64,000 nucleotides of DNA from contig CAZHQK010000014.1 in NCBI GenBank assembly GCA_964534795.1, forward strand, positions 13,444-77,443. Direction: 5' to 3'. This document shows, in pieces, positions 1 through 64,000 of this stretch; position 1 is the first letter of the stretch, and the number at the start of each line of letters is the position of its first letter. Source of the DNA: an uncultured Acidobacteriota bacterium (GTDB lineage: Bacteria > Acidobacteriota > UBA6911). Both the position numbers and the translations under genes were made by a program. Under the pieces are notes generated by a model that had not been told where the DNA came from, did not search any database, and saw nothing but the letters and a program-made list of their open reading frames with translations.

Positions 1-1
1 G

Positions 2-244
2 CATTTCGACCCGGGCGATCTCGAGCGGCTGTTCCCCGATCTGCGCGAGTACGAGGCCGACGGGCGATTGCGCCTGGATGCGCAGCGCGCGCTCGAGCTG
101 GCGGCGTCCATGGAGAGGCGTTCGGCGGAGTATTTCCGGCGTTTCGCCGAGGAGTTCGAGGACTCGGCGGGCAAGGAGATTCTGCGCCGCTACGCCGAGC
201 GGGAGATGGAGCATTGCGCCCGCATCGCCGGGGCGAACGGGTAG
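2..244 (+). CDS. Rubrerythrin/ferritin-like protein, C-terminal fragment (5' end lies outside the window)
   Basis: In-frame ORF from window position 2 to TAG at 242-244. Translation ...EYFRRFAEEFEDSAGKEILRRYAEREMEHCARIAGANG has a ferritin-like four-helix-bundle character (E..H, EE motifs). Confidence 0.45.
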   Translation, partial: HFDPGDLERLFPDLREYEADGRLRLDAQRALELAASMERRSAEYFRRFAEEFEDSAGKEILRRYAEREMEHCARIAGANG

Positions 245-257
245 CCGGTCTCGCACG

Positions 258-706
258 CCGCGCGGGACCGGTGTCCATGTGGCCCCGGAGGGGCCCTGAG
301 CTGGTAGCCGGGGGTGAGCCGCAGGCGGGGCATCCGAAATCGCAGCGATGCGGTTCGGGGCGATCATCCGGCCCCGGAGGGGCCCTGAGCCGGTAGCCGG
401 GGGTGAGCCGCAGGCGAGGCATCCGAAATCGACGCGATGCGGTTCGGGGCGATCATCCAGCCCCGGAGGGGCCCTGAGCTGGTAGCCGGGGGTGAGCCGC
501 AGGCGAACCCCCGGAAAGGATCGTAGCGATCAGGCGAGCCCCGGAGGGCCGACAGAATTCGATTGGGTGCGGTTTTTCCGCCGGCCCTTCAGGGCTTGTC
601 GCATGCCGTCACGTTTTCTCCAGGTTCGCTTCCGCTCACCTGGAGCTACCAGCTTCCGTCCCTTCGGGACGGACATTTCCCGCGCGCCGCGGCAGACCTA
701 CCTGCG
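258..706 (+). repeat. Structured intergenic repeat, copy A: two 89-bp tandem head modules (281-369, 370-458), then a full unit (459-706) ending in the GC-palindromic tail ...cgcgcgccgcggcagacctacc
   Basis: Head ggccccggaggggccctgagc(c/t)ggtagccgggggtgagccgcaggcg occurs three times at an 89-bp period. The same roughly 250-bp unit recurs at four other loci in the window. Confidence 0.85.
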
Positions 707-714
707 TGCCGGAA

Positions 715-2265
715 CTACGGCCGCGCCTTGCGCGGGTATTTCGGCAGATCCTGCAAGCACCAGCGCATGAAGTCGCGCAGGTCGTTGTTCGCATTGGCGA
801 GATCGGCTTTCCTCAGATACATCATGTGCCCGCTCTCGTACCACGCGAAGCGGAAGCGGTCGCGGAATTCCCCGCCGGGCTGCAGGTGCGAAATCGTATA
901 CACCGCACTGAAATAGTCCGTCGCCGCGTCGAAATACCCCCCCTGGACCATCACCTTGAGATAGGGATTGTCGCGCATCGCCTGGCGCAGCAGCTCGCCC
1001 ACATTCGTCGCTTCGTCGCGCTGCCAGGGCCGCACGTTGCCCCACACGTGGTACTCCAGGTCGGTCTCGTAGCGCAGCTCCTCGCGCAGGTAGCGGTTCA
1101 CGGCGTTGCCGAAGGGGCCGTTCCAGTCCGCCATCGCCGGATCGTATTCGGGATTTTCGCCGGCGGCGTCCCGGTCCACTCCCAGGTAGCGGCTGTCCAG
1201 GCGGCCCACCGTCAGGCGCTGGTCGCGCAGGAGCTCCTTCCAGAAGCGGCGCGCATCGATGCGCAGGTTCGTCGAGGTGACGTATTCGGGCGTGAGCCCG
1301 GTGTAGCGCGCCACCTTGCGGGCGATCTCGTCGCGCTCGGCATCGCCGAGCCGATCTCCCTTCACCAGGGCCTTCAGATAGTCGCCCATGGCGAACGCTT
1401 CGACCTCGTCCAGCAGTTTCCGGAGCGGGCGGGACTGCAGATCCGCCGGCAACTGCCGGTGGTACCAGGCGGTGGCGGCGCGCTGGGGCAGCGTCGTGGC
1501 ATAGGAAACGTCGGCCCCGCGCTCCATGTCGAGGTTGGTCATCGAAACCAGGATGACGCCGTTGAGATATATCTGGTGCTGCCGCAACAGATGACCGGCA
1601 AGTCCCGAAGCGCGCGTCGTCCCGTAGCTTTCCCCGATGACGAACTTGGGCGACATCCAGCGGTCCTTCTTCACCAGAAAGACGCGGATGAATTCGGCCA
1701 CCGACTGGATGTCGGTCAGCGTGCCGTGGTACTTGTGCAGATCCTCCCCTTCGACCATGCGGCTGAAGCCGGTGGCCACCGGATCGATATAGACGATGTC
1801 GGCGGCATCGATGATCGAATGCGGATTGTCTTCCAGCTTGCCGGGCGGCACGGGCGCGAAGCCCTCGTCATCGTAAACCACGCGCCGCGGCCCGGTGTAT
1901 CCCAGGTGCATCCAGACCGAGGCCGTGCCCGGCCCGCCGTTGAAAGAAAAGATCAGCGGCCGCGTGCTCAGGTCCTGGATGCCGTCGCGCGTGTAGGCGA
2001 CATAGAACATCTTGGCCGTGAGCTTGCCGGCTTCGCGAATCGGCAGCCAGCCGGCCTCCGCCGTGTAGCTGATCGCCTGGCCGTTGATGCGGGCCGTGTG
2101 CTGGGTGACGGCGGGCTTGTCGGGCAGAAGCTCGGCCTCCTTGCCCGCCTTGTTGGCCGCAGGAGCCTGGGGAGCGCTGCGCGCTTCCTGGGCCGCGACG
2201 GGCAGCACGCCCCGGACCACCCACAAGGCCATCAAGAGAATCGGAAGCAGCTGTCGAATCCTCAT
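715..2265 (-). CDS. Secreted serine carboxypeptidase, peptidase S10 family
   Basis: 516 aa. N-terminal signal peptide MRIRQLLPILLMALWVV. GESYG active-site serine motif (VIGESYGTTRASG). AGGAGG RBS 6 nt upstream of the ATG at 2265; the ORF-track start at 2295 is less likely. Confidence 0.8.
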   Translation of the reverse strand: MRIRQLLPILLMALWVVRGVLPVAAQEARSAPQAPAANKAGKEAELLPDKPAVTQHTARINGQAISYTAEAGWLPIREAGKLTAKMFYVAYTRDGIQDLSTRPLIFSFNGGPGTASVWMHLGYTGPRRVVYDDEGFAPVPPGKLEDNPHSIIDAADIVYIDPVATGFSRMVEGEDLHKYHGTLTDIQSVAEFIRVFLVKKDRWMSPKFVIGESYGTTRASGLAGHLLRQHQIYLNGVILVSMTNLDMERGADVSYATTLPQRAATAWYHRQLPADLQSRPLRKLLDEVEAFAMGDYLKALVKGDRLGDAERDEIARKVARYTGLTPEYVTSTNLRIDARRFWKELLRDQRLTVGRLDSRYLGVDRDAAGENPEYDPAMADWNGPFGNAVNRYLREELRYETDLEYHVWGNVRPWQRDEATNVGELLRQAMRDNPYLKVMVQGGYFDAATDYFSAVYTISHLQPGGEFRDRFRFAWYESGHMMYLRKADLANANNDLRDFMRWCLQDLPKYPRKARP

Positions 2266-2548
2266 ACATGTCCTCCTGTGATAGCGCAGGGGCAAGAACG
2301 AGAGCCGTCACGTGCCCCCGGGACCATCGCCAATCCTTATCCTTGCGCGCCGATCATACAACAGCGCGGCGGAGTGCGCCGCCACGATTTTGGATCGCTG
2401 CGGACTTCACCGCACCGCGGCGCACCGCCGCGATTTCGGAAGGGTGCGCCCGGAAGAGACCGACCCTTCAATTGTTAACTTTTTGAACGAATTGTGCCGA
2501 TCTGTCCAACAGACCGGCAGGGAGCCGGTGTGTACGACGGATGAGCCC

Positions 2549-3160
2549 ATGAACAGGCTTTGGCCGGCGGTTATTCTCGGATGCTGCATGCCCGGGCGCC
2601 TGTGCGCTCAGAACATCACCGATACGTCCAACGGGACAATGAGCGCGGTGATCAGCTTCACGGTGACGCCGGGCACTTCGAACACCCCGGTGGCGCGCAC
2701 GGTCAGTTTCCGCATACGCTGCGCCGACGCTTCCGGCTACCACGTGGCCGCCTCGGCGAGTTACGTGGCCGTCCCGGGCGCGCCGGCCGACGGCGGGGCG
2801 ACGATCGCGGCATCCGATATAGGCGTGGGCATCACCTCGGTCGACACCTCGAGCTCGCAGGTCATCAAACCGAGAACCGATACCATCGCCTACGGCTTCG
2901 CTTACGATCCCGGCGCGGTGAGCGCCCCCAACGGTCTCACGCCGTACGCGGGGCGCGCCGCGGGGCAGGCAACCGTGGCCGACCTCGTCGGCAGCCCGGG
3001 CACCACGATACTGAGCGGCGACCGTATCGCCGCCAGCGAGAACCCGAGCGATCCCGACAACTACATCACGGTGACCGTGACCTTCGCCTTGCTGCCCCAG
3101 TACTTCACCCCCGGCACCTTCACGGTCGCCCTGACCCTGAGCATCATGAACGGACCCTAG
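2549..3160 (+). CDS. Secreted pilin-like subunit 1 (SCPU/Csu-type sigma-fimbrial subunit candidate)
   Basis: 203 aa. Signal peptide MNRLWPAVILGCCMPGRLCAQ. Thr/Ser/Gly-rich. C-terminal motif LLPQYFTPGTFTVALTLSI shared with the next gene (paralogue). The first gene of the operon. Confidence 0.6.
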   Translation: MNRLWPAVILGCCMPGRLCAQNITDTSNGTMSAVISFTVTPGTSNTPVARTVSFRIRCADASGYHVAASASYVAVPGAPADGGATIAASDIGVGITSVDTSSSQVIKPRTDTIAYGFAYDPGAVSAPNGLTPYAGRAAGQATVADLVGSPGTTILSGDRIAASENPSDPDNYITVTVTFALLPQYFTPGTFTVALTLSIMNGP

Positions 3161-3193
3161 GCAATGGAAACCCATCTGGAGGAGATAGCCACC

Positions 3194-3844
3194 ATGAAAA
3201 CCGGCAAGCTGTTTTTGTTCGGCGCGCTTGTCCTCATGTTCGCCGGCGCGGCGCAGGCGCAGACATCGGGGACGATCACCATCACGGGAACGGATCCGGA
3301 GGCCTTTTCGATCACCAACACCTCGGACGCCACCCTGAGCGCCACCATCATTCTCGGCACCCTGACGCCCGCCACCGGCGGCACGCTGACGAGCGGGACC
3401 GCCCAGATACGCCTGCGCAGCAACAAGGCCTACCAGCTGACTGCGCAGGCCACGGCGCTCAGCTTCACCGGTGCCGGAGCGGCCGACGGCGGCGCAAGCA
3501 TTGCGCTGAGCGATTTCGGTTTCGGCATCGCCTCGATCGATGCCAGCGGCGCCAACGTCGCCAACGCAACCGGCCATACGGTGGTGTCGCTCTTCAACTA
3601 CGATCCGCGCAGCGTTTCCGTGACCAACGGCCTGACCCCGTTCGTTCCCAGCACCCACGGGACGCTCGACGACATCACCACGAGCACGCAGATCCTCAGC
3701 GGGCCGCGCATCAGCGCGCAGGGGAATATCTCGACCGACAACAACTTCATCCTGGTGACGCTGGCGGTCGCCACGCTGCCGCAGTATTTCACGCCCAACT
3801 CGAGCTTCTCCACCACCGTCACCCTGACGATCGCTTCGCAATGA
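3194..3844 (+). CDS. Secreted pilin-like subunit 2 (paralogue of 2549-3160)
   Basis: 216 aa. GGAGGA RBS 11 nt upstream of ATG 3194. Signal peptide MKTGKLFLFGALVLMFAGAAQAQ. C-terminal LPQYFTPNSSFSTTVTLTIA motif. Its stop overlaps the next start (ATGA). Confidence 0.6.
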   Translation: MKTGKLFLFGALVLMFAGAAQAQTSGTITITGTDPEAFSITNTSDATLSATIILGTLTPATGGTLTSGTAQIRLRSNKAYQLTAQATALSFTGAGAADGGASIALSDFGFGIASIDASGANVANATGHTVVSLFNYDPRSVSVTNGLTPFVPSTHGTLDDITTSTQILSGPRISAQGNISTDNNFILVTLAVATLPQYFTPNSSFSTTVTLTIASQ

Positions 3845-4731
3845 GCCAGGTGCCTGCCATGATCATCCGGCTGCTGGATCTCGTTACCGCAGTGCTCCTG
3901 CTGGCGCCGGGCCTGCCGGCCGATCCCGGGCCCGGAGCCGCCCGCACGGCAGGGTTGGGGCTCAATCCCGCGCGCATCGAAGTGGAGATCCTCCCGGGCG
4001 GCGAAAAAACCGTCGGTTTTCGCATCGAGTCGCCGCCGTCGGACGCGCCGGTGCAGGGCCGGCTGATGCTTTCGCTCACCGATTGGAACATCGACGAACA
4101 GGCCAATGTGAGCTACCTGGATCCGGGCTCGCTGCCCGACTCGGCCTCTCCCTGGATCGTCTTCAGCCCGGCGGCCGTGAACATTTCTTCCGGCGAGAGC
4201 CAGCTTGTACGCATCACGGTGAGAGTCCCCGAATCCGCGCGGCCCGGCGTCTATCGCAGCGGCATCCTCGTCCAGGAACGCCCCCCGGCGACGCCCCCGA
4301 GGCCCGGCGAGCACCTGCTTTACTTCCGCTTCCGTTACGCGTTCACGCTCTATGTGATCGTGCCCCCCGTTGCGGGCCGGGGCGAACTCCTGGATGTGCG
4401 CCTGGAGGCAGGCGCCGGCGGCGTCGCACTGGTCTGCCGCATGCAGAACACGGGGTCGCGCCACGTGCGCCCGCGCATCAGCTGGTCGATCCGCGACGGC
4501 GAGCAGCAGCCGGTCGCCGTACTCAAGAACAAGGAATCCACCGTCCTGCTGCCCTTCTCGACCATGACGGTCCGCTTTCCGGTTGCCGGCAGCCTGCCTC
4601 CGGGCCGTTACGAGATCGATGCCCAGGTGGATTTCAACGATGGAGGTTCTCTGCAGGCCGCCCGGCGCGCGGTCCTGCTCGCCGCGGACGGCGAAAGAGC
4701 CGCTGCGGCCGGGACCGTGAAGCCTCGGTAA
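3841..4731 (+). CDS. Periplasmic pilus-chaperone-like protein (two Ig-like beta domains predicted)
   Basis: 296 aa. ATGA overlap with the upstream pilin gene. Signal peptide MSQVPAMIIRLLDLVTAVLLLAPGLPA. Beta-rich composition. Sits between the pilin and usher-like genes. Only the last 296 codons of track ORF 2560-4731 are coding. Confidence 0.5.
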   Translation: MSQVPAMIIRLLDLVTAVLLLAPGLPADPGPGAARTAGLGLNPARIEVEILPGGEKTVGFRIESPPSDAPVQGRLMLSLTDWNIDEQANVSYLDPGSLPDSASPWIVFSPAAVNISSGESQLVRITVRVPESARPGVYRSGILVQERPPATPPRPGEHLLYFRFRYAFTLYVIVPPVAGRGELLDVRLEAGAGGVALVCRMQNTGSRHVRPRISWSIRDGEQQPVAVLKNKESTVLLPFSTMTVRFPVAGSLPPGRYEIDAQVDFNDGGSLQAARRAVLLAADGERAAAAGTVKPR

Positions 4732-4789
4732 CCGATCTCCGATGGCGGCGTCGCCCCCGGTCCCTGTGCATGCAGGGAGACGAGCCATC

Positions 4790-7621
4790 ATGAAAGCCGC
4801 CCCACGCAGATTGTTCAGGATCCCGGCCGGCATGCCGTGGCTGCTCGCAACCTGCCTCGCTGCGCCGAGCCCGGCCGCCGCCCAGGCGCTGCAACCCACG
4901 CTCGTCGTCGGCGGCAATCCGCTGGTGACGGCCCGTCCCGCGACGCGGATCGGAGAAGAATGGTTCCTCCCCCTGATCCCGATCGCCGAGGCTCTGGGGA
5001 TCGAGGTCGAGGTCGATCCCGGCAGCCTGACCTTGCGCGCCCGGCGCCGGGACGGCACCCAAGTCGTCTATGACGGGCGCACGGGCGAGATCAGGCTGGG
5101 GCACGTGCACGTGGGCCGGCTCGAAGATCACCGGCAGGTCAGCCTGGCCGTTCCGCGCGACGATCTTCTCTTCCCCCTCAACGGCGTGGTCGCGCTGCTC
5201 GGCGTCGAAATCCAGGAGGACCGCGCGCACGCCGCCCTGCGCATCGAGCCCGCAGGGAGCGGAGCGCGCGCGGTCCCGTCCGCGCTCAGCGTGAGCACCC
5301 TGGGTTATGACTACGGCTTCACCACGAACACGGACGATTACAGCCAGTTCGTCGCGCTGCATGGAACCGGCCTTGCGCAGGCCGCCCGATTGAAAGGAAA
5401 CCTCCTCCTCAGCCGCTATCCGGGGCAGTCGGGACTGAATTTCAGCCAGGGAACGCTGCAGGCGGAATTCCCCGGCCGGCGCCGGCTGCTGCTCGGCGAT
5501 CAGGCCGTTTACTCGGGATTGGAAGCCCTGGGCGATGCGGTGCGCGGCGCGGGCATGCAACTGCCGCTCGCAGGATACGATGCGCACTTCTACGGCGGCC
5601 GCTCGATGAGCGCCGCCTTCGCCTCGCTGGGCGGCGGATTTTCCCGCTACGACGCCGGAATCGCCGGCTTCGCGCTGCGGCGGAAAACGGCGGCGCGCGA
5701 CCTGTCGTTCGGCGGGCACTACTTCGACGGCGAGGAGCGCCGGGGCGCGGCCGCGGGCGTCTCCTACGGGCGGGCCGACGCTGGCAATCAGTTCGCTTCC
5801 CAGATCGTTTTCGGGCGATTTTCCGGACAGAGCACGCGCAGCGCCGACGAGCCGATCACCGTGGACGGGCCGGCGCTCGGCCTGACCGTGACGGACACCT
5901 ACATACCGGTGCGCCGGCTCTCCGTCAGCGGTCGCTTCGACAGCTACGGCCGGAACTTTCTCACGCCTCGCGCCGACCCGCGCTTCCAGGGGCAGACGGC
6001 CGCCGCCTTTTCCGCCGTATTCCGGCCGAATACCTCGGTCAGCCTCACAGCGGGAGTCCACAGGCGGACATACCTGGTCGGAAACCGCGGTGGGCTCGGC
6101 GGCTACAATCTGGGGGCTCAGGCCGTGCTCCCGCACCGGCATCCGTTGCAGTTCGGGTTCTTCCGCTCCGTGCAGGGCGACCCTGCGGCGCCGGGCGTGA
6201 AGACTTCTTTGACCCAGGTCTCGCTCGCGCTGCCCCAGTCCGGCCGGTATACCGCGTATGCTCATTACACCGCCATGGGATTCGCCGGCACACGCGCGCA
6301 CGAGCTCGACGGCATCCTGGCCATCGACTTCCGGGACCGCGGCCGCCTGGTCGTGCACGACCACGTGCAGTTCGGCGGCCATCACCGCCTGGGCGCCGAC
6401 TGGTACCTGGACATGCCCCGGAGGGGCGGGTTCATCCGCGCCGGCATCGACCGTGCGGCCGTTCGCGGCGAGCGCGCCGGCTTCTATCCCCTGGTCGGCT
6501 TCAGAGTGCGCCTGCCGCACGGGCACAGCCTGCAGCTGACGTATCTTTCGGACCGCGGCAACCGCACGTTGCGCGTGGAGATCGGAGGCAGCCTGGTGAG
6601 GGAGCCGGAATTTGCGGGCCGCACCACACCCGGCACGCTCGTGCGCCCGGCACGCGTGACGGGCCGGGCTTACCTGGATCGCGACCTCGACGGAACGTTC
6701 GCCAGCGGCACGGACAGGCCCGTTGCCGATATCCCCGTTTTCCTCGACGGCGTGCACGTTGCGTCTACGGATGCCCAGGGCATGTTTTGCGTGGAGGGCG
6801 TGATTCCGGGCGCGCACACGCTGCGCGCCGGCCTCGAAGGAGTACCGGCCGACATGGTCTTTGCCGGCCCGGCGGAAAAGACCGTCGCGGTTATTCCTTT
6901 CCGCGATAACGTTGTCGACTTCCGCCTGGCTCGCACGGGGCGCATCGGCGGCAGGATCTCCTACCTGGACTACGGAGGCGACCCGGAGGCTCCCGTGGAA
7001 AGGCCCCTTCCCGATGTGCGCATTCTCGCCGGGAGCGAGCATGACGCCTATTCGGAAGCGAACGGCAGGTTCATGCTTGGTGACCTGCCGCCGGGTACCT
7101 ACGAGCTGAGGCTGGATCCCGATACATTGCCCCCGGGCTACGAGCCCCGGCTGCCGGCCCTGGCGGTGATCGTCGCGCCCGGAGAAACCGTCCAGGGCGC
7201 CGATTTCCTGCTGGTCGTCCCCCCCAAACCGATAGTCGAAAAATCCCTGCCGCCCATGGTGGCCACGCAGCCCGAGGGCCCGGCAGCGCAGGCTGCCGGA
7301 TCCCGCGCAAGCGGCGCGGATGAAAACCAGGCCGAGCCTCCCGCGCCCGCTCTCCCGGCCGTGGAGCGCAAACCGCCGCCAAGCCCCGTGGCATTCGAGA
7401 TCCAGGTCTTTTCCTCGCGCGTTCGCAAGGAGGCGCAAGAGCGCGCCGAGCAGTTGCGCCGCGCGGGCTATTCGCCCATCGTGCGGCGCGCCCGCCTCGG
7501 CAACGGCGAGCTCTGGTACCGCGTCCGGCTCGCGGGCTTCGACTCGCGCGCAAGCGCCGCCGCCGCCGGCGAAGTGCTCATCGCCAAGAAGCTCGCGGAA
7601 TCCTACTGGGTGATTCCATAA
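4790..7621 (+). CDS. Large outer-membrane usher-like protein with two CarboxypepD_reg/CnaB-like domains and a C-terminal SPOR (peptidoglycan-binding) domain
   Basis: 943 aa. Signal peptide MKAAPRRLFRIPAGMPWLLATCLAAPSPAAAQA. Gly/Tyr/Arg-rich beta-barrel-like middle region. C-terminal EIQVFSSRVRKEAQERAEQLRRAGYSPIVRRARLGNGELWYRVRLAGF matches the SPOR fold signature. The opposite-strand 1047-aa ORF is a shadow frame. Confidence 0.55.
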   Translation: MKAAPRRLFRIPAGMPWLLATCLAAPSPAAAQALQPTLVVGGNPLVTARPATRIGEEWFLPLIPIAEALGIEVEVDPGSLTLRARRRDGTQVVYDGRTGEIRLGHVHVGRLEDHRQVSLAVPRDDLLFPLNGVVALLGVEIQEDRAHAALRIEPAGSGARAVPSALSVSTLGYDYGFTTNTDDYSQFVALHGTGLAQAARLKGNLLLSRYPGQSGLNFSQGTLQAEFPGRRRLLLGDQAVYSGLEALGDAVRGAGMQLPLAGYDAHFYGGRSMSAAFASLGGGFSRYDAGIAGFALRRKTAARDLSFGGHYFDGEERRGAAAGVSYGRADAGNQFASQIVFGRFSGQSTRSADEPITVDGPALGLTVTDTYIPVRRLSVSGRFDSYGRNFLTPRADPRFQGQTAAAFSAVFRPNTSVSLTAGVHRRTYLVGNRGGLGGYNLGAQAVLPHRHPLQFGFFRSVQGDPAAPGVKTSLTQVSLALPQSGRYTAYAHYTAMGFAGTRAHELDGILAIDFRDRGRLVVHDHVQFGGHHRLGADWYLDMPRRGGFIRAGIDRAAVRGERAGFYPLVGFRVRLPHGHSLQLTYLSDRGNRTLRVEIGGSLVREPEFAGRTTPGTLVRPARVTGRAYLDRDLDGTFASGTDRPVADIPVFLDGVHVASTDAQGMFCVEGVIPGAHTLRAGLEGVPADMVFAGPAEKTVAVIPFRDNVVDFRLARTGRIGGRISYLDYGGDPEAPVERPLPDVRILAGSEHDAYSEANGRFMLGDLPPGTYELRLDPDTLPPGYEPRLPALAVIVAPGETVQGADFLLVVPPKPIVEKSLPPMVATQPEGPAAQAAGSRASGADENQAEPPAPALPAVERKPPPSPVAFEIQVFSSRVRKEAQERAEQLRRAGYSPIVRRARLGNGELWYRVRLAGFDSRASAAAAGEVLIAKKLAESYWVIP

Positions 7622-7640
7622 CGGCGATTCAGACACCGGC

Positions 7641-7967
7641 ACTGGTCCGCCGCGCCCGTCGGTCCGCCGCGCACGTAGGTCCGCCGCGGCCCTGCGCGCG
7701 GGAAATGTCCGTCCCGGAGGGACGGAAGCTGGTAGCTCCAGGTGAGCGGAAGCGAACCTGGAGGAAAGGCAGGGCATGCGACAAGCCCCGAAGGGCCGGC
7801 AGAAAGATACGTCAGGAAGCCCGGTCTGCCGGCCCTCCGGGGCTGCGACGATCGATACGCCCCTTTCCGGGGGTTCGCCTGCGGCTCACCCCCGGCTACC
7901 GGCTCAGGGCCCCTCCGGGGCCGGATGGTAGGCCCGCCGCTTTGCCCGACTCGACGGCGGGCCAGGT
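7641..7967 (-). repeat. Structured intergenic repeat, copy B (reverse orientation), flanked by a triplicated ggtccgccgcg short direct repeat (7645-7690)
   Basis: The reverse complement of 7672-7922 aligns along its full length to the 35302-35545 unit (head ggccccggaggggccctgagccggtagccgggggtgagccgcaggcgaacccccggaaagg ... tail ccgcggcggacctac). Confidence 0.85.
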
Positions 7968-8006
7968 CCTCGATGTGCGCACGGCGGTCCGCCAGGCGCA
8001 AGCGCG

Positions 8007-8852
8007 TCATGCGCGCGGGCCGAACTGGGGAGCGCGCAGGCGCTCGGCGTGGTCGCGCACCATGGTGGTGAGCAGCGGGTCGGCGAGCCGCAGGAAGCGT
8101 GCTGCCGGCTGCTGCTCCAGCTTCATGGCCGGGTCCTTCTCGAAGCCGATCTCCAGGAAGATCATCGACTGGTTGGCCAGCTCGACGACGGCCGCAAGCT
8201 TGCAATACTTGCCCGCCGCCGCGTGGTCGTGGTGGTGCAGGATCGCCTCGGCAAGATGATTGGGGAATCTCCAGCGCTCCGCCACCAGGGCGCCCACCTC
8301 GGCGTGGGTGAACCCGAAGCGCTCGCTCTCGGCCCGGCGGAAGGTTCTTTCGCCGCGGTGGACCAGGTTGAGGATTTCCAGGTAGCGGGGCTCGTGGTTT
8401 TTCAGGAAGACCACCTTGCCGATGTCGTGCAGCAGGCCGGCGGTGAAGGCCTCCTCGGGGTTGTGGTAGTCGATGCAGCGCGCGATGGCCCTGGCCAGCA
8501 CGGCCGCCCCCCAGGAATGCTGCCAGAACAGCTGGGAGGCCAGTCCCGCCGGGCGGCCGCCGTTGCCCTGGTGCAGCTGCTCGACCGAGGCCGCGATCAG
8601 GATGGAGCGCAGCGTCTGCAGGCCCAGAATGCTCACGGCGTGCGTCAGCGTGGACACTTCGCGCTGGAAGGAAAACATCGCGGAATTGACGATTTTCAGT
8701 ATGCGTGCGGTCAGCGCCTGATCCTGGGCGATCACCGCCTGGAGTTCGCGCGCCGACGTGTCGGGCTTTTCCGAAAGGCGCAGCGCCTTCATGGCGATCA
8801 TCGGGAATGGCGGCAGGTCTCCCGCCCGGGCGGCGATTTCTTCGGCGTTCAT
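8007..8852 (-). CDS. HDOD domain signalling protein
   Basis: 281 aa. HD-related output domain signature (ILKIVNSAMF, GLLHDIGKVVF, HHHDH). The 418-aa extended ORF (to 8859/7603) is a frame artefact. Confidence 0.75.
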   Translation of the reverse strand: MNAEEIAARAGDLPPFPMIAMKALRLSEKPDTSARELQAVIAQDQALTARILKIVNSAMFSFQREVSTLTHAVSILGLQTLRSILIAASVEQLHQGNGGRPAGLASQLFWQHSWGAAVLARAIARCIDYHNPEEAFTAGLLHDIGKVVFLKNHEPRYLEILNLVHRGERTFRRAESERFGFTHAEVGALVAERWRFPNHLAEAILHHHDHAAAGKYCKLAAVVELANQSMIFLEIGFEKDPAMKLEQQPAARFLRLADPLLTTMVRDHAERLRAPQFGPRA

Positions 8853-8949
8853 CGCGCAACCTCCGGTTTCAGGAAATCCTATCGTTGCGCGGAGGCGCGG
8901 ACTGTAGGACTTTGCCTGGTGCGCGCGTCTTTGCCGGGCGCAGCACGCG

Positions 8950-9490
8950 GCTGTCGCGCGAACCGTACCTGCCGCAGGGAAAGGTGGCGATCTACACCAC
9001 GACCTTCGAGAAGCACGGCTACAATCCGCTGCCGGTCTGGGTGGAGCCCCCCGAGAGCCTGACCGGCACTCCCGAGCTGAAAGAGAAGTATCCCCTGATC
9101 TTTTCGGATCACCACACCTCGAAGGTGTACAACGCCGGGTGGCTGCGGCATGTGCCGAACCTCAGGGAGGTCATGCCCCATCCCACGGTCCAGATTCATC
9201 CGGAGGCCGCCGCGGCGCGCGGCATCCGCGACGGCGACTGGGTCGTCGTGGAATCGCCCCATGCGCGCACGAAGTTTCAGGCCGAGATCACTCCCGGTAT
9301 CCGGCCGGACACCGTGATGGCGCTGCACGGCTGGCGGCAGGGGTGCGAGGAACTCGGCCTCCCCGGCTGTCCGCTTTCGGACGGCGGCGCCAACACCAAC
9401 GCGATGTACAGCGTCGATTTCGACAAAGCCTTCGATCCAGTGGTGACGGCGATGTCGAGTCAGACCCTGGTCCAGGTGCGCAAGGCATAG
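8950..9490 (+). pseudogene. Molybdopterin (DMSO reductase-family) oxidoreductase catalytic subunit, C-terminal about 180-aa remnant only
   Basis: Translation REPYLPQGKVAIYTTTFEKHGYNPLPVWVEPPES...VVVESPHARTKFQAEITPGIRPD is the C-terminal molybdopterin-dinucleotide-binding domain. The roughly 600 N-terminal residues are absent; sequence upstream of 8950 runs into the HDOD gene. Confidence 0.6.
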
Positions 9491-9506
9491 GCGGAGGAAA
9501 GCCGAA

Positions 9507-10079
9507 ATGGCTCAACTGGGCTTTTTCATCGGAACCGAACGATGCGTGCAGTGCCGTGCATGCGAAGTCGCCTGCAAGTCCTGGAACGGGATCGAACCCG
9601 GGGTGCGCTGGAGGCGCGTGCTCCAGGATTGGGGAGGCGCCTATCCGGAAGTCGCCGATCGCACGATCTCGGTTTCCTGCATGCACTGCGAAAAGCCGGC
9701 CTGCGCCGCGGCCTGCCCCGCCGGCGCCATCTCGAAGAGGGCCGAGGTCGGAGTCGTGACCGTCGATCGCAACAAGTGCATCGGCTGCCGTTCATGCTCG
9801 AAAGCGTGTCCTTACGGCGTCCCCCGATACGGAAAGAGCGGCAGGATGCAGAAGTGCGACCTGTGCCTGGAACGGCGCGCGCAGGGGAAGGAGCCGGCGT
9901 GCACGGCAACCTGCCCCGGGGAAGCGTCGAAGGCCGGGACCATCGAAGAGCTGGGGCGCATGGCGGCGCAGAGATCCGGCGCGAGACTCGCCGGCGACAC
10001 CCTCCCGGCTCTTTTCATTTCCGGCAAACCCGCCGGCGAATCCTGGCTGCCGGTGATCCAATCCCTGCCAAGCCGTTGA
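9507..10079 (+). CDS. 4Fe-4S ferredoxin-type iron-sulfur subunit (DmsB/NarH-like electron-transfer subunit)
   Basis: 190 aa. Four Cys clusters (CVQCRACEVAC, CMHCEKPACAAACP, CIGCRSCSKACP, CDLCLERR...CTATCP). Immediately downstream of the catalytic-subunit remnant. Confidence 0.8.
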   Translation: MAQLGFFIGTERCVQCRACEVACKSWNGIEPGVRWRRVLQDWGGAYPEVADRTISVSCMHCEKPACAAACPAGAISKRAEVGVVTVDRNKCIGCRSCSKACPYGVPRYGKSGRMQKCDLCLERRAQGKEPACTATCPGEASKAGTIEELGRMAAQRSGARLAGDTLPALFISGKPAGESWLPVIQSLPSR

Positions 10080-10197
10080 GGATTCGGGGAAAGGCATCGA
10101 GCCGGGGACCGATTGCCCGGCCTGCGGCGATTTTCGGTTGGCGCCCCGACGATCGGCTCGATGACTCCGGAGGCATTCGAATCCCCGAGCGTTGCCT

Positions 10198-10848
10198 CTA
10201 GAACAAGCGCTTGATGATTGAAAAAGCGGCGTCGATGTCTCTTTCGTCCAGGACCACGGTGAACTCATTGAGCGTGGATACGACCTCGATGACGTTCAGA
10301 CCTTCCCAAGCCAGGGCCTTGAGGATGTGGCTGTATACTCCCGGGACGGAAACGGTCCCGGCCGGCAGCATGACGGTGACCGAGGCCAGCTGGCCGATTT
10401 GACAAACATGTCTTTCGCCGCGGAAGGCGGCCAGGACCGGCTCCTCGATCTCGCGGCTGGCGATGATCGTCGTCTCATTGATACCCCGGGTGACCGTGAG
10501 AAAGAGGGAAGGTCGCGCGCTCAGACGTTCCAGCAGCCGACTCTGCTTGAGCACGAGCGTCGCAGAGTTGGCGTAGGTGACTTCGAACAGGCGCAGCCGG
10601 ACGATGAGGTCGGGCGCCCTGCGAAAAACGCCTGCGCGTTTTTTCGACCTGGCGGTGAGTGTCCGGGACAGGCGGCCGAGCGCGACGATCAGGGCCCCCA
10701 ATTGAACGCTTTTCATGGCTTCGCGCTCGACGTCTCTTCGGATGCGCCGCGCCAGCGCCGAATGGTTCACGATGCCCAGGCTCAGGGCGTCTTCCAGGTA
10801 CGGCGAACGGCGCACCAGCGCCGTGACGATCTCGGGAATCGTGCGCAT
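10198..10848 (-). CDS. Hypothetical protein with C-terminal ACT-like fold; possible small-molecule-sensing regulator, divergent from the lysW operon
   Basis: 216 aa. C-terminal PGVYSHILKALAWEGLNVIEVVSTLNEFTVVLDERDIDAAFSIIKRL resembles an ACT domain. The start shares the AT-rich intergenic region with lysW. Confidence 0.45.
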   Translation of the reverse strand: MRTIPEIVTALVRRSPYLEDALSLGIVNHSALARRIRRDVEREAMKSVQLGALIVALGRLSRTLTARSKKRAGVFRRAPDLIVRLRLFEVTYANSATLVLKQSRLLERLSARPSLFLTVTRGINETTIIASREIEEPVLAAFRGERHVCQIGQLASVTVMLPAGTVSVPGVYSHILKALAWEGLNVIEVVSTLNEFTVVLDERDIDAAFSIIKRLF

Positions 10849-10857
10849 GTTGAAAGT

Positions 10858-10885
10858 TTAACATTTTCTTGCAAATTTGTATAAT
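10858..10885 (+). promoter_or_regulatory. Sigma-70-like promoter candidate in an AT-rich island (TTAACA-16 bp-TATAAT) upstream of lysW
   Basis: -35 TTAACA at 10858-10863 and -10 TATAAT at 10880-10885, inside an about 60-bp AT-rich stretch that is exceptional for this GC-rich sequence. About 95 nt upstream of the lysW ATG. Confidence 0.45.
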
Positions 10886-10980
10886 ATTTTCAAAAATTTG
10901 ATCCGGCCGGCAAGCCCCTGCTAGGATCCTCGCGCCTGGTTGGACACCTTGGTCCTTTTCCCCATGGAGGTGCAGAGGCC

Positions 10981-11181
10981 ATGTCGACAGAACGCCGCCA
11001 ACGGACGCTCAGCGGGACCTGCCCGATTTGCTCGGCTGCAGTCGCGCCGGCGGGGCCCGTCGAAGATACCGAGATTCTCGCCTGTCCCGAATGCCAATCG
11101 CTGCTGGTGGTCGGCGGTCGCGCGGAGGGCGGACTGGTCCTGAGAGAAGCGCCCAGAGTCGAAGAGGACTGGGGCGAATAG
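10981..11181 (+). CDS. lysW: LysW/ArgW amino-group carrier protein (AmCP)
   Basis: 66 aa. Zinc-finger pairs TCPIC ... CPEC. C-terminal EDWGE motif diagnostic of LysW carrier proteins. GGAGG RBS upstream. Confidence 0.85.
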   Translation: MSTERRQRTLSGTCPICSAAVAPAGPVEDTEILACPECQSLLVVGGRAEGGLVLREAPRVEEDWGE

Positions 11182-11210
11182 AAGCAGGCCCGAAGGCAGG
11201 AGGGCCTTCG

Positions 11211-12065
11211 ATGTACACGCTGGCCATATTCCACTCCACCGTGCGCGAGGAAGAAAAGCGCCTTATGGCTGCGGCGGGATCGCGCGCCATTCGTGTCAGG
11301 CTGATCGACATCCGGGAGCAGGTCTTCGACCCCGCGACCTATCAGGTCGATTTCGACGCCGCGCTGCAACGGTCGGTTTCGACGGTGAAGGGGAACTACG
11401 CCATTGCTTTCCTCGAAGCCCGGGGCATACCCGCGATCAATCCGCTCTGCGTAGCCCGGAACTGCGAGGACAAGTTCCAGACCTCTCTGCTTCTTTTCCG
11501 CGCGGGAATTCCCGTCCCACGCTTCGCTCTCGTCTTTTCCCCGCAACAGGCACTCCATGCCGTGGAAGCCCTGGGCGGTTTCCCCGTCGTGCTCAAGCCG
11601 CCGCTGGGTTCCTGGGGGCGCCTCCTGGCCAAGATCAATGACCCGGATGCCCTGGATGCGCTTTTCGAGCATAAGGAGGTGCTGGGAGCGCCCGCGCAAA
11701 AAGCTTTCTATCTTCAGGAATTCGTGCACAAACCGGGGCGCGACATCCGCGCCTTCGTCATCGATGGCGAGACCGTGTGCGCCATTTACCGGGAATCTCC
11801 TCACTGGATCACGAACACCGCTCGTGGAGGCAAGGCCCGCAACTGCCCTGTGAGCGACGAGCTTCGCGACCTGTGCCGCCGCGTTGCCGAAGCCATCGGC
11901 GGTGGGTTGCTGGCCGTGGATCTGTTCGAGACCGCCGCGGGTCTTCAGGTCAATGAAGTCAACCATACCATGGAATTCCGCAACTCCGAAGGTCCGACGG
12001 GAGTCGATATTGCCGCCGCCGTGATCGATTACTGCATCCGCATAATGAAAGGGCAGCGGCCATGA
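11211..12065 (+). CDS. lysX: LysX, RimK-type ATP-grasp ligase (attaches substrate amino group to the LysW C-terminal Glu)
   Basis: 284 aa ATP-grasp fold (VVLKPPLGSWGR, ...AVDLFE...). The stop overlaps the next start (ATGA). Confidence 0.8.
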   Translation: MYTLAIFHSTVREEEKRLMAAAGSRAIRVRLIDIREQVFDPATYQVDFDAALQRSVSTVKGNYAIAFLEARGIPAINPLCVARNCEDKFQTSLLLFRAGIPVPRFALVFSPQQALHAVEALGGFPVVLKPPLGSWGRLLAKINDPDALDALFEHKEVLGAPAQKAFYLQEFVHKPGRDIRAFVIDGETVCAIYRESPHWITNTARGGKARNCPVSDELRDLCRRVAEAIGGGLLAVDLFETAAGLQVNEVNHTMEFRNSEGPTGVDIAAAVIDYCIRIMKGQRP

Positions 12066-13120
12066 ATGACTCCAGGCTGCGCGTCTCACTCATCGGAGGG
12101 TCCGGCTACGCCGGGGGAGAATTGCTCCGTATTCTGCTGTGGCACCCGAAGGTCCGCGTTCAGCAAGTGACCAGCGACCGTTGTGCGGGCCAGCCCGTGA
12201 CTCTGGTGCATCCCAATCTTCGCGGACACACGGCCATCGCGTTCGTCGGCACCGATGAGGTCGATGAATGCGACCTGATTTTTCTCGCCCTCCCGAACGG
12301 AGAATCCATGCGCACCATGGAAAAGTGGATGGCGAAGGCCGACCGTATCATCGATCTGGGTGCCGACTTCCGGCTGCGGAGCGCGGACGCCTGGTCGGCC
12401 TGGTACGGGATTCCGCACGAGGCGCCCCATCTGATCTCCCGGTTCACTTGCGGCATCCCGGAAATATACGCCGATGAAATCCGCAAGTCCCGCTATGTCG
12501 CCGGCCCGGGGTGCGAGGCGATTGTCTCCATCCTCTGCCTTTTTCCCCTTGTAAAGCACGGACTGCTCAAGCCCCATCCCATCGTGATTGACGCCAAAAT
12601 GGGCAGTTCCCAGGCCGGCCGCACCGTCACCGACGCCTCGCACCATCCGGAAAGAGCCGGTGCCGTCCGCTCCTACAAGCCCAGCGGGCACCGCCATGCT
12701 GCGGAAATCGAACAGGTCCTTCAGGACTTCGGCGCCGCGGTCTCAACCCTGATCTCGGCCACGGCCATCGAAATGGTGCGCGGCATCCTCGTGACCATTC
12801 ACGCCTTCTGCGACGACCCGCGCCTTACCGAGCAGCGGATCTGGCAGACGTTCCGCGTCGAGTACACGGGGAAACCGTTCGTGCGGATGGTGAAGCAAAG
12901 CCGGGGGCTTTATCGTTATCCTGAGCCGAAAATCCTCAAGGGCACGAACTACTGCGACATCGGTTTCGAGAAGGAGCGGCGCTCCGACCGGCTGGTCGTC
13001 ATCGGCGCCATCGACAACCTCGTCAAGGGCAGCGCAGGCAACGCAGTCCAATGCATGAATCTCATGTGCGGGTTCCCCGAAACCATGGGACTCGAGTTCC
13101 CAGGCCTTCATCCGGTGTGA
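12062..13120 (+). CDS. lysY: LysY/ArgC-type NAGPR-family semialdehyde dehydrogenase (reduces the LysW-bound acyl-phosphate)
   Basis: 352 aa. N-terminal Rossmann LIGGSGYAGGELLRIL. Catalytic Cys motif AGPGCEAI. Confidence 0.8.
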   Translation: MNDSRLRVSLIGGSGYAGGELLRILLWHPKVRVQQVTSDRCAGQPVTLVHPNLRGHTAIAFVGTDEVDECDLIFLALPNGESMRTMEKWMAKADRIIDLGADFRLRSADAWSAWYGIPHEAPHLISRFTCGIPEIYADEIRKSRYVAGPGCEAIVSILCLFPLVKHGLLKPHPIVIDAKMGSSQAGRTVTDASHHPERAGAVRSYKPSGHRHAAEIEQVLQDFGAAVSTLISATAIEMVRGILVTIHAFCDDPRLTEQRIWQTFRVEYTGKPFVRMVKQSRGLYRYPEPKILKGTNYCDIGFEKERRSDRLVVIGAIDNLVKGSAGNAVQCMNLMCGFPETMGLEFPGLHPV

Positions 13121-13122
13121 AT

Positions 13123-14175
13123 ATGAATATGGAGAGCACGGCTCTGATCCACTTCAAGGGTGTGATCGACACGACGCTGCGCGAAGGTCTCCAGTTCGCG
13201 CGGGCGGCCTTTGCAGCGGCACAGCATCGAAGGATTTTCGACTACCTGCAGCAAATCGGCGTCGATTACATCGAAGTGGGTAACCCCGTCCAAGACAATA
13301 TCGGACAGATCGTTTCCGGTTTGGCCCGAAGCCGGGGCCCCCATGGAGCAAAAATCCTCTGCCACGTGCGCAATCATCCGCGCGACATTGCCAGGGCCAT
13401 CGACTGCGGTGCCGACGGCGTCAACATCCTCTGCACCGTGGATCTCGAGCGGCTGGACCGCATGGGACTGACGCTTGCGGATTACCAAGACAGGGTCTGC
13501 CGGGGCGTCAACCAGGCAAGGGAGCACGGCCTTGAAGTCCGAGTTGGAGTCGAGGACTTCTTCGGCCAGGATTCGGAGACGGCGCTGGATATTTACGCCA
13601 CCGCCGTCGCATGCGGGGCAGAGCGGATCGCCGTGGCCGATACGCTTGGAAAAACCATGCCTTGGGAGGTTATGCGCCGGATCCGGCGCCTCCGGAACCG
13701 CTTCCCCGTGGACATCGAAGTCCATTTCCACAACGATCTGGGACATGCGGTGAGCAACGCCATTGCCGCTCTTCGAGCCGGGGCCAACTGGGTCAGTACT
13801 TCGCTCCTCGGCATCGGCGAGCGCACCGGAATCACGCCGCTCAGCTCGTTTCTTGCCAACCTGCATGTCCTGGATGAGCGGGCTGCGCGCCGCTACCGGT
13901 TGAGCCGGCTGACGGAAGCCGAGAATTACGTCGCCTGCGTTTGCGGGATCGACATGCCGCTCCATCTCATGACCAATCCCGCCAGCGGCTTCGCCCACAA
14001 AGCCGGCATCCACCTCGACGCGCTGATCAAATTCGGACCGCACAAGTACGAATGCCTCCCTCCCGAAGTCATCGGCAACAAGCGCCGCCTGGTGATCTCC
14101 ACGATCGTTTCGGGCAAGACCACGGAGGAGGATGTGGCGGCTTTCGAGGAACGTTTCGGTCGAGGCTGGGCATGA
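13123..14175 (+). CDS. Homocitrate synthase-like HMGL-family enzyme (short HCS type without an IPMS regulatory domain), with atypical R-E-G-L-Q in place of R-E-G-E-Q
   Basis: 350 aa. DTTLREGLQ, HFHNDLGHA, GIGERTGITPLSSFLANLH, FAHKAGIHLDAL and LPPEVIGNKRRL closely parallel Thermus-type homocitrate synthase blocks. Embedded between lysY and lysZ with a 2-nt gap and an ATGA overlap. Confidence 0.75.
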   Translation: MNMESTALIHFKGVIDTTLREGLQFARAAFAAAQHRRIFDYLQQIGVDYIEVGNPVQDNIGQIVSGLARSRGPHGAKILCHVRNHPRDIARAIDCGADGVNILCTVDLERLDRMGLTLADYQDRVCRGVNQAREHGLEVRVGVEDFFGQDSETALDIYATAVACGAERIAVADTLGKTMPWEVMRRIRRLRNRFPVDIEVHFHNDLGHAVSNAIAALRAGANWVSTSLLGIGERTGITPLSSFLANLHVLDERAARRYRLSRLTEAENYVACVCGIDMPLHLMTNPASGFAHKAGIHLDALIKFGPHKYECLPPEVIGNKRRLVISTIVSGKTTEEDVAAFEERFGRGWA

Positions 14176-14972
14176 TCCTGATCAAGGCAGGCGGCGGGCG
14201 GAATCTCAACTGGAACGGTATTGCCGCGGATATCGCCGACCTCCGGCGAAGCGTCCCGGTCATCCTGGTACACGGCGCCAACGCCATACGGAGCGACATT
14301 GCCCTGCGCCTTGGCGTTCCCGTTCGAACGGTGGTTTCGCCCTCGGGTGTGACCAGCGTTTACACCGACCCGGAGGGGCTGGAGGTGTTCCTCATGGCCT
14401 ACGCTGGCGTTGCCAACAAACGCATTGTAGCCTGCCTGCAGCGCTGGGGCGTCAATGCGGTCGGCCTGTGCGGGGTCGATGGCCGGCTCTGGCAGGCGAA
14501 GGCCAAAAAGGATCTGTTGGTGGTGGAGAACGGCAAGACCAAGCTCCTGCGGGACAATCTCACCGGCAGGGTCGAAAACGTCAATGCCGACCTTGTGCGT
14601 CTTCTCCTGGATCACGGCTATGTGCCTGTTCTATGCGCACCAGCCATCAGCGACGAGCATGAAATCGTCAACACCGATAACGACGGAGCCGCCGCCATCG
14701 TAGCGGCGGCCATGGGGGTCAGGTTCATGATCTACCTGTTCGAGGCTCCCGGTTTTCTCGAAGACCCGGAGCGACCCGACAGCCTGGTTCCCAGGATACC
14801 GCGCAGCGCAATCCAAGAGTACCTGCCCTTGGCCCGAGGCCGGATGCGGAGGAAGCTGCTGGGTGCGCAGCGAGCCCTCGAGCACGGGGTGATGGAAATC
14901 AGATTCGGAGACGGACGTGTAGAGCGACCGGTCCTGGATGCGCTTGCCGGCAAAGGAACGGTCATCCAATGA
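14172..14972 (+). CDS. lysZ: LysZ/ArgB-type amino-acid kinase (phosphorylates the LysW-bound substrate)
   Basis: 266 aa amino-acid-kinase fold (ILIKAGGG, VLVHGAN, NTDNDGAAAIVAAAMG). ATGA overlaps on both sides. Confidence 0.8.
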   Translation: MILIKAGGGRNLNWNGIAADIADLRRSVPVILVHGANAIRSDIALRLGVPVRTVVSPSGVTSVYTDPEGLEVFLMAYAGVANKRIVACLQRWGVNAVGLCGVDGRLWQAKAKKDLLVVENGKTKLLRDNLTGRVENVNADLVRLLLDHGYVPVLCAPAISDEHEIVNTDNDGAAAIVAAAMGVRFMIYLFEAPGFLEDPERPDSLVPRIPRSAIQEYLPLARGRMRRKLLGAQRALEHGVMEIRFGDGRVERPVLDALAGKGTVIQ

Positions 14973-16165
14973 CGGACACACTGCTTCTTCAACGGGAGTA
15001 CACGGTGCCGACCTACACCGACCGCAAGCTGGCCTTGGTCCTGGGTGACGGCGTCTATTTACAGGATGAGTCCGGTTCTCGTTACTTGGACTTCATGTCG
15101 AACTACGGCATCGCAATCTTTGGGTACCGCCACCCCGACATCACACGGCGACTGACGGAGCAACTGGAGCGCCTGCCGAATCTTCACGGAAGTTTTGCCA
15201 ATGATGTGCGGGCGGAAGCCGCCCGGCGGCTTGTCGCTCGCTGCGGCGGCGGCCTCGCCCGGGTCTGTTTTACCAATTCCGGCGCGGAAGCCAACGAGGC
15301 AGCCCTGAAATTTGCGGTACTGGCCACAGGCAAGAAGAGATTCATCGCCTGCCGCGGCGGCTATCACGGCAAGACCCTGGGCGCGCTTTCGGCAACCGAC
15401 AGTGCGAAATACCGGCAGACGTTGGAACCCCTGATCTGGGACTTTCGATTCATACCATATGGCGAGCCGGAAGCCTTGGAACGTGCGATCGACAACGACA
15501 CGGCGGCCTTCATCGTCGAGCCCATTCAGGGTGAAAGCGGGGTCCGGATCCCTGCGGAGGGATATCTCGGCCATGCGGCCCGGATCTGCCGTTCTCGAGG
15601 TGCTCTGATGATCGTCGATGAAATCCAGACCGGGACCGGCCGGACAGGCCGCTTTCTGGCCTCCCACGCCGAAGGTCTGACATACGACATCGTCACTCTG
15701 GGAAAAGGTCTCGCGGGAGGAATTCCAGTGGGCGCCACGCTCGTTTCGGCCGCAGTCGCCAGGGGGGTTGCAAGAGGAGCGCACACCTCGACGTTTGGAG
15801 GCAATCCCCTTGCAGCCGCCGGTATCCTGGCGGTCTTGGAACTCATGGACCAGGAGCGCCTTGGCCATATTTCGGCGATAGGAAAGAGGTTCCTTGAAGG
15901 TCTCAGGGGGCTTCCCGGCCCGAACATCGTCGAAGCCCGGGGGAGAGGACTCATGATCGGCCTGGAACTCAGGCGGTCACGCGATGAGGTTCTCGAGCGT
16001 CTTCAGAGGGAAGGCGTTCTGGCGGCGCCGGCCGGAGAGAACGTCGTGCGCTTCCTTCCTCCTTATATCGTCGAAATGACTCACGTCGACATCGTTCTGG
16101 GGAGGCTCGAACGTATTCTGGCTTCATTGGCTGTGGAGAGCGATCGACAATGTGCCGCTTTCTGA
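14969..16165 (+). CDS. lysJ: LysJ/ArgD-type class III PLP aminotransferase
   Basis: 398 aa. DEIQTGTGRTG and TLGKGLAGG (PLP lysine) motifs. Confidence 0.8.
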   Translation: MTDTLLLQREYTVPTYTDRKLALVLGDGVYLQDESGSRYLDFMSNYGIAIFGYRHPDITRRLTEQLERLPNLHGSFANDVRAEAARRLVARCGGGLARVCFTNSGAEANEAALKFAVLATGKKRFIACRGGYHGKTLGALSATDSAKYRQTLEPLIWDFRFIPYGEPEALERAIDNDTAAFIVEPIQGESGVRIPAEGYLGHAARICRSRGALMIVDEIQTGTGRTGRFLASHAEGLTYDIVTLGKGLAGGIPVGATLVSAAVARGVARGAHTSTFGGNPLAAAGILAVLELMDQERLGHISAIGKRFLEGLRGLPGPNIVEARGRGLMIGLELRRSRDEVLERLQREGVLAAPAGENVVRFLPPYIVEMTHVDIVLGRLERILASLAVESDRQCAAF

Positions 16166-16815
16166 TGCTCCAGGCCGCTTCTCCCTTCCATGTCGCGGGC
16201 GTCCTGACGAGCTTTGCGGACATGGTTGCGCGCAGCCGCGCTCCGGACGGCCATTGGCAGGGGGACGGCTGGGGCGTCGGCTGGCTGGATAGCTCCCGGG
16301 AATGGCGCGTCCGCAAATCGCTGAGCCCTATCTGGGAAGATGCCCCCGTGTTTTCCGAAATTCCCGCGACTACAGCTCTGGTCGCCCACGCGCGCAGCGC
16401 CTCGTTCCCGGAGCAGAAGAATATTCTGGCCTACAACCAGCCATTCGCCGCAGGCCCCTATGCGTTCGTCTTCAACGGGTTCCTCCGGGGAGTATCGCTC
16501 CCCTTTCCCGTGGAGGGGAAAATCGGATCACAGAAGATCTGGTTCCTGCTGGCCGACCTCTTGAGCGTGAGGTCTCCTGAAGAAAGCCTCCGTGAGCTCG
16601 TCCATCTCCTGGAATCTCATTCCCGGCGGGTCCTGGCTCTGAACATCGGCCTTTTCGTTGCAAACCGCATCTTCGCGCTCTGCAGTCATGACGGCACCGA
16701 TGATTACTACCGGCTTCGGGTTCACAGGTCAGCTACGCTCACCATGGTCAGCTCGGAGGAGTTCGGGGACTTTGCCTTCGATCCTGCCCCTATGAATGCC
16801 GTCCTTGCATTCTGA
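16150..16815 (+). CDS. EgtC-like class II (Ntn, Cys2) glutamine-amidotransferase-fold amidohydrolase; candidate LysW-gamma-glutamyl release enzyme
   Basis: 221 aa beginning MCRFL (nucleophilic Cys2). GDGWGVGW, FVFNGFL and ALNIGLFVANRIF parallel EgtC blocks. The last gene of the lysW operon, overlapping lysJ by 16 nt. No M20 LysK/ArgE homologue is present. Confidence 0.7.
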   Translation: MCRFLMLQAASPFHVAGVLTSFADMVARSRAPDGHWQGDGWGVGWLDSSREWRVRKSLSPIWEDAPVFSEIPATTALVAHARSASFPEQKNILAYNQPFAAGPYAFVFNGFLRGVSLPFPVEGKIGSQKIWFLLADLLSVRSPEESLRELVHLLESHSRRVLALNIGLFVANRIFALCSHDGTDDYYRLRVHRSATLTMVSSEEFGDFAFDPAPMNAVLAF

Positions 16816-16926
16816 TCCCAAGGCGGCTCCTTCAAGAACATTCTGCAGCGAAGTGCGATCGGGAGAAGATGTCATGGCCTGCAGATCTCGATGCCGGCGA
16901 CATGCCCTGCATCAGAGCGGTTCGCG

Positions 16927-17172
16927 TCATCCGCCGGCGCCTGCCGCGCTTTGCGGCTGTTCCCCGTGAGCGGCAGGCGAGAAACATCCGGGCAGCTCGA
17001 CCGGCTCTTCGAGCCGGAGACCGGCATAGCCGAGATACTTGTCGTAATCGATCGCTTTCGTAGTCGAAGCGTACTCGAACAGCTCCTGGAGTGAAACGCC
17101 GGCGACGTTCTCGCAGACCGCCCGGAATTCTTCGTCCGTCCAGCCGCGCCCGGCTTTCGGCCGGCGGCTCAC
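16927..17172 (-). CDS. Small ORF (81 aa, GTG start overlapping the arabinofuranosidase stop); possibly a gene fragment
   Basis: Reasonable codon usage but no recognisable domain. The GTG start overlaps the upstream TGA. Confidence 0.25.
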
Positions 17173-18707
17173 TGCAACTGCAGCTGCAGGATCGTGAGCG
17201 AGTGGGCCGGGAAGACGTAGGTGAAGGCGTTGTTCTCGACGGCCAGTGATGCCGTCCTGGTCACAGGACGGACCTTGTTGTCGGCGCCGAAGGTGTGCGT
17301 CGCCTTCAGGTCCGGGTGGTTCATTTCCCAGATGCGCGCCTCGCTGCGCAGCCGGCCCTCCTGGTTCTCGATGCGCGCGGCGATATCCGTCCCCCGGCTG
17401 CGGTTCAGGACATTCAGATAGACCGCGCGCTGCGCGGCATTGTATGTCGCCGAAACATCGAGATATTTGAGGGGCGGGCGGTTACCGACGGTGTACGTGG
17501 GCGCCGCGACCCAGACGTCGAGCGCCGTGTTGCCGCGCTGCCTGCCGTATTCCTCGATCGGGAAGAAGATCGGCTGCAGGAACAGCCCCTGGCGGTTGGT
17601 CATGATGGGGGCGATCACGTTGACCATCTGGGCGAGATTGGCCATCTTGACGATGTCGGCATTGCGGAAGAAGCAATTGAAAAACATCCCCATGGCCAGG
17701 GCGTCTTCGAAGTTGTAGATTTCCTCGAGCTTCTCCTTGTTTCCCGTGCGGTACCAGACGTTCCACTCGTCGTAGGCGATGTAGACCGGGCGCCCCCCGG
17801 GCTGGCGCGTCTGGCGGATGAGGCCGCGGGTCACCTCGATGTAATGCTCGATCGTCTGCGACCAGGCGAGGAACCGTTCCAGGTCGTTGTCGCGGTTGTT
17901 GATATAGGTGTGGATGGCGATGTAGTCGACGGTGTTGCGCAGCTCGGCGAGCACGGTGCGGTTCCACGCGATCCAGTCGGCGCCGTAGTTGCTCGAGCCG
18001 CTGGCGACCAGCTTGATGGTGCGGTCGACGGCGCGCATGGCCTTGGCGGCCTCGAGGGCGAATCTGGCGTACTCCTCGGCGCTCTTGTGGCCGAGCTGCC
18101 ACGGGCCGTCGATCTCGTTGCCCAGGGCCCAGTACTTGACGCCGTAGGGGGTCTCGCGGCCGTTCTTGCGCCGCTGGTCGGCCCAGCAGGTACGGCGCGA
18201 CTCGTTGCAGTACTCGACCCAGTGGCGCGCGTCGTCGATGGTGCCCAGGCCGAGGTTGATGCAGATGTAGGGCTCGGCGCCAATGAGCTCGCAGTAGCGG
18301 AGGAACTCGTCCGTGCCGAAGCGGTTGCTCTCGAGGTCGTCCCATGCCAGCTCGGGGCGCACCGGGCGCAGCTCCTTGGGGCCCATGCCGTCCTTCCAGT
18401 TGTAGCCCGAGGCGAAGTTGCCGCCGGGCCAGCGCAGGATGGAGACGCCCAGGCGGCGCACGGCGTCGATCACGTCCTTGCGATATCCGTTCGCGTCCGA
18501 AAGCGGGCTGCCCTCTTCGTAGATGCCGCCGTAGATCATGCGGCCCAGGTGTTCGGCGAAGTTGCCGAAGAGATGCGGGTGCACCTCGCCGATGGTGCGG
18601 TCGATGTCGATCTTGATGCGCGCCTGCGGGGCCGCAGTCTGCGCGGGCGCCGGCGCGGCACACACGGCCGTGGCGCAGAAGAACAGAACTATCGCACGTA
18701 TTCTCAT
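17169..18707 (-). CDS. Alpha-L-arabinofuranosidase, GH51 family, secreted
   Basis: 512 aa. Signal peptide [25 protein letters not shown]51 blocks ([35 protein letters not shown]). The 550-aa track ORF extends upstream of the true start. Confidence 0.85.
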
Positions 18708-18964
18708 GGCATCTCTCCTTGGGAGCGGCCGCGCGCCGCCGGTTCGTCCTCCGCCCCGCCCCTCGGTGCGAACTTCCATGTGTAGATCAGCCCGAGCCCG
18801 AGCAGCAGCGCTCCCCACCACAGCGCCGCGTGCAGGTGCGCCATTTTCACCGTGACCGCCGGCGGACGGACCAGTTCGTACAGGCCCACCCCGAGGATCA
18901 GCACGCCGTAGAAGTCGAGCAGGAGGCCGATGAAGAACCAGATCGGGATGAAACGCCTGCGCAT
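18704..18964 (-). CDS. Small two-TM membrane protein (DUF3311-like companion of the solute:sodium symporter)
   Basis: 86 aa, hydrophobic. ATGA overlap with the arabinofuranosidase start. Immediately downstream of the SSS transporter. Confidence 0.5.
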
Positions 18965-18971
18965 GGCCGGC

Positions 18972-20690
18972 TCACCAGAAAACCAGATTCAGGATGACGA
19001 AGACCGCACATACCGCCGCCGCCCAGAAAAGCGGGCGCCGGTGCAGGGGCAGGCCGCGTTCGGGCGGCACGGCGGTGAGGCCGCGCACCAGGCCGACCAG
19101 CTCGGCTGCCGGCCTGGGCCGGGTGCACAGGCTGACGGCCACGGTCACGAGCACGCACGCCAGGCATGACCACAGGCCGCGGTACATGTTTTCGGCCATC
19201 GCCCGGGCGTGCTCCGAGAGCGCGACGTAGCGCAGCGCGCCGGGATCGGCCTTCACCCAGGCCCACATGCCGATGCTCGACAGCGTGCCCGCCAGCAGAC
19301 CCCAGAATCCGCCTGCGGCGGTGGCGCGCCTCCAGAACATGCCGAGCACGACGGTGCCGAGCAGGGGCGCGGTGAAGAAGCTGAAGAGCGCCTGCACGTA
19401 ATCCATGATGCTGCCGAACTGCATCACCAGATAGGCCGTGCCGATGCTGACGAGCATGCCCAGGATGGTGCAGATCCGCCCCATGGTCACATAGTGCCGG
19501 TCCGCGGCTTCCGTCTTGAACAAAGGCTTGTAGATGTCGTAGGTCCATACGGTGGCGAAGGCGCTCACGTTGCCCGCCATGCCCGACATGAACCCCGCGA
19601 TCAGGGCGGTAATCCCCAGGCCGAGCAGCCCCGGGCCGAGGTAGCGCGCCATCATCAGCGGCAGCACCTCGTTGTAGCTGTGCAGCCCGCGCGCCACGGC
19701 CTCGCTTTCGCCGACGAGCGGGATCTCCAGGACGGCGAGCGCGAGCAGTCCCGGCAGGATCACGATGAGCGGCACCATCATCTTGAAGGCGGCGCCGATG
19801 ATCGGCGCCATTTTGGCCGAGCGCAGGTCCCGGGCCGCGAGCACGCGCTGCACGACCAGGAAATCGGTCATCCAGTAAGCGGGCGAAAGCACCAGGCCGA
19901 GGCCGAAGACGATGCCGGTCCAGTGAATCCCCATGGGATTGCCGGTGAAATCCGACATCGTGCGCCACATGTGGGTGTAATCCCCGCCGGGGAAGTTCTG
20001 CTGGATGCGCGCCACCATGCCGCTCCAGCCGCCGGCCTCGACGAGCCCGATGATCGGGATCAGCAGGGAGCCGAGCCAGATGAGCATGAACTGCAGCACC
20101 TCGTTGAAGATCGCCGACAGCAGTCCCCCCAGCGCGACGTAGACGGCGACCGTGAGCGACGAAACCCAGATGCTGAAGTGGATGTCCCAGCCGAGCACCA
20201 CCTTCATCACGAGCGCCATGGCGTACATGTTGACGCCGCTCATCAGGACGGTCATGAGGGCGAAGCAGACCGCCGCGAGCAGGCGCGTCGAGCCGCCGAA
20301 GCGCAGCTGCAGGTAGCCCGGCACGGAGTGCGTCCTGCAGATGTAGTAGAAGGGCATCATGACGATGCCGAGGAAGAGCATGGCGGGCACGGCGCCGATC
20401 CAGTACCAGTGGGCCGCCAGGATTCCGTACTGGTAGGCCGAGGCCGCCCAGCCCATGAGCTCCAGCGAGCCGAGGTTGGCCGCGAGAAAGCTCAGCCCGG
20501 CGATCCAGGCGCTCATGCGGCGGCCCGCCAAGAAGAAATCGTCGCCGGTGGCGGCGAATTTCTTCAGGTACCACCCGATGCCGAGAACCAGAAGGAAGTA
20601 CGCCGCGATGACCGCGAAGTCCACCGGGCCGAGCGACAGCAGTCGCGACGGGCCGGAATCGGCAAGGGCGGTCAGCAGCGGCATGGACAT
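18972..20690 (-). CDS. Sodium:solute symporter (SSS) family transporter
   Basis: 572 aa with about 13 TM segments and SSS signature regions. AAGGA RBS before ATG 20690; the track start at 20777 is upstream of the RBS. Confidence 0.8.
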   Translation of the reverse strand: MSMPLLTALADSGPSRLLSLGPVDFAVIAAYFLLVLGIGWYLKKFAATGDDFFLAGRRMSAWIAGLSFLAANLGSLELMGWAASAYQYGILAAHWYWIGAVPAMLFLGIVMMPFYYICRTHSVPGYLQLRFGGSTRLLAAVCFALMTVLMSGVNMYAMALVMKVVLGWDIHFSIWVSSLTVAVYVALGGLLSAIFNEVLQFMLIWLGSLLIPIIGLVEAGGWSGMVARIQQNFPGGDYTHMWRTMSDFTGNPMGIHWTGIVFGLGLVLSPAYWMTDFLVVQRVLAARDLRSAKMAPIIGAAFKMMVPLIVILPGLLALAVLEIPLVGESEAVARGLHSYNEVLPLMMARYLGPGLLGLGITALIAGFMSGMAGNVSAFATVWTYDIYKPLFKTEAADRHYVTMGRICTILGMLVSIGTAYLVMQFGSIMDYVQALFSFFTAPLLGTVVLGMFWRRATAAGGFWGLLAGTLSSIGMWAWVKADPGALRYVALSEHARAMAENMYRGLWSCLACVLVTVAVSLCTRPRPAAELVGLVRGLTAVPPERGLPLHRRPLFWAAAVCAVFVILNLVFW

Positions 20691-20709
20691 GGGAATCCTT
20701 ACCGGACCG

Positions 20710-22125
20710 TCAGGCGTGGTGATAGACCTCCCACCCGAGATAGACGGACAGGGCTTCGTGCACCGCCGCCGCGACACGCGCCGGGTTGACGGCGACGTGA
20801 TGCTCGTAGCCGTTGCGGCAGATATGGGCGAGCAGCTTCTGGTAATCGGGGATGCGCACCACGCCGTAGCCGCCGAAGGTGTTCAGGGGATCGTCGGTGA
20901 ACTCGCCCTCGCCGACATAGGCGCGGATCCTGCCGGCGGCGTCGTCGGTGCCCACGCGCAGATAGGTGAAGGGGGAAGCCTGCACCCTGCCGACGACGGT
21001 GCCGTAGGCGTTGGCCTGGCCCACGGTGCCCGCGATGATCTGCTGGTAATCCATCGCCGGGGCGCCTTCGCCCTCCCGGCGGAAGATGTCCTTGGGCAGG
21101 TTGCTGCAGTGGAACACGACGCCCTTGTCCGGCTCGTCGCCGTAGTTGTTGTTCCAGTCGACGAGCGCGCTCGGCCGGCCGCTCGCCCGGGCGAGCGCGT
21201 ACATCGCGACGGCCCCCATGACGTCCACTTCGCAGGCGCTGCACATCAGCGCGTCGCTCATCATGCTCATCAGCGTGCAGGGAACCACGCCGAAGAACTC
21301 CTCGATCGCCGTCCAGCACTGGATCGCGGTCGCCTGCAGGCGCGTGCGCTTCATCCAGTCGTCGACCGCCGCGCCGAATTTGGCCATCTTGAGAAGCGCC
21401 GCGGGCGGAACGTGCGCGCTGTCCACGTAGGCCCGGATGGCGGCGAGCTTGGCCGCGACCACCGGATCGTCGTCGCGCAGGGCGCCGACCCGGCCGAAGA
21501 GCTCGTACAGATCCAGGGTCTCGACCGAAATGCCCGAGCGCTCGAGGAGCTTTTCGCTGAAGCGCACGGTGTTGAAGGCGGCGGGGCGGGCTCCGAGAGC
21601 GCCGATGCGCAGGCTGCGGAGCCCCTTGACGATGCGGCAGACGGCGGCGAAGTCGGCGAGATCATGCCGGAAGCTCTCGTCCTCGGGAGCGGTCGTGTGG
21701 CGCCGCGTCAACGTGAAGGGGATGCCGTACTGGCGAAGATTGTTGCACACGGAGATCTTGCCGCAGAAGCTGTCGCGCCGGTACTGGACCGTCATCGCGT
21801 GCGGGTCGTCGGCGAAAGCATGCACCAGAACGGGCACGCTCAGGCCGGACCAGCGGATGGTGTCGGCGACGCCGCGCTCGTCGCCGAAGTTCGGCAGCGT
21901 GACCAGAATGCCGTCGATGCGGTCGGCATGGCGGCGGAACAGATCGGCGCAGCGCTCCGCGTCCTCCATGGTTTCCACGGCGCCTAATTTCGTGGCCTCC
22001 TCGGGAAGTATGACCGCAGCGATACCGAGCTGCTCCAGAACCTGCAGGATCTGCCTGCGCCCCGAGGCGCACAGGTGGTCGGGGAAAAATCCGCGATTGC
22101 CCACGATGATGCCCAGTGTTGCCAT
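20710..22125 (-). CDS. L-fucose/L-arabinose isomerase family protein
   Basis: 471 aa (MATLGIIVGNRGFFPDHL...). FucI/AraA-like fold, clustered with GH51 and the symporter. Confidence 0.7.
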   Translation of the reverse strand: MATLGIIVGNRGFFPDHLCASGRRQILQVLEQLGIAAVILPEEATKLGAVETMEDAERCADLFRRHADRIDGILVTLPNFGDERGVADTIRWSGLSVPVLVHAFADDPHAMTVQYRRDSFCGKISVCNNLRQYGIPFTLTRRHTTAPEDESFRHDLADFAAVCRIVKGLRSLRIGALGARPAAFNTVRFSEKLLERSGISVETLDLYELFGRVGALRDDDPVVAAKLAAIRAYVDSAHVPPAALLKMAKFGAAVDDWMKRTRLQATAIQCWTAIEEFFGVVPCTLMSMMSDALMCSACEVDVMGAVAMYALARASGRPSALVDWNNNYGDEPDKGVVFHCSNLPKDIFRREGEGAPAMDYQQIIAGTVGQANAYGTVVGRVQASPFTYLRVGTDDAAGRIRAYVGEGEFTDDPLNTFGGYGVVRIPDYQKLLAHICRNGYEHHVAVNPARVAAAVHEALSVYLGWEVYHHA

Positions 22126-22803
22126 GGTGTCGAATCCCTCATGATCGGTTGAATTTCCATCGGCCGGCCGGAACCCGGCCATCCGGCCGGCGCAGCGAAC
22201 GATGCGCCGCCCCTCGCCGTCGCTGCGCGAACGGCCTGCCACCGTCGATGCGATCCGTCCCTGCCGGCTTCCATGCCATAGCGCCGTTATTTAATTAAAC
22301 TTAGGAAGGCATTATTGGCGGGATCGGCTCCGGCGTCAACCGGAAGTGCAAACTCTTTTTTCGGGCGCGGCGCCGCGCGGCGTTTTGTGCGCTCCCGGGC
22401 GGGCCGGTCTGAACTTAGCTCGCTTCGCTCGCCAACTTCAGGGGCCAAGGGGCAAAGGGGTCAAGGAACAAAGGGGAAAGGCCGCTCAGCGCCTCAGATC
22501 GATTTCGGCCGTCAGGCTTCGAATGAGGAGAATCCAACATCTGGAAGGACTTCGTGTCCCGGCACCGGAATGGATTCGCCCGGCGGAAACGATCGCCGCC
22601 GTGCTCGGGGCGGTCACCGGGGTGCTGGGGACGCTGGTCGGCTATGTGGCGGGGCAGACGGGCAGGGAAAGGGCGGTCGAGCGGGCTTATCGGGCCGAGC
22701 GCCGTCCGGCGGCGGTTCTCGATCTCTGCGAACCCGGTGTGCTCGAGCGGGCGCGCTCGGCCGAAGGCGAACTGTTCCGTGATTGAGGCGCACAGGGGCT
22801 CGA

Positions 22804-23703
22804 TCAGAAACCGCCGGCCGCCAGGATCTTCTTCAGTCCCGCGAGCGAAAGCTCGGTACATTCCACCGGCGTCCGGCCGTCGGGGTACTGCTCCTGCTCG
22901 AGGACGAGCCATTCGGTTCCGCCGACGGAGGCGCACGCCTCGATGACGGCCGGCCAGTCGACGGAATCCTGGCCGAGAATCGCCTTTTTCCCCGGGTCGG
23001 CGCCGACGACGGTCGGCTTGAGATGCACCGTGCGGCTGCGACCCGGGTATTTTCTTATGAAATCCACGGGATCGAGCCCGGCTGCGGCCGTCCAGCCGCA
23101 GTCCTGCTGCAGGATGACGTCCCGGCTCGTGCGCTCGGCGAAAAGCTCCCAGTAGGTCTTCTCGCCTTCCTTCCTGAACTCGTTCATGTGGTTGTGATAT
23201 CCGCAGGCCATTCCCAGAGGCTTGAGCACCTCGGCGGCGCGATTGAAGACGTCGGCAAGCTCGCGGCTCTTCTCGGGGTCGGTGAAGGCGCTGTCGCCGG
23301 GCACGATGAGAAACATGCAGCCGACGGCCTGGTGGAAATCGATCGTGCGCGCGAGAGCGTCGCCGCGGATCAGGGACGTGCCTATGTGAGTGCCGGCCGC
23401 TTTGAGTCCGAGATCGTCGAGTTTCCTTTTCAGCTCCCGGGCCCTGCCTTCGTACTGGTAGTATCCGGCGAACTCGATGCCGGCGACTCCCATCTGCGCG
23501 ACACGCGCAAGGGCCGAATCGAAATCTTTGCGGCACTCGGCGCGCACCGAATAGAGCTGCAGCGCGACCGGAATCGGGCGGGATGAAGCTGCGGCGCGGC
23601 GACGCGGCAGCGCGCGCGCGAGCGCGCCCAGGCCTGCGGCCTCCAGAAGGCCGCGCCGCGTCCAGCGGCTGCCGTGCGGTTTCGATTCGTTGTGTCCTTG
23701 CAT
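22804..23703 (-). CDS. Sugar phosphate isomerase/epimerase (xylose-isomerase-like TIM barrel) with a Tat signal
   Basis: 299 aa. Twin-arginine motif SRWTRRGLLEAAGLGALA. TIM-barrel blocks (GIEFAGYY, GYHNHMNE). Confidence 0.7.
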   Translation of the reverse strand: MQGHNESKPHGSRWTRRGLLEAAGLGALARALPRRRAAASSRPIPVALQLYSVRAECRKDFDSALARVAQMGVAGIEFAGYYQYEGRARELKRKLDDLGLKAAGTHIGTSLIRGDALARTIDFHQAVGCMFLIVPGDSAFTDPEKSRELADVFNRAAEVLKPLGMACGYHNHMNEFRKEGEKTYWELFAERTSRDVILQQDCGWTAAAGLDPVDFIRKYPGRSRTVHLKPTVVGADPGKKAILGQDSVDWPAVIEACASVGGTEWLVLEQEQYPDGRTPVECTELSLAGLKKILAAGGF

Positions 23704-23838
23704 GTGCGTTTCTCCGGGCGGCCTGAGAGTGCGTTGCGGGCACGGGCCGCGGCCGTATTCTGCCACACCGGGGGCTGCATGTCACACACCCGCCGTTTGA
23801 ATCCGCGGCACGGCCGGGGTATATTGACGCCAAAGGGG

Positions 23839-24147
23839 ATGGTCGCGATGGCAACCGGCGAGGAACAGGCGGGGCAGGGCGAAGCCGCGGGCGACATTTC
23901 GCAGGAAGAGCTGGAGCGCCAGAAGGCGCGCGTGCGCATCAACGCGCTCGTTCTGGCGCTGGTCATGATCCTGGCGGTGGTCGCGCCGCCGCCCTGGAAT
24001 CTGTTCGCGCCCGTGGTTTTCGTCGTGCCTTTGATCTATTCCCTCGTGACGCGACTGCGTTCGGCGCGCGCTCCCTCGACACAGGAACCTTACGAATACC
24101 GCCCGAAAGATCCGAAGGATCCGCGCCGCTACAAGCCCATCGGCTGA
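23839..24147 (+). CDS. Small membrane protein (102 aa; charged N-terminus, one or two TM segments, Pro/Lys-rich C-terminus)
   Basis: AAAGGGGA RBS. A hydrophobic core (ALVLALVMILAVVAPPPWNLFAPVVFVVPLIYSLV). Confidence 0.4.
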   Translation: MVAMATGEEQAGQGEAAGDISQEELERQKARVRINALVLALVMILAVVAPPPWNLFAPVVFVVPLIYSLVTRLRSARAPSTQEPYEYRPKDPKDPRRYKPIG

Positions 24148-24325
24148 GCGCGGGCTCGTTGCGATCCTGTCGGCGAACCGAGGTCCTCCGCCTCGTGCAC
24201 GGTCTCCAGGCGCCGCTCGCCTTTCCCGATGATGCCGCGACGGCGGCTCCGGAGAAATCTGAAAAAGCGTGCAGCACTCGGCGGGCCTGTGATAAGGTGG
24301 AGGGAATTTCAGCCTGGAGAAAGTC

Positions 24326-25312
24326 GTGGGCGACGCGATCGTACTCAGGAACGTGACCAAGACCTTCGGCGACATCGTGGCGGTACGCGATCTCGACCTG
24401 GTCGTCCCGCAGGGAGCCCTCTACGGCTTCATCGGGCCGAACGGGGCGGGCAAGACCACCACGATCCGCATGATTCTGTCGATCATGTTCCCGGACCGGG
24501 GCGAGCTTTCGGTCCTGGGGAAGCGGTCGGCCCTGGAGGCCAAGGACCGGATCGGATACCTGCCGGAGGAACGCGGTTTATACAAGAAGATGCGCGTCGC
24601 CGATTTTCTGGTTTATGTCGGACGGCTCAAGGGTGTGGACGGATCGGGCCTCAAGCAACGGGTCCACGAGTGGCTCGAGCGTGTCGGCTTGGCTGCCGCG
24701 GCGTCCAAGCGTTGCGAAGAGCTTTCCAAGGGCATGCAGCAGAAGGTGCAGTTTGTCGCGGCCGTGATCCACCGGCCGGACCTGCTCATCCTGGACGAAC
24801 CCTTCAGCGGGCTCGATCCGGTCAGCCAGCGGCTCGTGCGTGAACTGGTGCTCGAGGAGCACGGGCGCGGCTGCACCGTGCTCTTTTCCACGCACATCAT
24901 GGTGCACGCCGAGCAACTGTGCGATCGTGTGGTCATGATTCACAAGGGAGCGAAGGTTCTCGACGAGACGATCGCCGCCATTCGCGCGCGCTTCGATCCG
25001 CGCAGCCTGATATTCGAGCCGCTCGATCCCGCGGCCGACGTGGCACCGCTCGAGGCGGTGGCGGGCGTGAAGAAGGTCCGGCGCGACGGGGCGGCGTGGG
25101 AGATCGCGCTCGCGCAAGGGGCCGATGCGGCTGCCGTGATCCGCTCGCTCGCCGGGGCCGTGGCGCCCGCGCGCATCGAGTTGCGGCGCCCCACGCTCGA
25201 AGATGTCTTTGTCGGCATCGTCGAAGGCGGTGCGCTGCAGGCGGGCGATGAGGGCGCGCGGCTGCGGGCTTCGGTGCGGGACGACGGGGAAATGCCGGCG
25301 GCGAAGCCATGA
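24326..25312 (+). CDS. ABC transporter ATP-binding protein (ABC-2 exporter type), GTG start
   Basis: Walker A GPNGAGKTT, signature LSKGMQQK, Walker B LLILDEPFSGLD. GGAGAAA RBS before GTG 24326. Confidence 0.85.
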   Translation: MGDAIVLRNVTKTFGDIVAVRDLDLVVPQGALYGFIGPNGAGKTTTIRMILSIMFPDRGELSVLGKRSALEAKDRIGYLPEERGLYKKMRVADFLVYVGRLKGVDGSGLKQRVHEWLERVGLAAAASKRCEELSKGMQQKVQFVAAVIHRPDLLILDEPFSGLDPVSQRLVRELVLEEHGRGCTVLFSTHIMVHAEQLCDRVVMIHKGAKVLDETIAAIRARFDPRSLIFEPLDPAADVAPLEAVAGVKKVRRDGAAWEIALAQGADAAAVIRSLAGAVAPARIELRRPTLEDVFVGIVEGGALQAGDEGARLRASVRDDGEMPAAKP

Positions 25313-26697
25313 GAAAGATTCTGCACGTTGCACGCCGCGAATTTGCCGCGACGGTGCTGACCAAAGGATTCATCATCGGGATGCTGGTCACGCCCGCCGT
25401 GATCGGCGTGGTCGTGATCGTTTTCCCGCGCATGATCAACCGCAATCCCCCGCGCATCGTCGGCGAAATCGCCGTGATCGACCCGACGGGCCGGGTGAGC
25501 GATACGCTGCGCGAATACCTGCGGCCGGAGCGCTTCCTCGAGCGCCGCCGGGCACTGCAGCGCCGGGCTTCCGAGGCCCTGCCGGGCGCCTGGAAAAAGG
25601 CGGCCGGCTCGCCCGCAGCCGAGGCAGCGGTGCAACAGCAGGTGGAAGCGGCGCTGGGGCAGGTGCCGCAGATCGATGTGGTGGTGCTGAATGCCGCAAC
25701 GGACTTGGAGCAGGCGAAGGCTCCGCTTAGAGCCGCGGGGGGCGGCGAGTCGCGCCGCCTGGCCCTGGTCGTGGTGCACCCGGATGCCGTGCACCGGGAG
25801 GAAGGCAAGCAGCGGTTCGGCAGCTACGATCTGTTCGTGCACGGCAAACTCGACGACCGCCTGGAGGACGATATCCGCAACGGACTGCGCGAGGCCATCG
25901 TCGAGGCACGCATCCGGGCTTACGGGCTGAACCGCGATGAGATCGAGGCGCTGACCAGCGTGGAACGTCTGCCGTCCCGCATGGTGACCGAGGAAGGTGA
26001 ACGGGATACCAGCAGAGCTCTCAACTTGTTGCTGCCGGCCGCCTTCATGGTGCTCCTCCTGATCTCGGTGATGACGAGCGGCCAGTATCTCCTGACCTCC
26101 ACGGTCGAGGAGAAATCGAACCGTGTCGTCGAGGTGCTGCTGTCGGCAGTCTCGCCGATGGAACTGATGACCGGGAAAATCCTCGGCCAGATGGCCGTCG
26201 GTTTTCTGGTGCTGGCTGTCTATGCAGGGCTGGGCGCCGTCGCGCTCCTGTCGTTCGCGATGCTGGGCCTTCTCGATCCCGTCCTCATTGTCTGCATGTT
26301 TGTGTTTTTCGTGCTGGCATATTTCACGATCGGCTCGTTCATGGCGGCCACGGGATCGGCGGTCAACGAATTGCGCGAAGCGCAAACACTGATGACCCCG
26401 GTGATGCTGCTCATCATGATTCCCTGGATCCTCTGGCTGCCGATCAGCCGCGAACCCAACTCGCTGCTGGCTGTGGTCTTGAGCTTCGTTCCGCCGGTCG
26501 GAAATTTCGTCGTGCTGCTGCGCATGGCCTCCAGCGCTCCGCCGCCGATGTGGCAGGTCGGCTTGTCGATGCTGTCGTCGGCTGCGGGCGCCGCGGTGGC
26601 GCTGTGGTTCGCGGCCAAGGTGTTCCGCATCGGCCTCTTGATGTTCGGCAAGCCCCCTTCGCTCGGAACCCTCATTCGGTGGGCGCGCATGTCGTAG
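25309..26697 (+). CDS. ABC-2 family transporter permease with a large periplasmic loop
   Basis: 462 aa. ATGA overlap with the ATPase gene. Six C-terminal TM segments, NatB-like architecture. Confidence 0.8.
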   Translation: MRKILHVARREFAATVLTKGFIIGMLVTPAVIGVVVIVFPRMINRNPPRIVGEIAVIDPTGRVSDTLREYLRPERFLERRRALQRRASEALPGAWKKAAGSPAAEAAVQQQVEAALGQVPQIDVVVLNAATDLEQAKAPLRAAGGGESRRLALVVVHPDAVHREEGKQRFGSYDLFVHGKLDDRLEDDIRNGLREAIVEARIRAYGLNRDEIEALTSVERLPSRMVTEEGERDTSRALNLLLPAAFMVLLLISVMTSGQYLLTSTVEEKSNRVVEVLLSAVSPMELMTGKILGQMAVGFLVLAVYAGLGAVALLSFAMLGLLDPVLIVCMFVFFVLAYFTIGSFMAATGSAVNELREAQTLMTPVMLLIMIPWILWLPISREPNSLLAVVLSFVPPVGNFVVLLRMASSAPPPMWQVGLSMLSSAAGAAVALWFAAKVFRIGLLMFGKPPSLGTLIRWARMS

Positions 26698-26896
26698 GGA
26701 ACTTCTGAAGACACGGGGCGCCGCGGCGTATGGCGTGATGCAGGGCGCGGGGAGTGCCGTCCATGAGCACCAGCGCGCTCCGTGCCGCCATGGAACGTGG
26801 GATTCTCATCGTTGCCTTTCCTCTGGCGCATGCCTGAACTTGGAGGGCCGGAGGCGTCGGTAGTAGCATCCTAGGCGGGAGGCGGCGCCTTCGCCC

Positions 26897-27220
26897 ATGC
26901 GAGCACAGTCGCAGGACACCGATCTCCGGGCCGAAGGCGTGCAGCTGGCACTGCTGCGCAAGGCCGGGGTCGCGCGCCGGCTGGCGACAGCGTTCTCGCT
27001 CAGCCGGACGGTGATCGGGCTGGCGCGGGCGGCGATTCGCCGGCGCTGTCCGGACCTCGATGAGCGGCAAGTGCTGTTGCGTTTTGTGGAGTTGCACTAT
27101 GGGGCGGTGCTGGCCGAAAGGCTGCGCAACGACCTGGCGCGGAGGATACCGCTCGCAGCGCAAGACGAGCGCCGGATTCCCGGAGGATTGCAGAACGGCG
27201 GCGCGCCGGTGCGCGCATAA
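26897..27220 (+). CDS. Small Arg-rich hypothetical protein between the two ABC exporter pairs
   Basis: 107-aa ORF with no recognisable domain. Coding status uncertain. Confidence 0.25.
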   Translation: MRAQSQDTDLRAEGVQLALLRKAGVARRLATAFSLSRTVIGLARAAIRRRCPDLDERQVLLRFVELHYGAVLAERLRNDLARRIPLAAQDERRIPGGLQNGGAPVRA

Positions 27221-27435
27221 CGGAGGTGGTATCATAACGAGCTGGACGGCGGGCGGACCGCAGGGCATCGTTTCGGACGAGGCCGGCCATGAAGGAATCG
27301 TCGCGCGGCGTTCCGCGGCAAGTCGCTGGCGGGCATTGCGGGAGTCGGGGACGCCGGCGGATCCTTTTACGCCGTCGGTTCCTGGGAGGTAAAGCGCCGG
27401 CGCCGGCGGGGCGGCGCGCCGCAGCCGGATCGAGT

Positions 27436-28422
27436 ATGGGAAACGCTCTTGTCGATTCCGGCCGGGATTCCCGGCCGGCGATCTATTGCCAGGCACTGAG
27501 GAAACAGTACCGTAGCCGCAGCGGCACGGTCGATGCCCTGAAGGGGTTGGACCTGGAGGTCGGGCGAGGCGAGTGTTTCGGACTTCTGGGGCCCAACGGA
27601 GCCGGCAAGACGACCGCCATCGAGATTCTCGAAGGACTGCTGGAGGCCGACTCGGGGGAGGTCGAGATCCTCGGGATGCGCTGGGGCCAAAACGACGACG
27701 AACTGCGCCAGCGCCTGGGGATTTCTTTGCAGGAGACGCGCTTTGCCGAGCGGCTCTCGGTCTACGAAACCCTGGTGCTCTTCCGCAGCTTCTATCGCTC
27801 GGGCAAGGATCCGGCCGAGGTGATGGCCGTGGTCGGGCTGGGCGAGAAGGCGCGCTCCTGGGTGGGCAAGCTATCGGGCGGCCAGCGCCAGCGTCTGGCC
27901 GTGGCCTGCGCCCTGGTGGGCGACCCCGAGTTGTTGTTTCTCGACGAGCCCACTACCGGACTGGATCCGCAGTCCCGGCGCCAGCTCTGGGAAATCATCC
28001 GGGATTTCAAAGAGCAGGGGCGCACGATCCTGCTGACGACGCATTACATGGACGAGGCGGAGAGGCTGTGCGACCGCGTGGCCGTGGTGGACTACGGAAA
28101 GGTGATCGCCCTGGGGTCGCCGGGCGCGCTCATCGCCGCCCTGGGCGGGGATCACGTGGTGGAGTTCGCCGTCGCCGACGGCGGCGCCGTGCCGCCCGAG
28201 GAGCTGGCGGCGCTGCCGGCGGTGCGCGGCGTCCGTGTCGACTCGGCGGGCGCGGCCCTGACGGTCACCGAGACCCACGTGGCCATGCCGGCGCTGCTCG
28301 AGCTCCTGCGGGCGCGCGGCCTGGAGCCGGCGCGGCTCACCACGCGCCACGCGAGTCTCGAGGACGTTTTCGTCAACCTGACGGGGAGGCATCTGCGGGA
28401 TGAAGAGGTATCACCCTCTTAA
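27436..28422 (+). CDS. ABC transporter ATP-binding protein (second ABC-2 exporter pair)
   Basis: Walker A GPNGAGKTT, signature LSGGQRQR, Walker B LLFLDEPTTGLD. True start MGNALVD at 27436, inside track ORF 27289-28422. Confidence 0.85.
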   Translation: MGNALVDSGRDSRPAIYCQALRKQYRSRSGTVDALKGLDLEVGRGECFGLLGPNGAGKTTAIEILEGLLEADSGEVEILGMRWGQNDDELRQRLGISLQETRFAERLSVYETLVLFRSFYRSGKDPAEVMAVVGLGEKARSWVGKLSGGQRQRLAVACALVGDPELLFLDEPTTGLDPQSRRQLWEIIRDFKEQGRTILLTTHYMDEAERLCDRVAVVDYGKVIALGSPGALIAALGGDHVVEFAVADGGAVPPEELAALPAVRGVRVDSAGAALTVTETHVAMPALLELLRARGLEPARLTTRHASLEDVFVNLTGRHLRDEEVSPS

Positions 28423-29434
28423 GGAACTCTCGCTGGCGCGCCTGCGCGAGTTTTTCCGCGAGCCCGAGGCCGTTTTCTGGACGTACGGTTTTCCGCTGCT
28501 CCTGGCCGTGGGCCTGGGCATCGCGTTCCGCACCCGGCCGGTGGAGAGGATCTACGTGGACATCGAGCAGCACGCGCTGGCGCAGGAGGTGAAGAGCGTT
28601 CTCGAGCGCAGCCCGGAAATAGCGGTGGAAGTCCACTCGCCGCGCGCATGTCGCGACCGGCTGCGCCTGGGCAAGACGGCGCTGGTCGTGGTCCCGGGGC
28701 AATCCTATGCCTTTCTGTACGACCCGGCGCGCCCGGAAAGCGTGCTGGCGCGCGCGAAGGCGGACGATCTGCTGCAGCGCGCGGCCGGGCGCCGGGATGC
28801 GGTCGCTACCGAGGACAGGCATCTGACCGAGCCCGGGTCGCGCTACATCGATTTCCTGATCCCCGGCCTGGTCGGGATGAACCTGATGGGGAGCGGGATG
28901 TGGGGTGTGGGGTTCGTCATCGTGGACATGCGGGTGCGCAAGCTGCTCAAGCGCTACATCGCCACGCCCATGAAGCGCACGCATTTCCTCTGGTCGATCA
29001 TCGGCGGCCGCCTGGTCTTCATGATCCCCGAACTGATCGTCATCCTCGGCGCCGGTGCGCTCCTTTTCGGGGTGCCGATCCGGGGAAGCCTCCAAGCGGT
29101 ATTCCTGCTCTCTCTGGCGGGTGCCGTGTCGTTCTCGGGGATCGGGCTGCTGGCGGCCAGCCGCGCCCAGCGCATCGAGACGGTCTCCGGCCTCATGAAC
29201 GCGATCATGCTGCCGATGTGGCTGCTTTCCGGGATATTCTTCGCTCCCGAACGCTTCCCCGATTTCATGCAGCCGCTGGTGCAGGCCCTGCCGCTGACGC
29301 ATTTGAACTACGCGCTGCGCGCGGTCATCCTGGAAGGCGCAGGACTGCTTTCCCAGTCCTGGAGGCTCCTCGTCCTGGCCGCCTGGGGCGGCGTTTCGTT
29401 CGTCCTGGCGCTTCGCTGGTTCCGCTGGAACTGA
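28400..29434 (+). CDS. ABC-2 family transporter permease
   Basis: 344 aa, six TM segments, ABC-2 membrane signature. The start overlaps the ATPase gene by 23 nt. Confidence 0.8.
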   Translation: MKRYHPLKELSLARLREFFREPEAVFWTYGFPLLLAVGLGIAFRTRPVERIYVDIEQHALAQEVKSVLERSPEIAVEVHSPRACRDRLRLGKTALVVVPGQSYAFLYDPARPESVLARAKADDLLQRAAGRRDAVATEDRHLTEPGSRYIDFLIPGLVGMNLMGSGMWGVGFVIVDMRVRKLLKRYIATPMKRTHFLWSIIGGRLVFMIPELIVILGAGALLFGVPIRGSLQAVFLLSLAGAVSFSGIGLLAASRAQRIETVSGLMNAIMLPMWLLSGIFFAPERFPDFMQPLVQALPLTHLNYALRAVILEGAGLLSQSWRLLVLAAWGGVSFVLALRWFRWN

Positions 29435-29465
29435 CGCGCCGCAGGGCCGCTGCTTCCCCGCGCTC

Positions 29466-29951
29466 CTATCCGAAGTACAAGGTTTCGGTATTGACCGGAA
29501 GCCCGAGCAGCTTGAGGTAGGTGAAGAGCTGCATCTTGTGGTGGATGAAGTGCTCGCGAAAGTCGAGCGCCATGCGCTCCATCTTGGACTGCCATCCCCA
29601 GGGCACCGAGACGATTTTCTCGGCGAAATCCTTCTCGCTGATCCCGTCGAGCACCTCGCGCAGGACGGTCTTGTCCTCTTCCAGCCTGCGCAAGGCTTCC
29701 TCGACGCCGCACGAGGGCAGGCTTTCGGGCTTCATTCCCTTTTCCATTTCTTCCATGGAAGGCCAGCTGTTCTGCACCAGCATCCTGAGGCCCGAGCCCA
29801 CGCCTTCGCTCAGGTGGTGCAGGAGCTGGCCCAGGCTCATGAAATTCGGGGCCGGCTTCCAGTCGAGTTTGTCGGCGGGTGCCATGCGCATCATCGTCTC
29901 CGCCGGCTTGTAGGCATCCAGGACGTACTGACGGTACTCGTCTTTGTTCAT
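29466..29951 (-). CDS. DinB/YfiT-like (DinB_2) four-helix-bundle protein
   Basis: 161 aa (MNKDEYRQYVLDAYK...HHLSEGVG...HFIHHKMQLFTYLK). His-rich DinB-like motif pattern. Confidence 0.6.
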   Translation of the reverse strand: MNKDEYRQYVLDAYKPAETMMRMAPADKLDWKPAPNFMSLGQLLHHLSEGVGSGLRMLVQNSWPSMEEMEKGMKPESLPSCGVEEALRRLEEDKTVLREVLDGISEKDFAEKIVSVPWGWQSKMERMALDFREHFIHHKMQLFTYLKLLGLPVNTETLYFG

Positions 29952-30120
29952 GGCGATTCCTCCGCGGCACAGCGTATCACAAAAGGAGTCGCGATGCCCG
30001 TTTCGGCCGGCCGCCGCGGCCGATCGCCGGGTTCGATCCTCCGGTCGTGAGCTCCCGGGCTGTTCCGGTCCGGTGGATTGCCCGGGCTGCCGAAGGGACC
30101 GGCACAAGCGGGAGACCTTG

Positions 30121-30558
30121 CTAGCGTTCGATCTCGGGATTGACGACGATCAGGCGCTCCTGCGCGGCAGCGGCTTCGAGGGGCTCGTCCGACACCCAGA
30201 ACTCGAGCGCTTTGTCCAGCTGCGACTGCAGCCAGAGGGCCGCCGAGAGGTGGATCGCGTCGAATCCCCGCAGCGGATGGCGGCGCACGAGCCGCCGCAC
30301 TTCCGCCAGCGTGGCGCTGTCGACCACGAGCTGATCGTAGGCGGGCCACTCGCGTTCGAATGCGTCCGCCATAACCCTGAGTTGTGCGGCCGAGACACCT
30401 CCATCGCGGCGCTTGCGCGCCAATGCCGCATGCACCTCGGCCCAGCTCACGCGGGACGTAAACACGCGCACGGAGCCCGCCCAGCGTCGGCGCACCAGCA
30501 GGCTGCCCGGTTCCTGATAGTAGCGTTTCACGATAACGCTGGCGTCGGCGTAGATCAC
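30121..30558 (-). CDS. vapC: PIN-domain toxin (VapC-like)
   Basis: 145 aa. Conserved acidic residues (D5, E42, D98 context: MIYADASVIV..., WAEVHAAL, DAIHL). ATGA overlap with the upstream antitoxin gene. Confidence 0.75.
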   Translation of the reverse strand: MIYADASVIVKRYYQEPGSLLVRRRWAGSVRVFTSRVSWAEVHAALARKRRDGGVSAAQLRVMADAFEREWPAYDQLVVDSATLAEVRRLVRRHPLRGFDAIHLSAALWLQSQLDKALEFWVSDEPLEAAAAQERLIVVNPEIER

Positions 30559-30836
30559 CGGCGCCCCTCGGCGACAAGACGGGAAAGCAAGGGCCCCCGG
30601 CCCGCTACCAGCGGCGGCAGCCGCGAAAACGGCTTCTCTGCGGGCAGAATATGACCGCTCGACAACACTCTCTTCAACCGCTCATCGAGCTCCGGCTCCG
30701 CGCCCGGACCGTGAGGCAGCAAGACAGCCACAGGCCGCCCGCGGTCGGTGACGACGATCCTGCCTCCGCGGCGCACTCGGCCGAGGTGCTTCGTCAACTC
30801 GTCGCGCAATTTGCGGATCCCTACGTATCGTTCCAT
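30555..30836 (-). CDS. Phd/YefM-family antitoxin
   Basis: 93 aa. MERYVGIRKLRDELTKHLGRVRRGGRIVVTDRGRPVAVLLP is a typical Phd/YefM N-terminus. Confidence 0.75.
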   Translation of the reverse strand: MERYVGIRKLRDELTKHLGRVRRGGRIVVTDRGRPVAVLLPHGPGAEPELDERLKRVLSSGHILPAEKPFSRLPPLVAGRGPLLSRLVAEGRR

Positions 30837-31144
30837 GGCGTCCCCCGTGGCCACATATAGGTGGTCATGATAGGCCACGCGGCTCACGACGTCAACCGGC
30901 AGAGCTTGGGCGCCGCGATTCAGGCGCCGGTGAGCCCCAGTGATGATGGCTCGCATCCCTGCCGGTGTCTGAATCGCCGGCCCGGCCGGCTTTTCGCGCG
31001 GGGTACCGGACTATGCCCGCGCCCGGGGCATCTCATGGGTGACCTGCGTCACCCATACGCCCGCTTCGGCCCTTTCGTTTGAAACATTCGGCGCCCGTGC
31101 CGATCAGTAAGAGCGAGAGCCAACGGAAACCGGGGAGGGAAAAC

Positions 31145-31588
31145 ATGAGGATTCGATTCGCGGGAAAAGCGCCGGCGCTTCTCGGAGCATTGCTGATGCT
31201 CGCGGGCGCGCTCCCGGCCGCGGGCCAGGAAAGCAGGGCTCGAGCGCCGGGCGCGGGCGCCACGCGCGCCGAAGCCCGGGTGGCCGTCGAGGTCTTCCTC
31301 GGCAGGGACCGGAACGTGATTCGTGACTACTACCGGCTGCATCCGGGTGAGCTGCCGCCGGGCCTGGCGAAGCGGGGCGGCAATCTTCCGCCGGGACTGC
31401 AGAAGCAGTTGCGCCGCAAGGGCCACCTGCCGCCCGGCCTGGACCGGGAAGTCATCGTGTTTCCCGTGGAGCTGGAGCGGCAGCTCCCGCCGCTCAAAGC
31501 CGGACTGGTGCGCGGCATCATCGGAGGCCGGGCGGTAATCTACAATCCCAGGACCTCCGTGATCCTGGACGTTTTCACCGTCTTCTGA
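31145..31588 (+). CDS. Small secreted protein with four LPPGL/PPGL repeats
   Basis: 147 aa. Signal peptide MRIRFAGKAPALLGALLMLAGALPAAGQ. Repeats LPPGLAKRGGNLPPGLQKQLRRKGHLPPGL. Confidence 0.5.
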   Translation: MRIRFAGKAPALLGALLMLAGALPAAGQESRARAPGAGATRAEARVAVEVFLGRDRNVIRDYYRLHPGELPPGLAKRGGNLPPGLQKQLRRKGHLPPGLDREVIVFPVELERQLPPLKAGLVRGIIGGRAVIYNPRTSVILDVFTVF

Positions 31589-31662
31589 CCGGCCCCGGGG
31601 CGCCTGCGGGCATCGGGCCTGCAGGCGCCACGGCGTCTCCCGCATCGCAAGGGCCGGGTGCT

Positions 31663-32142
31663 TCAGCAAGTCTTGTCCGCCGCCGGCCCGGGCGGTGCGG
31701 GTTCGGCCTGGGGTGCCGCAGCGGGCGCCGCCAGGCTCCCGAGAACCTTGGCGGCCTTGCGGATATCGGGGGCCTTGACCCACATGATCGCCCCGTAGCG
31801 CCCGGCGCCGGCGCTCACCGCATCCATCGCCGTGATGTTGATGTTGGCGGCGGCCAGCTTTTCCACGATATCGGCGATCGCTCCCGGCCTGTCGTCCCCC
31901 TGGATCAGAAACCCGGTCTTCTTGGGACTCAGCTTGAGACCGGCCTTCTTGGCCGCGGCTTTGAACACGGCCGTGTCCTCCGGGATGAAATCGATCTGGG
32001 CCTTGCGCCCGACCGGGAATCCCGAAAAGGCGAGCAGGTTCACGCCCGCCTCGCGCAATGCCGCCAGAACCTTCGCGCCCTCGCCCGGCTTGTTGGGTGT
32101 TTCGATGTAGAAGTAGTCGATCTTACGGATGGTCTCTGCCAT
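31663..32142 (-). CDS. ACT-domain protein (tandem ACT-like, amino-acid-binding)
   Basis: 159 aa. The pattern IDYFYIETPNKPGEGAKVLAALREAGVNLLAF appears twice. Confidence 0.55.
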   Translation of the reverse strand: MAETIRKIDYFYIETPNKPGEGAKVLAALREAGVNLLAFSGFPVGRKAQIDFIPEDTAVFKAAAKKAGLKLSPKKTGFLIQGDDRPGAIADIVEKLAAANINITAMDAVSAGAGRYGAIMWVKAPDIRKAAKVLGSLAAPAAAPQAEPAPPGPAADKTC

Positions 32143-32285
32143 TTTGTCCCCCCATCGATCCTGTTGGCATCCGATACATCACCGGTAATGGCTATTTTTC
32201 AACTATTTTACTATATTTCGCGCGTTGCAGGGCGCATCGCTGCGAGGTAGACTGGACAAGCAGGCACCCGGCTGCGGAGGTCGTC

Positions 32286-34196
32286 ATGGGTTGGAGATTG
32301 CGGTGCGGATTCGGGGGCATCGGACCGACGCTGGTTATCGTCGCAGCATTCGCCGCGCGCGCGCCGGCTCTGGACCGCGAGCTTCATTGGCGCGCCGTCG
32401 TGGTCGACGCCAGGCTGGACGAATCCGGGCGGCTTCATGTCGTCGAGCGCCAGGACATGGTCTTCACCGGGGACTGGAACGGCGGCGAGCGCCTGTTCCG
32501 GCTGGGATTGAGGCACGGATTCGAGTTCGAGGGATTGTCGCGGATCGACCGCTCGGGGACGGAGCACGAGCTGGCGCGGGGCGACATTGAGCTGGTGGAC
32601 CATTACGAGTGGCAGGACTCGCGCACGCTGCGCTGGCGCAGCCGCCTGCCCTCGGACCCGCCCTTCGACCGCACGGAGATCGCCTACGTTCTGCGATACA
32701 CGCTGTCGAACATACTCGTGCCGGTGGAAGGCGGCTATCTGCTCGATCACAACTTTCTCGCTCCCGATCGGACCGGAGTGGTGGAGAACTTCAGGCTGCG
32801 GCTGGCGCTCGATCCGGTGTGGCGCCCGCGAGAGCCGTTCGACGGGACATTCGAGGCCGGGCACCTCCCTCCGGGCACCGGCTATGTGGTCACGCTGCCG
32901 CTGGAATACGCGGGCCCGGGCCGACCGGCTGCAGTGTGGCAGGGCGCTCCCGCGTCGCTGGGACACGCGCTGGCGGCCGCACTCGTGCTCGTGATCCCCG
33001 TTTTGTGGGTTCTCCTCTACCGCAGGGAGAAGTCTCTCGGCAGGTTCGCAGCGCTGATGCCGGTGGAGCGCATCGATGAAGCGTGGCTGCGCAAGAACCT
33101 GTTTTCCATGCTGCCCGAGGTCGTCGGAGCCGCCTGGGACGAACGTACCGGCGCTCCCGAGGTCGCGGCGATCCTGGCCCGCATGGTATCCGAAGGGAAG
33201 GTAAGCAGCGAGGTCCGAACCGAGCGCTCGTTTCTGAAATCGCGCAACGTTCTCCGTCTCCGGCTTCTGGTGGACCGATCCACGCTGCAGGGATACGAGA
33301 AGGAACTCGTCGACGGGCTCTTCTTCGCCGGCGACACCACGGATACCGACAGCATCCGGGAGCATTACAAGGGGCGCGGTTTCGATCCGGCGGCGAAGAT
33401 CCGCGAGCCGCTCCGGCGCGCGATCGCCGGCCTGGGGGGAGAAGGGCGCAAGGCCGCCGCTCCGCGGCGCCTGCCGACGCTGCTGCTCACCCTGGCGGGA
33501 GGCGCCGCCTGCGCTGCCGCCATGTATCCGGATTTGGTGGCAAGCGAGTTTCTTGCGATAAGCCTCGCGCTCGGCATTGGAGGTGCGCTTTACATCATGG
33601 CCGTGCTCCAAGCCAGAAACTGGCGGGACACGGTCGTCGACGCGCAACGGCAGTCCTGGAAATTCCTGGTGCTCATTCTGCCCCCGGTCGCCGCCGTGGC
33701 AGTGCTTGCCGCCACCGGGGCCTTCCGGCTCGGCAGCTGGACGCTCGTCGGCATGACCCTGCTGGGCCTGGCCGCCGTCAACAGCGTCTTCAATCACGCA
33801 CGATCGCGGCAGGGAGCCGACAAGATCCGCTTCCGCAAAATGCTGGCCGCGGCGCGCGAGTATTTCCGCCGGGAACTGGCCCGCCCGCTGCCGAATCTGC
33901 GGGACGAATGGTTTCCCTATCTGATGGCCTTCGGGCTGGGCGCGGACATCGACCGCTGGTTCCGCGCTTATGCCCCGGCGGGCGCGCATGCGCGGGAAAT
34001 GCGCGATTCATCCGGCTCTTCGACCGCAGGCGCTGCCGCGCGTTCATGGAGCGGCGGCGGCGGCGCCTTCGGCGGCGCGGGCGCGAGCGCCTCGTGGGCG
34101 GCCGCTGCAGGCTCGCTGGCGGCCGGCGTGTCCGCTCCGAGCTCCGGCGGCTCCGGCAGCGGCAGGTCGGGCGGCGGAGGAATGGGCGGCTGGTAG
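32286..34196 (+). CDS. DUF2207-type membrane protein with a Gly/Ser-rich C-terminal tail
   Basis: 636 aa. N-terminal extracytoplasmic domain, central TM helices, C-terminus SGGGGAFGGAGASASW...SGGSGSGRSGGGGMGGW. Confidence 0.6.
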   Translation: MGWRLRCGFGGIGPTLVIVAAFAARAPALDRELHWRAVVVDARLDESGRLHVVERQDMVFTGDWNGGERLFRLGLRHGFEFEGLSRIDRSGTEHELARGDIELVDHYEWQDSRTLRWRSRLPSDPPFDRTEIAYVLRYTLSNILVPVEGGYLLDHNFLAPDRTGVVENFRLRLALDPVWRPREPFDGTFEAGHLPPGTGYVVTLPLEYAGPGRPAAVWQGAPASLGHALAAALVLVIPVLWVLLYRREKSLGRFAALMPVERIDEAWLRKNLFSMLPEVVGAAWDERTGAPEVAAILARMVSEGKVSSEVRTERSFLKSRNVLRLRLLVDRSTLQGYEKELVDGLFFAGDTTDTDSIREHYKGRGFDPAAKIREPLRRAIAGLGGEGRKAAAPRRLPTLLLTLAGGAACAAAMYPDLVASEFLAISLALGIGGALYIMAVLQARNWRDTVVDAQRQSWKFLVLILPPVAAVAVLAATGAFRLGSWTLVGMTLLGLAAVNSVFNHARSRQGADKIRFRKMLAAAREYFRRELARPLPNLRDEWFPYLMAFGLGADIDRWFRAYAPAGAHAREMRDSSGSSTAGAAARSWSGGGGAFGGAGASASWAAAAGSLAAGVSAPSSGGSGSGRSGGGGMGGW

Positions 34197-34218
34197 TGCG
34201 AGCTTCTTTGCGAGCCGC

Positions 34219-35196
34219 TCAGTAAGGGCCGCGGATGTGCTGCCTGACCTCGCGCTCGTAGAACGAACGTAGGCGATCGTGCAGCTCGGCCGGCAGCGGC
34301 GCGAGATCGCTCGCGGCCGCGTTGACCGCGGCCTGCTGCGGCCGGGTCGCGCCGGGAATGACGACCGTGACTTCCGGATGGTCGAGAATCCAGCGCAATG
34401 CGAAGCCCGCCATGTCCATGCCCGGCGGGACGAATTCCTTGAGCTTCTCGACCAGCTCGAGACCGCGCTCGAATTCCAATCCCGCGAAGGTTTCGCCCAC
34501 GTTGAACGCCCGGCCGTCGCGGTTGAAGCTGCGGTGATCGTTGGGGGCGAATCGGGTGGCCCGCGTGATCCGGCCGGAGAGCAGGCCGCTCGCGAGCGGC
34601 AGCCGGATGATGAGCGCGACCCCTTGCGCCGCCGCCCGGGAGAAGAGCGCGTCGATCGGCTTCTGGCGGAAAATGTTGAAGATGATCTGCAGGGACGCCA
34701 GGCCTTCCTGCGCCAGGCAGAGCAGCGCCTCGTCCATGGACTCGACGCTCGCGCCGAATGCCTGGATCTTTCCCTCGGCGCGCAGTTCGCGCAGCCATTC
34801 GAACACATCGCCCCTTTCGAGTGCCGCGCGCGGGATGCAATGCAGTTGCGTGAGGTCGAGGGCATCGACGCCGAGGCGCCGGAGCGAATCTTCCGTGCAG
34901 CGGCGGAAGAGGTCCCTGCTGTAGCCGTCGGGAAATCCGTGCAGGCGGCCGAGCTTGGTCGCCACGTAGATCCTGCCCGGCCGGCTCTTCAGGAACTTCC
35001 CGATGATGTTCTCGCTGCGGCCGGCGCCGTAGATGTCGGCCGTGTCGAAGAAGTTGACTCCGCGGTCCACGGCCGCAGCCAGGATATCGAGGGCCACCGG
35101 TTCGTCTACCTTGCCCCATTGGCCTCCGAGCTGCCAGGTGCCCAGACCGATTTCAGAAACCTGCCAGCCTGTCGATGGAAAGGTTCGGTAGTTCAT
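34219..35196 (-). CDS. Aldo/keto reductase
   Basis: 325 aa. AKR blocks (GLGTWQLGG, DTADIYG, catalytic tetrad context). Confidence 0.85.
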   Translation of the reverse strand: MNYRTFPSTGWQVSEIGLGTWQLGGQWGKVDEPVALDILAAAVDRGVNFFDTADIYGAGRSENIIGKFLKSRPGRIYVATKLGRLHGFPDGYSRDLFRRCTEDSLRRLGVDALDLTQLHCIPRAALERGDVFEWLRELRAEGKIQAFGASVESMDEALLCLAQEGLASLQIIFNIFRQKPIDALFSRAAAQGVALIIRLPLASGLLSGRITRATRFAPNDHRSFNRDGRAFNVGETFAGLEFERGLELVEKLKEFVPPGMDMAGFALRWILDHPEVTVVIPGATRPQQAAVNAAASDLAPLPAELHDRLRSFYEREVRQHIRGPY

Positions 35197-35251
35197 GGTT
35201 CACTCCGTAGCTGTGTCGTTCCTTCAGGGCTCTCATGGTCGCTCGCTGTAG

Positions 35252-35652
35252 GTCCCGCGAGCCGCGCGGGACCGGTGACTTTAAGCAATAAGCTCACATT
35301 GGGCCCCGGCAGGGGCCCTGAGCCGGTAGCCGGGGGTGAGCCGCAGGCGAACCCCCGGAAAGGTGCGTATCGATCAGGCGAGCCCCGGAGGGCCGGCAGA
35401 CCGAGGTCTCCGATATTTCCATCTGCCGGCCCTTCGGGGCTTGTCGCATGCCGTCCCTTTTCTCCAGGTTCGCTCCGCTCACCTGGAGCTACCAGCTTCC
35501 GTCCCTCCGGGACGGACATTTCCCGCGCGCCGCGGCGCGGCGGACCTACCAGACGGCCCCGGAAGGGGCCGCCGAACGGGTAGCCGGGGGTGAGCGGAGC
35601 GAACCCCCGGAGAGCGCAGGTGAGCGCATCGAGCCCCGGAGGGCCGGCAGAG
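35252..35652 (+). repeat. Structured intergenic repeat, copy C: leading GC-palindrome hairpin, one full roughly 245-bp unit, then a second partial head-plus-stem unit
   Basis: gtcccgcgagccgcgcgggac hairpin. Head ggccccggcaggggccctgagccggtagccgggggtgagccgcaggcgaacccccggaaagg. An 18-bp helix ccccggagggccggcaga/tctgccggcccttcgggg. Tail ...gggacggacatttcccgcgcgccgcggcgcggcggacctacca. The second head ggccccggaaggggcc...gagccccggagggccggcaga follows. Confidence 0.85.
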
Positions 35653-35688
35653 ATCATGATTGCTCCGCTCTCCATCCTGCCTCCTGCG

Positions 35689-35955
35689 TCATTGAGGCAG
35701 CTTCATATCCCATTCGTGTATCTCGAGCGAACGCGCCCCCGAGGATATATAAGGGTCGCTCTCGGCGATCTTCCTGGCGTCCTCGAGCGACTCCGCCATG
35801 TAGATCACGAGCCCGCCCGCGCCGTCGGTGAAGCGCCCGCGTGCAAAGATCCTGCCCTCTTTGGCTTTCTGTTCCAGGAACTCGATGTGTCGCTCTCTCA
35901 GGTCCTGGCTTTTCGTCGGGTCCAGCATCCTCAGCAACGCCGCGAAGTATTTCAT
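35689..35955 (-). CDS. YciI-like (Dabb) small protein
   Basis: 88 aa (MKYFAALLRMLDPTKSQDLRERHIEFLEQKAKEGRIFARGRFTDGAGGLVIYMAESLEDARKIAESDPYI). AAGGAGA RBS. The 150-aa track ORF extends upstream of this start. Confidence 0.65.
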   Translation of the reverse strand: MKYFAALLRMLDPTKSQDLRERHIEFLEQKAKEGRIFARGRFTDGAGGLVIYMAESLEDARKIAESDPYISSGARSLEIHEWDMKLPQ

Positions 35956-36060
35956 GACCATCTTCTCCTTGTCGACGCCAAGAGACTCGCATACTATGCC
36001 GCCGGCCGCAAGAGGCACGGATCTCTCGGCGGCGCACGCCCCATACGAGGTTCCCGCGAC

Positions 36061-36423
36061 ATGCGCGGCGTGGTGTGGATCGTGGACGGCGAGCACTGGC
36101 CCAGGGCCATGCTGCGCGCCGAGCTGATCGAGCGCGGGCACGAGGCCGTGGGCTTTGTCCTGTTGTGCGACGCCCTCGAGCGGCTCGGGCGCGGACCCGA
36201 ACCCGATCCGGACGTCATCGTCCTCGAGTTGCGCGGGCAGCGCGTGACTCAGGAAGAGGCCGACAGGCTCGCGCGCTCTGGAGTCGCCCTCATCGTTCTC
36301 GCCGGCGCCGTGGAGTTGAACGATCCCGTGATCCCCCGGCTGAAGGGAAGCGAGATCCTGAGGCGCCCCGTGAGCATCGGCGAGGTGGCCGATCGGATCG
36401 AGCGCCGGCTCGCCCTCCTGTGA
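36061..36423 (+). CDS. Stand-alone CheY-like receiver-domain protein with Glu at the phospho-acceptor position (VIVLEL)
   Basis: 120 aa. VVWIVDGE (acidic pocket), PDVIVLELRG (Glu where Asp is expected), ALIVLAG, KGSEILRRPV (conserved Lys). GAGG RBS. Confidence 0.5.
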   Translation: MRGVVWIVDGEHWPRAMLRAELIERGHEAVGFVLLCDALERLGRGPEPDPDVIVLELRGQRVTQEEADRLARSGVALIVLAGAVELNDPVIPRLKGSEILRRPVSIGEVADRIERRLALL

Positions 36424-36453
36424 ACGCGGAATCCCGAGCGCGCGCCCTCCCCG

Positions 36454-37710
36454 TCACGGCTCGCTGCGCAGGCATTCGACCGGATCGAGGCGCGAAGCCT
36501 TGACGGCCGGCCACGTGCCGGAAAGCAGCCCGATGACGGCGAAGGTAACGAACGATGTCAGGAAGATGCCCCGGTCGACGAGCAGCCGGATGTCGCCCTG
36601 GCGGCTGCGGTCCTCGAATATCTCGCTGAGGAAGGGAATGGCGCCGATCCAGTGCGCGAGCAGGAGCGCGAGCAGATACCCGAGTATGCCGCCCATGATG
36701 CTCAATGCCAGCGCCTCTCCCAGAAACTGCATCCGGATGTGGCGCCGGCGGGCGCCGAGGGCCTTGAGGACGCCGATCTCGTGGGTGCGCTCGCGCACGC
36801 TGAAGAGCATGATGTTCATGATGCCGACGCCGGCCACCGCCAGGGTGAAAACGCCGATGATCGTGAGCAGGCCCTTGGTGGCCGCGCTCAGGCCGTCGAT
36901 GATGGCGAACACCTCGCTCGAGCCCCTGAAGACCAGGGCCTTCCGATCGGCGGGATCGAACTTGTGGATCTCGGCCAGCACCTGGCGCACCTGGCGCATG
37001 GCGGCCTCTTCCATGGCGCCGCTGGCGGGCTGGAAGACCATGACGCTGTTGTACTCGATGTCGCGCATGGTGCGCATCACGTCGATCGGGATGAAGGCGC
37101 AGTTGTCGTCCTGGTTGAAGTAGTTGGAGATGGCGATCTTTTTCTTGAGCACGCCGACCACGGTGAAGCGCAGCCCGCCGATGAAAATGTCCTGCTCGAG
37201 AGCGGGCGCGCGGCTGAAGAGCTTCTGCTTGAGGTCGTAGCCCAGGACGGCGACGCGGCGCATGCCGGCCAGGTCCTCCGGCGTCAGGAAGCGCCCTTCG
37301 GCGACGAACATCCCGCGCATGGCGCCGTATTCGTCGTTGACCGCGCGTATGCCGCCGGTCGCCAGCCGGTCGCCCCAGCGCACCTGCATCTCGTCGTAGA
37401 CCTCGGGGCTGATGCGCTTGACCAGCGTGCAGCGCCGGCGCACCGTCTCGACGTCCTGCGGCCGCGTGCGCACGATCCTGCCCGCGCGCGCGCCGCCGGC
37501 CTGCATCGAGGTCTGCCCGTTCCACACGATGACGATGGTGTCGCCGAAGTAGCGCAGGCCGAGATGCATGGCTCGCTCGAAGCCGTCGCCGTAGGCCATG
37601 AGCAGGATGAAAGCAGCGATGCCCCAGGTCACGCCCAGCACGGTCATGACCGAGCGCCGGCCGTAGGCTTTCAGGTTGCGCACCACCTGCTTCAGGATCT
37701 CGGCGATCAT
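36454..37710 (-). CDS. FtsX-family ABC transporter permease (LolC/E- or MacB-permease-like), second of a tandem pair
   Basis: 418 aa (MIAEILKQVVRNLKAYGRR...). Four TM segments plus a large periplasmic loop. Its start overlaps the upstream stop (TGATG). Confidence 0.8.
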   Translation of the reverse strand: MIAEILKQVVRNLKAYGRRSVMTVLGVTWGIAAFILLMAYGDGFERAMHLGLRYFGDTIVIVWNGQTSMQAGGARAGRIVRTRPQDVETVRRRCTLVKRISPEVYDEMQVRWGDRLATGGIRAVNDEYGAMRGMFVAEGRFLTPEDLAGMRRVAVLGYDLKQKLFSRAPALEQDIFIGGLRFTVVGVLKKKIAISNYFNQDDNCAFIPIDVMRTMRDIEYNSVMVFQPASGAMEEAAMRQVRQVLAEIHKFDPADRKALVFRGSSEVFAIIDGLSAATKGLLTIIGVFTLAVAGVGIMNIMLFSVRERTHEIGVLKALGARRRHIRMQFLGEALALSIMGGILGYLLALLLAHWIGAIPFLSEIFEDRSRQGDIRLLVDRGIFLTSFVTFAVIGLLSGTWPAVKASRLDPVECLRSEP

Positions 37711-38954
37711 CACTCGTACCTCAGCGCTTCGATGGGATCGACCGTCGAGGCCGTGAACGCGGGATAGATGCTCGCCAGTATGCCCACCGCAGCCAGGAAG
37801 CCGAACGCCGCCAGGCCGATCCCGGGCGTCACGATCATGCCCGCGAAGAAATCGATCCTGGGCAGCCGGTTCAGGAGGGCGCACAGCCCCCAGCCGATGA
37901 GGATCCCGGCGGTCCCGGCCAGGAAGGTCAGCGCCATCGACTCGGCGAAAAACTGCGCCATGATGCGCCGCGCCGTCGCGCCCACGGCCCGGGCGACGCC
38001 GATTTCGCGGGTTCTCTCCTGGACGGAAAGAAGCATGATGTTGCTGACGCCCACGCCGCCCAGGATCAGGGTGACGACGGCGACGGCGCCGAGAAAGATC
38101 TGCAACGAAGAGAAGATCCTGTGGATGAACTTCGCCTGCGTGACCGTATTCCAGACGGGAAGCGCATCCTCGTCGAGCGGGTCGAATCCCTTCGCGCGCG
38201 CCAGGATCCGCCGGACCTGGAGCTCGGCGGCCTCGCCCAGCTCCTCGCTGCGCGGCTGCAGGATCAGGTTCGAAAGCTGGTGCTTGCCTTCCGCCGCCTG
38301 CGGCAGGGGGAAATCGCGCGCGAGGGCGTGGAAGGGAACGTAGATCATCTTGGCGTCCGGGCCGGCGTAGTTCGAATTCTGGTCCTTGGGCACGAGGTCG
38401 CCGATGACGAGGTAGGGAAGCCCCGCGATGACGATCGCTTTGCCGACGGCCGGCTCCCCGCCGAAGAGCTGATCCTTCACCTCGTCTCCCAGGATGCAGA
38501 CGCGCCGCGCCGAGGTGTTGTCCCCTTCGTTGATGATCCGGCCTCCGGCGCGGACCTCGATCGTGCGCATGATCATGTAGTCGGGATAGACTCCGTGGAC
38601 CCGGAAGGTTCCGTGGTTCAGGTCGGAGCGCACCGGGAGGTAGCGCCCGATCTCGGGGCTCAGGCGCTGCAGGTAGGTGGCGCGGGCCTTCAGGAGGTAG
38701 TAATCCTCGAGCGTGAGGCGGATCGTCCTGCCGGCGCGGGATCCCTCCATGCCCTTGCCGGTGATGCCGCCCCAGACGATCATGATGTTCTGGCCGAGGG
38801 CGCGCGCCTTTTCCTTTTGCGCGACCCACATGCCCTCGCCCGCGGCATTCATCAGGATCAGGCAGATCAGTCCCCAGGCGATGCCGAACATGGTCAGCAG
38901 GCTGCGGGTCTTGTCGGCCTTCAGCGTGATCCAGGTCTGGCGCAACAGTTCCAT
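37710..38954 (-). CDS. FtsX-family ABC transporter permease, first of a tandem pair
   Basis: 414 aa (MELLRQTWITLKADKTRSLLTMFGIAWGL...). FtsX fold. Confidence 0.8.
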   Translation of the reverse strand: MELLRQTWITLKADKTRSLLTMFGIAWGLICLILMNAAGEGMWVAQKEKARALGQNIMIVWGGITGKGMEGSRAGRTIRLTLEDYYLLKARATYLQRLSPEIGRYLPVRSDLNHGTFRVHGVYPDYMIMRTIEVRAGGRIINEGDNTSARRVCILGDEVKDQLFGGEPAVGKAIVIAGLPYLVIGDLVPKDQNSNYAGPDAKMIYVPFHALARDFPLPQAAEGKHQLSNLILQPRSEELGEAAELQVRRILARAKGFDPLDEDALPVWNTVTQAKFIHRIFSSLQIFLGAVAVVTLILGGVGVSNIMLLSVQERTREIGVARAVGATARRIMAQFFAESMALTFLAGTAGILIGWGLCALLNRLPRIDFFAGMIVTPGIGLAAFGFLAAVGILASIYPAFTASTVDPIEALRYE

Positions 38955-38974
38955 GGGGCGGCCCGCGAGCGGCT

Positions 38975-40216
38975 TTACTGGAGGATGACGCGCTCGCCCT
39001 GCTTCAGTCCGGCGAGCACCTCGGTGCGCGCGCCGTTGCTCAGACCGGTCTTGACCGGCACCAGGCGCCGCCCGGTCGCGCTCGCCGCATCGGGCACTTC
39101 GACGAAAGTTTCGCGCTTCTCGTTGTAGATCAGGGCGCTTTCGGGGATGACGAGCACGCCCCGGTGCTCTTCGAGGATGATCTCGGCGTTGGCGCTCATG
39201 TTGACCTTCAGCAGCTCGAGATCGTCGAGGATGGAGACGCGCACCTCGAAGCGGGTGACATTGTCCTTTTCGACGCCCATGGGCGCGATGCGGAAAACCT
39301 CCCCGCGGAAGACGCGGTTCTTGTAGGCGTCGACGGTCACGCGCACGGGCATCCCGACGCGCACCAGGCCGATGTCGGTTTCGTCCACCCTGCCCTTGAC
39401 GTAAAGCTCGCGCACGTCGCCGAGCGTCATGATCAGGGTGGCGTTCGACCCCAGTTGCAGGATCGACGAGACGGCGTCGCCCACCTCGAGCTCGCGGCTC
39501 AGGACGATGCCGTCGATGGGCGAGCGGATGGAGGCATACCTCAGGTTCTCTTCGGCGCGCTCCAGTTGCGCCCGCGCCTGGTCGATCTCGGAGCGGATCT
39601 TGGCGGCCGTGCGGCGATTCTGCTCGAGCTCGGCTTGCCTGACGGCCACGGCGGCCTCGAGCGCTTGCTTGTTCAGCTCGGCGGACCTCAGCTTCTGTTC
39701 GGCGGCCTCGAGCTCCGCGCCCGGGACAAGTCCCTGGTCGAACAGCGAGCGGCAGCGCCGGTATTCGGCCAGGGCGAATTCATGATCCCGATTCTGCGCT
39801 TCCAGCCGGGCCTTGTGGAGCGCCGCCTCGATGGTCTTCCCCTGGGACTCGGCTTCCTCGAGCTTGCCTTCCGCCGCCTTCAGGATGGCGCGCGCCTCGC
39901 GCAGCTGCGCCTCGAGGGCCTCCTTGTCGAGTTCGAGAAGAAGCTGGCCCGCGCGCACCCGGTCGCCGGCGTCGACATAGAGGCGATTGATGATGCCGCT
40001 CGCCTTGGACTTGATCTCGACCTTTGAGAGCGGCTCGACCTTGCCGGTGGCGACCACGGAGCGGGCGATCGAGCCGACCTCGACCGCGGCCAGCTTCTCC
40101 GGCGGGATGCTCCGGTCGACGGCGAACAGGGAGTCGAACACCCAGTAGCCGCCGGCGAAAAGGAGCGCCCCGACGATCAGGATGAAGGAAATCGTGAAGA
40201 TCCGCTTTCTTGCCAT
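38975..40216 (-). CDS. HlyD/MacA-type periplasmic adaptor (membrane fusion protein)
   Basis: 413 aa. N-terminal TM anchor (ARKRIFTISFILIVGALLFAGGYWVF), long coiled-coil, beta-barrel domains. The track ORF extends 23 codons upstream of this start. Confidence 0.8.
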   Translation of the reverse strand: MARKRIFTISFILIVGALLFAGGYWVFDSLFAVDRSIPPEKLAAVEVGSIARSVVATGKVEPLSKVEIKSKASGIINRLYVDAGDRVRAGQLLLELDKEALEAQLREARAILKAAEGKLEEAESQGKTIEAALHKARLEAQNRDHEFALAEYRRCRSLFDQGLVPGAELEAAEQKLRSAELNKQALEAAVAVRQAELEQNRRTAAKIRSEIDQARAQLERAEENLRYASIRSPIDGIVLSRELEVGDAVSSILQLGSNATLIMTLGDVRELYVKGRVDETDIGLVRVGMPVRVTVDAYKNRVFRGEVFRIAPMGVEKDNVTRFEVRVSILDDLELLKVNMSANAEIILEEHRGVLVIPESALIYNEKRETFVEVPDAASATGRRLVPVKTGLSNGARTEVLAGLKQGERVILQ

Positions 40217-40343
40217 CGCCCGGCCTCCCTTCGGATTGCGCGCGCAGGTCCTTTCACCCTCGCCATACGAAAAAGCCCGCCCCAAGGTTCAATTTCGGTG
40301 ACAGGCTACTCAACCCCGAAACTCGCACGGCGCCGCAGGGGTT

Positions 40344-40365
40344 CTGTATACCTAATGGTATACAG
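40344..40365. promoter_or_regulatory. Perfect 9-4-9 palindrome ctgtatacc-taat-ggtatacag upstream of the adaptor/FtsX operon; candidate operator
   Basis: Exact inverted repeat with an AT-rich spacer, about 130 bp upstream of the MFP start codon on the minus strand. It lies in a 550-bp intergenic region. Confidence 0.4.
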
Positions 40366-40767
40366 AGCAACCGCTGAAATCCGGCGGTCGGCAACGAGTC
40401 GGCAGAACGTCGTCCTTCCCTCAGGATTTCTCCGGTCGCCGCTCGCCGTGAGGCTCCGCAGACAGCGGTGCGGAGCATTCGCTGGCTGGTTTTTCACGGT
40501 CGCGGGCACGGATGGCGTCACTGCTTCTCGGGTCGGTCTCGCCGGGCGCCGGCCTGGGATCGCAGGCCGGCGAGTCTGCCTCTCTTCCTGAAGCTCAGCC
40601 TTGAAGTCTTGTTTGCGCCGGTCCGGCACGCCGTGCCGGACGCAGGCCTGTGGGCCAATGCTTTCGATCCCGCGCGGCACGCGGAATCTGCCCTTGCGCC
40701 TCGGGGGTCTCGGTGACAGGCCGCTCAGGCCCGTGACTCCGCGTGAAGGATCCGGCGGAAGATGCGC

Positions 40768-41715
40768 TCAGTGGTACTTGATGACGACCAGGCTCATGTC
40801 GTCCGTGGTCTCGGCGCCGCTGCGCCGGTCGGCGATGATCGCCTCGCAGATTTCCCTGGCGCTGCCTTCGCGCGCGCTCGATATCGCACGCTCGAGGCGC
40901 TCTTTGGTGTAAGACGATGCGGGGTCGAGCAATCCGTCGGTGAAAAGGAGCAGGACGTCTCCCTCGCCCATGAGGTTGAGCTCGTTGACCGTGTAGCGTT
41001 TCTTGTAACCCAGCGCGCGCTGGTAGCGCCGGCGGTCTTCCTGTTCCTCCCCGGGCTGCAGCCCGATGGGAGGAAAACTCACGAGCCGGTCCTCGCTGAT
41101 TTCGACGAAGCGGCCGAACTCCCGGGAGAAGACCAGCGGCGGCGGATGCCCGGCGTTGACGAAGCGGAATCTTCCGGTGTCGGCGATCTCCCCGTAGATC
41201 ATGGTGATGTAACTCGCCGCATCCGGATCCATGGCCAGGTTGCGCGCGGTGGCCGATTTGCAGAAGCGTATATTGATGATCTCGAAGAGCCGCGTGGTGA
41301 TCTCTCCATAGTAATCCATCTCGTAGAGAGCGCCCGTGTGGAAAGCCTGGTTGAGCATGAGCGCGCGGGCGGCGTCGGTGAACTCGTGGCCGGCGACGTC
41401 CGCCACCAGGATCCCGCCCCGGCGCTTGAGGCGCTGCAACCTTTCGGCCTTGGCCGTGTGGCCCTCGGCGAGGGCGCGGGCGATGCGCGAATCCAGGTCG
41501 AAGCGCTGGTCGAAGTCGACGTAGGCGATCATGTCGCCGCCGGCGATCCCGTTGAAGGGGATCGTGGCGCCGTAAATGTCGATTCCCGGGATGGCCGGAA
41601 CCACGCCGGGCGCCGGCATCAGGCGCTGGGCCATGTAACGGGCCGCCTCGCGCAGCTCCTGCTCCAGGCCGGCTCGCTTTTCCGCTGGCATCGGGTCCGG
41701 TGAACTGTCGTTCAT
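40768..41715 (-). CDS. PP2C-family (SpoIIE/RsbU-like) serine phosphatase
   Basis: 315 aa. ILVADVAGHEFTDAARALM and LLLFTDGLLD phosphatase motifs. GGAGG RBS 6 nt before ATG 41715. The 410-aa track ORF runs into repeat copy D. Confidence 0.7.
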   Translation of the reverse strand: MNDSSPDPMPAEKRAGLEQELREAARYMAQRLMPAPGVVPAIPGIDIYGATIPFNGIAGGDMIAYVDFDQRFDLDSRIARALAEGHTAKAERLQRLKRRGGILVADVAGHEFTDAARALMLNQAFHTGALYEMDYYGEITTRLFEIINIRFCKSATARNLAMDPDAASYITMIYGEIADTGRFRFVNAGHPPPLVFSREFGRFVEISEDRLVSFPPIGLQPGEEQEDRRRYQRALGYKKRYTVNELNLMGEGDVLLLFTDGLLDPASSYTKERLERAISSAREGSAREICEAIIADRRSGAETTDDMSLVVIKYH

Positions 41716-41850
41716 ATTCGCCTCCATTCGGGACCGGATCGCATCACGGATCACGACATAATACCTGCCGGACCCCCCGGTTGTCTGCACCTGAGAGCAC
41801 TTCTTCTCGTCGAGTAGATGGTCCGCCGCGGAGCGGCGGACATAGCGTTC

Positions 41851-42068
41851 GGCCCCGGAAGGGGCCTTGAGCCGGTAGCCGGGGGTGAGCCGAAGGCGAA
41901 CCCCGAGGGCTGGCGGACTGAGGTTTCTGATATCTTCTTCTGCCGGCCCTTCGGGGCTTGTCGCATGCGGCTCCCTTTTCTCCAGGTTCGCTGCGCTCAC
42001 CTGGAGCTACCAGCTTCCGTCCCTCCGGGACGGACATTTCCCGCGCGCCGCGGCGCGGCGGACCAACC
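41851..42068 (+). repeat. Structured intergenic repeat, copy D, preceded by the gtccgccgcggagcggcggac hairpin at 41821-41841
   Basis: ggccccggaaggggccttgagccggtagccgggggtgagccgaaggcgaacccc...ttctgccggcccttcggggcttgtcgcatgcggctcccttttctccaggttcgctgcgctcacctggagctaccagcttccgtccctccgggacggacatttcccgcgcgccgcggcgcggcggacc. Confidence 0.85.
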
Positions 42069-42157
42069 ATCGCAAGCGGCGTGTCGCTACAGGAAATTTG
42101 CCTTCTTGCCTCGGGACAGGTATCGTTCAATGCGGCACCGAAAGAAGGAGGGTGGCA

Positions 42158-42496
42158 ATGTCCGTTTCCAAAAAATCGAGTACCGTCACGCTGCTGCTCA
42201 TGCTCGGGCTGCTTTCGCTGGCGGCTTGCGGCCGTGTCGAAGCGCCGGGCCCTGCGCCGGAGAGCCGGGCCCCCGCGACGCCCAGCCCGGCGGCGCTCGC
42301 AGCGCTCGCCAAAGCCGACGCGGCCGACGGCACCGCCGACAAGGTCGTTTCCAAATGCGTCGTCTGCTCGCTCGCCATGGACGGCAGTCCGGATTATGCC
42401 GCGACCTACGGCGAGTACGCCGTGCATCTCTGCTCCAAGGAATGCCGGGAGGCCTTTTTGAAGGATCCGGAAGGGATGCTCGCGGCGCTGAAATGA
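42158..42496 (+). CDS. Lipoprotein with a TRASH/YHS-type metal-binding Cys motif
   Basis: 112 aa. AAGGAGG RBS. Lipobox LSLAAC. C-x2-C-x21-C-x3-C (CVVCSL...HLCSKEC). Confidence 0.6.
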   Translation: MSVSKKSSTVTLLLMLGLLSLAACGRVEAPGPAPESRAPATPSPAALAALAKADAADGTADKVVSKCVVCSLAMDGSPDYAATYGEYAVHLCSKECREAFLKDPEGMLAALK

Positions 42497-42497
42497 A

Positions 42498-44777
42498 TCA
42501 GAAGCGGCAGAGATACGAGACCTTGAAAAAGAGCCCGCGCTGGGTGCCCCGGTACGTGCCGCCTCCCGGCACGAACTGTTCCCCGTCCCAGCCGCGCCTT
42601 TCGAAAAGCGAGCCGTAGCCTGCGTAGGCCACCGTACCCGGGACGAGCTCGTACGATGCGAGAAAATCGGTGAGGATGCGCGCCCGCGAACTGTCATACT
42701 GGACGAGCGCGCGCAGCGACAGGCTCTTGCTGATCTGGTAGCTCGTCCGCGTGTTCAGGATGTTTACCGCATAGACCCGCCCGCCGCCCGCCGGCCGGTC
42801 GAACCGGTCGCGCGTGAAACTGATCTGCTGATTCAGCCGGGAATCGGGTTGCAGGGTGACCGCCAGCCTGAAGTACCTCTCGTCTCCGGGAAAGGGATTC
42901 GCCGGGTCGTAGTAGATACCCCTGGACAGATTCAGGTTCGACTGCAGATTGAGCCAGCGCAGCAGTTGCGCCCCGCCCATCAGCTCGACGATTCGGATGT
43001 CGAACATGCGCCGCGCCCAGAACTCGCGCCCTCCGCCCACATGGAAGCGGATCACACCCTGGCGCGTGAAGTGGAACCGCAGTCCTCCGGCGAACAGCCG
43101 GTCGGTGCCCCCCTGGTTGCGGTCGCGATAGTCGCGGGTGAAGAGAAAAGACTGCACTCTCTTGAACCACGGACGGCGCTCCTGGTCGGGATACAGGTTG
43201 ATCGCCGCGAACGCCCAGCCGCCGGTGATCGCCGTCCGGTTGTAGAAGGCCGTGTCCATCTGGAAATCCCGGTCGTAGTGCTCGAACTGGCCGCCCGCCT
43301 CGTAGCGCTTGTCCGAGTATGCATAGAACACCTGTGCCGCCGCCCCTTTTTTCCCGGCAGCCCCGCCGGGCGCGCGCGTCTCCGATCCGATCGCAGTGGC
43401 GCTCACCTGCTGGTGCTCCTTGAACTGGAATGAAAAGTCGCCGGCGACGACCCGGTTGTGGGCGCCTGCAAATTCGGTGTCCGTGAAGAGCGCGCCGGCG
43501 TAACTGCCCTTGCGCAGGTTGTAGAAGGCGCGCGCGATGTGGAAATCCTTGCGCCTGCCGGCATACGACGGCGGAGCGTCGAGACGTCCCGGCGCCCGGT
43601 CCGAGGCCGAAAGCGTAGCGAAGGTGAAATTCCCCAGGCTGCCCGAGACCTTCCAGCCGTAAAGCGGATCGACGATGCGGCGCGTATGCACGGCGGTGCG
43701 CATGTTGCCTTCGCCCCCTGCGCCGGCCAGCCCGAAGGTCCCCATCCCCTCCATGAAGAACGGTCGCTTCTCGCTGTAGAAAACCGGGTAGCGCTGATTG
43801 ACCTCCACCTGATAGGCATCGCTCTCCACCTGGCTGAAATCGGGCCGGAATGTCCCGTCCAGCGTGACCGAGGAGGTGATGCCGTACTTGAGCGTCAGAC
43901 CGGCGTCGAGCCGCGAGTCGGGATCCCCCCAGGCGGAAGGCGACACGCGGGTCTGCCGCAGGGACCAGGTCACGTTGGGGATCGCCTCGAGCGTCAGCGG
44001 CCGCTCGAGATCGTGAAGCAGCAGGGGGGCGTGCCGGGTGAAGACCGAGGTGCCGCGCGGCAGGTCGGGCCAGGAGGCGGACGTCCCGAGACGACTGACG
44101 CGCCGCCAGAAGATCACTCCCATGCGCACCCGGGCGCCGCTCTTGAAGCGGATGCTCTTCAGGGGTATGCGCATCTCGACGTTGTAGCCTTCGGCCGTGA
44201 TCCTGCCGGCGCTTTCCCAGACCCAGTCGGGAGCGCTGTTTTCGCCCCCGGTGCTGCTGGTGAGAATGTCGCCCTGGATGCCGCTCGGGTTGACGAACAT
44301 GTCGTAGGAACTCTGGCCGGTGCCCAGGGCGTCGAGGCTCAGCCCGACCCAGTCGTCGTTCCACATCGAATCGCGGCGCGCGATCGAGGTCTTGATCCCG
44401 CCGGGCTCGGGGTCCAGGCAGCGGAAGGCGAAATAGATATTGTGCCTGTCGTATCCGGCGCGCACTTCGGTCTTCTGTTCCATCAAGTCGCCGTAGGACG
44501 GGTTGTAGGTCAACCATTCGCCCAGGGGCAGCGGGGGCATGTTCCAGGCGGAATCGTCGAGAGTGCCGTCGATCACGGGAGGAACGGCAAGGAGAGGGAG
44601 CGCGATCGGCTCGAGCTTTTGGGGCTCGGCGACGGACATACCGGCGGCCGGCTTCCCGTTTCTGCTTGCGGACTTGCCGGCCGGCGCCGCCGTTTGCGGC
44701 CCGGCATCGGCGCGCGCGGCGATCCATGCGAGGCATGTACACAGGACACAGGAACCGAGCCTTCCGTAGAGATTCAT
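42498..44777 (-). CDS. DUF5916 / carbohydrate-binding-module-9-like secreted or outer-membrane protein
   Basis: 759 aa. Signal peptide. N-terminal CBM9-like region, then a long Gly/Tyr/Phe-rich beta region. The alternative-frame 682-aa ORF is a shadow. Confidence 0.55.
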   Translation of the reverse strand: MNLYGRLGSCVLCTCLAWIAARADAGPQTAAPAGKSASRNGKPAAGMSVAEPQKLEPIALPLLAVPPVIDGTLDDSAWNMPPLPLGEWLTYNPSYGDLMEQKTEVRAGYDRHNIYFAFRCLDPEPGGIKTSIARRDSMWNDDWVGLSLDALGTGQSSYDMFVNPSGIQGDILTSSTGGENSAPDWVWESAGRITAEGYNVEMRIPLKSIRFKSGARVRMGVIFWRRVSRLGTSASWPDLPRGTSVFTRHAPLLLHDLERPLTLEAIPNVTWSLRQTRVSPSAWGDPDSRLDAGLTLKYGITSSVTLDGTFRPDFSQVESDAYQVEVNQRYPVFYSEKRPFFMEGMGTFGLAGAGGEGNMRTAVHTRRIVDPLYGWKVSGSLGNFTFATLSASDRAPGRLDAPPSYAGRRKDFHIARAFYNLRKGSYAGALFTDTEFAGAHNRVVAGDFSFQFKEHQQVSATAIGSETRAPGGAAGKKGAAAQVFYAYSDKRYEAGGQFEHYDRDFQMDTAFYNRTAITGGWAFAAINLYPDQERRPWFKRVQSFLFTRDYRDRNQGGTDRLFAGGLRFHFTRQGVIRFHVGGGREFWARRMFDIRIVELMGGAQLLRWLNLQSNLNLSRGIYYDPANPFPGDERYFRLAVTLQPDSRLNQQISFTRDRFDRPAGGGRVYAVNILNTRTSYQISKSLSLRALVQYDSSRARILTDFLASYELVPGTVAYAGYGSLFERRGWDGEQFVPGGGTYRGTQRGLFFKVSYLCRF

Positions 44778-44868
44778 CGCACCCTCCAGGCGCGCAGGCG
44801 CCTTTCCTTCAGACGAGGGCCTTCGGGAAAAAGTTTGCTTTTTCTCCCGGCGGAAAGGGTCGACGGGC

Positions 44869-46217
<1,349 letters not shown>

Positions 46218-46221
<4 letters not shown>

Positions 46222-47660
46222 CGTGCACCGCTTGCGGGAACCTGGGGCAGCAGCAGGCGGAATGCCGCACCCGGCAGCCGTCCCGGGATCTCCCGGAGGT
46301 CGCCGCCGGCGAGCAGGGCGTTCTTGCGCGCGATGGAAAGACCCAGCCCCATGCCGTTCTTCTTGAAGGAAATCGACGGTTCGAAGAGCGAGCGGCGCGC
46401 CTCGGGGCTCAGGCCCGGACCCGAGTCGTGCACCTCGACCGCGATTCCGCCGTCGCCTGCGGCGGTGACGACCAGCACGCGTCCGCCCGCGCCGGCCGCC
46501 TCGGCGGCATTCTCCATGAGATTGGTCAGGATGCCGCGGACCTGGTCCGCATCCGCCCAGGCTGCGGGCAGGTTCGCGCCGAGGTCGACCTCGTATGCCG
46601 TTTCCGTGTGGGCGGCCTGCAGCAAGCGGATGCGTTCCCGCACCAAGGCGTTGATGTCGAGGGCTTCGGGACGCACGGGGGGTTCGGCGGCGAACTCGGA
46701 AAACGCGCGCACGCGGCGCTCCAGGCTCTCGACCTCGCCGATCACGACCCGGGCGGCCTGCTGCAGAAAGGGGCGGCCGGCGTCCGGTTCGCGCGCCAGA
46801 ATCTCCTCCACGGTCAGCCTTATGGGCGTGAGCGAGTTCTTCAGCTCGTGCGCCATCTTGCGCGCCAGCGACTGCCAGCTCGCGATCCGGGTCAAATAGA
46901 GAAGCCGGTCCCGGCTCTCTTCGAGGTGCGCGGCGGTGTGGTTGAAAGCCTCGACGGCGCGGCCGACCTCGTCGCGGCCGCGCGCCTCGAGGCGCACGGC
47001 GAAGTCCCCGCCGGCCAACTCGAGCAGCCCGGCGGTCAGCTCCTGGATCGGGCCGCTGATGCGGCGGGCGAGGTATACCACGCCGCCGAGCGCGACGAGC
47101 CATACGGCGGCGCTGAGCACGATCAGCGTGTAAGTGAAACCGCGGCGCAGATCGCGGCCGCGCACGCGTTCGATGCGGTCCCGTGCCTCGCGATACTGCC
47201 GCGTGATGTCTTCCATGCGAACGCCGTTCAGGGTCCTCGTATAGAGCCGGACCTCCGGGCCGCGGCGCACGAGGTAATTCAGCCGGCCGCCCTCGGGCTC
47301 GGACAGGAAGAAGCGCTCCTGTTCGCCGCTTTCCCGGAACTGCTCGACGAATGCGGGCCAATCAGATCCCGCCGCGGGGATGAATACCCGCGCTTCGAGC
47401 TTTCCCGCCGCGGCATCGGCCTTGAGCTGGTCGCGCGCCTGCCGGTAGTACTCGCGCGCGATTCCTTCCAGCGACTTGGAGAGCCGGTCCAGATCCTCCG
47501 TGGCGGCATAGTCGAGGCTGCGGCGCAGCAAGGAGGCGCTCATCCACAGGATCGCCCCCAGGGGCACGAGCGTCGCCGCCAGGAACACCAGGATCAGTTT
47601 ATGGCGCAGCCGGAGCGGGGAATCTCCTTTCTCTCCGGCCGGCACCGAGCTCCGTTTCAA
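46218..47660 (-). CDS. NtrY-like sensor histidine kinase (TM, HAMP, HisKA, HATPase), non-ATG start
   Basis: HAMP and HELKNSLTPI H-box, N/G1/G2 boxes (NLMENAAEA, DSGPGL, GLGLSI). No in-frame ATG upstream of the first TM helix. A TTG at 47660 or a GTG at 47645 (GGAG RBS) is proposed. Confidence 0.65.
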
Positions 47661-47662
47661 GT

Positions 47663-48265
47663 CTATCTCGAGCGGGTTCTGTCGTTTTTCCTGTCCTTCA
47701 GATCCGCGAGCCGCACGGGCCCTGAAACCGCCTCCCAGCGAAGTTCCGGTTCGCGACCCCTGCGGCTGAAAACATCCACCAGGCCGGCCAGGGTGAGACC
47801 CGCACGATTCTCCCCGCCGGCTTCGCTCTCGGGTTCTTCGACGCGGCATTCCAACTTTATCACGAAGGTTTTGTCCTCCGGAAGCGAGGGCAGCGGCAGC
47901 GCCAGGTTGTCGAGGCACCAGGCCTCGGCGGCGGCCGCGCTCAGATGCGAGACGGATCGGGCCGGCGTGCGCGCCTGCGCCACGGCGAATTTCTCCTCCC
48001 ACAGATCGAAGCTGACGGTGAATCGTTCCTCGAGATGGGAGAGCCTGCCGCCGCCGGCCGCGAGCGACAACGAAAAGACATAAGTCACCGAGGCCCCGTT
48101 GTGCAGGCGCTCGAGCGGCCTGCCTGCGAGAAAGCCCAAACGGGCCGCCACGTGCAGCGCATCTCCCCGGCGCTCCACGGCCAGGGGCGCCGGCTGGGCG
48201 TCCAGGCGGGGACACAATGCCGCGGCGGCCAGAATCAGCAGGGCGAACTTGTGCTTCATGCGCAT
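47663..48265 (-). CDS. Periplasmic DUF4390-like protein (usual upstream partner of NtrY-type kinases)
   Basis: 200 aa. Signal peptide MRMKHKFALLILAAAALCPRLDA. Position immediately upstream of the kinase gene. Confidence 0.5.
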   Translation of the reverse strand: MRMKHKFALLILAAAALCPRLDAQPAPLAVERRGDALHVAARLGFLAGRPLERLHNGASVTYVFSLSLAAGGGRLSHLEERFTVSFDLWEEKFAVAQARTPARSVSHLSAAAAEAWCLDNLALPLPSLPEDKTFVIKLECRVEEPESEAGGENRAGLTLAGLVDVFSRRGREPELRWEAVSGPVRLADLKDRKNDRTRSR

Positions 48266-48267
48266 CC

Positions 48268-49521
48268 CTAGTACCGGAAGCCCGCCATGAAAACCGGGTA
48301 TACCCGGTGCAGCCTGATCGGAAACGCGAGCGAAGCGAAGAAGCCGTCCTTCGAAAGCCAGCCGAATCCCAGCCCGTGCCGGACACGCCCCGCTTGCCCG
48401 GAATCCCATACCGTGCCCGCGTCGTAAAAGAGATGGAACGGGCGATACCGGTACTCGACCGTTCCGTGAGCCATGCGCCGGCCCCCCAGGGGGGCGACAT
48501 CGAACTTGTTCCAGCCGCGCAGGGTGAAGCCGTTGCCCAGGGAGAACCGCTCGAAGAGAGGCGCGTTGCCCGTGATCAGTCCTCCCTGGAAGCGGATGCC
48601 GAACAGGCTGCGATGCCGGGAGACGGTATAGCCGGCGGTCCAGAGATGACGCGTATAGACGAAGTCGCTGTCGAGCACTCGCGTGGCCGAGCGCACGCCG
48701 TAACGGGCCTCGATGCGCTGCCTGAGCCGGCTGCGGCTTTCGAGGTCGCGCCGGTATTGAAGCTCCGCGGTGCCGGCATACGCCGTATCCGTGTGGAGCG
48801 AAGGGTACTGGGTCTGCACGCGCTCGAAGGCGGTCCCCACGCTCAGTTTCAGGTCGCGCAGCGGAATCAGCGAAAGGGAAGGGGCGAAATTCTGTCGCGT
48901 CCGGTACACGCCGGGTATCCCGAATGCCTGCGCCAGGGCCGTCTCGGTCGCCGGATTCCATTTGGCATGGTAACTGTCGAAATCGATCCGCAACTGCACC
49001 AGGTCGGTCCCCAGTCTCCTGTTTTCGTAGCGCAGGCGGAAGCCGGCGTTGCGCTCCAGCAGTTCGTCGGCGCTGTTGACCATGCCGAAGGTGAAGACGC
49101 TGTGGCGCACGCGCAGCGGGATGTCCAGGGCGCCGCTCCAGCCCAGCTTGGAATGGTAGACGACCGGCGGCACGCGCACTTCGAAGCGCTTCCACCGGAT
49201 ACGTTCCGCGACGAAATCGACCTTGACCTGCCCGGGTTGATCGCCGCGCCGGACCCTGACGGAGACGGAATGCTCCGGCAGGCGGCGGCGCAATCTGTCG
49301 GCCAGCCTGTCGGCGGCATCGGGATCGTAGTTTTGCCCTACGAGCTTTTGCATGTCTTCGAGCAGCGCCTTGCCGACTTCGGACTCGGGGATGCCGGTGA
49401 CTTCGACGCTCTCGACGCGGTAGCGCGAATTGACGTTGATATCGACCTTCTGGCTGCCGGCTGCAAGCGCAGCCGGCCCGAGGAGGAGTAACAGGATCGA
49501 AAGGATCTCTCGGTGTCTCAT
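48268..49521 (-). CDS. Omp85-superfamily outer-membrane protein (one POTRA-like domain plus a beta-barrel)
   Basis: 417 aa. Signal peptide MRHREILSILLLLLGPAALAAG. Alternating aromatic beta-strand pattern toward the C-terminus. Confidence 0.45.
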   Translation of the reverse strand: MRHREILSILLLLLGPAALAAGSQKVDINVNSRYRVESVEVTGIPESEVGKALLEDMQKLVGQNYDPDAADRLADRLRRRLPEHSVSVRVRRGDQPGQVKVDFVAERIRWKRFEVRVPPVVYHSKLGWSGALDIPLRVRHSVFTFGMVNSADELLERNAGFRLRYENRRLGTDLVQLRIDFDSYHAKWNPATETALAQAFGIPGVYRTRQNFAPSLSLIPLRDLKLSVGTAFERVQTQYPSLHTDTAYAGTAELQYRRDLESRSRLRQRIEARYGVRSATRVLDSDFVYTRHLWTAGYTVSRHRSLFGIRFQGGLITGNAPLFERFSLGNGFTLRGWNKFDVAPLGGRRMAHGTVEYRYRPFHLFYDAGTVWDSGQAGRVRHGLGFGWLSKDGFFASLAFPIRLHRVYPVFMAGFRY

Positions 49522-49743
49522 GGCCTGATCGCCTGCAAGATTCTTGCCAGGACGTAAGTGCTTCTGCGGCAAGGATGGTTCCGCCCGACGCCTGTGAAGA
49601 TTCGTCACAGGTGTGCGCAAAACCCGATTATACCGGATGGATGGGGGGATTGGGTTCAGGGACAGGCCGGCCTCGAAACCCCGGGATGACCGGCGCGGGC
49701 GCCGGGCCGGAGTTTCGAGGTCGAGCCGCCTGTCCCCGAAAGC

Positions 49744-52700
49744 TCAGAAGTTGATGCGGCCTACGAACTGGATCAGGCGTCCGCCCGGATCCTGTTGCTG
49801 GTTCGGGTCGGTGTAGGCCGAGGTCACCTGGCCGCAGGTCTGCGAGCTGCTGGCACAGGTGGCGCCGTAGAAGTTGATATTGTTGAACGCGTTCAGGAAT
49901 TCGCCGCGCACCTCGAAGTTGACGCGCTCGGTGAAATAGATCCTCTTGACGAGGCTCAGGTCGAAGCGGGTGAACTTCGGACCCCGGATAAACAGGGTGT
50001 ACGGAGCACACTGCCCGCTTACCACCTGCATGCAGTCCTGGGTGTTGGCGGGCGCGACGTACCTTCCGGTCGGCGCGCCGAACGACGTGCTGTAGCCGGT
50101 CGAGGTGGTCGCGCTCACGTTCCAGGCCTTGATCGTGTTGTCGATAAGGTCCTTCGGCAGATAGTACGTGAGCTTGGCGGCGTCGTCGTGCCAGATTCCG
50201 ACGGACTTGCGCAGCTCGTCCGCCGTCATGCCCACGAGCCGGACGTTGCCGAAGTCCAGCAGGTTGCCGCTCTGAATGCGGCCGGTGCCGTGGAATTCCC
50301 AGCCGCCGATGATCTTGTCGAGCACGCCGCCGACGCTGTTGAACAGCAGGCGGTTGCGCCCGAAGGGAAGCTCCCAGAGCCAGTTGACCTTGAAGGCATG
50401 CGGCAGAGTGGTGTTGGCAACCTTCTCCCGCGGCACGCGCCAGGATATCTGGGATGTGCTCAGTCCTTTGGCGAACACGTAGTTGGCCTGGACCAGGAGT
50501 CCCTTGGACATCCTGCGCCGCAGTTCGATCACCATCGAGTCGTACCAGTTCTGGCCGCCGTTGGTGTAGATCCAGGCGCCGCCGCTGAGAACACTGGGAT
50601 TGACAACGAAGAAGTTGAACGGCAAGCCGGCCGCCAGCGCATTGGCGCGGCGCCCGGAGTCGCTTTCCAGGCTGCTGGCGAAGTCGTACGGTCTCGGATA
50701 TGTTCGCGCCAGGGTGTCGACGAAGGTCGAGCTCGAAAAATTGGTACTCGTGTACTTCGCCGGATTGTTCGCGTCCGCGGGCGACAGGCCGCTGAAATAG
50801 GCCAGCGTAATCGGCAGTGGGTAGGTGCCGGTGCCCGGGCCGTAGTACTTGAAGTTGTTGCCGCGCCCTGCGGCCTGGTTCGCCTGCAGGTTGGCCATGG
50901 CGAGCTTGAACTCGTCGAGGAAGCCGTTCTCGACGATATTGCGCTCGTTCAGGTTGCGCTGGTACCAGGGTTTCAGGTTACGCGTGGCCACGTAGCGCAC
51001 CTCGACCACCGTATCCTTGGTGACTTCGCGCTGCACGCCGAAGGACCATGAAAGCGTGTAGGGTGTCCGGATCTGGGGATCGAAGGCATTCGCCGAGTTG
51101 GAAATGGTGGGCAGGATCGGATAGATCGGTTCCGTCATGAAAGGCGGCGGCCCCAGCCGGCTCTTGTCGCGCATGAGCACCGGGTAATCGGTCGCGGGAT
51201 TGGTGACCAGATTGCCCAGGCTCTGGCTGCGCGAGGCATCGATGGTGGATCCCGGGTTGGATCCGAAGATGCTGTTGAAGTCGCTCATGCCGTTGCGGTT
51301 GTATGCGACGGAAAAGCCGCCGCGCAGGACGGTCTGGCCGCCCCCGCCGACGATCCTGCCGAGCCGGCCGCCGCTGCGTTTCGGGCTCCAGGCGAAGCCG
51401 AAGCTCGGCGCGAAGGCCTTGTAGTCGATGTTGTAGGCGTGGGTGCCCTTATCCATCTTGTAGAACTGCGTGGTGACTCCGGTCGAAATGCCCGGCTTGA
51501 AGATATTGCCGATTCCCGAGGGACCCCACACTTCGGCCACGTTGGCGTACGTGAATACTTCATTGACGGGCCGCCACGGCAGCTGCAGCTCCCAGCGCAG
51601 GCCGTAATTGAGCGTCAGACCGGGCCGCACGCGCCAGGAATCCTGCGCGAAAATGCCGATCTCGCGCATCCGGGCGCGCCGGACGAGCTCGCCATAGTAG
51701 GTGTACTTCAGGGTTTTCTCGTTCAGCATGGCCGAGCCGCTGATCGAGGTGACGCGGCCCGTCAGCGAGGCGTAGATCTGCCTTGCTTGAGAAAGCTGCG
51801 TGCTCGAAGCCCCGGGGAAGTTCTTCGGTCCGTTGACCGAATCGAACATGGTTCTGGCCGGATCGTAGGTCGTGTTCACGTCCAGGCCCACCGAGGGCAA
51901 CAGGGTCTGGGACCATGTCCACGAGGCGATGTTGGTGAACTCGAAGCCGAAGCTCAGGCCGTGCGAACCCTTGGTCCAGCTCAGCGTGTCGGCCAGGGTC
52001 TTCACCGGCGAATTGCGGCGGCTCAGGCCGCTGGCGACATAGGGCGTGCTGATTCCATAGGGCGTAAAGCGGAAGCCGTCGAAGTTGGCCACCGGCCCTG
52101 CAAACAAGCCCGCACTCATGTTGGGATTGAAGAGCACCGTGCCCCCGTTGAAGCCGAAGCGCGCCTCGTTGACCAGCCGCGGTGTCAAAGTCGAGCGCAG
52201 GGCGATCGAGGTGCTGAAGCGGTTCGAAAGCTGGTTTCCCCTGGTAGGGAAGCCCGGGAAGGCCGGATCGTAGCCGTTGAGAAAGTCGGGCGAGGAATCG
52301 TACTTGGAGAAATTCCAGCTGCCCTCCAGCCGGTGCTTCTGCGTCAGGTTGATGTCGAAGCGGGCGGTGGGGAACTTGCGCACCTGCATGCCCGTGTTCT
52401 GGAAGTAAAGGTACTGATAGGCGGGGTTGCTGTGTTCCTTGACGGTCCCGCCGGAAGCCGACTTGCGGATGTCGGCGAGGAGCTTCTGGACCGTGGGATC
52501 CATCGTGGAGACCTGGCCGTTCTTGGCGGCCAGCTCGAGCAGGTTGACCTGCCTCACTTCGGTGCCCACGGTATAGAGGAATATCCCCTGCTCGACCATG
52601 GGGTGGTAGATCGTCCGGGTGCGCGTGCGCTGCGTCGGCAGGCGGAACTCCTCGTAGTTGACGAAAAAGAAAAACTTGTCGCGCCCGTTGAAGAGCCCGG

Positions 52701-53643
52701 GAATGATCACCGGCCCCCCGAGCCGGCCGCCGAACTGGTTGAGCAGAACGCGGTCGCGCGGCGCCTTGCACTTGTCGGGCTCGTTGCGCAGTTGTTCGGC
52801 GGTGCACTCCAGCCCGGTCGGCTTGTACACCGGCGCGCGGTCGCGGTTGTTGAACCAGTAGTTCGAGTTCAGCGAGGGGTTGCGGTGGTACTCGTACAGG
52901 CTGCCGTGGAACTCGTTGTTGCCCGAGCGCGTGACGTACTTGATCTGGACCGCGCCCTGCCCGGAGGATTCCGCGCCGGGATTAGCCATGGAGATGGTCA
53001 CCTCCTCGATCGCGTCCAGGCGGGGGCTGATGTAACTGAAAAAGCCGTCGCTCGACTTCAGATAATTGTCCTGGGTGTTGATGCCGTCGATCGTGATGTT
53101 GATTGCCGCCTGCGGCAGGCCGGCGATGGTCGAGCCGCGGGCGCCTCCCGTGGTGTTCACCCCGGGCAGAAACACGAGAAAGTCATTGACGTTGCGCGTC
53201 GCCAGCGGGAGGTTGGTGAGCTGGCTGACCACCATGGTGGTGGCGATGCTGGACGACTGCGACTGTACGACCTCGGCCGCTCCCTGGACCACGACGGTCT
53301 CGTTGAGGCTTCCGACCTCGAGGACGGCGCGGACGTTGCTGGGGGCGGTCAGGTTCACAGGGATATCATCCAGAACAGCCGTTTTGAAGCCCTGGGCGCT
53401 GACGGTCACGGTGTAGACACCGACCGACAGGGCGGGGACGATGAACGTTCCGTTTTCGGCGGAAACGGTTTCGTACTGCATCCCGGTGGCCTTGTGCTTG
53501 GCCGTTATGGTCGCGCCCGGGATGACGGCATCGGACTGATCGACGACCACCCCCGTGATCGCCGACGTCGCGCCGCCTTGTGCGAATGCGGGCGCCACGG
53601 CCAGAGCCACGGCCAAGGGGAGCAGAAGAAGTTTTCGCGTCAT
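49744..53643 (-). CDS. TonB-dependent receptor with an N-terminal carboxypeptidase-regulatory-like (CarboxypepD_reg) domain
   Basis: 1299 aa. Signal peptide, ITGVVVDQSDAVIPGATITAKHKATGMQYETVSAENGTFIVPALSVGVYTVTV (CarboxypepD_reg), plug and barrel, C-terminal aromatic residue F. AGGAGA RBS. Confidence 0.85.
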   Translation of the reverse strand: MTRKLLLLPLAVALAVAPAFAQGGATSAITGVVVDQSDAVIPGATITAKHKATGMQYETVSAENGTFIVPALSVGVYTVTVSAQGFKTAVLDDIPVNLTAPSNVRAVLEVGSLNETVVVQGAAEVVQSQSSSIATTMVVSQLTNLPLATRNVNDFLVFLPGVNTTGGARGSTIAGLPQAAINITIDGINTQDNYLKSSDGFFSYISPRLDAIEEVTISMANPGAESSGQGAVQIKYVTRSGNNEFHGSLYEYHRNPSLNSNYWFNNRDRAPVYKPTGLECTAEQLRNEPDKCKAPRDRVLLNQFGGRLGGPVIIPGLFNGRDKFFFFVNYEEFRLPTQRTRTRTIYHPMVEQGIFLYTVGTEVRQVNLLELAAKNGQVSTMDPTVQKLLADIRKSASGGTVKEHSNPAYQYLYFQNTGMQVRKFPTARFDINLTQKHRLEGSWNFSKYDSSPDFLNGYDPAFPGFPTRGNQLSNRFSTSIALRSTLTPRLVNEARFGFNGGTVLFNPNMSAGLFAGPVANFDGFRFTPYGISTPYVASGLSRRNSPVKTLADTLSWTKGSHGLSFGFEFTNIASWTWSQTLLPSVGLDVNTTYDPARTMFDSVNGPKNFPGASSTQLSQARQIYASLTGRVTSISGSAMLNEKTLKYTYYGELVRRARMREIGIFAQDSWRVRPGLTLNYGLRWELQLPWRPVNEVFTYANVAEVWGPSGIGNIFKPGISTGVTTQFYKMDKGTHAYNIDYKAFAPSFGFAWSPKRSGGRLGRIVGGGGQTVLRGGFSVAYNRNGMSDFNSIFGSNPGSTIDASRSQSLGNLVTNPATDYPVLMRDKSRLGPPPFMTEPIYPILPTISNSANAFDPQIRTPYTLSWSFGVQREVTKDTVVEVRYVATRNLKPWYQRNLNERNIVENGFLDEFKLAMANLQANQAAGRGNNFKYYGPGTGTYPLPITLAYFSGLSPADANNPAKYTSTNFSSSTFVDTLARTYPRPYDFASSLESDSGRRANALAAGLPFNFFVVNPSVLSGGAWIYTNGGQNWYDSMVIELRRRMSKGLLVQANYVFAKGLSTSQISWRVPREKVANTTLPHAFKVNWLWELPFGRNRLLFNSVGGVLDKIIGGWEFHGTGRIQSGNLLDFGNVRLVGMTADELRKSVGIWHDDAAKLTYYLPKDLIDNTIKAWNVSATTSTGYSTSFGAPTGRYVAPANTQDCMQVVSGQCAPYTLFIRGPKFTRFDLSLVKRIYFTERVNFEVRGEFLNAFNNINFYGATCASSSQTCGQVTSAYTDPNQQQDPGGRLIQFVGRINF

Positions 53644-53906
53644 TTCTGTTCTCTCCTTCGAATGAACTGATCCCTTTTGTTTCTGGTGGGCGCGGCTGAG
53701 CCAGGGATCCGCGCCGTCGGCCGATAGGCGGTCTTCAGCCCGGGAGGCGGTCTTCCCGTGTTGTCCCGGCAGTCCAAAGAATCTTCCTCCTTCGTACCGG
53801 TAAATCGGAATCCCTTCGAGTTGCGGGCCGAATATAGCGCCCGGGCTGGAACCGGGTCAACAGTTTATGCATCGAAGATGCGTTTCGGACACCGGGCGCC
53901 CGCAGG

Positions 53907-54175
53907 GTCCGCCGGTCCGCCGCGCCGCGGCGGACCTACCATCCGGCCCCGGCAGGGGCCCTGAGCCGGTAGCCGGGGGTGAGCCGCAGGCGAACCCCCG
54001 GAAAGGCGGGCATGAATCAACCAAGCCCCGGAGGGCCGGCAGAATTTGAATTGGTGCGGTCTTTCTGTCGGCCCTTCGGGGCTTCGCGGGCGCGATGCCC
54101 TTTTCTCCGGGCTCGCTCGCGCTCGCCCGGAGCTATTGTCTTTGCGTGCCCCCGGCACGCCGTGCCGGACCTGGG
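53907..54175 (+). repeat. Structured intergenic repeat, copy E (hairpin ggtccgccgcgccgcggcggacc, head, G-U-variant 18-bp helix, divergent 3' module with palindrome cccggcacgccgtgccggac)
   Basis: ggccccggcaggggccctgagccggtagccgggggtgagccgcaggcgaacccccggaaagg...agccccggagggccggcaga...tctgtcggcccttcggggcttcg. Confidence 0.8.
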
Positions 54176-54243
54176 TGCGCGGAAGCGAACCCGGACAAGA
54201 AAGGCACCCGGGGATGTGCGGGAACAGACGGCGGTGAGAGGCC

Positions 54244-54972
54244 TCAGAATTCGAGAATTCCGTCGTACGTGAAGTCCTTCACCTTGTAGCGCATGTTGAG
54301 CGTGATTTCCTTGCTCAGTTCGCAATAGAAGCGTACTTCACCGCTCTGAGCCGTTATGAAGGGCCGTCCGTCCACGATGCGGTTGAAAACGAACTTGGCG
54401 CCCAGCCCGTCGCTGGTCGGTGCTTGATAGTCGACCAGAAACTGGCGCGTGCCGTCCTTGAGTTCCAGGTAGGTCTTGTTCTGGAGGCTGCCGATGGTGG
54501 CGCTGCCGAAAGCCTGCATCGCCGGTCCCGAGAAGCGCCTGTCCTTGGAATCGTAAGTCACGGCGACGACGATCGTGTCGTCGAAACGGCGCTCGACGAA
54601 ATCGCGCAGGCCCTGGGCCAGCTTCTCGCTCAGTTCTCCGCGCTCGAGCTGGATGACGCGGGCGAAGGCCTGGCGGATCGGCTTGGCCGAAAGAAAGCGG
54701 ATGTGCAGCTTCAGGTCGGTGGTCTGATTGAGCGCGCCGCGCACGTCGCGATTGGCCGCGACCTCCCCTGTCCCCCTTCCCGGCAGGTAGAACATCTCGG
54801 AAGTGTCCGATATCACCTGCGTCTGCGCCCAGGCGGAATCCTCGAGGATCTTCTGCGCTTCTTTCAAGCTCCATTCGGTCCATGGCTTGGACCTTTTCTG
54901 CGCAGCCGCGCCGGCGCCTACCGCCAGAAGGCCCAGGATCGCGGTGACGATGGGAAATGCCGCTCTTTTCAT
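54244..54972 (-). CDS. Secreted hypothetical protein
   Basis: 242 aa. Signal peptide MKRAAFPIVTAILGLLAVGAGAAAQ. No recognised domain. Confidence 0.5.
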   Translation of the reverse strand: MKRAAFPIVTAILGLLAVGAGAAAQKRSKPWTEWSLKEAQKILEDSAWAQTQVISDTSEMFYLPGRGTGEVAANRDVRGALNQTTDLKLHIRFLSAKPIRQAFARVIQLERGELSEKLAQGLRDFVERRFDDTIVVAVTYDSKDRRFSGPAMQAFGSATIGSLQNKTYLELKDGTRQFLVDYQAPTSDGLGAKFVFNRIVDGRPFITAQSGEVRFYCELSKEITLNMRYKVKDFTYDGILEF

Positions 54973-55102
54973 GCCAGCCTCGCCGGAACAGTCAATAGTT
55001 TTCCTGCCATTATAATACCTCGGCCGCGATTTCCGATGCGCCATCGTTGCATCCCCGAGATCGAGCGGCTAGAGTAGGCGGGGAGCTCATGGGGAGGAAG
55101 GC

Positions 55103-56506
55103 ATGTCCAGGCTTTCATGGCATCGCGTGATATGGCCGGCGCTCTTGATTCTCGGCGCTGCGGCTCTCTGTCCGGCGCAGGCGCCGCGGGACTTCGGCGA
55201 GCTCGAGAAGGTTGCGCTCGAGGAATTGCGCGCCCTCAACGTCCCCGGGGCTGCGGTCGGCATCGTGAGCGGCGAGCGGCTGGTTTTCGCCAAGGGATTC
55301 GGCACCGCAAATATCGAGACGGGTGCGCCCGTGACTCCGGACATGCTCTTCCGTCTCGGATCGACGACGAAGATGTTCACCGCGGCCGCGCTGGTCATGC
55401 TCGCCGAAGAGGGCCGCATCCGGCTCGGCGAGCCCCTCGGAACAGCGGTCCGTGGGCTCGACCCCGGACTGGCTTCGCTGACGACGCACCAACTGCTGAG
55501 CCACACGTCGGGAATGCTCGACGAAGCCCCCATGTACGGCAGCCAGGACGAAAGCGCCCTGGCGCGCGAGGTGCGATCCTGGAAGGAAGATCGCCTCTTC
55601 ACGCGGCCGGGCGAGATCTACTCGTACTCCAATCCGGCATACTGGCTGGCCGGCTATGTCATCGAGGAACTGAGCGGCAGGCCTTACGCGGACGCCATGA
55701 ACGATCGGCTTTTCGCTCCCCTGGGGATGGCGCGCACGACTTTCCGCCCGACCGTGGCGATGACCTACCCTATGGCGCAGGGGCACGACGCGCGCGCGGG
55801 GCAGCAGCCCTTCATCGTGCGGCCGCATGCCAACAACGCGGCGTCATGGCCCGCCGGTTCGATATTCTCGAGCGTCCTGGACCTGTCGCGTTTCGTGATC
55901 GCTTTCATGAACGGGGGCAGGATCGACGGCAAGCAGGTGCTTCCGCCGGCCGTGATCACCCGCCTGTCGACGCCTTACGTCGCGATCCCCGGCGAGGCGG
56001 ACTCGCAGTACGGTTACGGCCTGATCGTCCGCAATTACCGCGGGGTGCGCATGCTGCAGCACGGCGGCTCGCGTACGGGCTTCGGCTCGCTGATCTGGAT
56101 GGCCCCCGACGAGCGCTGCGCCGTGATCGTGCTGGCGAACCGCAGCGGCGCCGGCATGAGCCGCACGGCCGACAAGGCCATGGAGACGATGATCGCGCTC
56201 GCGCCGAGACCGGCGGAAGAAAAGCCCCCGGAGATGCCCCTCACCGATGCCGACAAAGCTTCCTGGCCGGGGACGTACTTCCATCCCCCCTCGCAGAAAG
56301 TCGAGATCGTGCTCAAGGAAGGGAAGCTCTTTCTGCGGCGCGGCACGTCCGAACTGGAGATCCGCAAGACGGGCGAAAACAGCTTCATGGCGCTTGCGCC
56401 GGGATCCTCCCAGGGCCAGCGATACGTTCTCGTTCCCGGCAAGGACGGCGCGATCGCCTACCTTTTCTCCGGCGGCCGCGCCCTAAAAAAGGTGAACACC
56501 CTTTAA
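55103..56506 (+). CDS. Beta-lactamase-family serine hydrolase (class C / PBP4-like) with a C-terminal beta-sandwich extension
   Basis: 467 aa. Signal peptide. S-x-x-K (GSTTKMF), YSN motif (YSYSNPAY), HGG near KTG-equivalent. Confidence 0.8.
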   Translation: MSRLSWHRVIWPALLILGAAALCPAQAPRDFGELEKVALEELRALNVPGAAVGIVSGERLVFAKGFGTANIETGAPVTPDMLFRLGSTTKMFTAAALVMLAEEGRIRLGEPLGTAVRGLDPGLASLTTHQLLSHTSGMLDEAPMYGSQDESALAREVRSWKEDRLFTRPGEIYSYSNPAYWLAGYVIEELSGRPYADAMNDRLFAPLGMARTTFRPTVAMTYPMAQGHDARAGQQPFIVRPHANNAASWPAGSIFSSVLDLSRFVIAFMNGGRIDGKQVLPPAVITRLSTPYVAIPGEADSQYGYGLIVRNYRGVRMLQHGGSRTGFGSLIWMAPDERCAVIVLANRSGAGMSRTADKAMETMIALAPRPAEEKPPEMPLTDADKASWPGTYFHPPSQKVEIVLKEGKLFLRRGTSELEIRKTGENSFMALAPGSSQGQRYVLVPGKDGAIAYLFSGGRALKKVNTL

Positions 56507-56587
56507 TAGGGACGCTCACCATTTTTTGCCGGAGAACACCCTGCCGGTTGTCGGGTCGCGTCGGCGGAAAAATGGTGAGCGTCCCTA
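56507..56587. terminator. Long inverted repeat (20-bp perfect arms tagggacgctcaccattttt, extended to about 26 bp) at the convergent gene junction; bidirectional terminator or relic transposon-like termini
   Basis: Left arm 56507-56532, right arm 56562-56587 (overlapping the TAG of the minus-strand gene). About 30-nt spacer carrying its own ccgg...ccgg elements. Confidence 0.5.
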
Positions 56588-56965
56588 TATTTCGATGCGT
56601 TCGACCTTGAAGTAGACCGGCCGGTATCCGTCGGTGCAGCAGACCACGATCGGGTTGCCCTGGCCGATGACCATCGGAATGTAGGCCCGGATGTCGGCAT
56701 AAGCCCATTCGCAGAATTTCTCCGGCATCGCCCATTGCGACGTCACCCGGAACTCCTGGCCGTCGCTGAAGCGCGTGCACGGGCTCTTGGGGCCGCTGCC
56801 GACCTTTTCGATCAGCTCTTTTTCGAATCCTCTCTTGAGTACGGTGATCTTGACGCCGTATTTCGGTCCTGCCTGGGTGCTCTGCTTTCCCTCCGCGCCC
56901 GATACCGCCAGTGCGCAAGCGGGTATCGATGCCGTTGCGGCCAAGAATTCACGCCTTTCCATCAC
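56585..56965 (-). CDS. TIGR04076-like small Cys-containing protein with a Tat-type signal (RREFLA)
   Basis: 126 aa. MMERREFLAATASIPACALAVSGA. Conserved blocks ITVLKRGFEKEL, PCTRFSDGQEF, FCEWAYADI, CCTDGYRPVYFKVERI. Confidence 0.55.
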   Translation of the reverse strand: MMERREFLAATASIPACALAVSGAEGKQSTQAGPKYGVKITVLKRGFEKELIEKVGSGPKSPCTRFSDGQEFRVTSQWAMPEKFCEWAYADIRAYIPMVIGQGNPIVVCCTDGYRPVYFKVERIEI

Positions 56966-57001
56966 GATTCCTCCTTCTGTTCCGATTGTTCCATTCGAGG
57001 C

Positions 57002-57880
57002 CTATCTGCCTCCGAGTGTGGCGAGCTGTGCGGCCGGATCGTAGCCGAAGCGTTCCGCCGAATCGACATACAGAGTCGACGGCACGGTCACCGGCGGTTC
57101 GCCTTTGATGGACTTGAGCAGTTCGAATGCCCGCTCGACGCGCTCCTCGTCGCCCTCGATCGAAAGCACGACCGCGCCCTCGGATCCGCCGACGCCGCCC
57201 GAGCCGATATGCGTGGCGCGCACGCCGGCCAGAACGGCCAAAGCCTGGATTTCGGTCAGAACCTTGCCGAGCACCACCGGGGTGAGGCGCGCGGGCAGGC
57301 CCATGCTGTATTTGAAATGGTATAAACCGGTGTGCTTGGCGGCCTCGATGACCGAAGGGATCAGTTTCTCCAGGCCCACGGGCATGATCAGGTGCGAGCC
57401 CCGGGGTGTGACCACGGGCCATACCATGCCGATCGTTCCCCCGACGAACGACGAGGTGAAAATGCCCGCATTGCCTTCCGGGTCTATGGCATTGGCTCCC
57501 TTGATGAAGACGTCGTCGGGGCCGAAGCTGAGGATTTCGACTTTCGAGTCCGCTCCTTCGACCACCTTTCCGCGCCGGATGACGTGGTGCAGGCAGGGCG
57601 GCGGCCCCGAGTTGCCCGTGGTGATGCCGCGGCACACCATGCCGACCGTCTGGCCGGCCTTGGGCTCGATGCGAATTCCCAGCAGCTCTTCGGTGACGTA
57701 AGCGTTGGTGACACCCCGGCCGATGATGATGGTCCCGTGTTCGAGCGCATGGCGCACCTCGGGAAGTGCGGCCGTGGCCTTGGCCAGAAGGCGGCGCGAT
57801 TCGGAGGGATTGAGAACGGCGAGCGCGGCCGCCTTCTTCGCCCCGCTTTCTCCCCCGGACACCTGAACGTCGTAAAACAT
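57002..57880 (-). CDS. Conserved hypothetical protein co-transcribed with the TIGR04076-like gene
   Basis: 292 aa (MFYDVQVSGGESGAKKAAALAVL...). GGGAGGA RBS. The 404-aa track ORF extends upstream of the RBS-supported start. Confidence 0.5.
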   Translation of the reverse strand: MFYDVQVSGGESGAKKAAALAVLNPSESRRLLAKATAALPEVRHALEHGTIIIGRGVTNAYVTEELLGIRIEPKAGQTVGMVCRGITTGNSGPPPCLHHVIRRGKVVEGADSKVEILSFGPDDVFIKGANAIDPEGNAGIFTSSFVGGTIGMVWPVVTPRGSHLIMPVGLEKLIPSVIEAAKHTGLYHFKYSMGLPARLTPVVLGKVLTEIQALAVLAGVRATHIGSGGVGGSEGAVVLSIEGDEERVERAFELLKSIKGEPPVTVPSTLYVDSAERFGYDPAAQLATLGGR

Positions 57881-58101
57881 TTCATTTTCCTCCCTGCGCG
57901 CATGCCGGCGCGCTTTCGGGCGCCATGCTCGGCTGCCGGGCCTTGACTTGTATCTTCTGTCGAGCCGCCGGGCAAGCAAAATCGTGCATCGTTCCCGACA
58001 GGCGGCGCTGCTGCGTGCAGCCGCGCTCGGCTTTTTGTGTGAATTGACCCGCACGTTATGCTGCTGTATGCTCGGCCGCGCGCGACTGCGCGAGGGCGGC
58101 C

Positions 58102-59106
58102 ATGCCGAAGAGCGGATTGGAAAACCGGCGGACGATCGGAATCGATATCGGCGGAACGAAAATCGCCGGGGGATTGGTGGATTGCAGAGGCCGGCTCGGC
58201 GACGCCGTGACGGCACCGACGCTGGCCGAGAAGGGCCGCGACTGCAGCCTCGGACAGGTGTTTCGCGTCATCGAGCGGTTGATTCGCCGGGCGGGCGGCC
58301 CGCAGCGCGTGCGCGGGATCGGCATATGCGCTCCCGGCCCGCTGGACACCCGGGCCGGCGTCGTGGTCAACCCTCCCAACCTTCAGGGATGGCGCAACGT
58401 CCCCCTGGCGGCCATGGTCGCGGAGCGCTTCGGCCTGCCGGCGATGGTCGAGAACGACGCCAACGCCGCCGCGCTGGCTGAGGTCCTGATCGGTGCCGCC
58501 GCCGGTTGTAGCAATATCTTCTATGTCACGGTGAGCACCGGCATCGGGACGGGCATCATCATCGACGGGAAGATCTATCACGGAAAAAACGGCGTTGCCG
58601 GCGAGGGGGGGCACGTCACCATCGATTACCGCAGCCCGTACCTGTGCGGCTGCGGCGCGCGCGGCTGCATCGAGGCGCTGGCCTCGGGTCCCGCCATGGC
58701 GCGGCGCGCGCGCGTGCTGCTCGAGCAGGAGCACGGCGTCCCGAGCCTGCTGCGCACCATGTGCCGCGGCGCGCTCGGCCGGATCACTCCGGAGATGATC
58801 GCGGAAGCGGCCCGGCGGCGCGACGCGCTCGCCCGCAGGATTGTCGACGAGACGGGGTTCTTCCTGGGGGTGTGGCTGGGGAGCATGATGTCGCTTCTGG
58901 ATCCGGAGGCCGTCGTCATCGGCGGCGGCGTGTCGCGAATCGGAAAACCGCTGTTCGACAAGATCCGCGAGACGATGCCGCTGTTTACGATCAACCGCGG
59001 GTTCGTGCCGGCCCTGCCGATCGTGCGCGCCAAGCTGAGGGAGAACGTCGGGGTATACGGCGCCGCAAGCCTGTTCCTGGAAGCGGCCGCATTTTCTGGA
59101 GCATGA
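58102..59106 (+). CDS. ROK-family sugar kinase (glucokinase-like)
   Basis: 334 aa. IGIDIGGTKIAGGLVD. ROK zinc motif CGCGARGCIEA. Confidence 0.85.
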   Translation: MPKSGLENRRTIGIDIGGTKIAGGLVDCRGRLGDAVTAPTLAEKGRDCSLGQVFRVIERLIRRAGGPQRVRGIGICAPGPLDTRAGVVVNPPNLQGWRNVPLAAMVAERFGLPAMVENDANAAALAEVLIGAAAGCSNIFYVTVSTGIGTGIIIDGKIYHGKNGVAGEGGHVTIDYRSPYLCGCGARGCIEALASGPAMARRARVLLEQEHGVPSLLRTMCRGALGRITPEMIAEAARRRDALARRIVDETGFFLGVWLGSMMSLLDPEAVVIGGGVSRIGKPLFDKIRETMPLFTINRGFVPALPIVRAKLRENVGVYGAASLFLEAAAFSGA

Positions 59107-59319
59107 TTTCCAAAGATCACTTGCCGTGTCGGCAGGACGCCCAGCCCCGCCCGGCCTGCGCTAATTGATTGAGGGGCTTGTCGATATGCAGCTCTTGCGC
59201 AAACGGGGAAACTCCTTGACGCAGCCAAGGGGCTATGATACGAAATAGGGCTTTTCAGGAGGGTCGACCGGGCGCAAGAAGCGGGGGAAGCCCGGCTTTT
59301 CGTTAGATAGGCGCAGCGC

Positions 59320-59741
59320 ATGATCAGCATAGACGGTTCCATAATTCCGGCGATCATTATCTTCGTGATACTGATTTTCGCGCTCGACCGCCTCCTTTTC
59401 CGCCCCCTCCTTCATGTGAAAAGCGAGAGGGAATCGCGAACCTCGGGGACGGTCGCCGAGGCCAACCGCCGGATGCAGCACTATGCGGAGCTTTTCGACC
59501 GCTACCAGGCTGCGATCAAGAACGCCCGCGCCGAGGGTTATCGCATCCAGGAGCAGGCCCGTTCGGAGGGCATGAGAAAGAGGAACGAGCGGATCGCCGC
59601 GGCGCGGCAGAGCGCCGAGAACCTGATCCAGGAATCGCGCGAAGCCATCCGCAATCAGGTGGAGGCGGCCAAGGTCCAGCTCGGGCGTGAGGCGCAGGAG
59701 ATCGCGCGCGCCATCGCGGCGGCGATCTTGGAGAGATCCGC

Positions 59742-59745
<4 letters not shown>
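59320..59745 (+). CDS. atpF: F-type ATP synthase subunit b' (first b-type stalk subunit)
   Basis: 141 aa. Single N-terminal TM helix plus a long charged coiled-coil. ATGA overlap with the next gene. Confidence 0.7.
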
Positions 59746-62472
<2,727 letters not shown>

Positions 62473-62476
62473 TCCC

Positions 62477-63340
62477 ATGCCCAACATCCGAGACATACGG
62501 CGCCGCATCCGCAGCGCCCGCAGCATCCAGCAGATCACCCGAGCGATGAAGTTCGTCTCGCACGCCCGGCTGCGCCGGGCGCAGGACCGCGTGATCGCCG
62601 CGCGGCCCTACGCGCGGCAGATGCTCGCCGTGCTCAACAGCCTGGCGCAGCGAGTCCCGGAGCAGTCCCACCCGCTGCTGGTCCAGCGGGAGGGCGGCAG
62701 CATCGAGCTGCTGGTGATCAGCGCGGACAAAGGGCTGTGCGGCGCCTACAATACCAACATCATCCGACAGGCGCTGGAATTCGTCAGCCGCCACCCCGAG
62801 GGCGCCGTCGAACTCAACATCCTGGGGAAGCGGGCCAGGGATTTCTTCCGGCGCCGGCCGGCCTATGCCGTGCGCCACGAGGCGATCAACGTCCTGTCCA
62901 GGCTCACGTTCGCCGACGCGGCCGCCATCGCGCGCGGCGTCATCGAGGATTTCGAGCGCGGCGAAGTGAGCCAGGTCTGGCTGGTGTACAACGAGTTCAA
63001 ATCGGTGATCCAGCAGCGCGTGGTCCTCGAGCCCCTGCTGCCCGTACGCAGGCTGGAAATCGCCGGGGAGTCGCGCGGCCTGGACTACATCTACGACGAG
63101 CCGCCGCAGAAGATTTTCGCGAACCTGCTCCCGCGTCATGTGGAGACGCAGGTCTACCGCGCCCTGCTCGAAGCCGCCGCATCGGAGCACGGGGCGCGCA
63201 TGACGGCGATGGAGGCCGCCACCAACAACGCCGGGGAGATGATCGAAAACCTGACGCTCTACGCCAACAAGGTGCGCCAGGCGGGCATCACCAAGGAATT
63301 GATCGAAGTCGTCAGCGGCGCCGGCGGGGTCGGCCGGTGA
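62477..63340 (+). CDS. atpG: F-type ATP synthase subunit gamma
   Basis: 287 aa (MPNIRDIRRRIRSARSIQQITRAMKFVSHARLRRAQ...). Gamma signature. Confidence 0.9.
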   Translation: MPNIRDIRRRIRSARSIQQITRAMKFVSHARLRRAQDRVIAARPYARQMLAVLNSLAQRVPEQSHPLLVQREGGSIELLVISADKGLCGAYNTNIIRQALEFVSRHPEGAVELNILGKRARDFFRRRPAYAVRHEAINVLSRLTFADAAAIARGVIEDFERGEVSQVWLVYNEFKSVIQQRVVLEPLLPVRRLEIAGESRGLDYIYDEPPQKIFANLLPRHVETQVYRALLEAAASEHGARMTAMEAATNNAGEMIENLTLYANKVRQAGITKELIEVVSGAGGVGR

Positions 63341-63545
63341 CGCCGGGCGCAGGAACGGGAAACCGGATCGTGGTCGCGGATTTCGGGTCGCATTCATGGC
63401 ACGGGTTGCGGCACGAGTTCCCAGCGGAGGCGGGCCAGGCTCGGGCGGTTGCACAGCGGCGGGCGATGCTCCGGAGCGTGCGGATCGATGAGGGCCGAAC
63501 CGGAATCCGCGACCCGCAATACCGATAGGGAGAGGGCATTCGGCA

Positions 63546-64000
63546 TGGCTGAGAACGTGGGGAAGGTGATCGAGATCATCGGGCCGGTGGTGGATTGCGA
63601 GTTCGAACAGCAGCACATGCCGCCGATCTACAACGCCGTCATCATCGAGGGCGAGTCGGCGGCGGGGCACATCCACGTAACCGCCGAGGTCCAGCAGCAT
63701 TTGGGCGAAGGGCGCGTGCGCTGCGTCTCCATGCAGCCCACGGACGGCATGGTGCGCGGCATGAAGGCCATCGATTCCGGCCGCCCCATCGTCGTGCCGG
63801 TGGGACGGGGGACGCTGGGGCGGGTCATGAACGTCATCGGCCAGCCGGTCGACCAGCTGGGCCCGATCCAGGCCGACGCCTATCATCCCATCCATCGTCC
63901 CGCCCCCAGCTTGGACGAACAGAGCACCGAGACCAAGATGTTCGAGACGGGGATCAAGGTGATCGATCTGCTCGAGCCCTATGTGCGCGGCGGCAAGATC
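63546..64000 (+). CDS. atpD: F-type ATP synthase subunit beta, N-terminal part (continues beyond the window)
   Basis: [20 protein letters not shown]... is a beta-subunit N-terminal barrel. Truncated by the window end. Confidence 0.9.

Follow-up and report, generated by a model that had tools for sequence, protein, structure and literature searches.

A probable LysW-type lysine operon of Candidatus Aminicenantes in which an EgtC-like amidase may have replaced LysK

A cluster of seven genes from an uncultured member of Candidatus Aminicenantes (Acidobacteriota) encodes a LysW-type carrier protein with its partner enzymes, an HMGL-family protein resembling homocitrate synthase (HCS) and an EgtC-like Ntn amidohydrolase, which raises the question of which amino acid the cluster makes and how that product leaves the carrier. 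The original prediction had offered two answers: a compact lysine operon of the alpha-aminoadipate route with the EgtC-like gene in place of the M20-family gene lysK, or a pathway to a modified amino acid. Using homology and gene context, in the 64-kb stretch of DNA that we analysed (hereafter the window) and in related loci, we find that comparative genomics supports the first answer, and we consider it probable that the locus is a LysW lysine operon in which LysK has been replaced by an EgtC-like amidase. No description of such a replacement was found in the literature searched, and it appears to recur in many uncultured phyla.

All seven open reading frames that had been predicted are present on the plus strand and give strong family matches (Table 1). 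An eighth conserved gene, which had been missed, encodes an ACT-domain protein and diverges from the operon. The junctions between the seven genes are, in order, a 29-nt gap, an ATGA overlap (lysX/lysY), a 2-nt gap, two further ATGA overlaps and a 16-nt overlap (lysJ/amidase gene); the two gaps are thus as first described, whereas the overlaps number four rather than five, seven genes having six junctions. As more than 50 genomes from several phyla show the identical gene order, the arrangement is not due to chance. The module is flanked by genes for an HDOD protein, a ferredoxin, an arabinofuranosidase and a transporter, which are unrelated to it and not conserved in relatives.

Table 1 Features of the LysW locus (positions within the window).
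Feature	Position	Strand	Description
ACT-domain gene	10198-10848	-	216 aa; divergent from operon; Pfam DUF7523 and ACT_9
Sigma-70-like promoter candidate	10858-10885	+	TTAACA, 16 nt, TATAAT; consensus match only
lysW	10981-11181	+	66 aa; CPIC...CPEC zinc ribbon; C-terminus EEDWGE
lysX	11211-12065	+	RimK-type ATP-grasp ligase; TIGR02144, 302.8 bits (cut-off 275.6)
lysY	12062-13120	+	ArgC-family reductase; argC TIGR01850, 360.8 bits (cut-off 233.6)
HMGL/HCS-like gene	13123-14175	+	350 aa; PF00682 (1.9e-57) and HCS_D2; motif T-L-R-E-G-L-Q
lysZ	14172-14972	+	[LysW]-aminoadipate kinase NF010659, 289.1 bits (cut-off 223)
lysJ	14969-16165	+	Class III aminotransferase; PF00202 (Aminotran_3), 4e-97
EgtC-like Ntn amidohydrolase gene	16150-16815	+	221 aa; start M-C-R-F-L

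The product of lysW shows both hallmarks of a LysW carrier, the zinc ribbon and the EDWGE terminus with its final Glu, and 49 related loci conserve this tail; its matches to PF21344 and NF041070 fall below the cut-offs, as is usual for proteins so short. LysX, LysY and LysZ all pass NCBIfam equivalog cut-offs. LysX, which also carries the LysX pre-ATP-grasp domain, would attach 2-aminoadipate to LysW through the gamma-carboxyl of the carrier's C-terminal Glu, and LysY would act on a LysW-bound acyl phosphate. LysZ scores below the cut-offs of the bifunctional Lys/Glu kinase models. LysJ, which presumably acts on a LysW-bound semialdehyde, scores 337.9 bits against the LysJ_Th_th cut-off of 700 and is likewise below the cut-offs of argD-type models.

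The most plausible product of the HMGL gene is a true homocitrate synthase of a diverged subfamily. Its product contains the HMGL TIM barrel and the HCS post-barrel subdomain (PF00682 and PF22617, both above their cut-offs), and its best family model is HCS (TIGR02146), with 251.6 bits against a cut-off of 413.55; it is below every HCS cut-off and below those for IPMS as well. The best sequence matches in the PDB are HCS of Schizosaccharomyces pombe (202 bits) and Thermus thermophilus (189 bits), with IPMS reaching at most 97 bits. Equivalents of the metal and catalytic residues E13, E137, H195 and H197 are conserved. His72, Arg133 and Ser135 (T. thermophilus numbering) we take to be the ligands of the C5 carboxylate of 2-oxoglutarate in HCS; of these distal-carboxylate ligands the His and the Arg are kept, and the Ser is replaced by Gly, a change confined to the Aminicenantes clade. 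Equivalents of H72, R133, E137, T166, H195 and H197 are found in all 31 cluster-linked HMGL proteins. The fourth position of the R-E-G-x-Q motif, in contrast, varies among these homologues (L, F, W, Y, Q or E). In seven CPR loci hacA and hacB come directly after the HMGL gene within the LysW operon, joined in six by the gene for homoisocitrate dehydrogenase (HICDH). Two of these seven loci (L049 and L055), both with hacA, hacB and the HICDH gene, encode R-E-G-L-Q proteins that are 48% identical to that of the window and that in a neighbour-joining tree are its nearest neighbours outside Aminicenantes after L023. The best models and structures, the retained His and Arg, the variability of the motif position and the R-E-G-L-Q relatives beside hacA-hacB-HICDH together argue for HCS, and the last three leave the alternative C-C chemistry that had been proposed unsupported. 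Nor is an HCS gene within a LysW cluster unusual in itself, such an arrangement being known in Thermus and archaea. Caldithrix abyssi offers a further precedent (PMC5317091).

The amidase is predicted from its AF2 model (pLDDT 92.6) to adopt the class II glutamine-amidotransferase (Ntn) fold with Cys2 as catalytic nucleophile. This Cys is invariant, as are the motifs M-C-R-F-L, H-A-R-S-A, N-Q-P and F-N-G. The best fold match in the PDB is EgtC (4ZFL/4ZFJ; TM 0.76-0.79), with which it shares 22-23% identity, and it scores 45.3 against the TIGR03442 cut-off of 218.65. Among 80 genome loci with an amidase homologue, 59 are LysW clusters; the amidase gene lies directly after lysJ in 55 of them (median gap 12 nt) and inside the cluster in the other four, and a second gene order, W-X-Y-amidase-Z-J, is seen. 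About a quarter of the homologues (in Entotheonella and several Chloroflexi) do not adjoin LysW genes. Some 15% of the related LysW carriers end in Gln rather than Glu. A separate scan that took LysW proteins ending in EEDWGQ, with no selection for the amidase, returned 22 clusters in which lysY and lysZ are both present, and 21 of these carry the amidase, the exception being cut by the end of a contig; no clear M20 gene was found in these clusters. This gene context, which is the basis of the assignment, suggests a LysW gamma-glutamyl amidase with two tasks, the release of lysine and the maturation of carriers that end in Gln.

A search of the window with phmmer and a validated DapE query found no M20 gene, and the genes for homoaconitase, HICDH and aminoadipate aminotransferase are absent from it too, so that the reported lack of LysK, homoaconitase and HICDH at the locus holds across all 64 kb. 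Elsewhere in the genome there may be a LysK or a complete DAP pathway, and the middle steps of the route may be missing from the genome altogether. Since lysK is unlinked in Thermus, the locus could be a lysine (or lysine and ornithine) operon served by a canonical M20 LysK encoded elsewhere, the EgtC-like protein being not the release enzyme but an accessory amidase, which might mature the carrier or proofread, or else a glutaminase unrelated to the pathway. The tie between amidase and product release is one of gene context only, homologues also occur outside LysW clusters, and one related locus (L057) holds both an M20 gene and the amidase. The M20 protein of L057, however, the only M20 homologue across 88 related loci and the window, is of generic ArgE/DapE type and not LysK-like (72 bits against a cut-off of 363). 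A role in maturation alone would be needless here, where LysW already ends in Glu and the amidase is nonetheless kept and translationally coupled to lysJ, and the gene is retained, in two gene orders, in the clusters of reduced CPR and DPANN genomes. We therefore regard this alternative as unlikely.

That the product is lysine is indicated by the genes adjoining related clusters: in at least nine loci a lysyl-tRNA synthetase (LysRS) gene lies directly downstream of the amidase gene (class II in eight, class I in one). The LysW module could instead serve ornithine or arginine synthesis from glutamate, as ArgW-type systems do, with the HMGL gene a mere neighbour. LysW systems of archaea and haloarchaea produce ornithine (PMC10433800), LysZ and LysY of Thermus promiscuously accept LysW-Glu as well (PMC12998189), and 28 of the 59 related clusters have no HMGL gene. 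The HMGL gene of the window is nevertheless translationally coupled inside the operon (2-nt gap, ATGA overlap), the scores of LysZ favour the aminoadipate-specific model over the bifunctional ones, and it is LysRS rather than arginine-pathway genes that stand next to related clusters, which makes this reading very unlikely; the promiscuity of LysZ and LysY does make a dual role in lysine and ornithine synthesis possible. Least probable of all is a pathway to a non-lysine amino acid in which the HMGL enzyme forms a different C-C bond (for example, by aldol addition to a LysW-bound semialdehyde from the adjacent reductase) and the amidase releases the modified product: the position of the HMGL gene directly after lysY, whose enzyme makes an aldehyde, the Leu and Gly substitutions, the sub-cut-off scores, the absence of hacAB and HICDH genes from the window and the different enzymes in the HMGL position of three CPR loci (an ALS-like TPP enzyme, a ThrC-like protein and an SHMT/transaldolase-like protein in L045, L047 and L072) speak for it, and against it stand the retained 2-oxoglutarate ligands and catalytic residues, the freely variable motif position, the hacA-hacB-HICDH genes after the nearest homologues outside Aminicenantes, the aminoadipate-kinase equivalog score of LysZ, the neighbouring LysRS genes, the lack of any tailoring, NRPS, PKS, transketolase or oxygenase gene adjoining the carrier genes, and the presence of the module in CPR bacteria with tiny genomes, a sign of primary metabolism.

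For the lysine operon with an amidase in place of LysK, homology and gene context suggest the following scheme. The HMGL enzyme, as homocitrate synthase, would catalyse the committing reaction of 2-oxoglutarate with acetyl-CoA. The genes for homoaconitase, homoisocitrate dehydrogenase and aminoadipate aminotransferase would lie elsewhere, or promiscuous LeuCD/LeuB-type enzymes would take over these steps. Once LysX had loaded 2-aminoadipate onto LysW, phosphorylation by LysZ, reduction by LysY and transamination by LysJ would yield LysW-gamma-lysine, from which the product would be released by the Ntn cysteine amidohydrolase and not by an M20 deacylase. Attack of Cys2 on the gamma-glutamyl amide would free lysine, and the resulting thioester intermediate would regenerate LysW-Glu. 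In relatives with Gln-ended LysW, the same amidase chemistry would first have to turn the carrier, by deamidation, into the Glu form that is active. One consideration counts against a role in release: the gamma-glutamyl group that EgtC binds has its alpha-amino group free, whereas in the substrate proposed here, a gamma-glutamyl amide on a protein, that amino group forms part of a peptide bond.

The locus resembles the T. thermophilus LysW pathway (hcs, hacAB, hicdh, lysN, lysW/X/Z/Y/J/K) in its zinc-ribbon carrier with an EDWGE tail, its LysX, LysZ, LysY and LysJ homologues and the clustering of an HCS-type enzyme with the carrier genes. It differs in lacking an M20 LysK in the cluster and throughout the window, in ending with an EgtC-fold gene, in lacking homoaconitase and HICDH genes at the locus, in the divergence of its HCS below the equivalog cut-off and in the ACT-domain gene that belongs to the module. 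As judged from the published description, Cabys_3146-3153 of C. abyssi has eight genes, which match the eight-gene module; LysWXZYJ and Hcs stand together in this locus, and LysK is not among the genes named for it. Lysine synthesis in that organism was flagged as a possible case of non-orthologous gene displacement, with no replacement enzyme proposed (PMC5317091). The amidase and EgtC of the ergothioneine pathway (4ZFJ/4ZFK/4ZFL) each consist of a single, free-standing class II amidotransferase domain (about 220-230 aa) whose nucleophile is an N-terminal Cys, and EgtC cleaves a gamma-glutamyl amide, as we propose for the amidase; the amidase gene, however, has lys genes as neighbours and no egt genes nearby. 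The bifunctional LysW systems of Sulfolobus and Thermococcus and haloarchaeal ArgW share the carrier logic and clustered lysWXZYJ-type genes, whereas the archaeal systems use an M20 LysK-type hydrolase and LysZ here fits the aminoadipate-specific model. Streptomyces pathways of the DADH/vazabitide type likewise combine a carrier and LysX/Z/Y/J homologues with an extra C-C bond-forming enzyme; in contrast to these, the module has no tailoring or assembly-line genes, its extra enzyme resembles bona fide HCS, and it occurs in reduced genomes beside lysyl-tRNA synthetase.

A search of positions 9500-17500 against Rfam found no riboswitch. The promoter candidate lies in the AT-rich 132-nt intergenic region upstream of lysW and matches the consensus at 11 of 12 positions. 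The ACT-domain gene is present, and likewise divergent, in 50 of the 59 LysW-linked loci. Its product (AF2 model, pLDDT 87.6) begins with a helical domain (DUF7523), after which come tandem ACT domains resembling an aspartate-kinase regulatory subunit, and its top Foldseek matches are to regulatory domains or subunits of aspartokinases (E 6e-9 to 1e-7). The protein is a candidate sensor or regulator; it probably responds to an amino acid, lysine being the likeliest, and acts on the operon or on one of the enzymes encoded there.

How lysine and arginine synthesis evolved is classically illustrated by the LysW carrier pathway. The operon in the window belongs to a kind of system already known, and its homocitrate synthase (HCS) gene is probably an ordinary one. 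All seven plus-strand open reading frames of the original prediction are present where it had placed them, and family scans bore out each of its gene assignments. Specifically, LysW carries both Cys pairs and the tail EEDWGE, LysX lies above the TIGR02144 cut-off, LysY above that of the argC model TIGR01850, and LysZ above that of NF010659 ([LysW]-aminoadipate kinase), with the bifunctional kinase models failing. LysJ falls among the class III aminotransferases, with scores under the LysJ-specific cut-offs, HMGL-like and HCS_D2 domains are found in the HMGL protein, and the product of the last gene, an EgtC-like Ntn amidohydrolase (hereafter the amidase), matches GATase_4 and EgtC only, both weakly. 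Five overlapping junctions had been reported; reading them from the sequence gives four. An eighth member of the module that had been overlooked is a divergent gene encoding an ACT protein. Identical and near-identical proteins, together with named MAGs, mark the source organism as a Candidatus Aminicenantes bacterium. Homoaconitase and homoisocitrate dehydrogenase (HICDH) genes, described as missing from the locus, are missing from the whole window, in which we also found no LysRS gene and no second copies of the cluster genes. With the substrates of all of the enzymes assigned from homology and gene context, the locus is a variant of a known pathway, backed by that context, and its real interest lies in a last enzyme that is not homologous to LysK and in the Gln-ended carriers accompanying it.

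Features of the lys module, its surroundings and related loci (L, genome or metagenome loci; P, LysW-like proteins)
Feature	Location	Remark
lys module	10198-16815	eight genes
ACT gene	10198-10848 (-)	216 aa
HMGL gene	13123-14175 (+)	motif R-E-G-L-Q
Amidase gene	16150-16815 (+)	221 aa
lysW/lysX junction		29-nt gap
lysX/lysY junction		ATGA overlap
lysY/HMGL junction		2-nt gap
HMGL/lysZ junction		ATGA overlap
lysZ/lysJ junction		ATGA overlap
lysJ/amidase junction		16-nt overlap
Molybdopterin-binding domain, C-terminal	8705-9490	~201 aa
4Fe-4S protein gene	9507-10079	
LysRS directly 3' of amidase	L046:10359-11795, L018, L021, L028, L055, L079, L080, L085; L212:9285-11645	eight class II, one class I
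lysY-lysZ slot without HCS, hacAB or HICDH genes	L045:4077-8020, L047:3830-8031, L072:3555-6303	CPR
Sole M20 (ArgE/DapE-family) gene	L057:4466-5608	between ACT gene and lysW; amidase still there
Amidase called from internal Met	L002:8915-9565, L003:7168-7818, L004:13042-13692	216 aa, Cys2 lost
Gln-ended (EEDWGQ) LysW	L023, L027, L031, L035, L040, L048, L051, L057, L059; metagenome loci L090-L208; P0373, P0387, P0392, others	
Amidase homologue away from LysW genes	L005/L033, L067, L070, L071, L075, L077, L064	Caldilineaceae (L005/L033), Entotheonella, Thermoflexus (L064)
MAGs titled 'uncultured Gammaproteobacteria'	L015, L017, L022, L025, L027-L029, others	CPR-like operons

Among NCBIfam models, the HMGL protein is matched best by that for HCS (TIGR02146, 251.6 bits), which outscores the models for IPMS, NifV and citramalate synthase. 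Among solved structures, three lysine-pathway HCSs come first (202, 189 and 156 bits), ahead of the best IPMS-type chain (97 bits) and of DmpG and HMG-CoA lyase (~30-36 bits). The equivalog cut-off of TIGR02146, 413.55, is not reached. When 31 HMGL proteins from LysW clusters were aligned with the HCSs of Thermus and S. pombe, equivalents of Arg12, Glu/Asp13, His72, Arg133, Glu137, Thr166, His195 and His197 were kept in all 31, including the two residues (His72 and Arg133) that we take to bind the distal carboxylate of 2-oxoglutarate in HCS structures and to separate HCS from IPMS; the Ser135 equivalent is Gly in the Aminicenantes clade only. The original prediction had flagged the motif R-E-G-L-Q. 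Its fourth position is not diagnostic, because it varies across these 31 cluster-linked proteins (L, F, W, Y, Q or E), and different chemistry is argued against most strongly by the close R-E-G-L-Q relatives that sit in hacAB-HICDH operons. Seven CPR loci have an HMGL gene in the same slot, with genes for the large and small subunits of homoaconitase (above the TIGR01343 and TIGR02087 cut-offs, respectively) between it and lysZ, and six of the seven add an isopropylmalate/homoisocitrate dehydrogenase gene (403.5 bits against a cut-off of 409.8). Two of these hacAB-bearing loci, L049 and L055, encode R-E-G-L-Q proteins with 48% identity to that of the window, which branch beside the Aminicenantes clade, after the protein of locus L023, in a neighbour-joining tree. 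With this position varying among cluster-linked homologues, hacAB-HICDH-linked ones included, R-E-G-L-Q was rejected as a mark of HMG-CoA-lyase-like chemistry.

We note that three further CPR loci have other genes in the slot between lysY and lysZ, including ones for a ThrC-like PLP enzyme and an SHMT/fluorothreonine-transaldolase-like enzyme and, in L045 and L047, for an acetolactate-synthase-like TPP enzyme. This swap could mark a different carrier-protein pathway, or just a mixed amino-acid operon.

The amidase family was used to scan 185,579 species genomes, and a tblastn comparison of the eight window proteins with the resulting loci showed that 59 of 80 amidase-homologue loci are LysW clusters. 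These 59 contain LysZ (59), LysJ (58), LysY (56), LysX (54) and the ACT gene (50), with an HMGL gene also found in 31 of them and hacA/hacB/HICDH-type genes in 8, and the amidase directly follows lysJ in 55 loci (median gap, 12 nt). Host lineages comprise Aminicenantes, other Acidobacteriota and many Microgenomates-group CPR phyla, with one MAG each from Woesearchaeota, Borrarchaeota and Dehalococcoidia. Since the genes on either side are not conserved among these relatives, the eight-gene block is a unit. At least eight loci have a class II LysRS gene (above TIGR00499) directly 3' of the amidase, and a class I LysRS gene adjoins the module in one further locus, found via LysW similarity; two non-homologous LysRS types beside one and the same module make lysine the likely product of the operon. 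Several MAGs with CPR-like operons are titled 'uncultured Gammaproteobacteria', a taxon label that is probably wrong. Amidase homologues also occur away from LysW genes, and that of Caldilineaceae is preceded by genes for a GNAT acetyltransferase and a CehA/McbA-family metallohydrolase.

For the ACT protein, a prediction built on database homologues gave a good model (pLDDT 87.6), in which ~75 helical residues precede two ACT units. The structures it resembles most are those of aspartate-kinase regulatory subunits or domains, several of which contain bound lysine or threonine. We infer that the ACT protein is a sensor, which may act as a DNA binder or as a regulatory subunit, the latter being conceivable because LysZ belongs to the aspartate-kinase family. 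Between the ACT gene and lysW there is a near-consensus promoter candidate; no lysine riboswitch or other Rfam element was found 5' of lysW.

The M20-family LysK is, to our knowledge, the sole enzyme family known so far for the release step of the LysW pathway. The original prediction had pointed out that an M20 gene is missing from the locus, and indeed phmmer, run with a DapE sequence (validated at 586 bits and detecting the LysK model too), found none in the window. The only M20 protein in 88 related loci is of the generic ArgE/DapE type, with 72 bits where the LysK cut-off is 363. The amidase belongs to a family of 727 database clusters with an invariant M-C-R-F-L start and the motifs H-A-R-S-A, N-Q-P and F-N-G. 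In the Ntn domains of class II amidotransferases a Cys acts as nucleophile, an Arg holds the substrate carboxylate and an Asn-Gly pair forms the oxyanion hole, a pattern that the amidase motifs follow. A confident AlphaFold model (pLDDT 92.6) is matched best by EgtC chains (TM 0.76-0.79, 22-23% identity) and next by stand-alone and fused glutaminase domains; a comparison of the family with the GlmS glutaminase domain, in which the alpha-amino-binding residue (an Asp that may be lost here) was sought, gave a profile match of probability 0.2, too low to be informative. EgtC cleaves a gamma-glutamyl amide, which is the type of bond that joins LysW to its cargo. Public gene calls in three loci start the amidase at an internal Met, 15 nt downstream of the true M-C-R-F-L start indicated by the family alignment, and such wrong start calls may be the reason for the poor annotation of the family.

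We propose that the amidase would act both as the release enzyme for the LysW-bound product and as a maturation enzyme for carriers. In its full form this proposal, on which our confidence is evenly balanced, holds that the amidase would be the founder of the LysW C-terminal gamma-glutamyl amidases, a non-homologous LysK replacement in Aminicenantes, CPR Microgenomates, some DPANN archaea and Chloroflexi that also activates Gln-encoded carriers (pro-LysW). A transamidase version, in which a Cys-thioester would move LysW from finished lysine to new aminoadipate with no ATP spent, is highly improbable.

Glu is the catalytically required end of LysW, and a C-terminal Gln offers LysX no gamma-carboxyl. 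LysW tails in amidase-linked loci are EDWGE in 40 cases and EDWGQ in 9, those of 77 LysW-like representatives from 1.8 billion proteins are EDWGE in 53 and EDWGQ in 11, and the Gln-ended share among close LysW relatives is ~15%. An enzyme that cuts LysW-gamma-Glu-NH-R should cut LysW-gamma-Glu-NH2 as well, and an association of Gln-ended carriers with the amidase is therefore a prediction of the proposed function. Metagenomes were scanned for EEDWGQ followed by a stop, a selection blind to the amidase, and 67 of 120 matches proved to be LysW clusters. An amidase homologue is present in 21 of the 22 such clusters that hold both lysY and lysZ, a count made within Gln-ended clusters, and the one exception ends at a contig edge. 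Most of the 21 have a second gene order, W-X-Y-amidase-Z-J, and in the amidases of this order (type B) Cys2 and the core motifs are the same as in the window's type; none of the EEDWGQ metagenome clusters yielded a clear M20 gene. If the amidase has the proposed role, Gln-ended LysW would be the first amino-group carrier protein known to us that needs maturation before use.

A second, unrelated release enzyme would, if the proposal is true, explain 'incomplete' LysW pathway scores in several lineages and close the 'missing last step' of the pathway in the amidase's host lineages; auxotrophy calls would be revised for module-bearing CPR bacteria and Aminicenantes, and the class II amidotransferase fold would gain a new protein-directed use. 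The gaps so explained would include those in lysine synthesis in Caldithrix abyssi, where 'LysWXZYJ and Hcs' lie in one eight-gene locus and the authors suspected non-orthologous displacement (PMC5317091), and in the LysW pathway of Thermoflexus, which is nearly complete in T. hugenholtzii with 'undefined genes' presumed missing (PMC8129789). A Thermoflexus MAG contains an unlinked amidase homologue. The literature searched, mostly without subscription journals, yielded no paper that ties LysW to EgtC, to Ntn hydrolases, to Aminicenantes or to CPR, and 'EDWGQ' appears nowhere in it.

The lys module has a GC content of 61.6% and GC3 of 0.67-0.78, against 66-67% GC in its flanks and GC3 of ~0.9 in two neighbouring genes, a contrast that is compatible with, but no proof of, horizontal acquisition of the module; as to signs of mobile elements, neither tRNA genes nor meaningful repeats in the flanks were found. 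At its left edge only the C-terminal molybdopterin-binding domain of a Mo-oxidoreductase is encoded, which looks like a truncated gene, followed by a gene for a 4Fe-4S protein. A Pfam look-up on the wider window context returned unrelated outer-membrane and two-component genes.

Follow-up and report, generated by a model that had tools for sequence, protein, structure and literature searches.

The last gene of a lysine operon in the window (the whole 64-kb stretch of DNA that was analysed), here called GATL, probably codes for the enzyme that ends a variant of the LysW pathway, in which, judging from comparative genomics, it would do the job of LysK. LysW/AmCP pathways are a textbook case of carrier-protein-protected amino acid biosynthesis: LysX attaches the amino acid to the Glu at the LysW C-terminus, and LysK is a [LysW]-lysine/ornithine hydrolase of the ArgE-type M20 metallopeptidases (Thermus, Sulfolobus, Thermococcus). 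To our knowledge, no release enzyme other than this ArgE homologue has been described for LysW pathways. A 2025 paper names LysK alone in that function (PMC12998189), and no paper or curated family was found that describes a GATL-type LysW hydrolase, in keeping with the first-pass annotation of this DNA, which had known of no such role for this fold. By its structure model, GATL is a stand-alone class II glutamine-amidotransferase-fold (Ntn) cysteine amidohydrolase.

Table 1. Features of the lysine operon and its surroundings, in window coordinates.
Feature	Position	Strand	Basis
216-aa protein, N-terminal four-helix domain and tandem ACT domains, divergent	10198..10848	-	Pfam DUF7523 and ACT_9, weak
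Sigma-70-like promoter, near-consensus, TTAACA-16-TATAAT, 11/12 matches	10858..10885	+	Consensus match only
lysW, 66-aa zinc-ribbon amino-group carrier protein, tail ...APRVEEDWGE	10981..11181	+	Pfam Zn_ribbon_LysW and NCBIfam LysW, both below cutoff
lysX, RimK-type ATP-grasp ligase	11211..12065	+	NCBIfam TIGR02144 LysX_arch 303 bits, above cutoff 275.6
lysY/argC-type semialdehyde dehydrogenase	12062..13120	+	NCBIfam TIGR01850 361 bits, above cutoff
Homocitrate synthase-like gene, HMGL-like and HCS_D2 domains	13123..14175	+	Pfam HMGL-like E=2e-57
lysZ, [LysW]-aminoadipate kinase	14172..14972	+	NCBIfam NF010659 289 bits, above cutoff 223
lysJ, class III aminotransferase ([LysW]-aminoadipate semialdehyde transaminase type)	14969..16165	+	Pfam Aminotran_3 E=4e-97
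GATL, predicted LysW-gamma-glutamyl-lysine hydrolase and LysW-Gln deamidase	16150..16815	+	ORF, AF2, Foldseek, synteny
GATL Cys2	16153-16155	+	Conservation, YafJ alignment
GATL Arg82	16393-16395	+	Conservation, YafJ alignment
GATL Asn109-Gly110	16474-16479	+	Conservation, YafJ alignment
GATL Gly126	16525-16527	+	Conservation, YafJ alignment
First gene 3' of GATL	16927-17172	-	
Second gene 3' of GATL	17169-18821	-	

The genes from lysW to lysJ all follow one another on the forward strand, their stops and starts overlapping or adjacent, and a promoter-like element stands 95 nt 5' of lysW. The EEDWGE tail of LysW, together with LysX, LysZ and ArgC/LysY products that score above their NCBIfam cutoffs, identifies a LysW-mediated pathway, and the presence of a homocitrate synthase-like gene marks the operon as one for alpha-aminoadipate/lysine biosynthesis. 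The best NCBIfam match of the latter gene is the homocitrate synthase family TIGR02146 (252 bits, below the cutoff of 413); lysJ likewise stays below the cutoffs of both NCBIfam LysJ_Th_th (338 bits; cutoff 700) and the argD subfamily (360 bits; cutoff 410). The window LysW belongs to the subtype '...LVV...EAPx[IV]EEDWG[EQ]', which our subtype analysis found to be the constant companion of GATL. The start of GATL overlaps the stop of lysJ by 16 nt; the two genes that follow are on the opposite strand, and GATL is thus the final gene of the lysW-lysX-lysY-homocitrate synthase-lysZ-lysJ operon, as had been claimed.

The ORF encodes 221 aa beginning with MCRFL. All full-length homologues at other loci (85/85) have Cys2, which confirms the start codon, and the earlier assignment of a nucleophile directly behind the initiator Met, the hallmark of class II enzymes, holds. 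On three public contigs that carry this operon, independent gene calls place the same 221-aa product after a 398-aa aminotransferase. The AlphaFold (AF2) model has a pLDDT of 94.4 and the four-layer alpha-beta-beta-alpha Ntn fold of class II glutamine amidotransferases. Foldseek matched it to EgtC, GlmS, PurF and AsnB at probability 1.00 and TM up to 0.79, with EgtC in first place (E=1e-13, TM 0.77, 21-23% identity). GATL scores 16.3 bits on Pfam GATase_4 (PF13230; gathering threshold 23), a precomputed PF13230 match is present in some homologues, and no Pfam match is recorded for the identical products from public contigs. A profile search of the PDB returned 3MDN (E=2e-6) and EgtC 4ZFJ (E=1e-5) over an aligned span of residues 30-118 only.

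EgtC (4ZFJ/4ZFK/4ZFL) is the closest solved structure, and it shares with GATL the stand-alone class II fold, the similar size and the Cys2 nucleophile. The blocks on which the comparison with EgtC had originally been based (QGDGWGVGW, FVFNGFL and ALNIGLFVANRIF) are all found in GATL; only DGWG and NG can be shown to occur in both proteins. The overall similarity is real but weak, with 45.3 bits on the EgtC equivalog model (NCBIfam TIGR03442) against a cutoff of 218.65. That GATL might simply be the EgtC orthologue of ergothioneine biosynthesis, as the top structural and NCBIfam match would have it, is hardly credible at such a score and identity, and egtA/B/D/E-like genes are absent from the operon and from 80 homologous loci; LysW-pathway genes are the neighbours in the window and in about 66 of these loci. 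What the two enzymes would have in common is the chemistry: EgtC acts on an N-substituted gamma-glutamyl amide by stripping off its gamma-glutamyl group (PMC9103826). This bond is of the same type as that in LysW-gamma-Glu-Lys, as had been presumed, and we count it in favour of a release role for GATL; like EgtC, GATL is predicted to act on such an amide with no ammonia transfer, its gamma-glutamyl donor differing in being the C-terminal residue of a protein.

Cys2, Arg82 and Asn109-Gly110 are kept in 85/85 homologues, and in a full-length hhalign alignment (probability 95.8%) they match the Cys, HxR and NG motifs of YafJ, which gives GATL the oxyanion-hole Asn-Gly and carboxylate-binding Arg of class II amidotransferases. 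The corresponding hhalign comparison with the GlmS N-domain agrees (R73 and N98-G99) but is weak (probability 0.5%), and that with the PurF N-domain (3.8%) was too weak to use. One residue departs from the class: the Asp to which the alpha-ammonium of glutamine binds (D127 in PurF, D123 in GlmS) corresponds to Gly126, which is invariant in 85/85 homologues. This correspondence comes from a profile-sequence alignment (not a coordinate superposition) in which G-E-T-D-S-E-K of YafJ faces G-K-I-G126-S-Q-K of the GATL family. HMMER alignments of the family with 4ZFJ end at residue 118-123, before this segment, and the difference is thus established against YafJ and not against EgtC. The Gly fits a peptidyl-Glu substrate, as far as can be read from the alignment. 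YafJ, PA1307 (1TE5) and SPO2029 (3MDN), stand-alone GATase_4 proteins without assigned function, have the same architecture as GATL and the same Cys2, DGWG, HxR, NG and GxxxSxK motifs; the GATL family differs from the YafJ type in being about 35 residues shorter and in a set of invariant Trp, Gln and Tyr positions peculiar to it.

With the class II fold and catalytic residues intact, GATL could also be regarded as a true glutamine amidotransferase subunit that feeds ammonia to another enzyme. We consider this very unlikely: the alpha-amino-binding Asp is lost, and the 221 residues contain no synthase domain. The PurF and GlmS glutaminase domains, which have the same fold and the same arrangement of catalytic Cys1, Arg and Asn-Gly, are about 15% identical to GATL and differ from it in having a synthase domain and an ammonia acceptor. 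Pfam and NCBIfam searches and the public contigs revealed no synthase domain or ammonia-using partner in the protein or the operon; the conserved neighbours are LysW-pathway enzymes only, in which amination is the task of a PLP transaminase.

Support for the proposed function comes from comparative genomics. In a sample of 80 loci found through homologues of the GATL protein, GATL lies directly 3' of lysJ in about 66 (lysW-X-Y-(HCS)-Z-J operon); like a LysK-class enzyme, it is encoded in, and co-inherited with, lysW-X-Y-Z-J operons. To detect LysK we used an HMM built from 22 lysW-linked M20 genes, on which true LysK scores 250-300 bits. Neither this HMM nor phmmer with E. coli ArgE, applied to all ORFs, retrieved an M20 protein anywhere in the 64-kb window at thresholds as loose as E<=1, bearing out the earlier observation that none lies in or near the operon. 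A LysK-type M20 in synteny with these lysW genes, which had been named as evidence against a replacement, is likewise absent within 10 kb in 80/80 loci. GATL itself has the Ntn fold and is matched by neither the ArgE nor the LysK model. The sole M20 match of the phmmer and iterated M20 HMM searches across the window and the 80 loci is a generic M20 peptidase 5' of lysW in one GATL-carrying locus (L061), where it follows a GNAT-like gene and a truncated remnant resembling lysW; at 53.8 bits on the LysK HMM, against 250-300 for true LysK, it was rejected as a LysK orthologue.

Co-occurrence was analysed in an unbiased sample of 120 metagenomic loci, picked solely by the DNA pattern for [IVM]EEDWG[EQ]-stop (a pattern with no match in viral contigs). 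It contained nine loci with GATL after lysJ (after lysZ in L169), 20-21 with a LysK-type M20 after lysJ or lysZ, and none (0/120) with both, a tally that is not phylogenetically independent, since the two operon types form two deep clades. The exclusion could stem from one ancient event. Wherever the contig of an operon with the LysW subtype of the window extends beyond lysJ, GATL is present. From its place in the exact operon slot of LysK, GATL very probably frees the finished lysine from LysW. Both enzymes would then carry out the same hydrolysis, that of the gamma-glutamyl isopeptide between lysine and the C-terminal Glu of LysW, by unrelated folds: GATL as an Ntn cysteine hydrolase with a proposed thioester intermediate, LysK as a binuclear metallopeptidase. 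The two also differ in the company they keep: GATL goes with its own LysW subtype, with the divergent tandem-ACT gene and with Gln-ended LysW, which never occurs with LysK.

The LysW tail reads EDWGQ in 18/140 operons, all 18 inside the GATL-carrying clade; in the unbiased sample Gln-ended LysW amounts to 4/27 in this clade versus 0/93 elsewhere (Fisher p=0.002). On the LysX tree the terminus has switched between Glu and Gln at least 12 times independently, in a scattered manner. As LysX needs a C-terminal Glu, Gln-ended LysW is predicted to require enzymatic deamidation of the glutaminase type before use. GATL might therefore be thought solely to mature LysW (C-terminal Gln to Glu), with lysine freed by an unlinked LysK or another peptidase. 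The class II glutaminase site is suited to precisely that amide, a terminal Gln is present in 14 of 55 LysW proteins taken from the homologous loci, and the LysK comparison, as it covers loci, leaves room for a LysK encoded elsewhere. We nonetheless hold this to be improbable: the other 41 of these 55 proteins, including that of the window, already end in Glu, yet GATL is kept in every complete operon, where it holds the slot of LysK with none of the latter nearby, and a single turnover per carrier would not account for strict operon linkage across phyla.

Conserved synteny, exclusion of LysK and Gln-terminated LysW, as three independent comparative lines, together support the action of GATL on the gamma-glutamyl bond at the LysW C-terminus, from which we infer the substrate and both reactions; they argue for the replacement of LysK put forward in the first-pass annotation. 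In the proposed mechanism, removal of Met would expose Cys2 as Cys1 of the mature enzyme, whose thiol would attack the gamma-carbonyl of the terminal Glu in LysW-gamma-Glu-N(alpha)-lysine. Asn109 and Gly110 would form the oxyanion hole and Arg82 would grip the free alpha-carboxylate of that Glu; lysine would depart as the amine, and hydrolysis of the gamma-glutamyl thioester would return LysW-Glu to LysX. Gly126, in place of the alpha-ammonium-binding Asp, may leave room for a Glu whose alpha-nitrogen is peptide-bonded (...Trp-Gly-Glu). On Gln-ended LysW the same chemistry would expel ammonia and make the Glu for LysX, the enzyme thereby also priming the carrier. The family pI is near neutral (median 7.8), which, with the net charge, suggests no obvious basic surface for docking the acidic LysW. 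The full dual reading, in which a thiol Ntn hydrolase closes the LysW cycle in many, mostly uncultured lineages and in some of them primes a Gln-ended inactive pro-carrier as well as recycling it, has in our estimation an even chance of being right; its scope would be Aminicenantes/Acidobacteriota, CPR Microgenomates, some DPANN, a contig binned as Asgard, and Chloroflexota.

GATL loci come from Aminicenantes/Acidobacteriota, many lineages of CPR Microgenomates, a Woesearchaeota contig, a Borrarchaeota contig, Dehalococcoidia and Fischerbacteria; the wider groups include DPANN, one contig binned as Asgard, and Chloroflexota. Among the carriers of the operon are the Aminicenantes chromosome OY969762.1 and two contigs of roughly 0.9 Mb, CAZVTT010000001.1 and CAZRCW010000001.1, which are labelled 'Gammaproteobacteria' but look like CPR. 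About 10 of the 80 homologues are situated away from any lysW, in Entotheonella/Tectimicrobiota, Caldilineaceae and one Anaerolineae contig, in uninformative contexts, and for this reason the family may have, or may have had, another substrate. GATL could accordingly have a proofreading or salvage role with just a loose connection to the pathway, hydrolysing mis-charged LysW or small gamma-glutamyl peptides or amides. The Caldilineaceae copy, which adjoins a GNAT acetyltransferase and lies 3' of genes that resemble peptide ABC-transporter ATPases (by translated sequence only), would agree with this. The unlinked copies are few, though, and a neighbour scan of those in Caldilineaceae and Anaerolineae found no common theme (GNAT, GH39, thiolase, HD); the Entotheonella neighbours, available as raw ORFs only, are equally uninformative. 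Free gamma-glutamyl or glutamine substrates are further argued against by the invariant Gly for Asp, and the absence of LysK from the GATL operon type would be left unexplained, so that a salvage function appears unlikely.

If GATL does release lysine from LysW, a second, unrelated release enzyme would fill an apparent gap in reconstructions of lysine/ornithine pathways, which annotation pipelines would score as incomplete for uncultured groups such as Aminicenantes and CPR Microgenomates; its role bears on the debate over the real extent of CPR auxotrophy. It would also widen the range of the class II amidotransferase fold to include a gamma-glutamyl isopeptide at a protein C-terminus, as the first known member of that fold to act on the C-terminal residue of a protein. 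A metal-free enzyme that cuts gamma-glutamyl-linked cargo off a small carrier tag is a possible tool.

The divergent gene upstream of lysW is found almost solely with the same operon type. Among loci whose upstream sequence reaches at least 1.1 kb, the tandem-ACT gene is present in 17/20 loci of the GATL-type LysW subtype versus 1/63 of other subtypes. Its 216-aa product (AF2 pLDDT 89.8; Foldseek matches 2ZHO/5YEI/3AB4 at E about 4e-9) has ACT domains resembling the aspartate kinase regulatory subunit, and probably is an amino-acid-sensing regulator.

The predicted LysW-gamma-glutamyl-lysine hydrolase is encoded by the seventh and last of seven close-set genes on one strand, of which lysW is the first (see the table below). 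Its first 16 nt overlap with the 3' end of lysJ, a near-consensus sigma-70-like promoter is situated 95 nt 5' of lysW, and the genes directly 3' of the operon lie on the opposite strand. Three public contigs contain this operon, and their independently called genes have the same lengths as in the window. Together with the open reading frame, these calls uphold the first-pass annotation of a terminal LysW-operon gene beginning MCRFL; for the 221-aa product no Pfam match is on record in these three contigs. The operon region (window 10001-18000) has a GC content of ca. 62%, versus 66-69% in both flanks, which may hint at horizontal acquisition of an operon shared by very distant phyla.

Features of the LysW operon and its divergent neighbour (window coordinates)
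Feature	Position	Strand	Remarks
Tandem-ACT protein gene	10198-10848	-	216 aa; AlphaFold2 pLDDT 89.8
lysW	10981-11181	+	66 aa; C-terminus EEDWGE
lysX	11211-12065	+	score above NCBIfam cutoff
lysY/argC	12062-13120	+	score above NCBIfam cutoff
Homocitrate synthase (HCS)-like gene	13123-14175	+	
lysZ	14172-14972	+	score above NCBIfam cutoff
lysJ	14969-16165	+	
Predicted hydrolase gene	16150-16815	+	221-aa ORF starting MCRFL

Proteins of about 221 aa make up the well-conserved family of the predicted hydrolase (727 database matches at 42-57% identity). Sources call its members either 'hypothetical protein' or else 'class II glutamine amidotransferase', and neither NCBIfam release 20 nor Pfam includes a model for it. 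Pfam GATase_4 scores 16.3 bits, under its gathering score of 23, and NCBIfam EgtC 45.3 bits, its cutoff being 218.65; EgtC orthology is excluded by score and context. The AlphaFold2 model, computed with 57 family members as input (pLDDT 94.4, pTM 0.91), finds as its best Foldseek match in the PDB the ergothioneine Ntn hydrolase EgtC (E=1e-13, TM 0.77), although identity is just 21-23% and the score far below the EgtC cutoff, followed by the stand-alone protein 3MDN and then the glutaminase domains of GlmS and PurF. In 85 full-length homologues from other loci, Cys2, Arg3, Arg82, Asn109-Gly110, Gly126, and Lys129 are invariant, and these residues align with the class II amidotransferase motifs Cys1, HxR, and NG (hhalign to E. 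coli YafJ, probability 95.8%). There is one mismatch: YafJ keeps the Asp in G-E-T-D-S-E-K, whereas the family profile has Gly126 at the aligned position (G-K-I-G-S-Q-K). This Asp (PurF D127, GlmS D123) binds the free alpha-ammonium group of glutamine, and its replacement by an invariant glycine would be expected if the alpha-nitrogen of the entering glutamyl residue sits in a peptide bond.

Scanning one genome per species with the hydrolase gave 80 loci (sample 1), whose gene context was read by tblastn with the operon proteins of the window. The homologue stands immediately behind lysJ in about 66 of the 80, as part of a lysW-X-Y-(HCS)-Z-J operon: in Aminicenantes/Acidobacteriota, Dehalococcoidia, Fischerbacteria, many CPR Microgenomates lineages (Roizman-, Gottesman-, Levyi-, Davies-, Shapiro-, and Pacebacteria), and on one Woesearchaeota and one Borrarchaeota contig. 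This phylum list should be read loosely, since some labels of co-assembly MAG records look wrong: L012, L015, L018, L021, L023, and other loci are titled 'uncultured Gammaproteobacteria', 'Clostridia', or 'Eubacteriales', while by their operon proteins they group with CPR Microgenomates or Aminicenantes (L012, the one composition checked, is CPR-like at 43% GC). A few contigs were too short for a context call, and in about 10 of the 80 loci (Entotheonella/Tectimicrobiota, Caldilineaceae, one Anaerolineae contig) lysW is missing from the neighbourhood, whose genes are uninformative where scanned. These few loci suggest a general gamma-glutamyl hydrolase or proofreader, a reading that we consider improbable and that leaves unexplained both the Gly126 change and the missing LysK.

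To find lysW directly, metagenome contigs were scanned for DNA encoding [IVM]EEDWG[EQ]-stop, giving at least 120 loci (sample 2), and almost all of the 120 listed are genuine lysW genes. Among these 120, LysK follows lysJ or lysZ in 20-21 and the hydrolase family follows lysJ in nine (counting L169, where it follows lysZ); none carries both. An HMM built from 22 M20 sequences adjoining lysW in sample 2 gives true LysKs 250-300 bits, and in the window and the 80 loci of sample 1 it found nothing but one weak generic M20 (L061, 53.8 bits), so that locally no M20 LysK is in conserved synteny with these lysW genes. No locus of samples 1 and 2 combines the hydrolase family with a LysK-type M20. Two LysW subtypes follow the same division: '...C.[DE]C...LVV...EAPx[IV]EEDWG[EQ]' accompanies the hydrolase family and '...CPDCG.ELEV...LAPEVEEDWGE' accompanies LysK, and Thermus LysW is of the latter. 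The class association in the sample 2 loci listed (Fisher p=1e-7) overstates independence, because the two LysW types are deep clades, and the exclusion may trace to one ancient replacement.

More independent support comes from the LysW C-terminus. EDWGQ replaces EDWGE in 14 of the 55 LysW proteins extracted from sample 1, and the four cases among the sample 2 loci listed are all of the hydrolase-associated subtype (4/27 vs 0/93, p=0.002). In a neighbour-joining LysX tree covering 140 operons, the 18 Gln-terminated cases call for no fewer than 12 independent Glu/Gln switches, none of them outside the hydrolase-family clade. A peptidyl C-terminal glutamine equals LysW-gamma-Glu-NH2, and a hydrolase of LysW-gamma-Glu-NH-CH(COOH)-R should accept it too. 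LysX, an ATP-grasp ligase, works by activating the gamma-carboxylate of a C-terminal Glu (cf. PMC12998189), so a terminal Gln would be unusable until deamidated. Its repeated tolerance, only in operons encoding the hydrolase, argues for the C-terminal gamma-carbonyl of LysW as the enzyme's site of action. That the enzyme serves solely to mature LysW by such deamidation we consider improbable, as most LysW proteins here, that of the window included, already end in Glu and permanent retention of the gene would go unexplained.

For release of the amino acid from LysW, Cys2 would be exposed by methionine aminopeptidase, and its thiol would be activated by the free amine of the N-terminus, as it is throughout the Ntn amidotransferases, and would attack the gamma-carbonyl of LysW Glu66. 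Asn109 and Gly110 would stabilise the oxyanion, Arg82 would bind the free alpha-carboxylate of Glu66, and Gly126 would give space for the preceding Gly65-Trp64 backbone; lysine, or ammonia with Gln-terminated LysW, would leave, and water would resolve the thioester to regenerate LysW-Glu. In EgtC the same fold cleaves an N-substituted gamma-glutamyl amide without ammonia transfer (PMC9103826). A true amidotransferase is unlikely: a synthase domain and an ammonia-using partner are absent, and the amination step is that of a PLP transaminase.

In the searchable literature no paper joins LysW with a glutamine amidotransferase, or LysW and LysK with an amidotransferase, and none of the papers listed joins LysW with CPR or Aminicenantes; the one paper that mentions both an amino group carrier protein and an amidotransferase looks unrelated. 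A 2025 paper from the pathway-defining group still names the hydrolase as LysK, an ArgE homologue (PMC12998189). In line with the first-pass view that this fold is not known to have been assigned the role, we take the gene for a probable non-orthologous displacement of the LysW-pathway release enzyme, one that would add a new class of substrate to those of the fold.

The divergently transcribed ACT gene accompanies LysW of the hydrolase-associated type in 17 of 20 loci versus 1 of 63 of other subtypes (loci with enough upstream sequence). In the AlphaFold2 model of its product an N-terminal four-helix domain is joined to tandem ACT domains resembling those of the aspartate kinase regulatory beta subunit, and some records label the protein 'aspartate kinase'. 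Its role may be that of a lysine-sensing transcription factor, or it may be an allosteric partner for LysZ, which has the amino-acid-kinase fold. Just past it (window 8705-10079, plus strand; 8606-9800 in L205) lie a 4Fe-4S dicluster protein and a 201-aa gene with only the C-terminal 'Molydop_binding' domain of a molybdopterin oxidoreductase, whose catalytic subunit looks truncated or split.

Several loci carry additional genes. In L061 (Roizmanbacteria contig JACRPE010000017.1, 3463-5808) three genes stand between the ACT gene and lysW: a GNAT-like gene, the generic M20 peptidase (71.6 bits with Pfam), and an oppositely oriented lysW-like ORF that is cut short at ...REEED and lacks the WGE tail. 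They may be left over from a second carrier system or from one that was replaced. Among LysK-type operons with ELEV-type LysW, lysW occurs twice in tandem in L202 (the pattern matches end at oriented positions 6291 and 6482), and L154, L164, and L190 each have two tandem lysX paralogues; in L190, lysJ is followed by a carA-like sequence, with no M20 in the vicinity. Such loci may encode dual carrier systems for lysine and arginine. Many CPR operons of the hydrolase type (L021, L034, L036, L049, L052, L056, L065, L132, L172) have a gap of ca. 3 kb between the HCS-like gene and lysZ, and L050, with no HCS match there, one of ca. 4.2 kb between lysY and lysZ. The gap probably holds more alpha-aminoadipate pathway genes, e.g. 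homoaconitase and homoisocitrate dehydrogenase; these genomes, commonly regarded as those of amino-acid auxotrophs, would then encode the whole lysine pathway. The HCS-like genes of the gap-bearing operons are only ca. 30% identical to that of the window.

Follow-up and report, generated by a model that had tools for sequence, protein, structure and literature searches.

Five intergenic places in a 64,000-nt stretch of DNA from an uncultured Acidobacteriota bacterium (the window) carry one highly structured sequence, which raises the question of whether it is a multi-copy RNA, a mobile element or a DNA site kept by the host. A preliminary description had reported five copies of a unit of ~250 bp. 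We found the repeat at all five places, which are linked by both direct and inverted repeat families (258-706, 7641-7967, 35252-35652, 41824-42068 and 53907-54175). The 17-mer GGTAGCCGGGGGTGAGC occurs eight times exactly in the window and only within the five sites, while its chance expectation is ~0.37 even with three mismatches allowed and none of 100 shuffled sequences reached eight. Similarly, CACCTGGAGCTACCAGC gave four exact matches and one with three mismatches in the window, against 0.14 expected. However, the five sites are clusters rather than single copies, together holding 10 complete and three partial monomers of ~100 nt (Table 1), and the recurrent ~250-bp unit is really an inverted dimer of two homologous monomers. 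As for the host, the AtpA protein encoded in the window has an identical counterpart in NCBI, JGI and ENA, its named relatives are MAGs labelled "Acidobacteria bacterium", and the window also encodes TonB-type receptors with carboxypeptidase-regulatory domains, which we take to fit Acidobacteriota.

The monomer consists of a hairpin a, a linker, a palindrome b, a variable linker and a GC-rich arm. Hairpin a has a 6-bp stem and reads GGCCCC-GGA-GGGGCC or CGTCCC-GGA-GGGACG, and the 12-nt linker that follows it ends in the unpaired tag GGTAG. Palindrome b is imperfect, its 8-bp stem leading into a GA/GA internal loop and an inner stem-loop of 2-3 bp; downstream of it come AAAGG, ~15 variable nucleotides and the GC-rich arm AGCCCCGRAGGGCCGGCAGA. 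GGTAG stands immediately 5′ of stem b in all eight L-type copies of the window, and T-A-G is invariant among the window monomers. The dimer of ~225 nt consists of two monomers in tail-to-tail order with 20-21 nt between them. Its GTAG tags point outward, an arrangement that the REP literature calls the "HH" dimer, and its two halves are reverse-complement homologues over ~100 nt. Stem b is CCGGGGGT/ACCCCCGG in the L monomer and CTCCAGGT/ACCTGGAG, CTCCGGGT/ACCCGGAG or CTCCGGGC/GCCCGGAG in the R monomer; because these variants pair arm for arm, every stem difference between L and R is compensated. An L monomer is joined to a non-L monomer in 40 of 42 distinct dimers, and two L monomers in none.

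Every hairpin listed in the preliminary description is readable in the sequence and could be aligned across the five sites. The pairing that it noted across the unit is that of the two GGTAG/CTACC tags of the dimer, and its 18-bp helix is formed by the two GC-rich arms. Some of its details had to be revised: the loop of the long helix, given as 21-30 nt, is an arm-to-arm spacer of 20-21 nt in all window copies, and cluster D begins at ~41820 rather than at 41851 once its leading palindrome is included. The palindrome said to lead each unit is GTCCGCCGCG..CGCGGCGGAC in clusters D and E, but A and C carry GTCCCGCG..CGCGGGAC instead. Such short tagged palindromes, which are REPs of the canonical short form, both flank and join the monomers, as GTAG+GTCCGCCGCG..CGCGGCGGAC, GTAG+GTCCCGCG..CGCGGGAC and GTCCGGCAC..GTGCCGGAC+CTAC. 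The small GTCCGCCGCG..CGCGGCGGAC palindromes have stems of 9-10 bp and loops of 1-3 nt. Palindromes of the GTAG+GTCC kind gave 10 matches against 1.3 expected, eight of them within clusters, and CTAC directly follows GCGGCGGAC in 60 of ~100 cases.

Table 1. Repeat clusters and their parts in the window
Feature	Position	Strand	Score (bits)	Composition or remark
Cluster A	258-706	+		GTCCCGCG-type palindrome remnant, two tandem 89-nt partial units, one L+R inverted dimer, GTAG+GTCC-type tail
Two tandem 89-nt partial monomers, cluster A	276-453	+		93% identical to each other; hairpin a, GGTAG, 5′ arm of hairpin b, then variant module GGGGCATCCGAAATCG..GATGCGGTTCGGGGCGATCAT
L-type monomer, cluster A	452-556	+	104.3	Stem b CCGGGGGT/ACCCCCGG
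R-type monomer, cluster A	577-678	-	106.3	Stem b CTCCAGGT/ACCTGGAG
Tail, cluster A	688-701			Reverse complement GTAGGTCTGCCGCG; GTAG+GTCC-type
Cluster B	7641-7967	-		L+R inverted dimer and three GCGGCGGACC half-sites
GCGGCGGACC half-sites, cluster B	7644-7688			Three, spaced 17 nt
R-type monomer, cluster B	7703-7803	+	106.5	
L-type monomer, cluster B	7825-7929	-	101.5	
Cluster C	35248-35652	+		GTAG+GTCCCGCG..CGCGGGAC palindrome, L+R dimer, GCGGCGGAC+CTAC, third L-like monomer last
L-type monomer, cluster C	35295-35400	+	99.7	
R-type monomer, cluster C	35422-35521	-	106	
Third monomer, cluster C	35548-35651	+	80.4	L stem, R-like short loop GAGCGGAGCGA
Cluster D	41820-42068	+		GTCCGCCGCGGAGCGGCGGAC palindrome, L monomer, R monomer, GCGGCGGACC tail
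L monomer, cluster D	41851-41907			32-nt internal deletion
R monomer, cluster D	41939-42039	-		
Cluster E	53907-54175	+		GTCCGCCGCG..CGCGGCGGAC+CTAC palindrome, L monomer, divergent R monomer
L monomer, cluster E	53938-54043			
Divergent R monomer, cluster E	54064-54166	-		Doubly compensated stem CTCCGGGC/GCCCGGAG; hairpin GCGTGCC..GGCACGC
Isolated small palindrome GTCCGGCACGCCGTGCCGGAC	40621-40641	.		Outside the five sites

We searched for the family beyond the window and found it to be genome-wide, so that local duplication does not account for it. A 22-mer of the repeat was present in 90 stretches of JGI metagenomes, mostly from three samples. A profile HMM of the monomer gave 282 matches in 111 clusters within 754 kb of DNA. 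A covariance model with a cut-off of E <= 1e-10 detected 222 monomers in metagenome contigs that belong to this strain or to close relatives of it and total 740 kb. The 111 clusters comprised single monomers, tail-to-tail dimers, abutting head-to-head pairs, tandem arrays and alternating ><>< arrays, the tandem arrays being built of 89-nt partial or 145-nt full units. By analogy, this variety of arrays corresponds to the mosaic picture of BIMEs. An exact 25-mer of the L monomer had no match in 185,579 species genomes, which indicates that the L-type repeat is lineage-specific, and a plasmid collection contained no DNA match to the repeat.

The genomic setting of the clusters agreed with what had been described from the window, where the repeat is multi-copy, lies in both orientations and occupies intergenic DNA in mixed gene contexts (the flanking gene pair is convergent at A and B, tandem at C and E, and divergent at D). 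None of 47 non-redundant clusters fell within a coding-like ORF according to crude gene calls, which upheld the view of a non-coding element, and ORFs overlapping the five clusters of the window should not be annotated as genes. With the same crude calls no bias in gene orientation was observed, the flanking pairs being tandem in 20 cases, convergent in nine and divergent in seven, near the random expectation. The multiple copies, both orientations and mixed contexts also speak against a cis-regulatory leader, as had been argued.

We then considered what the structure implies. The dimer folds, on either strand, into three hairpins closed by GGTAG/CTACC, and the fold is far more stable than those of shuffled sequences (z = -7.3 for the plus strand as DNA and -6.7 for the minus strand as RNA). 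In an alignment of 133 distinct monomers fitted to the model, nine of the 16 pairs in hairpins a and b were changed on both sides, although these double changes stem from a few subfamily splits. Among the same monomers 98.9% of paired cells could pair, against 85.2% in shuffles and at most 58% when the partner column was slid, and hairpin b was paired in 99.8% of cells. Across species, 94.2% of cells were paired versus 79.1%, and again nine of 16 pairs had changed on both sides. At the dimer level (39 distinct dimers), double changes were found at just three pairs because the copies are 85% identical in mean column identity. The preliminary description had argued for selection on a folded structure from changes in the long helix that keep G-U pairing. 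That argument is weak, since most G-T pairs in the 39-dimer alignment lie at two positions inherited as differences between L and R. A frequent A-C mismatch column (CCGACAGA vs TCTGCCGG) becomes G-T on the opposite strand. Strand asymmetry of wobble pairs was accordingly set aside as a test for RNA, the two inherited G-T positions dominating it and the A-C column opposing it. Thus, compensatory change is real as a sign of selection for structure, but it reflects few subfamily splits and a folded DNA strand explains it as well as RNA does. Hairpin formation is under constraint, and the data are compatible with either RNA or single-stranded DNA.

Another line of evidence came from an insertion sequence that uses the repeat. 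Two IS110-family transposase genes (Pfam PF01548 and PF02371) lie between clusters, and no insertion sequence other than those of the IS110 family was found in the sampled DNA. One IS110-family element splits a monomer, GGTAG being followed by the element (ACATAATGGAGTGACCGGTC...GACCGGTCACTCCATATC) and then by AGCCGGGGG, and this complete copy has AG/CT at both junctions. The same end of the element also directly follows GGTAG in L030 and L087, in two other monomers whose upstream sequences differ, so that the same element inserted precisely after GGTAG in three different monomers. The IS110-family elements IS621, ISPpu9, ISPpu10 and ISPa11 enter REPs at fixed positions with a CT core (PMC1525189; PMC11208160). 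As in those cases, the target here is one fixed position of the repeat with CT/AG at both junctions, the AG being that of GGTAG; this comparison bears on the user of the repeat and not on the nature of the repeat itself. The insertion sequence further resembles the IS1111 group in the subterminal inverted repeats reported for that group and in ~450 nt of non-coding DNA 3′ of its transposase gene. Judged by these analogies, insertion at the GTAG junction can be taken as an independent pointer to REP biology. The target junction in the monomer lies between GAGCCGGTAG and CCGGGGG.

Comparison between related strains revealed that array content differs at both of the orthologous sites that could be compared, but no pair of an empty and a filled site was present among the loci compared. 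Cluster D occupies 310 nt between anchors versus 484 nt in strain L052, the flanks being ~97-98% identical; in the L052 ortholog the L monomer is intact, the R monomer is of another subtype, and additional palindromes flank the array. At the other site, L083 (> < <) and L012 (> < > <) differ within flanks that are ~90-92% identical. Relatives with 87-91% AtpA identity had no copy in ~65 kb, which indicates that the distribution of the family is patchy and that the family is dispensable. A patchy distribution is usual for REP families (PMC3733652).

Taking these results together, the five sites are probably clusters of genome-wide, non-autonomous, GTAG-tagged repeats of the REP/REPIN/BIME kind in an Acidobacteriota bacterium. 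The repeat thus most likely falls within a recognised type of selfish or structural DNA rather than being a new RNA gene, the family itself being undescribed. Published GTAG REPs have stems of 5-13 bp and loops of 2-20 nt, occur as singles, HH or TT dimers and clusters, and form subfamilies with complementary stem changes (PMC3733652), and the stem and loop sizes of hairpin b are inside these ranges. Like the REPs and BIMEs of E. coli, the REPINs of Pseudomonas and the SMAGs of Stenotrophomonas, the monomer bears an unpaired GTAG at the foot of an imperfect GC-rich palindrome, reaches a high copy number and is strictly extragenic. In both, singles, inverted dimers with the tags outward, and tandem and alternating clusters are found; two repeat types alternate in opposite orientation; subfamilies have compensated stems; the distribution among relatives is patchy; and IS110-family elements use the repeat as a specific target. 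There are also differences. The monomer of ~100 nt has three hairpins and the dimer measures ~225 nt, whereas classical REPs are 20-40 nt and REPINs ~100 nt; unlike classical REPs, the monomer contains a conserved, structured loop of 12-14 nt and the dimer halves bear different, compensated stems. Of the preliminary label "REP/MITE-like", the REP half therefore stands on the GTAG tag at the palindrome foot, the inverted dimers, the arrays, the compensated subfamilies, the genomic spread and the IS110-family target, while the MITE half is disfavoured. GTAG REPs have been reported for Proteobacteria, Cyanobacteria, Chloroflexi and the PVC group, Acidobacteria not being listed (PMC3733652), and the present family would extend GTAG-REP/BIME-type repeats to Acidobacteriota.

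Diverged relatives were found in other members of the phylum. A degenerate core pattern detected copies in at least one Acidobacteriota MAG, one Thermoanaerobaculia MAG (on four contigs) and two Pyrinomonadaceae MAGs, and in each of them the model found diverged tail-to-tail (> <) dimers, some of whose second monomers had escaped the pattern. These cross-species dimers, at 47-62% GC, have in common TGGTAGCCAGTGGTGAGCG(A)AAGCGAACC(A/T)CTGGAAAA, an equidistant hairpin a and the GC-rich arm. A 37-nt core is conserved between Acidobacteriota classes, in genomes of 47-66% GC. This exceeds the norm for REP families and might mean that the core serves the host or acts as RNA.

The best surviving alternative, although an unlikely one, is that the monomers form a multi-copy structured ncRNA, an enlarged relative of Acido-Lenti-1 whose genes or modules are kept for RNA function. 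The stability of the fold, the compensatory stem changes within the genome and between Acidobacteria classes, and the conservation of the core across genomes of such different GC content would all suit it, as would the resemblance of the reverse strand to Acido-Lenti-1 (RF01687). The seed alignment of this Rfam family consists of a hairpin, CUA(Y), 12 nt and a 5-bp hairpin, and by eye the reverse strand of the monomer has the same architecture, namely a GC-rich hairpin, CUA(Y), a 12-nt linker and a 5-6-bp hairpin with a 3-nt loop. Both are multi-copy, often tandem and present in Acidobacteria (Acido-Lenti-1 in Koribacter versatilis, among others), and the loop contains GCUCAC, the reverse complement of GTGAGC. 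However, the loop of the first hairpin is 12-14 nt in the monomer and 4 nt in Acido-Lenti-1, which spans only ~46 of the ~100 nt of the monomer and is silent on the arm, the dimer and the arrays. At gathering thresholds, Rfam gave nothing relevant for either the window or 18 loci from this organism. Against a threshold of 37 bits, the reverse strand of the window reached an Acido-Lenti-1 score of at best 16.2 bits, and that of the relative from another MAG (L100) one of 29.1 bits. Permissive E-values added just generic hairpin matches (F6 and miRNA precursors) to this sub-threshold hit.

Acido-Lenti-1 is filed by Rfam as a candidate sRNA and not as a DNA repeat, and it was judged a probable RNA by Weinberg et al. 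2010 (PMC2864571). Its seed, however, is itself REP-like: in Lentisphaera, Koribacter and Rhodopirellula it occurs in multiple, tandem copies, with CUA(Y) beside a palindrome. Because this is the anatomy of a GTAG repeat, sequences matched by the Acido-Lenti-1 model may represent repeated DNA and not genes for RNA. What further disfavours an ncRNA is that the family occurs as partial units, singles, dimers and arrays, in both orientations and in all gene contexts, that the two strands fold equally well with wobble and mismatch positions favouring neither, and that array content at the same site differs between related strains. The element had been called not assignable to a known class from sequence alone. 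That verdict is superseded, since its anatomy fits the GTAG-REP superfamily (PMC3733652) and its reverse strand has the Acido-Lenti-1 architecture below threshold.

Less probable still is a set of immobile DNA sites maintained by the host for a nucleoid protein, gyrase, another protein or RNA-guided docking of IS110-family elements, with arrays arising by local duplication only. REPs and BIMEs in E. coli bind host proteins, which counts for such sites, as do the base-pair precision with which the IS110-family element used the GTAG junction three times and the conservation of the core across classes. Yet near-identical copies (85% mean column identity among dimers) stand at ~100 different intergenic sites, which implies recent spread through the genome rather than local duplication, and the close relatives mentioned above carry no copy in ~65 kb. 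Slightly more doubtful again is a MITE, which would have arisen by deletion from an autonomous insertion sequence and be moved by the transposase (DDE or other) of that sequence, an enzyme that reads terminal inverted repeats and makes target-site duplications. The unit is indeed a non-coding, multi-copy inverted repeat of two ~100-nt halves, and insertion-sequence transposases adjoin some clusters; but the latter are of the IS110 family only, and the one element whose ends are defined (ACATAATGGAGTGACCGGTC...) bears no relation to the monomer and splits monomers instead of being bounded by them. The ends of the repeat unit, where target-site duplications would lie, are blurred by the small palindromes beside them. 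Moreover, lone monomers and head-to-tail arrays are not products of MITE transposition, and GTAG-tagged palindromes are the REP signature. CRISPR arrays, attC sites, a leader or riboswitch and coding repeats were dropped on anatomy alone.

For the present family, the likeliest mechanism is mobilisation by a RAYT-like enzyme via single-stranded DNA. The GTAG tag and the foot of the hairpin would be read by an HUH/Y1 transposase (RAYT/TIRYT type) encoded by a single-copy gene, and the repeats would spread as single-stranded intermediates that this enzyme cuts and joins in trans. Arrays at fixed intergenic sites grow, shrink and reshuffle, presumably by recombination or replication slippage, and co-transcribed hairpins may serve as mRNA 3′-end or stability elements, as REPs do. 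Neither tblastn with E. coli RayT nor a scan for HUH...YxxNP found a RAYT/Y1 gene in ~0.86 Mb, a minority of the genome made up of ~0.75 Mb of the window and metagenome loci and ~0.11 Mb of loci from other MAGs. The RayT probe was 100% identical to the annotated rayT and detected RAYT homologues of Chloroflexota and cyanobacteria in plasmids at E ~1e-32. Two RAYT candidates adjoining the elements were false leads, namely EF-P and an oxidoreductase. Acidobacterial RAYT-like transposases flanked by long inverted repeats have been described, including ORF1552 of K. versatilis, which lies in a repeat family (PMC3733652). Compared by description alone, these TIRYT repeats are, like ours, acidobacterial and arranged in dimers and clusters, and they are tied to RAYT-like transposases; near the copies examined here, by contrast, no Y1 transposase was found. 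By analogy, a transposase of the TIRYT type would be the best candidate for an enzyme that mobilises the window family.

A more tentative idea is that the monomer, with its Acido-Lenti-1 core on the opposite strand, represents an ancient Acidobacteriota-wide element whose 37-nt core has been kept as the substrate of a domesticated Y1 transposase or as a structured RNA. In the former case the enzyme may be vertically inherited in a partnership of the REPIN-RAYT type, none of which has been described in Acidobacteriota. If this idea were true, an Rfam "sRNA" would be reclassified as a REP-type DNA element, and the guide-RNA systems of IS110/IS1111 elements would have a natural, conserved landing site in Acidobacteriota. 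The repeats also matter in practice: assemblies of this organism from short reads break at them, false ORFs arise from them, and they are hot spots both for differences between strains and for site-specific IS110 insertion. Contigs assembled from short reads of the same strain ended within repeats, as did L001, L094 and many others. Finally, palindromes of the GTCCGGCACGCCGTGCCGGAC type, one of which stands isolated in the window (Table 1), precede single monomers at other loci, where CTAC follows them.

In three different monomers, the ~100-nt units of the repeat family, the GGTAG that closes the 12-nt linker marks the exact point after which one ~1.6-kb IS110-family insertion sequence has inserted, in metagenome loci of the same or related strains. 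The complete copy has AG/CT at each junction. The element encodes a transposase of 377 aa, carries subterminal inverted repeats (ATGGAGTGACCGGTC) and has ~450 nt of non-coding DNA 3' of the transposase gene. Within this non-coding part, an imperfect hairpin of ~27 bp is located at L075 8978-9053, and its loop and 3' arm, read by eye, are GAGCCCGTAG...CCGGGGG. The target of the element is GAGCCGGTAG|CCGGGGG, and the two flanks of this target resemble the loop and 3' arm of the hairpin. Judged by eye from the sequence, the hairpin may be part of a guide (bridge/seek) RNA.

Copies of the ~1.6-kb IS110-family insertion sequence adjoining GGTAG of a monomer
Copy	Locus	Position	Strand
Complete, both junctions	L075	8648-10283	
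Second monomer	L030	5388	
Third monomer	L087	~2049 from end	minus

Another, distinct IS110-family transposase, of 450 aa, is encoded between two repeat clusters at L038 287-1639. To its left (region L038 1-300) lies a repeat dimer, two monomers tail to tail, at L038 41-257. This dimer is in turn bracketed by the two arms of an inverted repeat (AAATTGCTTGATCTTTAACACAGGACCTGCCGGGGCCGCG... and its complement) that is long and richer in AT.

We also considered the seed sequences of Acido-Lenti-1 (Rfam RF01687), a candidate sRNA motif. These are multi-copy and often tandem at 74-200 nt spacing, they contain a palindrome with an adjacent CUA(Y), and in many of their stems A stands opposite C, a mismatch that the complementary strand would show as G-U (PMC2864571, supplement 183). 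Acido-Lenti-1 looks like a GTAG-type REP read from the other strand.

A sixth cluster of the same repeat family, with at least three monomers, is present in the same strain at L093 11613-12064, just past the right end of the window and downstream of atpC. Weak covariance-model matches were obtained at the edge of cluster E (window 54138-54235, plus strand, 25 bits) and at the edge of cluster C (35212-35324, minus strand, 15 bits); these may be degraded monomers or flanking small palindromes. A perfect palindrome, GTCCGGCACGCCGTGCCGGAC, stands alone at window 40621-40641, outside the five reported sites, and in other loci a palindrome of this type followed by CTAC stands ahead of single monomers. 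About 40 nt upstream of the palindrome at 40621-40641, window position 40582/40583 is the insertion point of a 772-bp cassette that the window lacks but a strain with 97% identity carries (L052 2703-3474); Pfam identifies the cassette's products as PhdYeFM antitoxin and PIN-domain toxin. Elsewhere, a tRNA gene (L014 252-324; Rfam, 54 bits) lies ~180 nt from the repeat cluster at L014 506-825. Inside a long ORF region, window 2784-3540 contains three direct repeats of 61 nt that have diverged to 62-72% identity; they probably represent a repeated protein segment with no relation to the intergenic repeat family.
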